Positions 1 through 64,000 of a stretch of 64,000 nt of DNA are shown here, one piece after another. The stretch comes from Dimorphilus gyrociliatus. Lineage: Eukaryota; Animalia; Annelida. The position numbers were made by a program, and so were the translations under genes. The notes beneath the pieces were generated by a model. It saw only the letters and a program-made list of their open reading frames with translations. It did no database searches and was not told where the DNA came from. The stretch is taken from positions 166,942 to 230,941 of the forward strand of contig CAJFCJ010000009.1 of assembly GCA_904063045.1 (NCBI GenBank), given 5' to 3'. The first letter of the stretch is position 1. Every line of letters starts with the position of its first letter.

Positions 1-3000
1 AGTCCTAAGAGGGAAGAGGTTCATTTCTCATTTGTGTATATTGCGCATCCTAGAGCCGTTACGTCTTTTTCTTGGAGAAGAACATCAAGACATATGTCAC
101 GAGGAGCTGTTGCTAACGCTCTGTTAACTACCTGTGTAGACAATATCTGCAGAATTTGGTTGGAAACCGTCCTCCCCGACCATGGCTTGGTCGATGTTCA
201 ACAATTAGAATCTGGAAATTACAATTCAGCTTCGGCCTTTCACGTTCACAGACATAGGCGAAGATTATTACAAAGAGCAACACACTCTGCAAAACATTGC
301 CAACCACACGCCATAAGCCCATTACCTTCAACACAATCAGTTCATGATTTTCACAAGTTTGGAATTCATCCAAATAGCGTTGCTCCAGGCCTACATATGC
401 ATTTAGCAGCGACTGTCACTCCAGAGCTTCATATAAAGCCAGCATTTCCTAGCAATTTCAGTTTTAACGTCCATTGGTTAAATAACAAAGAGTTGCATTT
501 CGTAAAACATGCAGAAAATATTGTAACTGATCTCAAACAAACGGATGGTTCAGTTCCACAAACCCCTGCCGATACCGCATCAATAAAAAGCGTAGCTACC
601 TCAACCGATGGCGATGTTGTTAGTACTTTAGATAGTAGAATAGAAAGTTTAATGAGAGAGTGGCATGAAAATGGGGATATGCTCATAGGAGTGCATCCTG
701 TTGATGGTAATTTATCTTATTTATTAACCGTTAACAAAATTCTCATTATAATAACACTATTATTATATAGGATCGATATTAGTCTGGATCGTTGAATGGT
801 TAGACGAATGTGCGCCCGGCTCCTTTAGGCAACCCCACGTAACTTTCTCCTTACAAATTCCCAACGCTTTACCAGCGCCGGACGCGGCTAGCATTTGTTC
901 TCGGTAATAATAGAAATTTTTTTTGGCACCTTTACAAACAATATAACAAAAAATTATTATCCCTTTTTACCAGATTAATTCTGCTACCAGATTATACGTT
1001 TACATCTAGTATAAAAATTTTCTCTAAACACAACGATGGATCGATAAATGCTTGGAAGGCATCGGTTGCTGACGGGTCTAGATGTTCTCATATCTTGAGT
1101 GTTACTCATCAAGCTAGAGCGAGCGGTCACAGATTTCACACTAGTACGGCGGCTTGTCATCCCCTGTTACCTCTCCTACTGACTACAGCACGCTATTGTC
1201 CAAGCCAGGATATTGGTCAGAATTTATCCGAATTGATTCTATGGAGAGTGGACCCCGTTGGACCATTAGCCGAATCAGGAGGGCTATTAGAGTTAGCTAG
1301 AATAGATTCGCCCTCAAGAACTGCCTTTTCGCATGTGGCATGGCTGCCGAAACTTTTACCTTCAACGTCCTTAGATACTCATACAAATTCACCAGCTGCA
1401 ATGCTAGTTGTTTCTGATGGTTCTAAGTTAAAGTTGTGCTTGGCTGTTGTTGATGCTAGGGCCCTTCTATATATACCATCAAATAAAAAAAATGTCGACG
1501 TAGATGAAGTAGGTTTAATAGAAGACGAAGAGGAACAGGGTGGTGTGCCAATGAATTTAATATCAAAGCAGTCTACAGCTAGACCGGGTTGTATATTAGA
1601 ATTGGACGAAGTTGAAAAAGGTGACTGGAGTGATGTGGCTCTTGTTCATGCATTCGATGGTAACACAATGAACACAGAAGACGATGACGATATGTACATA
1701 GTATTGGTAAAGAAAAACGGCGAAGTATACATGTGGAGAGTTCATGTCGTTGCTCCTGGTAAGCAATACCTTCTTATTTTTTTAAGTATATACTTGAAGT
1801 CAGCGTAAGACGAAAAAAAACGCTGGCTAATGTTTCAATTTATAAATAACCTAATTCCCTAACTAAAACGCTAACTAAAGAGGCAAGTAAGCGAAAAATT
1901 GCTTACGTAGCTCAACAATTGAATATATAAAACGATTTCAAGCACTGATCATTAGATTTAAGTGGAACGGTCGTCTGTGGCCAATGATGCGCACATAATG
2001 AGTCGAGAAATTTTGAGTTTCCTTCAATAATTATTTATTTTTCAAACGTGCACAAGGACTTTTTAAGGGTTGTTTGAAATTCAAGCTTAATAGTTAATTA
2101 AAGATATTTTCAAAGAGTTTTTTCAATGATTACTACTTATTTAAAGAAAAAATAATACAATTAAGACCTGGATTTTCTTAGAATATACTACAAATCTATA
2201 ATTTATATATTATAGGTACGTTTTCACAAAGCAATCTCATTAAGAGCAGTTACCTCTACAGGAAACAAGCAAACTGCAATATTAACGAGTTTCTTGTGTC
2301 TACTACTTTGTATAGTAAAGATGATAATTGCATAAAGTAATTTAACAATACGCTTAATTGACAAAATAAGATTTTTATTTAATACGTTTCTCATACCTTA
2401 TAGATTATCCATGAACAAAACCACGTCAACAATATATACGGTTGACTCATTAATTAATAATAGTTTTTAATGACTAAATAGTATCAACACAGTTTTTTAA
2501 TATGATACGAGTAGTAGCTAATGTTTGAATAGATAAAGTGAAAACTAGGCATAGGAACGGATGAAAAAGTTTTATTAATTTTTCTTATTTGAATCGATTT
2601 GGTGAGGCGTAAATTGCCATTAGAAATGAAAAAATACCTCAATTTGACATTCACGCCTTTTACCGTGCAAAATTGATGGTGGCAGTTAACCACACACCCC
2701 TCTCTTCATTTCTATATAAATCAGTTATCTTTTTCCAATTTAGTATCATAAATTTTATATCTTTTAAAATAAAATTTTACGTTCAATAGAATCACGGTTA
2801 TTTGTCTATTTTTAACAGAGGAGGTTGAAAGACAGAACTTTTCACCCGATTCACCTCTAGTTCAAGATAATGAAGAAGAAAATTTTCATTATCATACACC
2901 AGAATGCAGTTCAATGAAAACTCCTTTATATATGCATAAAGTTCGCGTGACCGTTACTTGTACAAGGGTGTGCAAAGCGACATTAAATTTACCACCCGAT

Positions 3001-5124
3001 GTCGATATTATTGATGTTAAAGTAGCCGCGGGCCATTTAAGTTCGTCGTCATTGCACGCGACCGGATGTAAAGCTCCTTATCAGATAGTAACCGCATGTT
3101 CCGATACAAGAATTCGATTGTGGAAATACGACGGAAGCATGTCATGGGTAGAATACAAAACAGTTTTGGAAGGTGATAGTAGTTTACAAGCAATGGCCAC
3201 TCCATTAGTGGTCAGCTGTGCCTATACGGGACGACTAGCTCTGGCGCACCATGTTGGCAAACATTCAATAGCCGTTTCTATAATGGAATGTGAATCAACT
3301 GGAGGGGCGGGTTGGAATTGTGAAGTTACCCTTGATTTAGGGTATAATAGAAAACAAAAGGTTCATTTAGATTGGGTTACAACTGAAGATGGCGCTCACG
3401 TTTTAACAGTTTGTATAGGAACGCGCCTTCACATTTACGCAGCCGTTAGTGCTCCAGAATTAATTGCCAGCTTGGGTGTGGGGGGTGAAGGGGGCGGCAG
3501 AAGGAGACCATTAACTAAAACGAAATCAATAGCTGTTGCACAAAAGAACGAAGAAGTCAGGTAAAAAATACACGACTTTGAAAAATTACATTCACAGCTT
3601 GAATTAAAATTATTGCAGATGGACACTGATAAGGGACGTAGAATTGGTAACGGCCGACGGGCTGACTCCGATTCCAGTATTTATGTCGTGGGTGCGTGAT
3701 GGCCTTTTAGTTGTGGGCTTTGAAAATGAGACTCATGTATATAGCCAATGGAGAGGAGATGTCCTAGCTAATACTCAACCAGTCACTATATTGCCTTCTA
3801 GTTCCTCCTTAATTAGCTTAACAAAGGATAGTAGGCAAAAGAAGGATTCAAAGAAATCCAAGCCGCCACAAATTCTTAATGACGTCGGGCTTTTTGAAGA
3901 GGCTCGCCGTGCTCATCCTGTTTTACCACAATATCATCCTAGACAACTACTCGAGTTGCTAAACTTTGGGCGAATTAGGAGAGTTAAGGCTATCCTATGT
4001 CATTTAGTGAACTGCCTCACAACTAGGCCAACCTCATATCATGAAACTGGTCGAACGAGATCATTTTCTAGAACCGTTTCTGTTGCTGAGGCAGAAGAAT
4101 TCCAATCGGCAGAAAACGGTGTTGAAGAATCTGCTGTTCCACCATTGCCAATTTATAGTTTATTGGCTGTCGATTCTTCAAAGAATTTAGAGCCAAGTCC
4201 CCTATCGCCCGCCCAAACAGTAAACACGGGTAGTGATGACTACGATGCTCTATTCAAAACACCAACTACTTTTGAATATGAGCATAAAGACGAAGAGGAT
4301 GAAGAGGACGAAGATGAAACTTTTGCGGATGATGTCACTGGCATTCGCGAAATGTCTCGAAGGCGAAAACGTAGTCTATCTACCGGAAGTTCTACAGCGC
4401 ATTGGGGACCGTCTCAAACGAAACAGCTGCAAAGGCATTTGATTCACACAAGATTGCCTGGTCTGTCATCAGTTGACCAAATGTACTTGTTGGCCTTGGC
4501 AGATACCGTCGCAACAACTAGAGCGGATTTTGGAGCAAATAGACCTGCTGATATGGCTCTCCAAGGTAATTAATATAGATAATAACAGATAGATAATCGG
4601 CTTATCCTTAGCTATGCTGCCATTTGGAGAAAACTTTAATAATGCTAATCCAGTCGAATATCTACAAATAGTTTATTATCTATAATAATTAAATTTCTAA
4701 TTAACTCTATTTACCCGAAACATTAGACATTAAGTGCTATTTATAACAGTTTTAGCAAGACAATCAGGACAAGCAACTGATATAATCTGCGCAGGTTCTT
4801 TTTTTAATTCGACAAATGTTGTTTATCTTTTTTAAAGAATGTTAAAAAACTTTTCTCTTTTCTCTTTTTTTTTTTTTTTTCGTTTTTCATTTCTATTTTT
4901 GCACAAAACGTTTTTTTTACCCCCAGTTTATTTTTTTATTTACATCATAATCTCTATTCATAAGTTTTACGTATTTTTCATTTGTATGCATGTATACTGT
5001 CTATATACAGTAAATACTAACATTTAAGCTCTTGAAAGTATGCGCACAGTATTAATACTGTATAATTAATTACACATGCATACAGTATATGTATTGAATT
5101 CTCTTATATTATATATATTCCCTG

Positions 5125-5158
<34 letters not shown>

Positions 5159-8100
5159 ATATGTATATACAGTATATATATATATATATATATGTATATA
5201 TTATAATTCCGTTTTCTTTTACAAATTGTATGCTTTTACTTATCATAAATTTAATATTTCTAACCTTCAATAAGTTAATTGTTTTTAATATTAATTTATT
5301 ATAAAAGTACTGATAAGCATCTATATAATATTAAAAGCATTTATTTATTAGCGTAAACATTTGTTATTATTATTATTATTATTATATTACTTTATAATTA
5401 TGATTTTCTTTCAGTTGTACTTTCTATTATTTAACTAAAAATTGATTATTTAATAAATATTGGTTCTTTTAGGTTGCTTATTTATTATTTTTCTACGTTA
5501 TTTAACAGATGCTGTTGATGATTGTGGTCTACGATTTCTTTTGGCTACTCGACATTATATGTATTTAATAAAGACGCTGCCACTACGTCAAAGGGCACCT
5601 TTGGTGAGAAAGGGTCTTAGTCCGTCCATAATTGCTTGGGCATTCCATTCTGAAGCTGAAAGCGAGCTAGTCGATCTAGCAACTGGAAGTGGAGCTAAAA
5701 CATGGCCCGAACTACGCCAGTTGGGAATTGGATGGTGGGTTAGGTCAGTTTCCATTTTAAGAACAATGGTCGAGAGAATGGCTAAATCGTCATTCGAACA
5801 AAAGCGTGATCCATTAGATGCTGCGCTGTTTTATTTGGCGTTGAGAAAAAAGAATGTCTTATGGGGCTTATTTAGATCAGTAGATGATACAAAAATGATG
5901 GAATTCTTCAAACGAGATTTCAGCGAAGAGAGATGGCGTAAAGCAGCTTTAAAGAATGCTTTTGCATTGTTAGGAAGACAGCGTTTTGAGCATGCAGCAG
6001 CTTTCTTCTTGTTGGCTGGAGCTGTTAGAGATGCCATAGAAGTCTGCTTAAATAAGTTAGATGATTTGCAATTAGTTTTGGTTATAGCAAGATTACATGA
6101 CGTCCAATTAGATGAGGGTCTGCCAAAGTCAGTTAAGAGGTTACTGTACGAAGAATGTCTCGGCGCAAAGAATGAAAATGGATTAGACAGGGATATTACA
6201 TTGGCTCATCCTGATCCCTTTATTCGATCAATGGCGTATTGGATGTTGGGGGAGTATTCGAATGCTTTAAGTACACTTCTGGAACCAAAGGCTGGTTCGT
6301 GTAGAGCATATAGAAATAATGAGGAAGATGAAGAGGCCAACGTCTTCAATTTTTACAATTATCTACGAACACATCCATTAATCGTACGCCAGCAAATAGC
6401 TGCGGCCGATAGTCACCTTCCACTTGGTGGTTTTAGTTCTGAGCCAACGAACGTCCGTGTTACACCTACCGAAAGAAGATTATATTTCAACACTGCATAT
6501 CAACACCTCAGGTCGGGTTGTCCAATGTTGGCTTTAGAAGTTCTCTCTAGATTACCCGACGTTGTTTTAGAAGGGAAAGAAAAGACTAAGGAACAATCAA
6601 AAAAAATTAATGGAGGAGAAACGGCTGATGCCTTCGACTGGAGCCAGCCGTTAATTGGTGGGGATGCTTCTGAATTAACTTTAGGTACTGAAGAAGATAA
6701 TATTGATGAAGAATTTGAGACAAAATCAGCTGCTGATGACGAAATGGCGCAACAGATGAAAATGATTGCTAGCATCAAAATAATGACACAAGAATTGTCA
6801 ACCTTGGCTACAGGCTACGAGGTTGATGGCGGACATCTAAGAGCTCATTTGTATACATTTTTAGAAAAGGAAATGGAAGCCCTTCGGCAATTGTGTTCAT
6901 ACCATGTTAACTTACCTGAAATTGATAATTCAAATAGTCTCAGCTCAACAGCAGATCAAAAAACAGCAATACCCACTTTACATGAAGTTATTTTAGCCGA
7001 AAAACTCGATTTAGACGCGAAAATTGAACGAATGACTAGAAGAAGAAAGTGGCTCCATGCTCATGAAAGAATTCTACGAACCCTCCTGGCTTTTTCTGCT
7101 CTGCATGGTGCAGCAGGAGGTGGTTTAGCCTCCGTGCGAATGGAGCTATTGCTTTTATTACAGGAGTTACAACAAGATGCTAGGAGTACCCTTCACCATT
7201 CTTTACCATTTCCTACAACTTTACCATTAGTTAGCTCGGCGGTTGCGAGCGTCAAAACAGTTGTATCAGACCCGATTCGACATTTGTGCCTAACAACAAG
7301 AGATCTATTAAAATCAATTCTCAAGCTGGAATTGCCACCGACAAATGAAATGCAAACTATAAGGAAAGTTTTAGTCATGCGAGATATTGCAGCTGCATTA
7401 TCCGCTTCTATTTACCAGTGTCTGTGCGATTCAGATCACGTTGAACCTTGGAGTGGTCAGCAACCTCTGTCGCCCAACACCTTCCTGGTGACGGGGGCAC
7501 GGCGCTCTAGGAATTTGTCATGTGACGAAAACAAGGCCACTTCTGCCCCGGCAGATTGGCCAGGTGTTACGTCCCTAAAGCAATTACTGCTAAAAGGCCG
7601 GGATAAGGATGCTCCAAAAGTTCGTATCTTGTTATTGGAGAGTTTGGTTGCTGCCTATTTATCTCTTTTATCAGCGGCTCTTGCCTTATTCGATGCCGAT
7701 GCTCTATATAGATTAGTTGGACATCCTTTGTGTGCGACAATGTGGCCTGCACTATTCGGTGGTGGAGCAAGAAAAGTGGTTAGGGTCGCTGTTTCTGAAA
7801 ATCGACAAGTGAATCGCAGTGATGTAGATAAACAACGAACAAAGTTACATATGAGAATTTTAGGTGCTCCTAGTGGTGCTAGTCAATCGACGTCCTTAAG
7901 AGACGATAAACCCACTTACAAGGAAAGATACATAGCTCCAGAAACTTCAATGGTCACTTATCTTTTGACAAAACCCTACGAAAATCCTCACGAAGAAAGA
8001 GTTGATTATGATTCGGCTGATTCGGCGCCAAGTGAAGACGAAGATGAAACTGACGAGTTTGGAGAAAATACGAAAAGCTCTTTGCCAGCTAATACTGAAC

Positions 8101-11100
8101 ACTGTGATCCTAACTCTTATTCATGGACGTTGATAAGATTTGCTATCGTTCGACACGTAAGAGTTCACTTGAGAATGTTTGTACCATCAGTTGGAGTGGA
8201 ATTGGTTGATCTTCCTGTTGTCTCGCCACTTCTTCACGCTGTTTTCCGAACGTTAGAGGAATGGGATGGTAATTTATCAGAAGCTCTTAACTCATTTGGC
8301 GGACCTCCACAAGAGTACATTCCTACCCTTTATGTTGATTCGAATAGCAATGGCCCAGCTCTTTTAAAGTATAAAGCAATGAGAGATGTTCATAATACAC
8401 CTTTCAGCGCCTCTCCTGATTGTCTCCCTGTTAAACGGCTCTGGTATTACTTGGTTAGACAAGATAGTCTACAAGATGTGTTTATTAGGTATCTATTTAA
8501 GAAGCGTCAGCCAAATTTACCACCTAGTGAAGATGAGGAGGATGTTACAGACGCCAAAGTAGAACCTGATGAAGCTCCAATGAAGATTATACATAGGGAA
8601 CAGGATGATATTGTAGCATTCTGTTTGAATCAGGTATTTCAAAATACAATAAAAATATCTCTTTGGTTTTTCTTTCGTTTTAACTAGAAAGGGTTTTTTT
8701 TACTGTAATATTCAACAGTATACGGGTGTTTGGGCTCAACGTTTATCATCCGAATACGGTGGTGAACCAATGATGGTATGGGTTCGTTTGTCGATTAGCT
8801 TTATCTTATTTTGTTAAAATAGTAAAAAATACTTGTTAGATCACCTTTACCACTTTTTTATTGCTTTTGATTTTTAGAAGTTTAATTTGTGATAATTCGT
8901 TTATCGACTCCCTTCTCCCCGTCCCCTTCCTCTCTCCCTTCCCCTTAAGTAAATGTATATGTCAATTTGGAAAATTTAAACAAAAGTACCATAGAAAAAT
9001 TTCTTGATTTATCTTTGCTTTGTTTTTTGTTTTATTTTTCCTTATTTTTTATTTATTTTTTTTTATTATTTATGATACTTTTAAATTTTCCAAAACAAAA
9101 CAAAAATTATATATAGTAACCTTACACAGAAGGCAATGTAAAAGTTGTAAAAATCTTGTTGAATGTTAATTCGGGGGCACAAATTAATTTTTCTTAATAT
9201 TCTAGCGAAACTTTAAACTTGAATATTGTTGCTATAAGCTGAATTGATCTTTGTGATTAATTATGTTAAATGATTTTATTAATATTTTTTTTTATGCGTA
9301 AACAGACAAATCTACATTGTGCAGCTTTAGCAACTGTTAAGGAGATTGTAGAATTAGACGTTTCTGGGGTTTTATCACCCCCCGCTTGGTTAGAAGATAA
9401 TACTGAATATGATATAGAAACTATGATGCAGCCAGTGGCACCCACTGGTGATTTTGTTGTAATACCTAGAGCAGCTAGTTTAATGAATACTCCAACTGCT
9501 CCTGGAGCTTTTCCAATGCCTACTTCGGTTGTTGGCTCTAGTCTTCAAAGAGATGGAACAAGTGTTGTAAGTTATACATTTTTATTTTCTAATTAAAGTC
9601 AATGTAGTTCTAATTAAATTGAAAAAATAATCAATCACTCGAAGAACAATTTTACGAATAGTCGTCATCATTATAACGATAATAAACCATTACCAAATGA
9701 AAAGTGATGGTAATAGAAATAGAATATTAATAATTAAAAAAGCGCCGTTTTTTTTATCATAATTCCTTTTATAATAATTATTATAAAACGAAAAAAAGTA
9801 AGCTATTAATAGATAATAATATAAATTTATATAAATTGCATGTAAATGTAATATATTTTTTTTATCTATTAAAGCTATTGTTGCTTTTTTTGTTTTTTAC
9901 TTTCTGTAATATCATTTTTATTAAGGAAAAAGCGTTGTAAAGTAAAATACAACAACAATAATAGTAATATTGATTGAGTAATTTTCCATATACTTTCACT
10001 TTCTTTATATATCTTTATCGATTTATCTATTTATCTATCTCTCTCTCTCTATGTAAACTATTGCTAACAATCTCTAGTTATAGTCTTTTTAATAGGGTAT
10101 TAATAATACTTTTGGTAACAATGTAATATTTAATACTATTATTATTATTATTGCTAGAGTATATGCAATAATAATATTTTTCTAATTTTTTAAAATACTG
10201 TAGATATTATATATTTGCAGTATGTATTATTGAATTGTATTGTTTTCTATATTTTAAAAGAGAAATGCTGATATAATTAGCAAAGAGAGAATAAAGAAAA
10301 GAATAACTTTTAACGTTTTATTTAAAAGGAAAAGATTTTCTTTTTCTCCTTCTATTTCTCTGTTGTTCTTATTTCTTTATTTTTTTTCTTTTTTTGCTAC
10401 GACGGTTGCAGGTGAAGGGTATTGCCAATAATTTATCTGGATCAAACGCTAGTTTGGTCGAATGTAGTAGGCGGTTGGTTAAAACGGTCAGTTATTCGAT
10501 TTTCACGTTCTAGATATTGTTCAAGTTTTTGGAATGATGTGTAGCATGCTCAAAAAAAAGATGTTCGCAAATCCTTTTATCGTTCACTGATCAATATGAT
10601 TTATTTACTTATTTACCTTTTTGTTTTCTGTTATCTTTCCGAAAAGGAAGAATATTTAAATATATATTATAATATATATATTTTAATATTAGAGGATGTT
10701 AGATGATATTTAAAGTGACTTTGTTAGATATTAGAAAGAAGAAAGAATAGTAACGTTCGTCTTTCATCCTTAAAGGGCGTTGTAATCTGTTTACTGATCT
10801 AGAATTAAAGTTCTTTCATTAAAAAAAAAATAGTTGTTTTATAAGTTAATTAGATGATAAATTTCCAGTTGAAAAACTCGTGTGCACAGAGATCTTTTTT
10901 TTTTTCTAGTGTTTTTGTTTTCATTATAAATGCACCAATTTAGCGTTTAGATTTTTGTTATATACATAAGGATCCTTCCTTGAAAATTTGTATTACAATG
11001 CTAAGATTGCAAATGAAATTATTAATTAATAATACGTAATATTTTTAAAAACATACAGCTCTGCAAAAGGACTCAACAGTCCGGTATCAGACGGATGGGA

Positions 11101-11880
11101 GCACATCCAAATCTGCCTTATTACGTAACCGGTTGTAGTGATGGTGCCGTCAAGTTATGGGAGTGGGGACATAGAAATAGTGTATGCGATGTCAGGCCAT
11201 CCGGTACATTTCCGGCCGTCACTTGTTGCCTATTTAACGCCCACGGAAACAAATTGGGAGTTAGCGATGCCGAAGGCGCTGTCAGTTTTTGGCAGTTGGG
11301 CGTTGCTGCGACGGTTGCCAAACCATATGCTCGTATACAATGCCATAGTAAAGCATCAGCAGGTTTAGTCTGGGCAGGAAGTTCAAGCGTCCTAGCCACC
11401 TGCGGGAATGGAGATAATAAACACGTTGCCCTCTGGGACACTTTATTACCTAGTCGAAGAGCAAGAGTTGCTTACTGGCCTGTTCACGAAGCTGGCGCAA
11501 CTTCGATCGTTTATGCTCCTCATAGACAACAAATTATTACTGCTGGTAGAAAGGGTGATGTCTCAGTCATCGATACTAGATCGAGGAGAGTTCAGCATAC
11601 CTTTATGGCACACGAAGGAACACCAATTAGAGCTTTAGCAATAGATCCTGCTGAACAACTCTTAGTTACTGGAGGTGGAGAAGGTGATATAAAGATTTGG
11701 CGTTTAGACGCTCACAGACTAATTCACACCTTTACGGGACAACATTCAAAGTCGTCTTTATTTAGAAATGTGTCCGGAAGTAGTAAGGGAGTTTTACAAT
11801 TGACTTTAACGCCCGATAGACATTTATTATCTTGTGGAGCTGATGGCTCGCTAAAAGTACGCCAATTGGCGGATGGTTAA
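1..11880 (+). CDS. DMXL: DmX-like / Rabconnectin-3 alpha WD40 protein (5' end outside window). Core exons: 1-706, 771-903, 974-1758, 2819-3560, 3619-4565, 5509-8633, 9306-9566, 11059-11880, plus candidate cassette exons
   Basis: Frame open from base 1. Spliced motifs HPVDGSILVW, SKHNDGSINAW, SGHRFH, LPQYHPRQLLELLNFG; Rav1p_C-like region DECGLRFLL/AWAFHSEAE/WRKAALKNAFALLG; C-terminal WD40 repeats. All GT-AG junction phases consistent. Confidence 0.95.
5127..5155. repeat. (TC)n microsatellite in a DMXL intron
   Basis: Seen directly. Confidence 0.9.
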
Positions 11881-13058
11881 ATTAATTTACAAATTTAAAG
11901 AATAGAAGAATAAAGTACGTTAGAAGAATCTATTCTTTCACTTCTACGTATCTCTTAAGAACATTCCGAGGTGTGCAAAATATTTAAAAAAAACAGTAGC
12001 AGACAGATATTGGAGGAGATATTTTACAAAAATTGATTAGTCAGTTGCCCAATCAGTATACTAGTCGAAAGAGAAATTTTAATCTTATTTTCCTCTACAG
12101 CCATTCCACCTATTTTTGCATGATTAACAATCGTGCATAGTGTTCCTAAAATACGTGTTGTGAATTGTAAATAACTTTAGTTAAGGAAAAAGAAAAGTCT
12201 ACTAAAAAGGAAAAAAAATGGAACCAAAAAATCTTAATCAGAAAAATGTATGAAGAATGTTTAGACAATTTTATTCAATTGTAGAAAGTTATGCAACAAA
12301 ATCGTTAATTTACAATATTTATCAAATACAAATTCTATTTGTTCTGCAGTATACATACACGTATAATATATTGTAAATTAGAGGGATTATAAGGGTAGAC
12401 TACTAGCTAATATATGATAAAAAAAAAAGACGTCTAAAACACTAATAATAAATGACATTTTACTTTTAGTAAATCTTATAAAATGAAAGTAAAAAGTATA
12501 CAAGTTATTTCAATTATATGTTGCAAAGTATTGTTGTAGGTTTTGTTGATATATTGATTTAAATAATAACAGACATTTTTATAATGAATGTATTAGTCAG
12601 AGCTTTGATCAGTAGCGGTTTCTCGAAAACGTTTATTATCATTTTTACGTCTGCTAGTTTAGTATCCGGTTTATTCGAGAAGGATTAATTTGGGTTACAC
12701 AATTTTTTGCGAAAACTTTCCTATCTATAAAACAGATATATGAAGCAAAATTGAACATAATTCATATTATTTTTAATAAGAGTACGAAAATCTTTATCAA
12801 ATTATTTTAGAAAATGAAAACTTGTTGAAGTGCTTTTTTCTACTATTTCGAGCAACCTATATAAAACCTCTTCTTTCCTTTCATCATCCAACCAAGAAGT
12901 GAACATATTTCGTACTGCCAGATTACTCCCGGAAAGCACATGATTGAAAAGTTTAAGCTCCCATACTATCACGTAGTTTTATTTTCTGGACAAATATATT
13001 AATGATTGTTATTTGTGCTTTCGAAGAGATTGCTGGAGAAACAATTCAAGATTAAAAA

Positions 13059-15686
13059 ATGTCTAAAAGGTGAGAATTCCAACTTTCACTTTAGATTAAC
13101 ACTATTATAGTGAAACTTAAAAATTTGATATTTCTTCATAGAAATGCCAATAGAAAAACGATTGAGAAGAATTCAGACAAATCACTTCTAGATAATCACT
13201 ATGTTGAAGAATTAAAAGAGAAAACATGCCTTCAACATATACAGTTAGAAGCGAATGTAATATTATGATTAATATTCAATATTTCCGAGAAAGTAACTTT
13301 CCGTCTTTGCAGGTTTGCGTTTGTCAGTGGCAGAAATTTAGGTTGTCCAATATAGTAGAGGAAAATGTTGATTTCTTTAAGGTAAAAGAATAAAACATAT
13401 ACATAGACATATACTTACCAAAGTTTCCTCCATAGAAATTTACTGAGCGAGTTAATGAATTAGTTAAAAAAATTCACCATGCGGTAAATATCTTTATTGG
13501 CGAGTGTACTAAATTTAAAAATGAGGAAAGAACATTTGTTGAAATATCAACAAAATGTATCAATTCCCTGGATAAAGTGTAAGTAAGCATTTTATTTGTA
13601 AAATAGTTAACTTATAGATGCCTTTAAATATATCTATATATAGCATGTCTCTATTCATCCAAGGGATACAAGAGTTTGATATCATGTTACAAAATATGGG
13701 TAAAAACTCAGAAATCTTGAATTATTGCGACTCGCTGAATTGTAAAGATATAATAGAAAAGCACACTTTAATGTATTCAAATGAAAAACTAACAGGAGAT
13801 ATAAAAGCCTTGAATAATGACCTTACGCAGCTAATAAACCAATTTCTTATTATTCTGTTACCAACAACTGAAACTGTCAAGGCAGAAAAGCGTCTTGCTA
13901 CAAAGGCTCACTTTATTTTACGCTTAATGTGCAGTGAGGCTATGAACGTGACAAGTTCCACAGGAATTAAGCAAACAAACATAATGCAAGAGACGCAACA
14001 GGCGAACAAAAAAGAAAAGCAATTTATTAAATCTTCCTTCGAATTTCACAATAAAAATCCAAATAAAATTATTGATTCTAATAAAATGGTTAATTTTGAA
14101 TTTAATTCGGGATTAAAGAATAACTCTGAAACTAAGGATAGACCGAAATCAGATAGAGATAATGCAGTCGCAGCCTTCAGATATTACTTACATATTGACT
14201 TGAAAAAATTCACATGGAATAATCGGGAATTTAATTTGCATATCGATACGAGAGCGTTTGTAATTATTTCACAAACATCCCAAACTATACAAGCAAAAGC
14301 GAATATGAGCTGGCTTAGACTTTTTGGAAATGCTGTTGAGAAACCTTGGAGTGAATTCAAGAAAATTTTGATAGAACATTACTATGCAAATACCGGACGA
14401 CATTTAACAACCGAACAAGTCAACTATTTGAGACACAGATTCCGTAAGAGTTAAAATTTCACTTATTCTATCCAACCTCAAATAATATATTCACTTTTTT
14501 ATCTTTACTAGTGTTGAATGATGACAGCAGTGCCATCTCTCTTCAGGATCTTTTAACGGTATAAATAAATATTTTCTAAACATTTTATTCACTTACTTTG
14601 TATTTAAAATAGAAAAAATATCCGGAGAGACATAGCCCCCGAACAAATGAAGATAGACTTCATAAAAAGAGTTTTACTCCTTGGCATTGGTTTGTCACAT
14701 GCACCAATTCACTAACTTCACAGAAAGTAAATAAATATTGGCAGACAAGGTAAAAAGAAAAATTCTTGTGCATTAATTTTATCGAAAGCTAATTGTTTTT
14801 CACTTTAGATTGGTTTATGGCTTTATAAGTAAGGGCTACGCTGAAAGAATTCTTGCAGATTATGACAATGGAACTTTCCTCGTCCGTTTTGCCGAGAGTA
14901 GAATAGAAGCTACTCAAGGAGCATCACCCCAAGCAAATTTTACACTAGCAGTGAAACAAGACAACCAAATTTACCATCTACAGGATTTTTTAACTTACAA
15001 GGAATTGGAACAGAGAAACTTGGATTTATACGAGACACTAAATGAAATGAAAATTTACGGAACTGGAAGGAAACTAGTTAGCAACGGCAAAGTTATACTT
15101 AGTCCTATTGAATATCAAAAATTGGAAACTCAATCTTTCCAGCAGGCACTAGCAAATAATATCGAGGAATCACGTAAGAAAAGTTATTTCTGTTATTAAA
15201 GCAACTTTATTGTATTTTTCTTGATCAGCTGGAGAAGATGAATATAATGCTGAGAGGGTAAACTACCAAGTTGTTCTCAGATCAAATAACAAGAGGTATA
15301 ACTATTTGTAATTATGCAAGGATAAAACGATTGTTTATTATTTCTTTTTAAAATTCAGGAGTCAATATACATTCATTCCGGAATTCAATGGAAATTCAGA
15401 TGAATTTGAACCACCTACGCCAGCTGTGCAAGAACCCCCTACACCAATCTTTCAAGAAGATATTCTTTCTCCAAACTCCCAGAATAGTTGCCATACGATC
15501 GATTATGACTTTTTGCAACTACAGACACATAGTTCGGAAGTGCTGGAAACTGACAAAAATTTCCAGGCACAAGTTGATACTTTTCTAAACAACCTATCAG
15601 CCTCCTCAACAGATAATGATTTTCCTATGCTGTCAGAAGATTTGAATATAACGGTGCAAGATTGGTCCTCTCCAATGGAAACCTAA
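13059..15686 (+). CDS. STAT: Divergent STAT-family transcription factor, 10 exons (13059-13069, 13142-13256, 13313-13381, 13436-13578, 13644-14443, 14512-14558, 14613-14749, 14809-15173, 15229-15295, 15359-15686), about 693 aa
   Basis: STAT linker/SH2 signature SFTPWHWF...YWQTRLVYGFISK...DNGTFLVRFAES. DBD/linker-like AFVIISQ...ANMSW...KPWSEF...HLTTEQVNYL. Exon phases all consistent. In-frame TAA two codons upstream of the ATG. Confidence 0.85.
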
Positions 15687-15729
15687 TTTAACTTGTAGTG
15701 AAGAAAACATTTACAAATTACACAAACTT

Positions 15730-17598
15730 TCACCAAAATTTTATTGTTAGATGTTTGCAATGCAATATCGATATAATAATATTTAAACTTAATAAATAGA
15801 TGGATAGTATTGAAAATGCTGACGAATCGTCCAGTTTTACTGTATTGAAACGCATATTTACTGCTCCGGTCATGAGATTTGCTAATAGAAAATAAATGAG
15901 ACCATTTCTATTAGTAGCTTTAAGTAAACAGAACTTTTCACCTTGAAATTATTAATTAATTCATAATTTAATATTAAAAATAAATAAATATTATATATTA
16001 CTTCTCTTTGGTAGAATTTGTATCCTTTTTAAAAATTCTAATAATAACTCTAGGCCTATAAATGAACAAATGACCGATATGCTGGCAGATATCTGAAGAA
16101 TAATAAAACATTAATTAAAACTTGTTTATTCATTTATGTTATTTCTGTTTGTTTTTGATTGCTATTATTTTTATTTAATTAAAACTTTACCATCCAAATA
16201 CAATACGAAAAATTTGCCATTCTTCTACTAATGTTATCAATATTATTCCTTAATATATATAGAAAAAACCAAAGGAAGCAATCTAATAGTAATATTTGGA
16301 GAAAAATCTTAATCCAATCTTTCATTGTTTGCTTTCTTTTACATATAAAGAAGAGATAGAGGGAAGAAACGAAAGAAAAATAAATTAAAATGTTTCAAAT
16401 AAGGAAATGTATAGAAATGTAAATAAATCAACCTGTAATTGAATAGTAGTGATCCGAACCATACGGAAAAGAGATAAATTGATAAATAGCCTATGCATGA
16501 TATAATTCCTTCTTTATTCGCGTTTAGTAGACCACTTCTATCAGTTTCGTTAAGGATATATGATTTAAATTTAAGTTGAAGTAATATTTCGTGACATGTG
16601 ACACAAATGACGCTACTTATCAAGTTTCCAATCGTATTTCTAAACACGAATAGCGATGATAAGATCTATGGAAAATGACCATTATTCATGAGATTCTTTT
16701 ATAATTCTACAATAAATCTACCTTAACAATTGCCAAAGTAAAAAAAAAATTCCAATGAATTCCATATTCTGTCACGTGTTCATGGTAATCTGTCGCCTTT
16801 AATGAATACAATCTCCCAAAGCCTAAGCCAATCAATGGTAAACTTGAAATAAGGTTTTTTTTGATATTTCTCCAAAAGGAACTATAAAGAATAGAATAAG
16901 GAAAATTATAAGGAAATTGGAGAATTTTTCTCTTACTTATCAACCCCTGATTTACCAGTTGCCTGAGGTGAAACTATACCGTTTGCAAAGACAAACGACC
17001 CTACTCCAATGTCCATAAGGCCTGTTCCAAAATTTTCTGTTTTAGCAAATCTTCTAGGGCATACTGAAAAATCTATTGCCAATATAAGAATAGCAGTTCC
17101 AATATTAGCATATGATCGAAAATGAGTTATTCCTGGAATTTCATTTGCAAAGGTATCTTGAAAAAATTTATTAATTTCTTCCTTAATAGAGATTTTCTTT
17201 CTACCAGCTTTTTCTAGCTGGGGTATTACCAATAAAAATCCTACTATTATTAATGTTGTTATAATGTATAATTCGTATAAAAAGTTTGATCCAATTGTTG
17301 ACGCTACTAGCATCGGAATGATTAAAACGAAAAAGTCCAGAATAAATTTTAATCTAAAAAAATAGTTAAGAATTATTATTAGTAACATTTCTTAATAATG
17401 ATAGTAATATATTTTATCATCAGACCCTGTATTTATAAAAGCGTCTTTCAAAAGAAAAGCAACAATAAGTTCTTTTAAAAGAAAGAGTAATATCGGATAA
17501 AATTGGACGAAAGCTATCTCTGTGATTGATGTGCCTGTCAAATTTGATATAAATTTTTCATGCTCTTCCTTTTTTGTCAAAATTGTAGGCATTTTCAT
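15730..17598 (-). CDS. PIGW: GPI inositol acyltransferase PIG-W (GWT1 family), multi-exon
   Basis: [13 protein letters not shown]; [31 protein letters not shown]; [16 protein letters not shown]; [12 protein letters not shown]; C-terminal [19 protein letters not shown]...IKFW* (TGA at 15730-15732). Confidence 0.93.
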
Positions 17599-17822
17599 TA
17601 ACTAAATAATACTTTTCCAACTTATACTTGTCAATTTAATGAACCGTCTGAAAACAGGAACATCTGTTTACCAGTTGACTAAAAACGAAATATTCACTTT
17701 AGGAAAAATTGATTTTCGCTCATGTCGTTTGGTTTGCGATCATAAGAAAGGTTCTTTTTACATTTTTTGTTAAATTTCAAAAAGAAGTTAATAAGGCTCA
17801 ATATTGATTGTATTCTTTAAAG
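17599..17822. promoter_or_regulatory. Probable bidirectional promoter shared by PIGW and PPIL4
   Basis: Only 224 bp separate the two divergent start codons. Confidence 0.6.
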
Positions 17823-19787
17823 ATGTCAGTACTCATTGAGACGTCAATCGGAAGTCTTGTTATTGATCTTTATCCTGATGAAAGACCAAATTGTAAGCTT
17901 TAGTTTTCATTCAGCATGTTTGTTATTATTTAACTCACATTTAATTAATTTCAGGCAGTAAAAATTTCTTAAAGCTGTGCAAAATAAAGTATTATAACTT
18001 CAGTCTATTTCACTCAATTCAAGTAAGCTATCTATTTCATATTCTGTTTTATGAACATATGTTAATTACCCGGCTTCTTTTACCAGAGAAATTTATCTGC
18101 TCAAACTGGAGATCCATCAGGAACTGGGAAAGGAGGAATATCAATTTTTGGGTAGATTATTACTATCAATATCAGTTATAATGTACATATTAGTTAATTC
18201 TGTAGAAAGTGCTATGGAGAGCAAGCCAATTATTTTGAAGCAGAAACAAAACCAAGAATCAAGCATAGAAAGATGGGAGCTTTATCAATGGTCAATAACG
18301 GAAGTAATATGCATGGATCTCAATTCTTTGTAACATTAGCTCCAGACTTGGATTATTTAGATGGAGTTCACACAGTTTTTGGTGAGGTTGCGGAAGACAA
18401 AGATAATGTTTTAGAGAAACTAAATGAGGCCTATTGCGATGAAGATCATAGACCGTATAGAGATATTAGGTAAAATTCAATGAATCAACAGTCATTAATA
18501 TCATTTTAAATAACTTTATTCCTTAGAATTTTACATACGATTATTCTTGACGATCCATTTGATGATCCGGAAGGTCTTGCTGCGTTAATACCAGACAGAT
18601 CTCCAGAACCAACTAAAGAACAATTAGAAGTATACTTTAATTATATTTGCCTCTTATGTATTTATTGCATCATTCCGATTTTACAAACAGACTGTTCGTA
18701 TTGGAATAGATGAAGAATTGGATGAACATAAAGGTAAAACTGCAGAACAAATTCAAGAAATGAACGAAAACAAGGAAGCAAAAGCAAATGCTCAAATACT
18801 CCAAATGGTCAGTAGAAAGAAACTAAAAAGAGAAGTTAAACATAACATTTTTAATAGATAGGAGATATACCAGATGCGGATATAAAACCACCAGATAACA
18901 TCTTGTTCGTATGCAAACTAAATCCAATAACAACTGATGAAGATTTGGAAATAATATTCTCAAGGTTTGGTAAAATTGAAAGGTAAGTGTTTAACTATTA
19001 CTATATAAAAAATTACCTATGAATATTAAAATGGTAACTATTATTATGATTAAATTTAGCTGTGAAATTATAAGAGACGATAAATCTGGAGAATCACTAC
19101 AATATGCATTTATTGAGTTTGAAAAGGTAGATTATTATAGTTTATGTTATACTTATTTATTATATGAATTATTAATTTATAGGCTGAAGATTGTGAAAGT
19201 GCTTATTTTAAAATGGATAATGTACTTATTGATGACAGAAGAATACACGTTGATTTCAGTCAATCTGTATCAAAATTACGTAAGAAGGATTTCCTTGATT
19301 CTGAAGGTCGAGTTAAATTAAAAATCAAGGACACTGCCCGTAAAGAGTAAGTTTACTACCAATATACTAAAAAAAAACACTGTTATTTATATTTTCCTTT
19401 TAGCAATAAATATGACTACGTTTTCTCCGATGAAGAGAAAGATGATTCTAAATCGAAAAAGCAAAGAAAACGCTCCAGGTCAAGATCAAGATCACATGAA
19501 CGTAATAGAAAAGAAGTAAGTTCTTTTACGTCTTAGAGTTCACAATATCTGAAACATATTGATCTTTCTTCCAATAGAGATATTACAGAGATACAAGGAG
19601 GGATCGTCGCGATCGCTATGATCGTAACGATCACCATCATCATCATCATAGAGACAGAAATCATCGACGAAGCAGATCCAGGGATAGGAACGATAGGCGC
19701 GATAAACGAGACAAATATGATAGCCACAACCGATACGAAACTTACAGGGAACGTAGAAACGATAGGAAGACTGAAAGAAGAAGATAA
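17823..19787 (+). CDS. PPIL4: Cyclophilin-RRM-RS protein PPIL4, multi-exon
   Basis: [17 protein letters not shown]; GSQFFVTL...[14 protein letters not shown]; [34 protein letters not shown]; [10 protein letters not shown]; R/D/S-rich tail ending TAA at 19785-19787. Confidence 0.93.
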
Positions 19788-20091
19788 AAGTAGATTTGTC
19801 ATGGAGCATAAACTATTAATAGTCATAGAGAAAACTCTCTTCACTTTTTTTACACACGTGACTGTACTTTGTAACTAGAACAGTTATTTCATTTATTTTC
19901 TTAAATATAGAATAAAAGTTGTCGATAAAAGTAGTGTATTGTGTATTCAATTGATGTAAGATAGAAATCCAATTCAAGGAACAACACTATTAATCATTTT
20001 GAAAAACAAAGCACAGTCTATTCGTTTAAGGAAAAGAATTATATATCCATGAACATTTGTCTGAGTGTCACTGATCTCACGGATTACAATC

Positions 20092-23000
20092 ATGAAGCAA
20101 CTATTTATTTCCACATTTTTCCTTAGTATTGGTTTTGATTTAAATTCTATCATTCTTATTCAAACTGCAAATACGGATTTAGGTAATGAGGAAAATACCT
20201 CAAAATTTCTAAAACTTTATTTAACGTTATCAATATATTGTCTGTTTAAGTAAAACAAGATTTAGCTCAAGTCGACCGGGATGTAGTTGACAAAGATTTA
20301 GTTCCGATCGCTCCCGTAGGTGACATCCCTGAAAGAGAATTAACTCCGATTGCTCCAGCCCCTCCAATTGACGATACATTAGTACGACCAACTGAATCCT
20401 GGGGAACTTGGGGTACATGGTCTTCATGTACAAGCACTTGCGGCAGTGGCTCACGAACAGCTACTAGAACATGCCTAACTTCAACATGCTCCCAAGGATC
20501 ATCAAAACGATCTGAAACCTGCAACGCGAACTCATGTCCAGGTAAGAACTTGTTTCATATTTTAAGGAAATATAAACAATTAACTACGTCAGTAAATGGT
20601 GGATGGTCTGCTTGGAGTGATTGGGGAAGCTGTAGTGTCACATGTGGAGCTGGGACTAGAGGAAGAACAAGACAATGTAATAATCCTAGTCCTTCAGAAG
20701 GGGGTTCTGAATGTTCTGGTTCAGGGGGGGATTCCGAAGAGTGTACTTTGAGAGCCTGTCCCAGTAAGTATTAGTAAATGTTTCATCGAGGTATTTCGAC
20801 GTTTTATTCATGTTCATCCTCAGTAAATGGTGGATGGTCTGCTTGGAGTAACTGGGGAAGTTGCAGTGTCACATGTGGAGCTGGGACAAGAGGAAGAACA
20901 AGACAATGTAATAATCCTAGTCCTTCAGAAGGGGGTTCTGAATGTTCTGGTTCAGGGGGGGATTCCGAAGAGTGTACTTTGAGAGCCTGTCCCAGTAAGT
21001 ATTAGTAAATGTTTCATCGAGGTATTTCGACGTTTTATTCATGTTCATCCTCAGTAAATGGTGGATGGTCTGCTTGGAGTAACTGGGGAAGTTGCAGTGT
21101 CACATGTGGAGCTGGGACAAGAGGAAGAACAAGACAATGTAATAATCCTAGTCCTTCAGAAGGGGGTTCTGAATGTTCCGGTTCAGGCGGGGATTCTGAA
21201 GAGTGTACTTTGAGAGCCTGTCCCAGTAAGTATTAGTAAATGTTTCATCGAGGTATTTCGACGTTTTATTCATGTTCATCCTCAGTAAATGGTGGATGGT
21301 CTGCTTGGAGTAACTGGGGAAGTTGTAGTGTAACATGTGGAACTGGGACAAGAGGAAGAACAAGACAATGTAATAATCCTAGTCCTTCAGAAGGGGGTTC
21401 TGAATGTTCCGGTTCAGGTGGGAACTCTGAAGAGTGTACTTTAAGTGCCTGTCCCAGTAAGTATTAGTAAATGTTTCATCGAGGTATTTCGACGTTTTAT
21501 TCATGTTCATCCTCAGTAAATGGTGGATGGTCTGCTTGGAGTAACTGGGGAAGTTGCAGTGTCACATGTGGAGCTGGGACTAGAGGAAGAACAAGACAAT
21601 GTAATAATCCTAGTCCTTCAGAAGGGGGTTCTGAATGTTCCGGTTCAGGCGGGGATTCTGAAGAGTGTACTATGAGTGCCTGTCCCAGTAAGTATATGTT
21701 TCATTGAGTTTTTCGAAACTTCATACGTTTTCCACTTTAGCAAGTGGGGGATGGTCTGCGTGGGGTGTTTGGGAAAGTTGTAGTGCAACATGTGGAAGTG
21801 GGATAAAAATCTCCAGAAGAGTCTGCACAAATTCTGGAGACCCTTGTGAAGGTGACGGGATACGATATGAAAATTGCCTATTAAGAAACTGTGGTAAGTT
21901 GTATTTAGTGGCTTAATATTTGAAAAATAAGAATCATTCTTAAAATGGAAGTCTCATTGTAATTAAAAGTAACAGTCACAAGCACTTATATAAAACTGTA
22001 TACAACACATTCTAACAACTTATAATTCTTAACAATTCATTCAATACTCGTAAGTTGTTTGGCTTTTTTAGAAAAGCAACTATATAGGTTAGAAAAACAC
22101 TGTGTCATGCTGCTTGAACAGTTCAAGTAAATAACTATGTTTTACAACTTTCCTCCATTTACAATGCTAAACAGAGATGATCGACATATTCTTTATTTTT
22201 GAAGAGATCAATACTAAGAGTGGTTCAACGATCGAGTGGAAAATTTTTAGTTTCGCTACTGCAAGATAATATGATTATGAGAAAAGAAAACTATAGAAAT
22301 TATTGAAAGGCAGAGATGAAGTGAAATGAAAGGATAATCTATTTGGATAAAGATATTTTTAATGAAAAGTTTTTAAAAGCTTTGCAATTGTTTTCTTAAA
22401 AAAGATATCATAATTGATAAAATTCTGTCTATAATTTCAATACTTAGATATTTGGCTAAGTAGTTGGTACAAGGCGATCGAACTTATGTACAAGGAACTA
22501 ATAGTTTATATCATTATGAAAATATTTCAATATATCTATTTTATAGCATTTGTTTGAAAAGTGTGATTTCTTCACACACTTTTCATTTGAGATTTAATTA
22601 ACCTTTGAACTTATACTGCAAAATTTTATCCTGCATTGTACACATTTGCGTATGTCATCTCCGCTGACATTGAAGGCGACATAAATATTGATGGAAGTGT
22701 CTGTTTTTCATAAATAGCTAATGGAAGTACTTGAAGAGCTCTGGATAAATTGAACTCAGATATACTATACATTATCAATAAACGCATTTCACGCCATGTG
22801 CTTATGTTTTATATTATTTGTGTATAAATCTAAGAGATTAACTACTGAACCCATATAATAAGAACAATACAATAAATTCAATAAAACATTGAATGAACAG
22901 TTCGAAGATATGCCATAAACGATTCATACTTTCTTAAAGTAAACATTCTGTTGAGTGCTAACTATTCATGATTTATTGCGTTTTACTATATAGTTCATTG

Positions 23001-23496
23001 AGAATCATTTGAATATGGTAAATAGTAGTAGAATATTTCTATTCAATCATTTAAAAATGTATATTTTTTATAGAAAAACAAAATTTAATTTAACTTCCCT
23101 TTGGGAATTTCTAACAGAAAAGACGAAACTGGTAGATCATTTTCTTTGCGATAAACTGGGCATTGTTTTGTTTCATCTGGACATACGGACCTGAATATCT
23201 AATCATTGATTTATATATCAATTCGATGTTTCTGCCGACAACTATAACTTGTTTTTCATTTTCAAGAGCTACAATTGAAGTTGGGAAAGGACCTTAGTAT
23301 CTCATAGACTAGTTTGAAAGCTCCTACAGCTTGTCTATCAAATATTTCTGTTTGATGGTGTGAATGAATGCTATTTGTGTTAAAGTTCTATAAAAGACCT
23401 AAAGCTTACTAAATACTACATAACTTTTCCACAGGTGAATCAAAGTCAAATAAATCCATTGCAGCCGACATAAAACGTTACGTAATTCTAGATTAG
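20092..23496 (+). CDS. Secreted protein with 7 thrombospondin type-1 repeats (exons 20092-20182, 20251-20541, five 171-nt exons, 21741-21893, probable last exon 23435-23496), about 483 aa
   Basis: Hydrophobic N-terminus, Pro/Asp-rich spacer, repeated WSxWSxW-x-CSVTCG...RTRQC motifs, all phase-1 introns. The terminal exon is the least certain part. Confidence 0.8.
20593..21687 (+). repeat. Tandem array of a 231-bp unit (171-nt TSP1 exon + 60-nt intron): 5 exons and 4 introns
   Basis: Exons at 20593, 20824, 21055, 21286 and 21517; introns at 20764-20823, 20995-21054, 21226-21285 and 21457-21516 read identically. Confidence 0.97.
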
Positions 23497-24542
23497 GCCT
23501 ATATCCGAAAAAATGACTTTAGGTCCTTCGAAAACTTGGAAAACGACTTCTCTCAGCATTACGTCAATGTTGAAGCCAACTTTTGAGAATATTAAAATAA
23601 ATCTGATTGGTTATTCAAATCCCTACTCCATCGTTCAATCAGATTCTTTTGAGAGCAAGCCTATTTTGCAGGGTTGTGAGTATTGGCTTCTCCTTGATAC
23701 AACACAACTATAACTATGGAATGATAAAGAAATGTGGGAGCGTTCTGATTACAATTACTTTCGGACATGGTATTCTGTTCGGCAGACGACCAATCATTAA
23801 TTCTGGTTGCTTCCCAAGCTGACATGGTTAAACCCCATGGTCTTTTGGTCATTTGATAAATAAGTTTAGCATAGAGCCAACAAATGGTCGAGAAGGTTTC
23901 GATGTTGGCTGAAGCGACACAAATAATAATTACAGCCCTTTTCTAATAAAAGCAATTATTCTGTTTACATCTTGTACGTCTAACTCTTTTTTTATGTATT
24001 GAACAGTATCAAATTGCTTCTTGTTGGAAAACCTTCTAGCCACATCAATAGTCCTAATTTTCTTGGAAATTTTACACTTGAACTAATTCCTTGCCAGGAT
24101 CGATGATCTTAAGAAAATAAGCAAACAGATCACTTCCGTTAGTATTATGAATGATACATAATGATTTATTTTTACATTTCTCATTATGTGAACCATATTA
24201 CTTTGACAGAATCCAACATCGCTGAAAACTATATTATGTAGTTGGCTAACATTCTTGCTCTTTCTCCTGCTTCTCTGTCCATTATCATTTCTTTCCATTC
24301 AGTTTCATCGTTCTGTTCTCTATTCCTCTCCTCCACTTTCTCTATCATTGTCTTTAACATAACAGTTTTTTTATATCATTTCTTAAATAAATATCTTATC
24401 ACTTGTGAAAGTGCAGTTGTTTATTAAAATGTTACTTTAAAAATTAGGATATTCGTACATTATGTTGGTACTTTATCTGTTCAATTGTACAAACTCTTGT
24501 ATTTATAATAAACCGTGTGATATAATACAATAACATTCAACT

Positions 24543-25725
24543 TTAACCTTTACAAAATGGCCTGTTTGAGTTTGTTGGTAAGTTAAAATTTCCTGTTTGA
24601 GAAGAACTTGCATCATAACCCATTATTGCACAATTTGAACAGCTACTACAACTGCTTGGTATGTTCCAATTGTCTGTGCACTTTTGTTTAGCATAAAATT
24701 TACAATTACCCAAAACAGACTCTGTAAAGTAAGCGCAAGCTCGACCATGGCTGCAAGCGATTCTTAAACCATTTTTCATTTTCAGGAAGCAACCTAAGTA
24801 TAGATATTTAAGCATTATATTGTATATTTAAATATTTAATTGGAAATAAACCTGGTTGAAAACCACCATTGTTGGGATAAAAATCAGCATGACCAAGTGC
24901 TTTTAGGGTTCCAAAATCTATAATTCCTCCATCTTTACCAGCGGTGTGAATTATGTCAACGAAATTGCCTCTTGTAGGATTTAAACCTGCTTCAATGTCG
25001 TAATTCTCGAAAAGTGGTCCGGCAGGATCTAATCCGGTAATTCTTGCAAATTTCTGCTTTTTACCAGCATGACCGCAAGTATGTGCACCTAAACTGTGTC
25101 CAACACACCACATTCTTGAGAGAGAGGATCCGCCATTGATAATCAAATTTTCGGCAGTTACTCCAATTTCGGCACCAACAACTCTGGTGTTAGAAGCAGC
25201 CCATGGGTAATCTATAGTTTCTGCTCCTCCACCCCATCCAGTAACAATTACGTTAACATCTTCCCTAATCAAGAAAGCATTTTTCATTTCAATTATCCAA
25301 TCTACATTCTCATTATTATTGAAGCCGTGAACGAGGAAAACAGTTCTCTTCACTCCTCTATACAATGACCTAAAGATGGCAGACAAATACAGTATGTTAA
25401 AGTTTATTCTTAGAGTATAAGTTGCCAAGAGGATAGAAAACTTACGGAATGCCGTTTCTATAAACCCTTTGTGGGCTATTTCTATTAGATCTTGTATACA
25501 AATTAAATATGGGTGAAATAACATCAGGGCAACTAGGTAAAGGAAGGTGATCAAAAGGACGGTTGTCGCTAAAACATCCTAATCCTGAGCAGCATATTTC
25601 TGCAGACCTAAGGACCAAAAATCAGAAAAACAATCCCACTAGCTCGTTAGGAAAAATTCAACTACTTACTCAGAATAACCAATGAAAAGTACAGAGAAAA
25701 GGTATAAGATTAATTTAAAAGACAT
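24543..25725 (-). CDS. Secreted pancreatic-lipase-family triglyceride lipase/phospholipase A1, 4 exons (25725-25670, 25607-25446, 25369-24852, 24793-24543), about 328 aa, no PLAT domain
   Basis: Signal peptide MSFKLILYLFSVLFIGYSE; ICCSGLGCFSDN; LVHGF; catalytic GHSLG, GLDPAGP and CSHGRA; GHADFYPN. Confidence 0.92.
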
Positions 25726-27234
25726 CTTAGTATTATGTAAGATTTCAAATGGAGCTAAAATTATCTTCTAGGTATCTTCTTTATAAAGAAGCAGAAGCGG
25801 TGAGAATAACAATATGTTAAACGTGAAAGTATAAAGATAAATGACTAAATAAAAGAGGGTTAAATGAAATATTTTGATATTTTTATAATAAGGTTAACAA
25901 CAAAATTATCTAAAAAGAATAGCTTCCGTTTTGCAATAAGTTTATAGAGAAAGAGAGAGAGAGAGAGAGAGTTATTTACTTTTTAAGTGGATTGTAATCT
26001 TTAATCCTCCTCCTGCTTAACATCAACAGTTTAGTTTCATGCTTCCCCTATTTATGATCAAATTGTCCTCTTAAGATAAGCTTTATAAATAGAAAAAGTT
26101 ACTTTTATGGGACGGTTACATTCTCAACTTTATTCTTATTTTATTGAGGAAATGATAAAGCTCAGTATCCTCGATAAATAGATAAGAGCAACATCGCACT
26201 TTAACTGGAAATAATATTATTATAAATTCATATCTCTTGTTAATAGCTCAATATCGCACGATCAAAAAACTTTACACTAACGCCTTCTAGTATCTTTCAA
26301 AATATTAATATTAAAATTCTCTTTACATATAAAAATTAGCTAAGAATGATAAACATTTATAAGAGACGTTCGTAATCTCCTTTTAAATAGTAATACAAAT
26401 TATTCTCTTTGATTTCAAACATTTTGTAATAGACTCTTATTTGCAGTCTTTACTGCAATGCTTCAATTGATAATTAATTAGACATAAAACAAAGAAATTG
26501 ATTTGAATAAGTGATTAGTCAAAATTGCTCAACTGAATGAATCTTGAAAGAATAGAATAATTGGTAAATGAGTAAATCGTTTCTCTTTCATTATTTCTCT
26601 TATAGACGCCAGATAGCATGATAAAAAAATAAAAAGTGATTTTTATTTAAGTCTTTTCCGGTTTCCTTTTCCTCTTTCATTAAAAAGAGAAATTCTATCC
26701 AAAAGTATATTTAAGAATTGAGATAATAGACTAAAAACACAAGGCCATCCTTTAATTTTAATTAATTATATTAATTATGCATGAGTCATTTTCATTTTAT
26801 TTTTGACATCCAACACTTAAAAAACAAGGTGACAAAGTGTTATTGTTGATTTATAAATCAATTGTGCCATAACATATATACTGATTCAAAAATTGGATAT
26901 AACTATACAAAGGATCTTTGAATAACTACTATAAATAGTTTCTTTTAATTATTTAATTATAAAAGAGTCTTAAATTTTTATAGTTAAAACAATAATTGGC
27001 AGAAGAATGTACTATATAAATTGTAATCGTTCATCTTTTTACATAAGAAATTAATTCAATAAGGCATAAATAATGAAAATTGGAAAATAGTCTGTTGAGA
27101 ATTGTCTCTTTTGTCGTTGTTTTTCTATCTTTCTTATTATACTTGTTATAGTTATAGATTGTTATAAAATTGTACGTTGTATAAGAGAACATCTTTGAAT
27201 TCGTGAGCACTGAGATTAACAACTCTTCTCGTTT

Positions 27235-27777
27235 TTATGTTGAACTAAGAAAATCTTCTTGTAGTCCAAGATTTCGCCTAAAAAATGGTCTTGTCAGGTG
27301 AGCTAATTCTCGTTTAGCTAATAGATTCGATTCGGGGCGTCTTTTTAGGAACGCCATTCCCTTTTTTAAACAGACGCTTTGCTCTTCTTTACTCATTTCT
27401 AAAAGTTTTTTAGTTTTATCATTTTTTATTTTCATATCGTCCATTTCCGCAATTGCCTTTTCCACTTGGAAACGAAACGACCGACTCTCGGTTGAATAAG
27501 ATGTATTTTCATTTACTACCTTTCTATATGCTAAAATCTTCTTTAAACTCTGATTTGTTCTGAGACAAACTCTCTCCAACCTTCTTTCAAGTATATCAGC
27601 GTGTCTTTCGATAACTTTAAGTTTCATTCTTGACATTCTCTTCTCAATAGCATTGGCCATTTGGGCTCGTCGTTCCATCTTTTCCGATTGTTTGACTACG
27701 GCTATGAATCTTGAATTAGCACCAAAAGAGGTTGAATCTTGAGCTTGAAGGAGAACTTTATTTCTTGCTTGCGGCAT
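27235..27777 (-). CDS. Uncharacterised basic coiled-coil protein, single exon, 180 aa
   Basis: ATG-initiated, stop-free 543-nt ORF in AT-rich surroundings; charged helical composition; no family recognised. Confidence 0.65.
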   Translation of the reverse strand: MPQARNKVLLQAQDSTSFGANSRFIAVVKQSEKMERRAQMANAIEKRMSRMKLKVIERHADILERRLERVCLRTNQSLKKILAYRKVVNENTSYSTESRSFRFQVEKAIAEMDDMKIKNDKTKKLLEMSKEEQSVCLKKGMAFLKRRPESNLLAKRELAHLTRPFFRRNLGLQEDFLSST

Positions 27778-28239
27778 AACTGTTGAGAGTTTAGAGTCGA
27801 TTGTCTCTATGAGAATTTTAAGTTTCGATCGTATCCGTTTTTATTGTTCAAATCGGTCAATTGATCCTCCTAGCGTCACTTACGCCTTCTTTTTTTATCC
27901 TACATAATATTTAACTCATGAATTATCAACATATCCGATTACTACTTAGATTGAATAGAATAGCGTAAGTTGTCGTTTAAGGAGTAAACACGTCGGATAT
28001 TTTAATTGTTTGTTTGGAGAGATATGCTTTTTCCTCGGATTAATCATCTATACATTAACCCTTGGACTTTATTATTCGGAGAAACTCATTAATTTGAGAC
28101 AAGAATAGAAATTATCGATCATTCTTGCCAACTCAATATATCTCTGTTCTTCTTATTATAGACTAAATGAAATGAAGCGAATAAAAGAAAAAAATACATT
28201 ATTTTCCTCACGCTTGAACGTCCTTACATAAAATAAACT

Positions 28240-28253
28240 GCGCCATCTAGTGG
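28240..28253 (-). promoter_or_regulatory. CTCF core motif CCACTAGATGGCGC
   Basis: Plus strand reads GCGCCATCTAGTGG, matching the established CTCF core consensus; about 460 bp upstream of the 180-aa ORF. Confidence 0.6.
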
Positions 28254-29248
28254 TTATCAACAATATCCCATTGTCTGTATACGTAAGACCGGAAAGGGAT
28301 ATGAGGTGAGGGAAAGATAGAAAGAAAGAAAGAAAAAGAAAGAGGGTGGGAGCAAGTAGAAGAATGAAAGTCAGATTCTATACATCTGTGAGGTAACAGT
28401 TTAAGTGGTATTATGCTATAGGGTTAAGATTAGTGGTTATTGAAGTGAAAAGAATTTGGGGCGATTGTAAATGTATCAGTTTCAATCTCTTGTTTTCCAA
28501 TACCGGATTAATATCTGGGCAAATACAGGAAAAGGGAGAGGGAAATAACGGGGTCGGTAGTTTTATCTAGAGGATACTGGTAAGAGACAAATCAACAAGA
28601 TTAATCTCTTCTATAGACAGGTAAAGAGACCCACTGGGTATAAGACACTCGATACCCTCGGGCCTAAACAAGCGTGTCTTAATCAGGGCGTCGATGCTTT
28701 ATTGTTCACTGAACAATATATAGCGTCAACATCAGACTGGACAACGCGGCGTGACGTCTTGAATTATTGCCTTACACGCGGGTTAATATGTACACATTGT
28801 GCGTTTGTCGGTAGTACGAACGTACCGTAAGTACAGCAAATCTCCTTATTACGCAATTAAAACTGCTGCCCCCTCCCCTTCCTCAACCCTTAAAAGTACT
28901 CAATTTGAAAGTTTTCAAGACTATTCAAACAGAGATTTTTTATTCTTAAACATAATCTTTATAAATATTCATAGATGTATTGAATTCTTTCTATTATTTT
29001 TTTTTTTGCTGAACAGAGAAAATGTGTTCAAAATAATTTGGAGCATGCAAACAATACAAAACAGAATAGAGAATAATTTTACAAACTTGATCACAATTTA
29101 GCTTGAATCTAGACTTTATCTTTCTTAAATTCAACTACTTTTTTTTAACAATAAAGCTAATTATCTAGAGTATAAATAATTAATTATATAGATATATATG
29201 TATATTTTACAATGCATAGTTAGCCAAAAAATTGTTGATACTCCCTGT

Positions 29249-29251
<3 letters not shown>

Positions 29252-29290
<39 letters not shown>
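29252..29290. repeat. (AT)n microsatellite
   Basis: Seen directly. Confidence 0.9.
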
Positions 29291-29292
<2 letters not shown>

Positions 29293-32200
29293 TAAAAAGT
29301 GCATAGTGGGATAGATAGATAAATACAAATAATTATAAAATAAGGGAGTAATGTTATATATTTCAATTGTTAACATAGAAAACACACAATTTAAAAAGCA
29401 TTAATTAAGTTATTTTATCACAGCTATCGCTTAAAACTGGCCAAAAAGAAACTTGTTTTATTATTTCTTTCTTTTCATTCTTTTATTCATCGTTCATTTC
29501 TTTCATTCCGTATATTTTCTGTTCAAAAAAAGAAAAGAGATGTAAATGATTTTTTTAGTTTTTATACTAAAATGAACAATTTCCAAATGAATGAACACAC
29601 TTGGAAAATATCGTAAACAACTATACTATTTATTGTTTATCGAGTATTCTTCTCGTTCAATCTAGCATTTATCGAGTACAATCGTAGTAGTTTACGTTAA
29701 TACCTCTTATTTATGTAATGACACCGATAAAAATATCACATTGCTTTTGGGAAATTGATCTAGAAAATCTGTGCAAATATAGTAGCGTTTAACTCCTTGA
29801 ATGGGATTTTCAAATACTAGGTACGTTATTCAAATAAAAAAAGAAAAAGGTACATAATTAAAAGATTAGACGAATGAAGAGAATGATACAAAAGAGAGAA
29901 ATCCCTTCTAATTTTAATATTGAAAAGTCGTCTATAATTAAAAGGGAATAAAGAAGAAACTGTCTAAATAGACCATTGCGTGCACGTATAACGAATGTTG
30001 CCCAGCAGGCAATTATCGAACGAATCCGCCATTTCGCTTTGTTTTCTCACAGTCTAATGGCATTTTCCAACACCTAAGAAATTGTTCAATAGACGCTCAG
30101 GATGCGAACGGCGGTTTCGTTTTCTTTCCCCCGCTCACGCGAGCCACCGACTGTCTGATATATTAACTCGCACAAGTATTTAAGACAGTTTCCTATTATT
30201 AAATAATTATATGCGCAAAATTTCATATATTAACTAATTTATCTGTATATATATATATAAGGGAGTAGAGTCGGATCAGTAGTTATAATGTATAAAAGAA
30301 CGACATCTAATTTGCGACGCTCTCAACAGTTAACCCTTTCAAAACAAGAATTTCGAATGTCAGATGCAAAGTTCAACTTTAATCCTCTCGACGTTGGTGC
30401 GCGGAAGGTTTTAATCAAAAGAACATGGAAACATCTGCTGCTTGCATGAATTTTTGAACGCGTATGCTAAATTACTGTTCAATCACCTTTGTCAGGTATT
30501 CTTTTTATACGAGTCTCTCTGTCTTCGATATATATAGCTCATAAATTACAGCGGAGACATCAACATCAATATTATTTCCATACAAGGAATATCAAGGCAA
30601 TAGTTTTTATATATATACAGTATATACTGTATATAATTAAATGATTCTTTTTTTTGTCCTATTCTATTTATTCTTCTAGCAGACGGTAATTATTTCGTAT
30701 AGACTTTTATATAACGTAGAAAGAAAAAACAAGTTTATACAGCATATAATATATTTCGTCTCTATAGAAACTGTATAAACAGCTTCTTTTTGTTTTTTTT
30801 TTATTTTTACAAGCCGATAATGAACAATAGCCTTGAAGTAGAAGTTTTTTCTCTCCTCTTAATAATTTCGCCAGGTGTTCTTAATTAATGTCCGTGCGGT
30901 ATGAATTAATGTTTGTTTGTTTTTTTAACATCTATATTAAGGAGATGTTTTTGCCAAAAATTTCTCAACCAGCTATTAATAACGGTTTTCGATTTATTAC
31001 TCGTGCATAAGTAATTTAGACATTAATAGCGTTTATATACGCGGTAAGTATATTGTATGTAACAATAAAGAGGCGTTATTAAGCGGTGCTACGAAGCGTT
31101 CATTTTAGCACTCTTGGGAAGTAATACACAGGTGTGGTATTCCATACGGAAATTATTCCATTTTCAAACAATTTCCTGGAAAAATCATGAAGTTTTGCTC
31201 ACAATGACCAACTACAAATACTGTACGAGCGTCACAAATTTCAATTTTTCCCTTTTCTTCCCTCATTCAATTTTAATATAATTGACGTCTTTCTCTCCTT
31301 AAATCTCCTAAGCTAAACTATTTATTTAATGGAATAGAATTCAAGGAACGATTTACAATTAGACTTTGTTAAATTCCCTACGTCTAAAGAATTTTTGCAC
31401 GCAAATTCCACGTAAACCGTTCATTCAAGCGTCTATTTCGTTAAGCGTTAAAAATTTCGCTATACAAATAATAAATTTTTCTATTAAACTTACCATTAAA
31501 ATTTTCAATTTTCATGTTCTCTCTTCATTCTCAATTCATCTTAACGTCGAAGCTTATAACAATTCTTATGGTAATTATTACCACAAACCAGTATCGCAAC
31601 CATCATCATCATCATCCATTCTTTCAATTATCTTAACCATTCATTTAATAATACGAATTTTAATTTTATTTATTTTAATTCTGGTCTATTTACAGTCCTG
31701 GACGGAGTTGATAAGGAATTTTATGTAGATATACTTAATAAATTAATTAATTTAACTAAAATTATCTCTAAATACTTCTTTTATATTGTTTAAATACATT
31801 TTTAGTTATTAAACATTGAAAAAGTTTCTATTTAGAGTTTTACGCGGCCGTCGGAGACGACGGGGCAAAACCCCAATCGTCTCTACTTCAATAAATCCCT
31901 TTAATTCGCCTTTATAACAACGCGTTGCAGGTAAAACGTAAAATGCGCATGCGTGAGGCGGAGCTTATCGAAAATCTTTACAGACTCTTTTTAAAGCTTC
32001 GATTTCTTGTACTAATCGATATAATCTCTTTTCCGTTGCTATATGATTAATTCAAAATCCTTCTACGTTTCAAGTAATAATTTCTTTAGCCTTTTTTTTA
32101 TCCTATAATGATCAAATAGGCAAATATATACATATATATGTATATATATATAACGTGCTAATACTACAATGTATACAATACATGTATATAAATAATACGT

Positions 32201-34339
32201 TTCCTTATACTTTCCGCAATTTTAGGCCTATCAATAATAGATAAAAAGTTATTAATGTAAACAAAAAAAAAGAGTTACAGATTGAAAAACATGAAAATGA
32301 GAAAAAGAAAACTATTTATATTTTCCCATTAGTTGAATAAATTTATCTTATTAATTATGAATTTTATAAGTAAGACTTTTATACTGCCAAAGTCGAATTA
32401 AGATAGAATAGAATAACAATGTAAAACAAAATGATGGAACGGAATTGAGGAGTATGATGAGAATAAAGAGAATTATAAATGTACCATTTTATATTAAGAG
32501 GTTATAAATAATTATAAAAGTATTTTCTGTATATATATATAATATATACGAATATTGGTAATACGAATAAAATTGAATACATTTACATATATTAACTTGG
32601 GTTAATTAGGAGTATTTCTCCAATAATTAATTTCCCGTAAGAGGAGGATAAAGTTATTATTTTATTTCAAGCGTAAAATAAACGGATAGTATTAGAAGTA
32701 TTAGGAAAGAAAATGAATCAATATACTAATGGAAATGTTAGTAGCTATGGAACAAGTATTCTCTCTTATTTAAAAAAAGACTATAGAATAAAAAAAGTAC
32801 CATATGGGAAAATATAACCCTAAAGCATCTGCGAAAAGAAGAGGAAGAAGAAAAGGTAAAGAACGCTCTGTTTGTCTTGTGCCAAGGTATAAAACGACGT
32901 CGTATTGAACACAATACATCGACAAACATTCTATAGACATGGGACAGTTTGCATACGATTGTTTTTACCTGTTTATTTTCTATGAGACAACATTCTAAAG
33001 AATTGTTTATCCCGACTAAAAAAAGGAAAAGAGCAGAAATCAAAAGCTTTTTTTTTTATCGCAATTTAATTAAAAAAAAATTGTTAATTTTTAATTTCGT
33101 ACCTTTCTCTCTCTCTTTTCGTTTTTCTTTCTCTCTCTCTCTCTTTTTCTCCATAATCATTAAAGTTTCATATATAAATTGTGCAACTACTTGCTTATTC
33201 ATAGAAATTTTTTCTCTTTTACTCAACCGCATACGCTATTTGTTCAAGGATCCGCTTTTGTTCAATTTACTTTGTACATATGGTCGCAAATTGAACGGTT
33301 CTGTATACACTTTATCAAAGGTCCATAACTTACACGGGTAATAATACACCAAATCCTACTATTGCTTGAGAGAAAAAAGGGAAAAAAAGAACGATGGAAG
33401 CACGTACAGACTCGTAGCGTCTGTTTACTCTCTCTTAGAATTCATTAACAACATTTTACATGAAACCTTTAAGGTCGATTAATAAAATGTCTGTGTAATG
33501 AAAATGTTAAACGGTTTTTTTTTAAAAAATCATCTGTCAAGTTCTGTTAGGCGTTACATTTTGAATTTGAGATAAACCCTTTCAAAAGATTGGGATAAAC
33601 GTACTCGACTCTATGATATTGAAGATAAAAACAAGTAGAAAAAATTTCTGCACTCGCTCTAATTATTAATCAACTTTCAAGCGAGGTAGAGATTTTTCCA
33701 TCCCTTAGGACCTTATCACAGCGGGAGTACACCTTTTCATCAAGAATACAAGGTAAAAATTGACCCTTTTCGTACACTCCTTTATGCTTTATTAGGAATC
33801 AGAATGAAATATTATAATCCTTCTATTATAGCTCCCTCTTCTTTCTATCCTTATACAAAGAATAATTCCAGGTTATATTTTTATTGCCCAATTATATCCT
33901 CCTCTTTCCTCGCATTTTACCTTTTAATAGATGTGTAATCCTTTTAAGATAGGTGGCGTGACATATCTTGAACATTTTGCTCCATCTATTGTACAATATT
34001 TTTCTTCTATAGTGTTGTTGCATAGTTGTTTGCCCTTCAATGACTCTTATTTAAATATCCTAATTAAAAAATTATCGTTCCAGCGCCAGCAATTTAATTA
34101 GAGAATTATTTATAATGTAGAAACTCTCATAGACACATGTAATATATATATGTTACGTCATTACAACATAATATTTAATACTATAAATTCTTCGGCTGAA
34201 TTATAGTTAGATATTTATATATTTGTATTAGTAATAGACAAATATTAGGAGAGAATAATTTAAGATCAATCAGTCAGTTATTACTTGATCATTCTATATT
34301 TTAAGATAAAGAACACATATATTGTTGGGGAAACATTGA

Positions 34340-34363
34340 GACAGACAGACAGACAGACAGACA
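34340..34363. repeat. (GACA)6 microsatellite
   Basis: Seen directly. Confidence 0.85.
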
Positions 34364-36956
34364 TGCATACATACATACAAACATAGACAAAGGCGCAAAA
34401 GAGATAGAGAGAAAGGGAAAAAAGCATTAGACGGAATTAAGTGTATTTGACATTGAGGTTGTTAATGATTGCCATCCGTTAGTTGTCACCGTCGAGAAAT
34501 CCTTAAATAATTTAACAAAAACTTCTTGCTTCGGTGAATAAATCCTCAAGCTCATCATCCCGAAACGAACATGACGCCCCATTAAATCCTATTGTCGCCT
34601 CCTACAAAAATAAAACACATATATACAATATACTGTCGTGCTTGTTTTCCTCAATTTACTTTCGAAGTAAATACTTAATTAATTCCCAATTAGTAAATTA
34701 ATTAAAGTATTAATTGTAATAATTACTTAATTCCTTAATCAAAACCACATTAACTAGAAATGGAAGTGAAAGATAGGAGAGGATTGGTTAAAGTAGAGAC
34801 GTTAACTCGCTTCACAGCGCGGACTCTTTTTGGCGCCTTAAAAGTACAATCTGACATTGTAATATACAATCTGTTATATCCTTAGGCAGTTGATAGGTAT
34901 TATAAGAACCTGTTAAGTATAATGGATCTGCTGGTACTCTATAGCCTATATAAATTTTTTTATCTTAATATATTAATATCCATTCTTTTCTTTTTTTTTC
35001 ATTGAAAATTTCTAGATACTTAACAAATGTTACTTTCCTATTAAAAGCATCATTCTTCTCTTCGTCCTCAACTTTTTAGTCAAATATTGCGAAGAGAAAT
35101 TAAAGATTACGAATAAAAGATAATTAAAGATAGCTTAACATTGAAATTTATTAATAAATTAATAGATACAATAAAAAGAAAAGTGAACCAGACGAAAATT
35201 TACAATACTATACAAAATGTATAAGTTTTTTATAGTCATTTTAGACAGCCGCATAATAATGGGGAAGTGTAACAAACAAAGGATAATTGGAATATTATAA
35301 TAAACAATATAGAAGTTACGAAAAACATAGGTGAAAAAACGAAAAAAGATAGACAATTTGCAGAGAAAGCTAAAGAATGAATAAATAAATGTAGCTCTAT
35401 AAAAGAATATTCTTATTAATAAATTGTATATAGTTGATTTTTGTATTTAATTTAACACACAATATTTTTCCTAAGACTTTGATAACACTGCGAAAAATTC
35501 ACTATAAATTTTAAAACAATGCCAAAGTTATAATAGACAACTATAGATATATTGAAATAAATTTATAATGGTAATATACTTAACAATAACTTTTCATTGG
35601 GAACAATAGAAAATTTTAAATTATGAAATCAGTCATATACTGAAGGAAAGAACAATTAATCTATTCTTTAGATTATTATTCACTTTTTACATTCATTCCT
35701 TCTCTCTCTCTCTCACTTTCCTGTCCTTGCATTCGTTTTTTGAAAAGGTTCAGATCATCTTTAAATTGTTTTGGGTATGAAACATAAATATATTTATGTC
35801 GTCAATTGAATAGAAACGCCCACAACGTCGAATTATCTAATTTGTTTTAGTTTTATTGAAAAGCCAGTTCAATTCTTGTTTATAGTTTGAGAAAAGCCTC
35901 ATATAATTTTCATCAGTCTCTCCATTTTACTCTCCTTTTATTATCGCTGTTATTCGAGAAGTTAATGTTTTGTATTCATTTTCTGTATAATATATATTAT
36001 AATAAAACATAACTTAAAAGATTGTCTTAGCTTGTTAGTTTGTCAAAAAACATATTCAATTTTAATGTCTATTCAGCAAATTTTGAAAAGATGTTCGTTT
36101 TAATCTGAGTAGTAATGTTAATATTTTAATTATGTTATTTCATGTTAGTCTTACATTTTTTTCCCTTTTGGAAAAAGGGACAAAACAATAAAATTCTCCT
36201 TCCGCTATTCACGCAAACATGGCGGCCTTTTGCATATTTGATGTTCTGAAGAGCGACATGCTTGAACGATCTAGTGCACGCTCCGCCTACTTCTTTGTTA
36301 GACACTCAATCTAACTCATTACATATTCTTAGCCTTTCAACATAAATTCTTATGTCCTATTGTCTATCTGTTGCACCTTGATGGCAGTCAATTGACAAAC
36401 AGCTTCGTCTTTTTGTTAAAATTCAATTTATCTCTATAAAATCAGTACTTTTTTCCCTTAAGCTGTTAATATTTGCCAACTATCTTCAACAGTAACAACA
36501 AACAACTATAAATACAAATACAAACCAATAAACGAAAAGGAAAACTACAAAAGAACATTTTTAATTGTTCTAATTAGTTATTGTTAATGACAACTAAAGG
36601 TTGAAGGCTAAAGCTAAATAAAGCAAAAACTTACTAAAAAGTCATATTAATAAAGTATTACTTCGTAAAAGTTAATTGAATGTACGAACAAGCGGTAAAA
36701 AAAAGGTCAAGTTTTATTAAAATTGGATTATAACTAATGTTCTTAGAGGATACCCGTTTTCCTTTAGTTCTTTTTAACTTAAATGCCTTCTCTTATAGGA
36801 ACATTTTCCTTAGTTATTTATTAGTAAAAGTTAAAAAAGTAAACAAAAGAAGAAAAGACAAACTCTTCGATTGAAAGGGATTTCACATCTGTTAACTGCC
36901 AAAGGCTGGGATTGACATTAAAATCCCTTAAAGTTGATCGCAATTGATACTTGCAT

Positions 36957-36964
36957 TATATAAA
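36957..36964 (+). promoter_or_regulatory. Candidate TATA box of POU4
   Basis: TATATAAA about 90 nt upstream of ATG 37046; TATA-like strings are common in this AT-rich DNA. Confidence 0.3.
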
Positions 36965-37045
36965 GTGCAAAGGCCTAGATCAGAGAAAAAGAAGAACAAT
37001 GTAAAAGAGTTGTCCCTCCCGGGAGATTGATGACGCTCAGAGTGA

Positions 37046-38217
37046 ATGGTATATAGTTATTCAAATACTCATGCATATTTGAAACACCTTGAATTGAGGC
37101 GGGCGTCACTTCGTCGTTCGACGTCACTCAAAGCGTCCACTGTCAGCATGATGGTAAGTTTTTTTTACCTGTTGCTATCAAACTTTAGAGAAAGTTTTCT
37201 TCGCTTGCCAAACTTGAACTTTAAAGTTAAAGGCAAACTTGATAAACATATTCTAACGTTTAAATTTTGTTTTTCTAGAATGAAATCTTTGGACCTGGAT
37301 TTGAAAATGCAGCTATTTTATCAGCTAGGCCTGATTTAGTTGCAGATATGCCGAAACACGCGACAAATGGACCTCCACCATCGTTAATGAAACCGGAGAC
37401 GTTTTACAGTGGTATGGGGGTTCATGTAAGTGCGCCAAATTCGTCGTCAGATATTTCGGCGATTCCTACATCCAGATCCCAGCACCAAATGCACTCTTTC
37501 CCGACGCACTATATGAATTCTGCGGCAATTCCCGACCAAGCTATGCTGGATCAACTTGGCTCGGCTACTTCGCTATCGACTCACCACATTTCTGACCACA
37601 TGCAACATCAGATGATGTACTCGCAGGCATATAGCCAACCACCTCATGGTGTTAATCATCATCCCCCTTTCGCTGCGGCACCATCACATCATTCGATGCA
37701 ACATTCTGCCGTCCAGGAGATGGATTGTGACCCACGAGAGCTAGAAGCTTTCGCAGAGAGATTTAAACAGAGAAGGATCAAGTTGGGCGTTACGCAAGCT
37801 GATGTCGGTAAAGCTTTGGGTAATTTGAAATTACCTGGTGTGGGTTCGCTCAGCCAAAGCACGATTTGCAGGTTCGAATCGTTAACGCTGAGTCATAATA
37901 ATATGATTGCTTTAAAACCTGTTCTTGCCGCCTGGCTGGACGAGGCGGAAAGACAGGCAAGAGATAATAACGTGACAAGAGAGATCTTCCATTCGGCAGC
38001 AGATAGAAAGAGAAAGAGAACATCAATAGCTGCACCAGAGAAGAGATCGCTGGAGGCCTACTTTGCTGTGCAACCAAGACCATCCGGCGAAAAGATCGCT
38101 CAAATAGCTGACAAGTTAAGTCTGAAGAAGAGCGTTGTAAGAGTTTGGTTCTGTAATCAAAGGCAGAAGCAAAAGAGAATGAAATTTGCCGCTTTTGGTC
38201 ATATTTCAAGTCGTTAA
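37046..38217 (+). CDS. POU4: Class IV POU-homeodomain factor (Brn3/Acj6/UNC-86 type), exons 37046-37153 and 37279-38217
   Basis: POU-specific domain LEAFAERFKQRRIKLGVTQADVG...SQSTICRFESLTLSHNNMIALKP; homeodomain RKRTSIAAPEKRSLEAYF...VRVWFCNQRQKQKR; spliced N-terminal NEIFGPGF resembles the POU4 upstream homology box. Start could instead be ATG 37148. Confidence 0.96.
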
Positions 38218-39371
38218 GATGAAATAATCTCTTTATTATCTCGCCTATTTTTTTGTAAAACCTTTATCTTTTCATGCTCTGGTCGTATGTTAAAAGAAAA
38301 GGAAAATTGCTATTCGTATTGCATTTTTATCACAATGTTTCTTAATCAATTTTTAATACTAACGAATATTTCATACAAAGTTTATCATTTTTGATAAATT
38401 ATACCAATGTAGTGCCTTGCCAAGGAGATGTAGAAGTGAGAAATGAAGACGGAATGGGAGAAAGGGAAATAAAAAAACTAGAAAAAAATAGTATCAACCG
38501 CCGTCTTCTCTTCCTTCTCTCTCTTTTTCTTTCTAGCTTTCTTTTCTGTCCCTTCTGTTCCTAGTTTTCTTGTAAATTTTCTATAGTTATATGAAAATAT
38601 TATGTAATTTGTTTGTTTTTGCATAATCTGTTTCTCTTTTTTTTATTTTCAATAGAAGAAGTTTTACTAAATAAACCTTTTGAAACCGGCGAGAAACGGA
38701 AACAAAAATATTTAATTAAAATTATTCCCTGTTACTCTTATCAAAAATAATAGGTGGCGCCTTAATTTGATTCGAAATAATCTATTGATTCGTAATGAAT
38801 GTCGTAACCGTCATTTTTTGTCTAATCAATCAAAAGCAAATTGTTAAATGTAAATATTATCCTGTAAAGTTTACAATGAATTTTTCATTATATCAAGATT
38901 TTATTAATTGATGGAAAATCTTGAAATTTTGATGATTTATTGTTAATTCCATGAAAAAAGTTTGTTCTATATTGATCATATTGAAATTATACTGTGGAAA
39001 ATGGCACAAAAAGTTGTATCTACTTCCCATCACATTAAAATATTCTACAATATATATGTATAGCTGTTAAGTAGTCTTTTCATCGTTTCCGAACCAAAAA
39101 AAAAATATGTAGAATAATAAAGAAAAAAAGAGTAATTTGGAGACAAAGAGAGACTCAGAGAGTGAGACAGTATCATCACAGAGAATTTTTGACGAGCCAA
39201 AATTTCATTTTCAACTGAATTGAATAAAGAATAATTGATAAATTAGAAGAAAAGAGAGGCAGAAAGTTAAGATTGATAGTCAAATTATTAAATTGAAAGC
39301 ATATAGTATATAATATAAAATAAATCAAGAAAAAAATAATACAGAATATAGCCACATTGTGTAAAATTCCC

Positions 39372-41311
<1,940 letters not shown>

Positions 41312-42244
41312 GCCTAAGGAGCAAATAGTTAGTATTTTAAACTAACATAGCGATCTTTTTATATCTTTTAAATGAGGAAGTATATTTTTATTCTAGTTCT
41401 CAATTGCGATTCCCTCAGCTAAATCGATAACCCACAGCTGCTTATATCTGAATTTTAATTCCAATTTTGCATATTAAAAATATTAAAAGACTGACCTTTC
41501 GTCAAAAAAAATCAGAGTCAGAATAATTTTTGAAACAATACTTTCTATTTAATTAACTTTAATAGACATATCGCCTGAAAACTAGATTGAATAATATACT
41601 AAATATCAGAACCGATCATAGTTGTGAAGACTTGACGGAAATAAATTAAAACTCTCTAAAAATGGTTTTTGCCTCTATTTACCTTGTAAAATTCCAACGT
41701 GCTTCGCAATTAAATGTTCTGTTAAAACGCAAGTAGGGCGCGATAAAAAAGAAATGCACGAAAACCGGATGTTCGTTCTAAATTCAATAGCGATCGAATA
41801 GAATTTTCTTTTTAAATAAGAATAAAATAAATACTTTTATTAATATAATGTGTTGAATAAGGGAAAACAAAAAGTTTACTTTTATTTCCTTTTATAAAAA
41901 AAGAAAAGTGTCTTGACAAAATGCCTCTATATCGTCTGCAACATTACAGGAAGTAATGACACGAGTACATGAAAAACATTTTCATCTGGTGGTTTTTAAA
42001 TGCTGTAAATTCCAAAATGTTGTCATTCTCTTTCATACAAATAGTATTGTTCACGAACGTATAAACTAAAATCACTATACTTTCATTTTACAGATTTTGG
42101 TCAGTTTATTGATATTAAACTACTTTAATATACTTATAAATAAAGATCTAAAGAGAAATATTGTCACTGAACTTTAAAGAGAAATTAAAGTAGCTTAAAT
42201 AATGTTTATGATTAATTAAATGAGTCTTTTTTTTTGAGTGTAAA

Positions 42245-45206
42245 TCATAGACTTGTTGTAACGACGGATCGAACTCCATGAACAAGTATAACCGGTGGCA
42301 AATCTTTAGTTAACAAGTCCAATTGCTTTCTGTATAACTTATAATTCTCTGTAGGATGAGGCAGATAAAGAAATATAAGACGAGCTGAATCACAGTGCTC
42401 CTTTATTAGTTCATTTCCATAAGTGCCCAGAGGAAGAGAAGATACATTTTGCCAACGAACTAATTGAACAACTGCTGGTATACGTAGTTCCTTAAGCATA
42501 TTGACGAATTTTTTCTCCTTTCTTGCTATAATTGATTCATCCATTTGGTCGGCGCATAGGAAAAATCTTAATTTGAATTTTTTCCAATCATCTCTCATGT
42601 GAACTACGCAGGATAGCTGAAGCATCAATTGACTGGTAATATCTATATAGTCGTGAGTATTCTGATCAAAAAAATTTACAGGCCAGACGTCAATAAATCC
42701 TTCTTTTTCTCTGTAGGATAACTTGTTAGTGTACCTTAGAACGCAAACATTTTTTCTCATATCAATTATATCTGCAATTAATTGAACCCATTCGTCAATT
42801 TCAACAGTTCTTTCTGAAGAATCTCTGATCGAATCAAATTTTTCCAGTGAACTTCCTTGGCGAGAAGATGAGAAAAATGTTTTCCGCCTAAAATTATCTG
42901 GATTATGTTCTTCAGGCGATGATTCATCCCAGAATCCTAAGCAAATTATGTTGGGTTTTATCGCTCCCATTCCGCTTAATCGAACTAGTTGATGTGCACC
43001 TTCCCTTAATGTGAACGCATTGGTAACCTCAACAAATGCTTTTATTTTAAACTCATTGACGACATCTAGCCAACGACGTAAGAGCGATGATACTTTATCC
43101 TCGTCAGTATTGTGATCTTTCGATACAACAACATTACCAATAACGTATAATCCACTCTTTTTTAAATCATTACACAAAAATATCGATCCTAAAGATGATC
43201 TAGCGTTGTTGGCCAATAAAAGGACATGAGGCCTCCAAAATCTGACATGCTCTTTTCTAGTATCCAGCATAAGCATATATTTGCGAACTTGATGGAATAT
43301 TAGTGCTTGTGAAAAGCTTCCCCAACTGGTTGGAAAAGCTCGTAAATGTAAGGCCACAAAAGTAAGAAGCATGCAGGAAACGCCGACACCTGAAAAAACT
43401 GGGTTGACGAGAAAGCACATAACCAAGCAGCCAGCCAACCCTAAGGAAGAGGTGTGCCATGAAAAATATCTAAAGGTTGGCCTAAAGTTTGGGGGTGAAG
43501 CTACACTCAGACCCAGACAAGCTAGGTTTACAGCTGCATAAGAAAGGAGGAAAAATACGGAAGTAATAGGAGCGATTGCATTCAAGGATCCGATTAATAA
43601 GATTAATTGAACCAGTATCCATGAAACAAAAACCGCAATAATTGGATTTCCCTTACAAAGCGTTTTTGTAGCCGGACGAAGAAGCTTCCAAAAGATTTCA
43701 TCTTTGGCGACTGCCTCTAAAATTCTTGACGCTCCAATTAAATTTCCTAGAGCAGCTGATAATGTCGTAGCGAATATTCCAGCTAATATTAAAGGAGGGC
43801 ATTTATTGATACTCTGCAGAAATACATAATTATTCACTAGAAGAGGCCGAGTGGTCGTTCCTGCAACTAATAACTCTAGTAGTAAATATATAGTAAATGT
43901 AAAGGCAACTGCAGCTAAAGTTCCTCTAGGTATAGCTTTATTGGGTTTTTTTAGCTCTCCGCTCATATTGGCCCCATTCATTATTCCAGTTACAGAACTA
44001 AATAAGACTGCAAAAACTGAAGCAAAATTCATGCTTTTTCCAGTTAAATAGTCAATTGTATATGCAGCATTCATATTATTTCTAAAAGTAGAGGCACGAA
44101 ATCCCGTATAATTTCCGCACGCTGTCGGAAAGGTACCATTTGTTTCGTTAGTGTGCGGATGTGATAAATTGTTAGAGTTGGGAAAGGGTATACATAGTTC
44201 CTTTTTCAAGAACATGCTTATCGGAATCGACAAAAAGGAAGCAGTAACAATCACAAGAATAAGGGCTGATAGTCTAGCAAACAGAGCGCCACCTGTGAGA
44301 CAAACTATCAGACAAAAGGCCAAAACTCCAGAGCAGTAAAGATAAACCCACCACCGCCCAGCTTGTTGAATGCCTTCACCATCCTTGACAAATGTTCCTC
44401 CAGGACCAAAATTATCAACCAATCCTTCAACAAACCCGCTAACGTATAGTCCACATGCAAATATATTCGCAAGATAGAAAAGTAAGCCTATAGCTCCACC
44501 AAATTCTGGACCAAGCGTGCGGCTTATCATAACTGTAAGAATAAATTACACTGTAATCCTACATTGAGTTAATTACAAGACAGACTGTGGGCGTTATGAC
44601 CTAATTAAGAGTTATTAACTTCGAATGCGGTTCAAGGTAAAACTAATATAATAATGCTTTATAAATTATCTGCTATAAAAAGAAAACTTTAGATAACAAT
44701 CTTCCAATAAAGAAAAGTTACTTAAAGGAAAATATAAGGAAATACTAACAATAAGCTCCTCCTCCTTCTACCTTTCCATTTGTTGAAACGGCGCAAATAG
44801 ACAATATGGTCATAATTAAAATAAAATAAGCTAAAATTAATTGAATAATGCTTTCCCAAACTCCTGATTGGCCGACAACAAAACCTGTAATGCAAGGATT
44901 TATATTATAAATCTATTATAGCTTCTATCCATTTCACGAACCTATTCGGAGAAATAGCAAAGTGCTGAACATCGACAGTGCAACAGGACTAAAAACACCT
45001 GAGAATGTTGATAGGCTCCTATGACTAATATCTCGACTCGATTGACTATTACATTCAGAAGATGCAGTTTCTTCTATTCGAATACTTTCTGTTAAACTTA
45101 AAAACCACGAATCAGAGGGATTGCTTCTGCGATTAGTTGGTAACAATGGTTTCGCATCACTTGTTGAATCCTCAGCAACATTTCTAAGACTGCACGCGGT
45201 ATCCAT
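42245..45206 (-). CDS. SLC12A9: Cation-chloride cotransporter family member 9 (CIP1), 3 coding exons
   Basis: [24 protein letters not shown]; [23 protein letters not shown]; [25 protein letters not shown]; C-terminal VTTSL. These motifs fit A9 rather than A8. Confidence 0.9.
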
Positions 45207-45479
45207 TATAAAGTTCCTGATTGTTGGAGTCCGGGTGTTAACCGTAGATTAAGTAATTAGTAAAACACAAAAATTTGTCATGTGAGCTTAAATCTTACAA
45301 TGGACACTGTGACTTAATGGAATATTTTTCGACAACGTATTTTTGTGATTCATTATAAATAGTGCTAATTTTAAAGAGAAACTGTTTAACATCTTCATGA
45401 TATGCAATTTAAACAAACTAGTTTTATTAAACATAATAAATGTATACAAGGAAATTTGAAAAGATTATAAATAAATATA

Positions 45480-46660
45480 TTATCGATGTTTACCATGCCA
45501 AAGATAATCGTACGGTGTTGCCCATTTTCTACAGCCTAAAAAATTATTAGTAACACAATATTCAAAGTTAAGTGGATTTAAATTTTCTTCTTTCAACTTT
45601 GTTTCATTAGCTTTTTCGTTCTAGAAGATATAATAAAAAATGGTTTGAATAGAGGAAATGCTGCTTTTTTCTTTCGAATTATAATTTTCATTGAATTATA
45701 ACGAATATAAAGTACTTACATCAAGCATCTCCTGACTAATTACTTCAGCTTTAAAGGGCATTTTCTCAGCAATACGCCTAAGAAATGGTTCAACTTCCTC
45801 ATATTCACAGTAGCCTCCCATCTATAATATCATTATAAAAGTATCACTTAAAAACAAACTAAAAACTACTTAATAACGAAACCTCAACGATTATTCTTCC
45901 CGATCGAACAGGTGTTACATAATGATCAACTGAACCTTTTCCTCCACCCATTCTATGTCCTTGGCCCTTTTTCGTTACTGACTTCCATGGGGCGTCAACT
46001 CTCCACCTAGCAAACATTCGAGAATCGTCCATATGACGGCCAATACCATTTCGAATCATTTCAAAATGTCCGTGGCGAAGCTTTCCTCCGAGAATTGCTC
46101 TAATACCATATTGTTTATGGATAAGGGTTGTATGATACAATTCAGGACCTCTCATATCGATTAATCGTTTCATCATTTTTTGTGGTCTATTACCAATAAA
46201 AGACTGTGGTACCTTTTCCAACATTCTTAATTTACGACGTTCAGGAAATTCGATTTCTAGTTTTAAAAAAATGTGATTAATGCCATTTTTATTCATTTCT
46301 CGCCTCCCACGACAGGAATAATTAAATATCATTCTAAGGTATATATCTGATTGTCAGTAGTAAATCTAATAGTATTTTATAGCCTATATTTAAAAACTAA
46401 AAAAAACTATTAAAAAATAATGACACTGTAAATATCAGATTAAAACACTTACTTGGATATTCTGTAACCGGTTTGAAATTGGTAATAGAAACTGCACTGA
46501 TTACTGAACACGGTAGATAGTTCGGCACTGCAATGTCACATTTATTAGCGATAATGAAGGTAATATAAGTATATTCATTATTACCAATTCTACTCTTCAA
46601 TTTAAGTGTTGCCAACATAGTTGATGGTAAATTTGTCGTAAATTTTCGCAATAAGGACAT
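45480..46660 (-). CDS. MRPL16: Mitochondrial ribosomal protein uL16m, multi-exon
   Basis: RKLRMLEKVP; DMRGPE; GGKLRHGHFEMIR; KKGQGHRMGGGKG...HYVTPV; last exon NPLNFEY...PYDYLWHGKHR* (TAA at 45480-45482). Confidence 0.93.
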
Positions 46661-47331
46661 ACTGATGAACAATTAAAGTATACTAAAACAATAGTTAAGT
46701 TAGTTTATGCCAAAGAGAGAGATTTTCCATGCCTCTACCAGTTTCCTGTAAAAGAATTCTGTCTATTTCGCTAAATATGTTTTTTTCATCTTTTCAAGTA
46801 ATATAATCAACTTCTTAGTCGTGTTTTTCAACAATTTATTAAAACTAACACTTTAGTAAAGCTGTGAAATTTCGTTTACACAAATATAGAGTTTATATTA
46901 TTTAACTTGAGACAACATAAATAATACTTTTCTCTATTAGCATTAAGTCATTCAAAAATATATTATATTAATACTGTATATACTGTATATATACCATAAA
47001 AAACTAACAAACAAAAAAATAGGCCGTAACGGTATTATTAGCTGTCAGTGGAATTTTGTAAATCTATGCCTATACCCTATTAATAAATCCCAAGAGAGAA
47101 TGTTAGCGGAGGAGTATTTTTGTATCTAATAGACATTTAGCGTTGTTGAATAAAGATTGTAGAGAATATATTTTTCTTACAGAAGATTTATAATAGTAGA
47201 AGAAAAGGAAAAGGCTTAGAAAATAAGACTGTAGTTGTATTAAAAAGAATCTCATAACATGCATTGTTTATCTGAAAACACTTCAGAAAAATTTGTTGTA
47301 TTATTTATTTATGGACTGGGTAGAATTTAGT

Positions 47332-47688
47332 CTATCTTTTAGATGGCGTAGATAGTGGAGATACCTCTTGTATAGGAGACAGAGTCATTATCTTCGACTT
47401 TCTATCATAATCATCAATAATGTTTATATAAGAGTCCGCTGCTACATCTTCCTGTTCGATGATTAATATATTTTGAACTTGATTTGTGTTTATCCCTTGT
47501 ATTCGATTTTTAACTTCATTAGTTGATAGTTGAATATTTTGTACTATAGTCGATTTATGATCGATTTTTGAATTTTCTCTTCTGCATAACGGTTTACGTT
47601 GAACGAATCCGACGAAGACAGGCTGTCTAGTTCCCTTTTTGTTCATTACAACAAATGAAACGTCTAAATTGATCCAAACCAATTTCAT
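47332..47688 (-). CDS. Possible orphan protein, 118 aa (104 aa from the second ATG)
   Basis: ATG-initiated stop-free ORF with coding-like composition, divergent from the 47918 ORF; no homology recognised. Confidence 0.4.
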   Translation of the reverse strand: MKLVWINLDVSFVVMNKKGTRQPVFVGFVQRKPLCRRENSKIDHKSTIVQNIQLSTNEVKNRIQGINTNQVQNILIIEQEDVAADSYINIIDDYDRKSKIMTLSPIQEVSPLSTPSKR

Positions 47689-47917
47689 TCATAATTTATG
47701 GGTATCGTATAGAATTATTCAGCTATTACTGAAATATATCTTCAACATAAACAATATAACCTAAATACGCAAAAACGTCCTACTCAAAATAGGGTGCGAT
47801 TATTTTCAATCACCCATAGTCAATTAGTTCGAACAGTCCAATCAATAAACGCCTTTTAAATCAATGCAAACTAGGTTTGGCTCGCCGCGTTGTTTAATTA
47901 AAATTCAACTGATCGGC

Positions 47918-48823
47918 ATGGCGAAACGAAATAAAAAGAATTCAACCGAGGACGATAGTTCCGGCTATTTAAGCGATGAGGGCACTGGACCTAGGATTTT
48001 AAAAATTATATTACCTAAGGTTCAATACGACGAACCAGAAATACTTGATGAAGTATGGAAGGAAAAGAAAGTATCAATAACAGCGAAAAAAAAGAGCCCT
48101 CGTCTTCTCGGCTACCCTCAAACCAATTATTCTTTAGAAAAAGAAACGGAAGATTGGTCTTGGCTTAGGCATGCTCTTCATCAACGACCTCGATTTGAAC
48201 CTCTTTTGCCGACAAGCCCGAGGAGGAAAGTCTCACCAAATCATGTTGATTCATCGCTTAGAGTACAAGGTCAATGGCTATATCGACCTACACTATCAAA
48301 CCCTAAACCAAAGGAAGTGAAAGAGCGTTTGGATGATCGTATGGAATCGATTGCCCGTCTCTTACCTCGTGTTTCCGGTGAATTAGCGATATTAAAGGCG
48401 AAACGCCGTAGAGAAGGTCAAAGAAAAAAAAAGAATACAAAGATTTTCTGCGACGACGATGTTCGTCAAACATTAATATGTGTTCGTTTGAATGATAGAT
48501 CACTTCAAAGCATTGAACATCAAACAGTGCACAGCAACGTCGGTCCACGGCAGCATATTCACGTTCAGCATTATTTCAAAGAGACACCACTTCATATAGA
48601 ATCGTACTTTGGCATGGACGAAAAAAAATTACCACCAGTACGAGCTCCACCGTCTACACCAACTGACTCTTGTACAAATAGAGAAGCAACAACAACAAAC
48701 ACGCCGGACAAGTTACCTATTCCTAAAAGACATTCTATTAAGTTACCTCAAATTAATGAAACTAAATTCCTAACTGCATCTTCAACAACTTCTCACTCGG
48801 CAGCAGACTTTGATAGAATTTGA
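47918..48823 (+). CDS. Uncharacterised basic, Pro/Ser/Thr-rich protein, single exon, about 301 aa (upstream in-frame ATG at 47864)
   Basis: 960-nt stop-free frame; Lys/Arg clusters (KAKRRREGQRKKKN); no domain recognised. Confidence 0.7.
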   Translation: MAKRNKKNSTEDDSSGYLSDEGTGPRILKIILPKVQYDEPEILDEVWKEKKVSITAKKKSPRLLGYPQTNYSLEKETEDWSWLRHALHQRPRFEPLLPTSPRRKVSPNHVDSSLRVQGQWLYRPTLSNPKPKEVKERLDDRMESIARLLPRVSGELAILKAKRRREGQRKKKNTKIFCDDDVRQTLICVRLNDRSLQSIEHQTVHSNVGPRQHIHVQHYFKETPLHIESYFGMDEKKLPPVRAPPSTPTDSCTNREATTTNTPDKLPIPKRHSIKLPQINETKFLTASSTTSHSAADFDRI

Positions 48824-48999
48824 CTAGGGGACAGTCAGTTTGTATAACAAATAAAAAAAATACAAATTAATTAGTAATTTGCCTTCTGTATTTGGGGAAT
48901 AAACACAGAAATTGATAATATTAAAAAATATCCGATACTTTGAAATTACAAAGACAACCATGAATTAACACGAATCATACTCTAAAGATTTCTAGTTCA

Positions 49000-49649
49000 T
49001 TACTTCCGTTTAAGGGAATGATTACATTTTTCAATAATACACTTCAGATTATCATTACAACCAGCAGTTAAAACACAGTGTTCTAAACCGCTACCTGCCC
49101 TCTTTGGATATATTCTTTGACCATCTTCATTACTAAGGCATACTCCAGCGTCATTTAATTTACATATTAATTCCTTCAAACGATTTTCGCATCGGCTGCA
49201 GTCTTTTCGTGTTGCTTGGCTACAAAGTTATTGGAAATAGACTTTTCTTGTAATTATCTTTTATCTTTACATATTAATACAGTATATATATATATATATA
49301 TATATATTCTTATTTATAATTATACATAGACGTTACCTTTAATTAAATTACTAAGTAATAACTCACCGCCAATTTTTTAAGAAAGAATTCGCTTTGAAAG
49401 GCATAACGATATCTGAAGGAAGAGACAACATCATAGAATCCAATAGTTTATTTGCTTAAGGAATCATAACATAAATTAATTTACAAGTAGCTAAACTATC
49501 TAACTTTATTATATAATAAATATACAGTATATGGTTATACTGTATACTATATTCCCATTGATTTCTTATCTATTAAGGTTGTTTTTTAGACAGAGCTTAC
49601 CGAATTGAAAGTGAAGGCATAGTAATATTGTATAAAATTGTAGTAACAT
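49000..49649 (-). CDS. Cysteine-rich secreted prepropeptide, 3 exons (49649-49601, 49454-49367, 49219-49000), 118 aa; not in the ORF track
   Basis: Manual splice gives MLLQFYTILLCLHFQFANKLLDSMMLSLPSDIVMPFKANSFLKNWRQATRKDCSRCENRLKELICKLNDAGVCLSNEDGQRIYPKRAGSGLEHCVLTAGCNDNLKCIIEKCNHSLKRK*. Donors GTAAGC and GTGAGT; phases 1 and 2 match; signal-peptide-like N-terminus; 8 Cys after the pro-region. Confidence 0.8.
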
Positions 49650-50731
49650 GTTGATGATTTACAATCTGAACGTTGAATAAAAGCAGAGTGTAGATTTGAA
49701 TTTCAATTAAGTCGGCAAAGAGAGTACACGTTTCTAATTTTACGTTTTTTATTCGATAGAAATTCAATTTCTCTTGTAAATTTTTATGTAAAATATCTCA
49801 GAGAGTAAAAAAACTAAGTCGTAGGAAGGAAATAAATATAGAATTATATCAATTTACTATGCTATACCTTATAGGCATTTTGTCAAGATAGATAATATAG
49901 CTTTGGAAAAAAAAATATTTTAATTAGTCTGGTTTAGATTAGAACAAGTTTATAGTAAATGTTCTTTTTTTAACCTAGAGAATGATAATTTTACTTGTGG
50001 TCTCACGATTAAAAAAATGTACTAAAAAATGAAGAGAGATGATGACTAATCTTGATAAATTTTTAATTTATTCCTTTCTTCCTCTTCTCTTCAATTGTTG
50101 ATTGTATTAATACTTTATTTTATTATATATTTTCTTCATTTAACTAATTTTTACTTGCTTATTTAAACCTATATTTCCTTAATTATAATATCTAATCATA
50201 CAATTAAAGTTTTGTTTCTAAGCTCTCCCTTGCCCTGCCTAGTCCCTTCTCATTTATTTAATCTATTGATTCTTTTACAGAGATAGAATGGAATGATAAA
50301 AATTCCAAAATCTAAAGATGCATCAATCGGTAGATGGCGTTCTTATTGTCTAGGTGGAAAGAATTTAATATAGTCAAGTTGGATTACAACTAAATTTCGT
50401 TTTGACGAAATAAAAAAAGAAGAAAACTCATTGCCTGCAAAGTAAAATGCACCTGATGCGTTCGTTAAAGGAAAGTGTTGTGGCAACGGAAAGGGATAGA
50501 AAAGAGGTTTAATTCCATCTTCATCGATCGAAATACGAAAAAAATTCTTGGATCGTCGGCCGGAATTGATCGTAAATTGAGACTTGATCGGCCGACAAGC
50601 GATCGTATCTGGGCGCCTGGTGCCCTTGCATCCTTTTGTTACTTCGTTTCTTGTCTCCGTGCTGCTCTTTAGTATACTTTTTCGCGTGAATTCTATTTGA
50701 AGTTTTATCAAGCTGACACAAACCGAACAGT

Positions 50732-51850
50732 ATGTTTAGTAATGCAACAACAAGGACGGAGAGTTGGTTGATGGGCAGTATAGCTTGTACAGGTATTCTA
50801 ACAAACCTTGTATTACTACTCGTTTTTTGTTTTTTACCAAATTTAAGGAGACCTGTAAACGCTTTCCTTTTGCATCAATGTTTGTTGGATGCTATAAGAT
50901 CGGCATATTGCATTCCCTTCTCTATTATTGAAGTCGAGCCACCAACTATTTGTAGTGCCTTGGCAGGCACTTACATAGTCTTAGTCACATGCGCTTCATT
51001 CAACTTGCTGACTATTGTAATGAATGAAGTATATTCCTTCTCGGATATAACTTTAGGAGTGAACGCATCTCAAAACTGTTGCTGTGTGTGGTTTGCCCTA
51101 GTCGTTATCTGGTTTGCCGCAATTATCACAAACCTGGGAGTTGCTTTTATGCCTGGAGGAAGATCAGCAGAACAGTGCCAGTTTGTTACTGGCGTAACAA
51201 GCAATTATGTTTTGCACGTGGTTTGGTTACTATTGGAATCTATGGCAACTTTAATGACAATCTCTTTTCTCCGCCGAATGTCAAATGATGTGTCACGTTG
51301 CAATTATTACAGATTATCTACACTTGTTCGAGCGACTGTCTCTATTGACCCAACAGTACAAACTTATTCTCAAAGGAGACGATCGGTCATGATCGACAAG
51401 AGAAATATAAGAGAAACCGTCAGAATGATGAATTACAAACTGCGAATACTGACGACCTATACGACTCTCTTTATTATTATGTGTCTGCCCCTATTAGGTC
51501 TGTATGCAATAGAGCCCTGGGTAAACGCATCTCCAGAAACTTTTCAATTTTTATCTATGTTAGCTTGGTCGCAACCTCTTTTGACACCTTTTGCAGTTTA
51601 TTCATTGATTCGCGCGTCAGGGGGATTTTCGGCTGACCCAGCACAATTTCTAAGTCCTTTTATACTTGGACATCGTTCGTCAGCTGAAGGTGATCCACCA
51701 ATAGTCAGAATAGAAACGAGAAGTAGTACTTTTGTAACAGGCGATGTGTCACCTTCAGACTCGAGATATAGCTTTTTCCCGAGTATAAGTGCTGCTGCTG
51801 CAGTCTGCACAGGACCGCGGGGACGAAGAGCCAGCTCTTTTATAGTATAG
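50732..51850 (+). CDS. Intronless orphan class A GPCR, 372 aa, with SREB (GPR27/85/173)-like TM1-TM2
   Basis: Seven hydrophobic segments; N-glycosylation sequon NAT; TM3-ECL2 cysteines; LRRPVNAFLLHQCLLDAIRSAYCIPF resembles SREB TM2; DRY and NPxxY not canonical. Subfamily is tentative. Confidence 0.75.
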   Translation: MFSNATTRTESWLMGSIACTGILTNLVLLLVFCFLPNLRRPVNAFLLHQCLLDAIRSAYCIPFSIIEVEPPTICSALAGTYIVLVTCASFNLLTIVMNEVYSFSDITLGVNASQNCCCVWFALVVIWFAAIITNLGVAFMPGGRSAEQCQFVTGVTSNYVLHVVWLLLESMATLMTISFLRRMSNDVSRCNYYRLSTLVRATVSIDPTVQTYSQRRRSVMIDKRNIRETVRMMNYKLRILTTYTTLFIIMCLPLLGLYAIEPWVNASPETFQFLSMLAWSQPLLTPFAVYSLIRASGGFSADPAQFLSPFILGHRSSAEGDPPIVRIETRSSTFVTGDVSPSDSRYSFFPSISAAAAVCTGPRGRRASSFIV

Positions 51851-53107
51851 CATAGAAAAAAGTGAATGAGGAAAAAGATGATAAATATGCGAAAGCGAAA
51901 GTAATAAGTGTTTGGTACGAAGGCTGCAAAGAATCACACTATTCTTCAAAGCTGCTTTATAGACGACTATACATTTTTAAAAAGAGACGAGGCAACCAAT
52001 AGAAAAATCTACAAAAACGTTTACTGTTAACAAAAGCCTATTTCTCTTCTCTGTTGAGTAATTTTCTCCTGCTTTTTATCTTCTTTCAAAATTGTATTCA
52101 TCTCGCCCATGTTACTATTTTCGTTGAGTGAAAGATTATTAATAATTAAACGGGTGTTATGCTCCCCTTTCTCTTCTTCTTTTCCTTTTCTTGCTAATCA
52201 TTTACCTTAATCTATAATTAAACTGTCGTATATATTTGTTTTAACTTATGTATACGCTTTATTCACAATTATCTCCTAAATATTTTTTAAAACAGAACCA
52301 GTTACCCGTGTCAGAACTCTAAAAGGCCACAGACTTAAGGCTTTATTAATTGCATGCCTGTGCCTAGTTAGCTTCGTTACAGATTCTAACATTGCTGCAC
52401 GATACGAATGAACTTTTCCTAAAGAAAAAAGAAGGCGTCTACTCGCGTTTTTTCTTCTTTACAGCAAATTTTCTTTTTAGCTATCTACTTGGTCTCTAAT
52501 ATAGGCAGTTGTTGTATTTATTTAACATAGTTAATATACTTAATATATCTGAAGGATAATTCAAGGGTATAAGCCTTTATACTACAGAAATAGAATTTTT
52601 TAACCTTAATATTCTAGAGACGCCTGTAGAAGCATTTCCTTAACGTATTGGAAGTTGTTAATTATGGTCGACATACATACTCCTTCCGGTATTTCGGGAA
52701 GTGAATTGTAGGGGAAACGGACGCAATTTTGTGTAACTGATAATTTTCATTCTCAAGATTCAACCTCCTTTTCCTTAAATATACCAGCTTTCTCTGTTTA
52801 TTATAGATTTCTTCACCAAGATATATTTTCATCTATTTTTTTATATTGTGTATATTTATTTACTTATACTAGAAATAATAGAAAACATTCAGTTTTCACT
52901 GTGCATATCATTATATTCTTTCTTTATTTTTATTTTGACAAACATTCGCCTTTTACTCGAAAGAGTACAAACTATCTTTGCTAGGGAATTGAGAGAAATA
53001 TTGTGAAAGAACGGAAGAGAGAGAGAGGGTTTTCTTTTATTAGGAATACACTGATTTGATTGTGCAAGAATTTTTGAATATAATAAGATCGTTTACAAAT
53101 CGTAACA

Positions 53108-54061
53108 TCACGGGCTAAGGCGAAATATAAGCCAATCGTTGGTTCTTGCCTGACAAAAGACGCCATCTATGGTGGCATCATTTTCCTTGGTAAACAGTAA
53201 CCTATCGGGTAAATCGGATGATACTTGATAAAATTCCCATTTTTCCGGTCGAACGTTAAAAGCAACCCTGGAAGAGTAAAACGGAATAGGTCAAGGAATC
53301 ATCTTTCTGTGTTTATCTTATCTATTTTTTTTATACTCGTTTAAATTACATACCAGTCAGGATTTTTCGGTATTGGGGTAGAATCTCCAAATTCATTTTC
53401 TAACCTTCTCCTCCTATCAATGAAATCTTGCCGACTCGACAAGTACTTATCTTGATCACTCGCATAGTGAATTAATTGAGCTGCTCTAGGTAAAGATTTC
53501 CATATTTCAACGGCTTGTTCTTCAGTGAGCAGGTCTACTGGACCGTCTATTCTTACCATCCTGTTCATAGGTTCCCAATAAAACATTAAAGAAGCATGGG
53601 GTACTTCCATCATATCAAGGGCTTTCCTACTGTATTTATTTGTCGCAATTTTAAAGCCTTCAGAGTCAAAGCCTTTTACACCTACAATTCTAGAAGACGG
53701 AATACCTTTTCTGCGAAAAGAGAAGGAAGTTGTAGACCTTTCCCTGCTTTATGTACACACAATCTAATTATACATACTTACTACAAGTACCCAACGTCAT
53801 AGACGTGGCCAAGTGTACTCCCTCACTGTATTGGGCCTCTTCGAACCACTTGCGAAATAAGAGAAGCGGATCCTTAGTCGTTAGACTATTCGGGTCAAGA
53901 TATTCTTCGTTGTCTGAGGAAATAGAATTTGAAAGTCGTCTATCCTGGATTGCAGTGTCCTTGTTACTCAACCGGAGAGACGATCTAACAGGTTGAACTT
54001 TTGCTGAAGACGGTCTCTTTTGGTGATTACTACCATTGACATTAGACGCCGTGCACCCCAT
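53108..54061 (-). CDS. PNPO: Pyridox(am)ine 5'-phosphate oxidase-like FMN-binding protein, divergent; 3 exons (54061-53778, 53710-53354, 53267-53108), about 266 aa
   Basis: DPLLLFRKWFEEA; PSSRIVGVKGF; TNKYSRK; ASLMFYWEPMNRMVRIDGPV; PIPKNPDW; WLIFRLSP*. Several active-site positions differ (see findings). Confidence 0.85.
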
Positions 54062-54340
54062 ATTATATTGCCAATGACTGTGCAGCAAATGCTAGAGCGG
54101 TTTGATCTTGGTCGTACCTAATTCGTTAGCACGACTCGATGAGTATCTAATTAGACTAGGGAATATAATTTCAGCTTATAAAAGTAGATGGCGTAGTGTG
54201 AATAAGTAATTTCGGTGTTTTGAATAAACATTACGACCTCTAAGCAATTAAATAGACGCCGATTAAAAGTCCGAACACGTCTCAACGCCGACACGCAATT
54301 AACGAACTAAACATGTGTGAACTTTATATAAATTATATAA

Positions 54341-54405
54341 ATATATATATATATATATATATACAGTATATATATACAGTATATGTATATATATATATAT
54401 ATATA
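54341..54405. repeat. Interrupted (AT)n tract with two TACAGTA units
   Basis: Seen directly. Confidence 0.85.
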
Positions 54406-54639
54406 AACACTGAATGTACAATTTTTCACGATAAATGGTACGCCTTCTGCACTGCATTTGTGTACACGATTCGTCAATGTGGTACAGGTGTTACTCTCAA
54501 TATCTACGACATAAATCTGTATACAATCAAATAGTAATAATGTTACGAACTTTTGCTCGTTATTTTTTTTTTTCATGCTTATAATCATTTATCTTCACTC
54601 TCTTCCTGCTTCATTTATCTTCATTTTCATATCAAATCT

Positions 54640-55689
54640 TTACAACAGACTGACTGCAGTTGCACTATTGGTCGTTTGACGAGCTTGAGAACGGCATTCA
54701 ATCTGCAGAGGCTGGTGCGTTCGATAGGGTTTAGATGCAAAACAACAGAGTAAATATCTGTTGTAATAGGAACGGAATTGTTTCGATAATAGGTACAGGG
54801 AAATTGGATTAACGCAGGAGTTAATGAATGCTAAACAGAAGCTAAATATCTTAAAGAAGAGCCAAAAAGTTGACCAGCGGTCTTCTGTGAAATGAAACCA
54901 AAATACATAGATATGTCTTGGCAACCAGCAAACGACGAAAACTAAGACAAATGCTAAAACTAACTTGGCTACTTTCTTTCTAGATTCTAGCTGCTTATTT
55001 GAATTTGAACCGTATGAAGAACATTGACCCTCCCGGAGCTCTCTTGCACTTTTAATTAGCATTCTCGCCATTAAGAGATAAAAAGCAAAGATAACTAGAA
55101 GAGGTACACTAAAATAGATAGTAAAATCGGTTATGACTCTAACTTTGCTATACCAAGAGGGCTGAGAATTTGGGTATCTAGTGCAAAAAGATATGGTTGA
55201 TACATTTGTAATTTCCACATCTGATAAGATTCCATCAGGTAGAGCTAACAGACTTGCCAATAACCAAATTAAGGAGGCAATTATTAAAGCAAATTTAACC
55301 GGTGATACCTTTTTGACATGCTTCATTGGGTTGACGATAGCATTGTAACGGTCAGCACTTAGCGCTGTCAATGTGAACACGGAGACTCCTACAGAGAGAG
55401 TTTGCAGATATTCGCTAAGTTGGCAGACAACTGTTCCATAGGGCCAACTGTCGAAAGTGAAGATTGTAGCTGTAAATGGGACGGCAATAATTATGAGAAG
55501 CAGGTCTCCACAGGCCAACGAAACTATGTGAATATTTGGAGCGTTGTGTAAAATCTTATTGCGAATAATTATGAGTACAAGACTTCCATTTCCTATAACT
55601 CCAACAATGAAGATGAGGAAGAAAATAACAGGAACGAAGTATCCAACAATAATTAAAGCTAACGGTTTTCCATGCGTCGTATTGTTCAT
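54640..55689 (-). CDS. Intronless bombesin/CCHamide/endothelin-type neuropeptide GPCR, 349 aa
   Basis: GVIGNGSL; PNIHIVSLACGDLL; SVGVSVFTLTALSADRYNAIVNPM; FVVCWLPRHI; LAFINSCVNPISLY. First ATG at 55689 (MNNTT); the ORF-track start at 55752 is a GTG. Confidence 0.9.
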   Translation of the reverse strand: MNNTTHGKPLALIIVGYFVPVIFFLIFIVGVIGNGSLVLIIIRNKILHNAPNIHIVSLACGDLLLIIIAVPFTATIFTFDSWPYGTVVCQLSEYLQTLSVGVSVFTLTALSADRYNAIVNPMKHVKKVSPVKFALIIASLIWLLASLLALPDGILSDVEITNVSTISFCTRYPNSQPSWYSKVRVITDFTIYFSVPLLVIFAFYLLMARMLIKSARELREGQCSSYGSNSNKQLESRKKVAKLVLAFVLVFVVCWLPRHIYVFWFHFTEDRWSTFWLFFKIFSFCLAFINSCVNPISLYLLSKQFRSYYNRYLLCCFASKPYRTHQPLQIECRSQARQTTNSATAVSLL

Positions 55690-55734
55690 TGCCGAACTCG
55701 TGCCCCAGGCTAGTTTGCACAAAGAAAATTCGTC

Positions 55735-55746
55735 AGCGCATGCGCT
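55735..55746. promoter_or_regulatory. NRF1/EWG-type palindrome AGCGCATGCGCT
   Basis: Perfect 12-bp palindrome containing GCGCATGCGC, 46 bp upstream of the receptor ATG. Confidence 0.5.
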
Positions 55747-58700
55747 ACGCACATATGCAAATTATATGTGGCGCCTTTTTGTCGGAGCCCGCTTTTTATT
55801 TTTCATTCAACATCCTAAACACTTTGTTGAAAAAATTAATTAATAGCATTGCCCTACTTTTCCACTATTTGATTTTCTAATCGGACAGTCCTTCACTTTT
55901 TTATTAGAAATAAATGAAAAATATTAATAACGGAGAAGTAAACTACAGTTCCCTTTTCGGGGGGGAAAAATATCTAAAGTGCGGAAGAAAAAGAAGAAGC
56001 AAAAGTGTCTTTCTTTGATGGACGTCATTTTCTTGAAAAAAAACGTCAGCTAGACGTTTCCCGAGTACCATCACCGTACACTCTATCGTTCTAATTGATT
56101 TATTCTAGTAATTCGAAACTGCCATGTGTTTACAATGCAGAAGTTTATTGCTATAACGTTACTGTGAAGCTAATTGAAATCTACTCAATCTCCCACCAAA
56201 CTTCTTTCTCATAAACGCTTGTCATATTACTCATAATCGAAGAAAATCGTTAAAATCATAAATAAAAAAAATCAGAATTCGATTGAAAATAATCAGTGAT
56301 GGAAGGAAAATAGGAAGAAAGTAAAAAAATGTGTGAATTTGTTTAATTAAAAGTTATAAAAACATAAAGCTGTGGAAAGCAGATGTACTGGAATATCAGT
56401 AAACAGCTGGAATTGTTAAAACCGTGATACATCACTCTTAAGCTGTCAGAGAACGAGGTAAAACTGACGAAAGAGTATTAGCAATCGGAGAAGAGACGAT
56501 TTTATCGGCAAACATATTCGATTCGGCTAAAAAGAGGGGTGCAAATGGCAATTGTGCATCAATGCAATCCTATTCCCTCAACGAATGTTGAGCAACGTAT
56601 ATACACAAATATCATGCAGCATATAAATACACCTACTTTTCCGCTCTTCAATAAGCTACATTTCCCCTATAAAAGTGCGCATCCTCCTGCTATATATTAT
56701 TTTATATATATATATATTTTGAGACTAAACCGCAAAGAGCAGTGTCATTTATATAGTTATGTATTCTATTTGTTTATTAGATTACATATCCAATTATGCG
56801 TGTTTGTACAGTCAAATAACAATCAACAAAACAATATTATTATACTCCAAACACGTGACAAATAGTAAAACCAGACTCCTACGTATCGGTAACAATCAAA
56901 TAGATTTTTTTCAGACGCCGCCCAGAATAATTCGATAAAGAGTAAACTTTACTAAAGTAATCAGCTGAATCCGGTCCCCTCGCTCAGTTCTTAGGCCTAC
57001 TTGTTTAACTGATCCTAAAGGCGATTTTTATTAATGGGTCGGATAGTAAAAGTAAATGTGCATTCATAAACTTTTCAAATACTACATTTGCAAAGGTGAA
57101 TAGCATTTGCAGCCTCTCTCTCTCTATCTATCAGTGTTATTTACTATAATATATCTACATACATCTCTTTTCGCGTGTTGCATCACTGGAGCTGCCCAAA
57201 AAATCTTGGAATTTAGATGCTAATCTACATCGATATATTTCGGCCTTAGGCCAAAGAATCTCATAAATTGAAAGAGAAGTTTAATGACGATTGAAGGCAG
57301 AGTGAAATACAGAAACACATGAATAATAGAGTCAAGGAGAATGATAGTTTAAAGAAACTTCGATAATTATCTCTCTTTTTTCTCTCACTCCCTTCCCCCC
57401 TATGACTTGACACTAGCAACCTTTTCGGTATTATGCAATATCTCTTTTCTTTTCTTCCCGATTTGCTCTCCCTCTTCCCCATCCTTTACGCCAAACTCAC
57501 TTAATCATATTTTTTCCTATTACATTAACAGCGTATAACAAGAACATTTCCTCTCAATTTTCTCACATTAAACCTAAACTAAAGAGCAAACTTTAACTAA
57601 AAATTTCTACCTATTAGTAAATAACCGTGTAAAATTTTTCCGCCATGATTTCCCTACAAGTGGTAGCAAGTGGAAAAGTTGAAATTGAAATTCCATAGGA
57701 AAAAAGTTCATTCAACCAGAACAATTTTGTCGCTAATAGATGAGAAAGAGGAAAAAGGGAAACCGTTCGTTTCTTCTGTCCAAACACAGTATAAAAATTT
57801 TGGAATATTTTTTAATAAAAAAGAAAAATAAGAAATAATTCAAATGAATAACTAAGTAACATTATACTTTTTGGGTTAATTGTCTTATTAATTTAGTTAG
57901 AAATTAATTACGAAAGTTAATTTGAATAGGATAAATGACTTAAAAGTTTGGTTTTTTGTATTATAAACTATCTCAATTAAAAAAGAAATCAGTTATAGAT
58001 AATTGATATTGTTAACATATACATACACAAGCGCGCATACACATTACACACTCTCTTCCTTTCCTTCTTATCATGAATAAAAAGGCATATCTCTGCTATG
58101 CTAATTAAATAATCCCTAAATAAACAAGAGGGTTATATTTCTCATTGGATTTTTTTTAACAGTAATCGTTCTTGTGGAATCTTTTTGAAGATGTATAGAA
58201 TATCTAGAATATATAGTTTACAGATATATTTTATGTAAGAGTGCCCATTAACTCTTTATAGGTCTATCAATCAAGCTACGTTTGTAAATATGCTGTTTAA
58301 CTTATCAAGTCGAGTCTGTTTTATCCATTTGAAAACAGGAGACGATTATCCTCTTGGGGTAATGGAGTAAGAATCGGTAAAGTATGCTATTTTCTTGTTT
58401 ATGTTCTTTAGAAAAGAACTCTAATATACAGCAGGAAATTTTTTTCAAAGCCTCTAAGCAAGTTACATCTTATTTTAGTCTCCTGTCGTAGAAGAGAACA
58501 AATGGGGGTCGACATGGACATAATTAAGTATGAATATAGGAAAGGGTAAATAGCATATGGCGTGATCACCCGGCATGAAAGGTTGATAAAAATTTGACAG
58601 TATATCTTATTAGCATTGATTTACAGTCCTCTTTCATTGTTCATTTTGTACTAAGTAAATATTACTCATTTATCCGATAGGTGGCTAAAATAATGTATTT

Positions 58701-59571
58701 TTATCTTCAAAGCTTCTGAAATGAAAGAATTTTCTATCTAGTATAATAAGGGATTTTTTTTTCTCTTAGCTTACAAACTGATACTAGAGAAATTCCTTCA
58801 ATCTACAAGAATACAGAATTCCTCTACTATACATAAAAAAAAACCTTTGCAGGTGGTATTAATTCAGTTCAAAAGGGAAAATATGGCTGATAACCTAGGC
58901 CTATTAAAAATTGAGTCGTACTCTTAACCTCTTAACAACCGACGTTAGTTACGATAGAAATAAATCAACAAAAAAGAGCTAAACATCAAAATATCACAAA
59001 ATATAGAATTAAAATAAATAGACGCATCACTTTAAAAGGTTAATGAAGCGTCTAATACGTAAATTGCAAATGACTGTTTCGTTTCAGACATAAGAGCAAA
59101 GTATTGAAAACATAGCTGATTTGAGTTAAATTCAATTAACAAGTACTCAGTTTATCTTAGTAGTACCAAAGATATTGATAATAATAATAAAGAACTCAAC
59201 GACAAGTCGTCGAGAAAGAACACATTTTGTTCAGAAAATTTCTAAGCGGTAAGTATTTAAACAAGTCAGTACACGAAGTTCCTTATCATAAATAAATTAA
59301 ATAATAATCGTCTCCAATACCGAATTCCGGCACATATTGAACCTGATAAGATTTAAAGACGGAACGAGTTTCCCGTCTGGTCGCTTAGTCTCCGTATCCT
59401 TAGTTTCCGACAACAAACATTACCTACTATAAAAAGCCTCTGTTTGTTAGCATTCTTTACCATTAGTTGGTATCTCTTCTTGCAGACTCACGGTCAGCTT
59501 CGAGAGCCACTTCGTTCCTTTACAACGTACTTCTTCAAGTTTATTTACTTTGAAACCTAAATTACTCAATC

Positions 59572-61016
<1,445 letters not shown>

Positions 61017-61695
61017 AGCAAAAACTGTCTTTAATAAAAAATATTGGCCTCAAAGCTAATAACTTGATGATAATAAAGTTTTGATTTAAGTCAAAAAAAG
61101 AAATTCCCGCTGTGCCAAATGTGTAGAATAGTGTGGAAATAAAAATATCTAAAAGAGGCCTAATAAATAAGTTATATATTAGTAGTATATGAATAACTTC
61201 AACATTTTTTAAGTTGTATATTCAATAGCTTCTAACAATCCTATTTTTAATGTTGATTTAGTCATAGCTTAACATTAAAATGTCAAACAATATAACAAAA
61301 GGGGAGAAATAAGGCAAGGGGGAGGGACCCTCTTTTTTCAATATCTATATAAAGCAAAACAGATAACAGATGATAAAATTTTTCGTTGCTTTTTCCAAAA
61401 TTAGAACATTGGTAATAGCAAGGAAAAGGCTCAAAAACGACAAGTAATACTGATGACACAAATAGAAAATGTAAATACGGCTAGAGATTTGAAGCAAAAC
61501 GATTATTTGCAACATAAATAGTCTTTTGCAATGATACTATTTGCATGCTGTATTCATTCTTTTTTTTTCCGTTCGTTTATAGTTTATGGTCATTTGGAAT
61601 TGAGGTAAGTTTACATATCTTGTTTTTCAATAAGATATGTTTGTGTATTTTATAATATCACATCATGTTTTTTTTGGATAGTCGAGTTAAAGAAA

Positions 61696-64000
61696 TTACT
61701 CTTCTTCATTCCCTTCATTAATTTCGTTTTTAATAATAGTCTTTTCTTTATTTGCCCAGAATGCCTCGAGAATTCGAATTTCTTTCAAGGCTCTTCTGGC
61801 TGCTGCATTCTTTGCTATTCTATAGTTTCTTCCTATTCCTTTATAAAGACCTTTTCCGATAACTGTTACAGTTACGCGTATTTTACCATCGATCGTTCTT
61901 TCCGGACGTTCAAACTTCGCTGTTTCGGGTTCTTGTTCTAGCAGCTCGCGCACTGGCGATTTTGGTATACTCTCAGTGAAAGCGTCAATTTGTGTCTTCA
62001 TTAATTTGTAATAGACTTGCCATACAACATCCAAGGACATCTTAGAATCTAAGTAAATTGCTCCAGCAACGGATTCGAAAATATCACCCAGAGCTTTTGG
62101 AATTTCAATATCTTGAGCTTCGTGACCTTCATCAGTTTCTAGACCCAGATTATCATCCAAGAGAACTTGGTCCGAATGTGATCTATGCCACGCAACAAAC
62201 TTATTAATTACTTCGAAAAGTTGTGGAGAAATAGCTCGAAAAAATTTATGATAATTCCAAGCAACTGCAAGCCAAGCGAACATGTTATTATTAACTAGGG
62301 CAGAGCGGAGATCAGTAAGAACACCGGGCGAGTGCTTCCGTCTATCTTCGAATAAGTGTCTCGTAATAACATAATCAAGAACTGCATCCCCCAGAAACTC
62401 CAGTCTCTGGTAGCAATCAGTTACACTATTATAGTGATAACCTGCATGAGTAAATGCCTGGAGTAAATAAGCCCTGTCGTTGAACTGATAACCGATTATT
62501 CTTTCGAACTCTTCAAAACCATCCAGAAGATTGTCTAAAATATTAGTTGCCCTTGGAACATGAGCTAAAAGTGGACTTGGCGGCGAGAATTTAGAATTTT
62601 CCCTCTCTTCAATTACCTTCAAGCCTAACCAAGACATGAGACGAATAGCAGCTTTTTGACCGCAAGAATTCAAGTAACAACCTATCAGTGCCTCAACACA
62701 GTCCGCAATACTTTTATCGGGTAAACTATGTTGTGTCTGAAGATAATAAGTAATAACAGTCCTCTCACTATGACTATTTTCGGGCCCAAAGTGGACATCA
62801 AGCTCCTTGTAAGTGCCCATAACAAATCCAGGAGGAAGCCAATTTTCTCCTGGTTCAAATTTTGATGCTACCATACACTCTGGCAACTTGTGACGTTTTC
62901 CCAGTTTATATAAATTATAATTGGATACTTGTTTACTTCGTAAATAGCTTAATTTGCCTTCGTGTATACCTGGATGTCTGCAATATAAGAAGACAGTAAC
63001 AGCAAACTTTAGGAAGGAATCCCCTATTGTTTCCAGTCGTTCCAAATTAAAAAAATCGTTAGCATTTGACATAGTTAAAGCTTGTAAAAGGTCTGTCGGA
63101 GACGGGCCCAACCACGTGTCAACATCAATTCGGTCTTTGAAAGAAACAATCTCTTGAGTCTCGCTCGACATGGAGGAATTTAAGCTTTCTTGAACTTCTG
63201 GTGAAAAGTTTGACTCGTCATCAGAGTTGATTGGTGGTGCTAATGAATAGTCAAATTCTAGAGCAGGATACTGATATTCTTCTGGAACATTAGCTACACC
63301 AATAGCTGCCTTTTTAGATATTCGATTTCGAAGTTCACTTGCTAACAATAAAGAATTCATTCTATAAAATATGGCTGGCAGGCAAACCATTTTCCTCCAT
63401 AAAGAAGCTTGCAACACATGAACATGACAAAGTTCTGGAATGAGAATCTGCTTCTGTCGAAGGGATTCTCGTCTGGCTCTTCTTGTCTCTAGACTGCTAG
63501 TTGGTAACGCCCTACCCTTTTGATTGACATATCGAGGTGTTAGTAGATTGAGTCTTACTGATGTATGATCGACATCCAAGAGCGGCTGCTTAAGATCGCT
63601 TATTCCCAAATTGTATTTCACTTCATAATACTCTTTAAAACTATCAAAGGAATCTGAGGGGAATGGACTTTTAGGTGATAAATCTGTACGAATTTCTGCT
63701 ACATAAAAATGCTGTGGCTGGTCCTTATTCCTGTAAGAAGGCATGACAACTGCATCTTCGAATACTTCCTTCTCAAATATGAAGTCTTTCTTTTCTATAA
63801 TATCAGCATTTGAATCGTAAAAGTCTATTACTTTTTGCGCGTACTCCCATTCAATTTCAGATTCTTTTCCGATTAAAGGGATGATTAAAGCGCAACTTGG
63901 TGATTCTTTTGGTTCAAATAACATAGGATCTTTTCCCAATCTAAGTGTTTTTCGAAAAATTGCATAATGAAAGCTAGTAACAATCTTTAGTTGATCACTA
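61696..64000 (-). CDS. DICER1: Dicer-1, 3' part: PAZ, RNase IIIa, RNase IIIb and dsRBD (5' end outside window)
   Basis: PAZ-region QPLLDVDHTSVRLNLLTPR; ERLETIGDSFLK; QRLEFLGDAVLD; PKALGDIFESVAGAI; KGIGRNYRIAKNAAARRAL. Frame open to the window edge. Confidence 0.96.
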   Translation of the reverse strand, partial: SDQLKIVTSFHYAIFRKTLRLGKDPMLFEPKESPSCALIIPLIGKESEIEWEYAQKVIDFYDSNADIIEKKDFIFEKEVFEDAVVMPSYRNKDQPQHFYVAEIRTDLSPKSPFPSDSFDSFKEYYEVKYNLGISDLKQPLLDVDHTSVRLNLLTPRYVNQKGRALPTSSLETRRARRESLRQKQILIPELCHVHVLQASLWRKMVCLPAIFYRMNSLLLASELRNRISKKAAIGVANVPEEYQYPALEFDYSLAPPINSDDESNFSPEVQESLNSSMSSETQEIVSFKDRIDVDTWLGPSPTDLLQALTMSNANDFFNLERLETIGDSFLKFAVTVFLYCRHPGIHEGKLSYLRSKQVSNYNLYKLGKRHKLPECMVASKFEPGENWLPPGFVMGTYKELDVHFGPENSHSERTVITYYLQTQHSLPDKSIADCVEALIGCYLNSCGQKAAIRLMSWLGLKVIEERENSKFSPPSPLLAHVPRATNILDNLLDGFEEFERIIGYQFNDRAYLLQAFTHAGYHYNSVTDCYQRLEFLGDAVLDYVITRHLFEDRRKHSPGVLTDLRSALVNNNMFAWLAVAWNYHKFFRAISPQLFEVINKFVAWHRSHSDQVLLDDNLGLETDEGHEAQDIEIPKALGDIFESVAGAIYLDSKMSLDVVWQVYYKLMKTQIDAFTESIPKSPVRELLEQEPETAKFERPERTIDGKIRVTVTVIGKGLYKGIGRNYRIAKNAAARRALKEIRILEAFWANKEKTIIKNEINEGNEEE

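Follow-up and report, generated by a model that had tools for sequence, protein, structure and literature searches.

A short three-exon gene on the minus strand of the 64,000-nucleotide stretch of Dimorphilus gyrociliatus DNA analyzed here (the window) encodes a cysteine-rich precursor and, together with one paralog on another contig, appears from the sequences to form a two-gene orphan family of eight-Cys proteins in this genome, a family that seems to be undescribed. The gene is transcribed, both of its junctions are spliced, and its open reading frame (ORF) is complete. The reading that best explains the whole of the observations, to which a probability of roughly 0.55 is given, is that the product is a convertase-processed, secreted, disulfide-rich and mainly helical peptide acting as an extracellular signal. 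As a kind of product, small secreted precursors that are rich in disulfides and carry convertase-type sites are already well known.

RNA support for the gene consists of one assembled contig from one public run, the library type of which is not on record; this run contains 44% of the words sampled from the region of the gene. The contigs of the run were placed on window positions 48600-50000, and a contig of 442 nt matched 48886-49219, 49367-49412 and 49601-49662 with 0 mismatches. Both stretches skipped by this contig begin with CT and end with AC on the plus strand and are thus GT..AG in the minus-strand reading, and no contig of the run covered the introns, the 5' flank, or the 55-nt gap to a convergent neighbor. 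Because introns and flanks are uncovered and GT..AG stretches are skipped, the run behaves as RNA. Furthermore, no intronless retrocopy was found in the genome, where searches with exon 3 match two loci only, and the contig is therefore not explicable as DNA. The 442-nt contig carries no spliced-leader overhang; this, as well as the short introns, agrees with the published account of the D. gyrociliatus genome (PMC7854359).

The contig extends the 5' UTR to 49662 (49650-49662, minus strand, to the limit of the contig), and this segment contains a TAA at 49659-49661 in frame with the ATG at 49649. Because the transcript includes this stop codon, 12 nt ahead of the ATG, the ATG at 49649 is the start of the ORF. 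The coding part of exon 1 (49601-49649, 49 nt, ending in phase 1) comprises the ATG and a hydrophobic N-terminus of 16 residues, MLLQFYTILLCLHFQF, which is presumed to be a signal peptide, and it closes at the donor G/gtaagc (49601/49600). The earlier note on this DNA had placed the start, the exon and the donor at these same positions, all of which match the sequence, and the donor is also the one found in the RNA-derived contig. Its acceptor for intron 1 had to be replaced: the earlier model used ttccttaag/C at 49455/49454, which gave an intron of 146 nt, a second exon of 88 nt and a product of 118 aa, whereas the contig uses the stronger site tctcttccttcag/AT at 49413/49412, with the transcript joint at 49412/49601. 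Intron 1 thus measures 188 nt (49413-49600; GT..AG, gtaagc...ccttcag), exon 2 measures 46 nt (49367-49412), and the precursor has 104 aa (49 + 46 + 220 nt); the 14 residues (A)NKLLDSMMLSLPS, encoded by the 42 nt at 49413-49454, are intronic. The two candidate acceptors lie 42 nt apart and are in frame with each other, and a minor longer isoform may be made via 49455/49454, as assembled contigs lose rare variants.

Exon 2 encodes the pro-region D-IVMPFKANSFLKNW-(R) and ends in phase 2 with ..ANSFLKNW-CG/gtgagt (donor 49367/49366). The second intron (GT..AG, gtgagt...tttgtag, 18% GC) had been given as 147 nt with its junction at 49367/49219, and the contig skips exactly these positions (49220-49366; transcript joint 49219/49367). 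A (TA)n microsatellite lies within intron 2, at window positions 49275-49331. For the last exon, 49219-49000 ending in TAA, the sequence and the contig agree with the earlier model; its coding part (49000-49219, 220 nt including the stop at 49000-49002) encodes the end of the pro-region, QATRK, and the eight-Cys domain, and it is followed in the contig by 114 nt of 3' UTR (48886-48999, to the limit of the contig). The GC content is 33-36% in exons 2 and 3, and 18-27% in exon 1 and the introns.

A convergent, single-exon ORF of 319 aa (47864-48823, plus strand) that is rich in Lys, Arg, Ser and Pro and has no Pfam domain lies at the 3' side of the gene. This ORF is transcribed as well, as it is contained in a 1597-nt contig ending at 48830, and the 3' ends of the two genes nearly abut, the last covered base of the peptide gene being 48886 (55 nt between them). 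An SLC12-type transporter ORF and an ORF for ribosomal protein uL16 are located downstream of the peptide gene, and a PNPO-like gene and a 372-aa ORF (50732-51850, plus strand; no Pfam match, E up to 0.001) are located upstream. An intronless rhodopsin-type GPCR ORF of 370 aa (54640-55752, minus strand; PF00001, E 1e-53) lies 5 kb upstream of the peptide gene and is encoded by the same strand, a proximity that may be no more than a positional coincidence.

The exon-3 frame (window 49000-49218, minus strand) comprises 72 residues with eight Cys at spacings of 2, 8, 7, 20, 5, 5 and 4. The pro-region ends in an R-K dibasic site (49204-49209; I-K in the paralog, both genes having an Arg at P6) directly before an invariant Asp-Cys, and the Arg at P6 of this K/D site is encoded by the codon CG/C that is split by intron 2. 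There follow a first four-Cys segment of 33 aa (49105-49203; C-x2-C-x8-C-x7-C) in which RLKELICKL is predicted to be helical, an internal K-R (49099-49104) in a variable Cys4-Cys5 loop, with KR also present in the paralog, and a second four-Cys segment of 29 aa (49012-49098; G.GLE.C.LT.GC..., C-x5-C-x5-C-x4-C) with two predicted helices; all of these features lie on the minus strand, as does the C-terminal K-R-K tail (49003-49011), which the paralog lacks. The earlier note had described a pro-region and, after it, two four-Cys segments with a KR between them, and this order is found in the sequence, where the pro-region ends in a basic site. The Cys spacings were read directly from the sequence, which also contains the internal KR, the C-terminal KRK and the ..ANSFLKNWRQATRK stretch. 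No amidation is expected, because no Gly precedes the C-terminal basic residues. The chance of at least eight Cys in 72 random sense codons of the same composition is p ~0.0014, although a chance origin of the Cys is irrelevant in view of the transcript and the conserved paralog.

The N-terminus had been called signal-peptide-like, and it is hydrophobic: exon 1 has a mean Kyte-Doolittle value of 1.51, and the best 9-residue windows in the N-terminal exons of the two genes reach 1.92 and 2.47. The observed isoform of the window gene has neither a charged n-region nor a textbook -3/-1 cleavage site. With these features weighed together, the N-terminus is predicted to be a signal peptide and the protein is probably secreted.

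A six-frame search of the 77.9-Mb assembly revealed the paralog (G000:C1:473737-473934, plus strand), which is 37% identical to the window gene over exon 3 (E 1e-7), and the reciprocal search from the paralog gave E 5e-8. No third copy was found in the assembly when the window gene, the paralog, and a profile of the two sequences were used as queries; the same two loci were returned. The whole locus of the paralog, as modeled from sequence, spans G000:C1:473482-473937 (L002:1237-1692) on the plus strand and has a predicted product of 99 aa, with exons of 58, 40 and 202 nt (49, 46 and 220 nt in the window gene) and GT..AG introns of 84 and 72 nt in phases 1 and 2, identical to the phases of the window gene. 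Its first exon contains the ATG and encodes the hydrophobic segment MNYSYKYLFIFLLSFNLGK. The codon at the exon 1/2 junction of the paralog is TGT, giving a ninth Cys right after the hydrophobic segment, and the donor of its intron 2 is weak (GTTAAA).

The eight Cys are all aligned between the two genes, with spacings of 2, 8, 7, 18, 5, 6 and 4 in the paralog. The Cys domain opens with an invariant K-D-C-S-x-C in both genes, and R..E..C within the first helix, V-C and G-x-G-L-E-x-C-x-L-T-x-G-C are likewise invariant. The site ahead of the domain reads R-Q-A-T-R-K before D in the window gene and R-S-L-S-I-K before D in the paralog, with the P6 Arg and the P1 Lys kept, and the codon of the P6 Arg is split by intron 2 in both genes (CG/C and AG/G). 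A KR is positioned 6-7 residues ahead of Cys5 in both genes, and the Cys4-Cys5 loop of the paralog is basic overall (RRKSVKR). Nei-Gojobori counts between the window gene and the paralog gave a pS of 0.79, which is saturated, and a pN of 0.43; because the synonymous sites are saturated and the non-synonymous sites are not, the duplication is old and both copies have been under purifying selection. That so old a paralog has lost neither the basic sites nor any of the eight Cys strengthens the prohormone-like reading proposed in the earlier note.

To predict the structure of the domain, AlphaFold2 was run on a two-row alignment of the exon-3 products of the window gene and the paralog, and the resulting models have pLDDT values of 59.5 and 69.2, respectively, which is low to moderate confidence. 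Both models are mainly helical, with three main helices at approximately residues 13-22, 43-49 and 57-66 (exon-3 numbering). The KR-bearing Cys4-Cys5 loop has a pLDDT of <50 in both models and is their lowest-confidence internal segment, which fits, as expected, a predicted exposed processing loop. Foldseek searches of the PDB with both models returned no match at E <1, the highest Z in a wide VIA-align search was 3.5, for small helical bundles of a generic kind, and a search of the Atlas by shape reached TM <=0.43 with unrelated bacterial proteins. With models of such quality, a blank result in fold searches says nothing for or against a new fold.

Relatives were sought elsewhere with the exon-3 translations, which were used for both the sequence searches and the folds, while exons 1 and 2 (16 and 14 whole codons) were translated and inspected. 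Pfam searches with the two exon-3 translations, run to an E of 10, assigned no family, and the paralog had zero matches; a match of the window gene to PSI_Plexin-B (E 0.15) is sub-threshold and was dismissed as chance. A word-index search of 5.8 billion protein clusters with exon 3 yielded no candidate, a feature search of the ESM Atlas yielded no usable match, and a sequence profile search of the PDB gave chance-level matches only (pyrrolysyl-tRNA synthetase, E 0.4). An exhaustive HMM search of 1.84 billion representative proteins produced two matches (E 8e-9 and 8e-4) to proteins of 603 and 1399 aa; these are tandem-repeat proteins whose scores are summed over 6-7 units, both are without the eight-Cys pattern, and they were rejected as relatives. 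Among metagenome contigs there were 159 pattern matches, 0 of which were confirmed by tblastn, and a search of the accessible literature returned no description of such a peptide in D. gyrociliatus.

Neither protein library returned the gene's own product, and the gene is thus apparently unannotated in public protein sets; together with the RNA-derived contig, this substantiates the earlier claim of a real, spliced and unannotated gene. Small multi-exon genes of other animals would escape these libraries as well, so that the absence of relatives is only weakly tested. The suggestion that the family is undescribed consequently stands in part: no HMM or Cys-pattern match to a described family was found, but the protein libraries lack the gene's own product.

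The architecture of the gene resembles that of insulin/relaxin precursors, as it shares with them a small secreted precursor with two helical Cys segments and a flexible loop bearing basic sites, the three-exon format of a small gene, and an expected disulfide-linked two-chain product; in the paralog, RRK..KR would moreover excise a mini connecting peptide. The Cys patterns differ. The A-chain signature of insulin, CC-x3-C-x8-C, is absent, there being no CC and the second segment reading C-x5-C-x5-C-x4-C here and C-x5-C-x6-C-x4-C in the paralog, and the B-chain C-x11-C appears (Cys1-Cys3 = x11) only when Cys2 is ignored. The Cys are distributed 4+4 in the peptide gene versus 2+4 in insulin, and molluscan insulin-related peptides have a split of 3+5. 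The Pfam Insulin profile PF00049 matched neither protein at E up to 10, and in a genome-wide scan with this profile the only locus above the cut-off was G000:C62:13193-13405 on the minus strand (34.5 bits), which presumably holds a genuine insulin-like peptide gene; ilp is named among the neuropeptides of this species in the genome paper (PMC7854359). The resemblance to insulin is one of architecture and not of membership, as the Cys patterns and the profile that can be tested all speak against the latter.

Saposin-like proteins (SAPLIP: NK-lysin, amoebapores, caenopores) are likewise small, helical and disulfide-stapled, and proteins of the NK-lysin type have C-x2-C in their first amphipathic helix and C-x5-C further along the chain, a likeness that serves as a lead only. 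The domain described here differs from them in having eight Cys rather than six, and its Cys lie within a much shorter stretch (59 residues between the first and the last); the Pfam profiles SapB_1 and SapB_2 gave no match at E up to 10, and no saposin was among the fold-search results. The neurohormones CHH/ITP and eclosion hormone were rejected because the eight Cys have another spacing than these six-Cys patterns and no neurohormone Pfam profile matched at E up to 10. Macins and CS-alpha-beta defensins were rejected as well: the models, though of low confidence, are essentially helical, the chains are near neutral or acidic, and no macin or defensin was among the sequence or fold matches. 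For twin-CX9C (CHCH) proteins, the spacings of 2, 8, 7, 20, 5, 5 and 4 are unlike two C-x9-C motifs, and no CHCH Pfam match was obtained. The earlier statement that insulin, saposin, CHH/ITP, eclosion hormone and macin patterns are unmatched is confirmed by HMM or by Cys pattern.

A further comparison is with the lineage-specific Cys-containing proneuropeptides (pNPs) of annelids; Platynereis-only pNPs with putative disulfides are listed in PMC3890597. The likeness extends to a short precursor with a signal peptide, basic sites and several Cys, to the lack of orthologues beyond a narrow lineage, and to discovery by transcriptome or genome mining only. In the portion of the Platynereis neuropeptide supplements that was available, the motifs KDCS with the Cys pattern, GLE.C and LT.GC matched chance 4-mers in large proteins only, and no small precursor in that portion of the PMC3890597 supplements contains the motifs of the eight-Cys family, motif matching being a weak test.

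From these observations the following course of processing is proposed. The hydrophobic N-terminus would act as a signal peptide and direct the protein to secretion. Convertases recognize (K/R)-Xn-(K/R) with n = 0, 2, 4 or 6, and basic motifs of this type are found at the boundaries of the conserved peptide in both genes. An enzyme of the prohormone-convertase/furin type (subtilisin-like) would cut after R-x4-K, just before the invariant Asp-Cys, and thereby release a four-disulfide domain 61-67 residues long; on balance, the sequence motif makes a cut that frees this domain probable. The KR in the flexible Cys4-Cys5 loop would also be cut, and a carboxypeptidase would trim the ends, including the KRK tail, to give chains of ~33 and 29 residues, or of 32 and 27 for the paralog. 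These chains would stay joined if any disulfide crosses the loop, and would otherwise come apart as two separate peptides; in the paralog, cuts at RRK..KR would excise a tiny connecting piece. Cleavage at the internal KR into two chains is plausible, with the odds somewhat against it, and dibasic pairs can arise by chance in basic loops. The final product would be an extracellular signal (hormone, neuropeptide or pheromone) and not a defense molecule, a reading suggested by a charge that is near neutral or acidic, the lack of gene expansion, and selection that is purifying rather than diversifying. The bolder proposal, an undescribed annelid family of two-chain, disulfide-linked peptide hormones that reached an insulin-like B-(C)-A architecture independently and has its own receptor, is improbable.

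The product might instead be a single secreted chain with four disulfides, in which the internal KR stays uncut as part of a basic surface loop and which serves as a gland product, pheromone, protease inhibitor, cocoon or adhesive component, or defense protein. In the predicted structures the two halves form a single small helical domain, the loop RRKSVKR of the paralog is basic overall, so that KR may reflect charge and not processing, and the C-terminal KRK is absent from the paralog. Such an uncut chain is nonetheless rather unlikely: KR is kept at a like distance from Cys5 in both genes despite 63% divergence and indels in the loop, the loop that contains it is predicted to be disordered and exposed, and a conserved basic cleavage-type site also stands ahead of the domain. 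For an antimicrobial or toxin-like Cys-rich peptide, used in defense or predation, the chances are slim. Lineage-restricted, fast-evolving, secreted Cys-rich orphans do typify immune and venom repertoires, and no relatives were found in the searches. Against this, the net charge of the uncleaved mature domain is small (+2.9 and +0.8 in the two genes) and that of the predicted chains is mostly acidic (-1.3, -1.1, +1.7 and -3.2), so that with a near-neutral domain a classical cationic antimicrobial peptide is not favored; moreover, the family counts just two genes and has not expanded in tandem, dN lies far under a saturated dS, which is contrary to the diversification that toxins and antimicrobial peptides commonly show, and the predicted fold is all-helical rather than CS-alpha-beta or knottin.

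An intracellular metal-binding protein or a protein of the mitochondrial intermembrane space, the N-terminus of which would not be a signal peptide, is very improbable. Eight Cys that include one C-x2-C could coordinate metal, and secretion is only predicted; but paired CxxC/CxxH knuckles and a twin Cx9C motif are absent, no Pfam zinc-finger or CHCH profile matched at E up to 10, and both paralogs open with a hydrophobic segment of 16-19 residues in a region that is otherwise unconserved. The notion that the ORF is untranslated or non-functional and that its features arose by chance could appeal to the RNA evidence being a single assembled contig. It is scarcely credible, and effectively refuted by the paralog, which keeps the frame, the intron phases, the eight Cys and the motifs even though synonymous sites are saturated, a pattern that requires selection on the protein; for this reason a chance ORF is ruled out.

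Small multi-exon peptide genes such as this one are systematically missed by gene prediction, and here a transcribed gene was not found in 5.8 billion clusters nor in 1.84 billion representatives. The neuropeptide complement of D. gyrociliatus has been reported as 'canonical' (PMC7854359). If the product is only a lineage-restricted secreted protein, the gene is one more orphan Cys-rich gene, and its value lies mainly in the correction of the annotation. If the product is a signaling peptide processed into two chains, it would add an orphan ligand to this miniature annelid, and as a signaling peptide it would, with its one paralog, offer a compact two-gene system in which a new ligand-receptor pair may be found.
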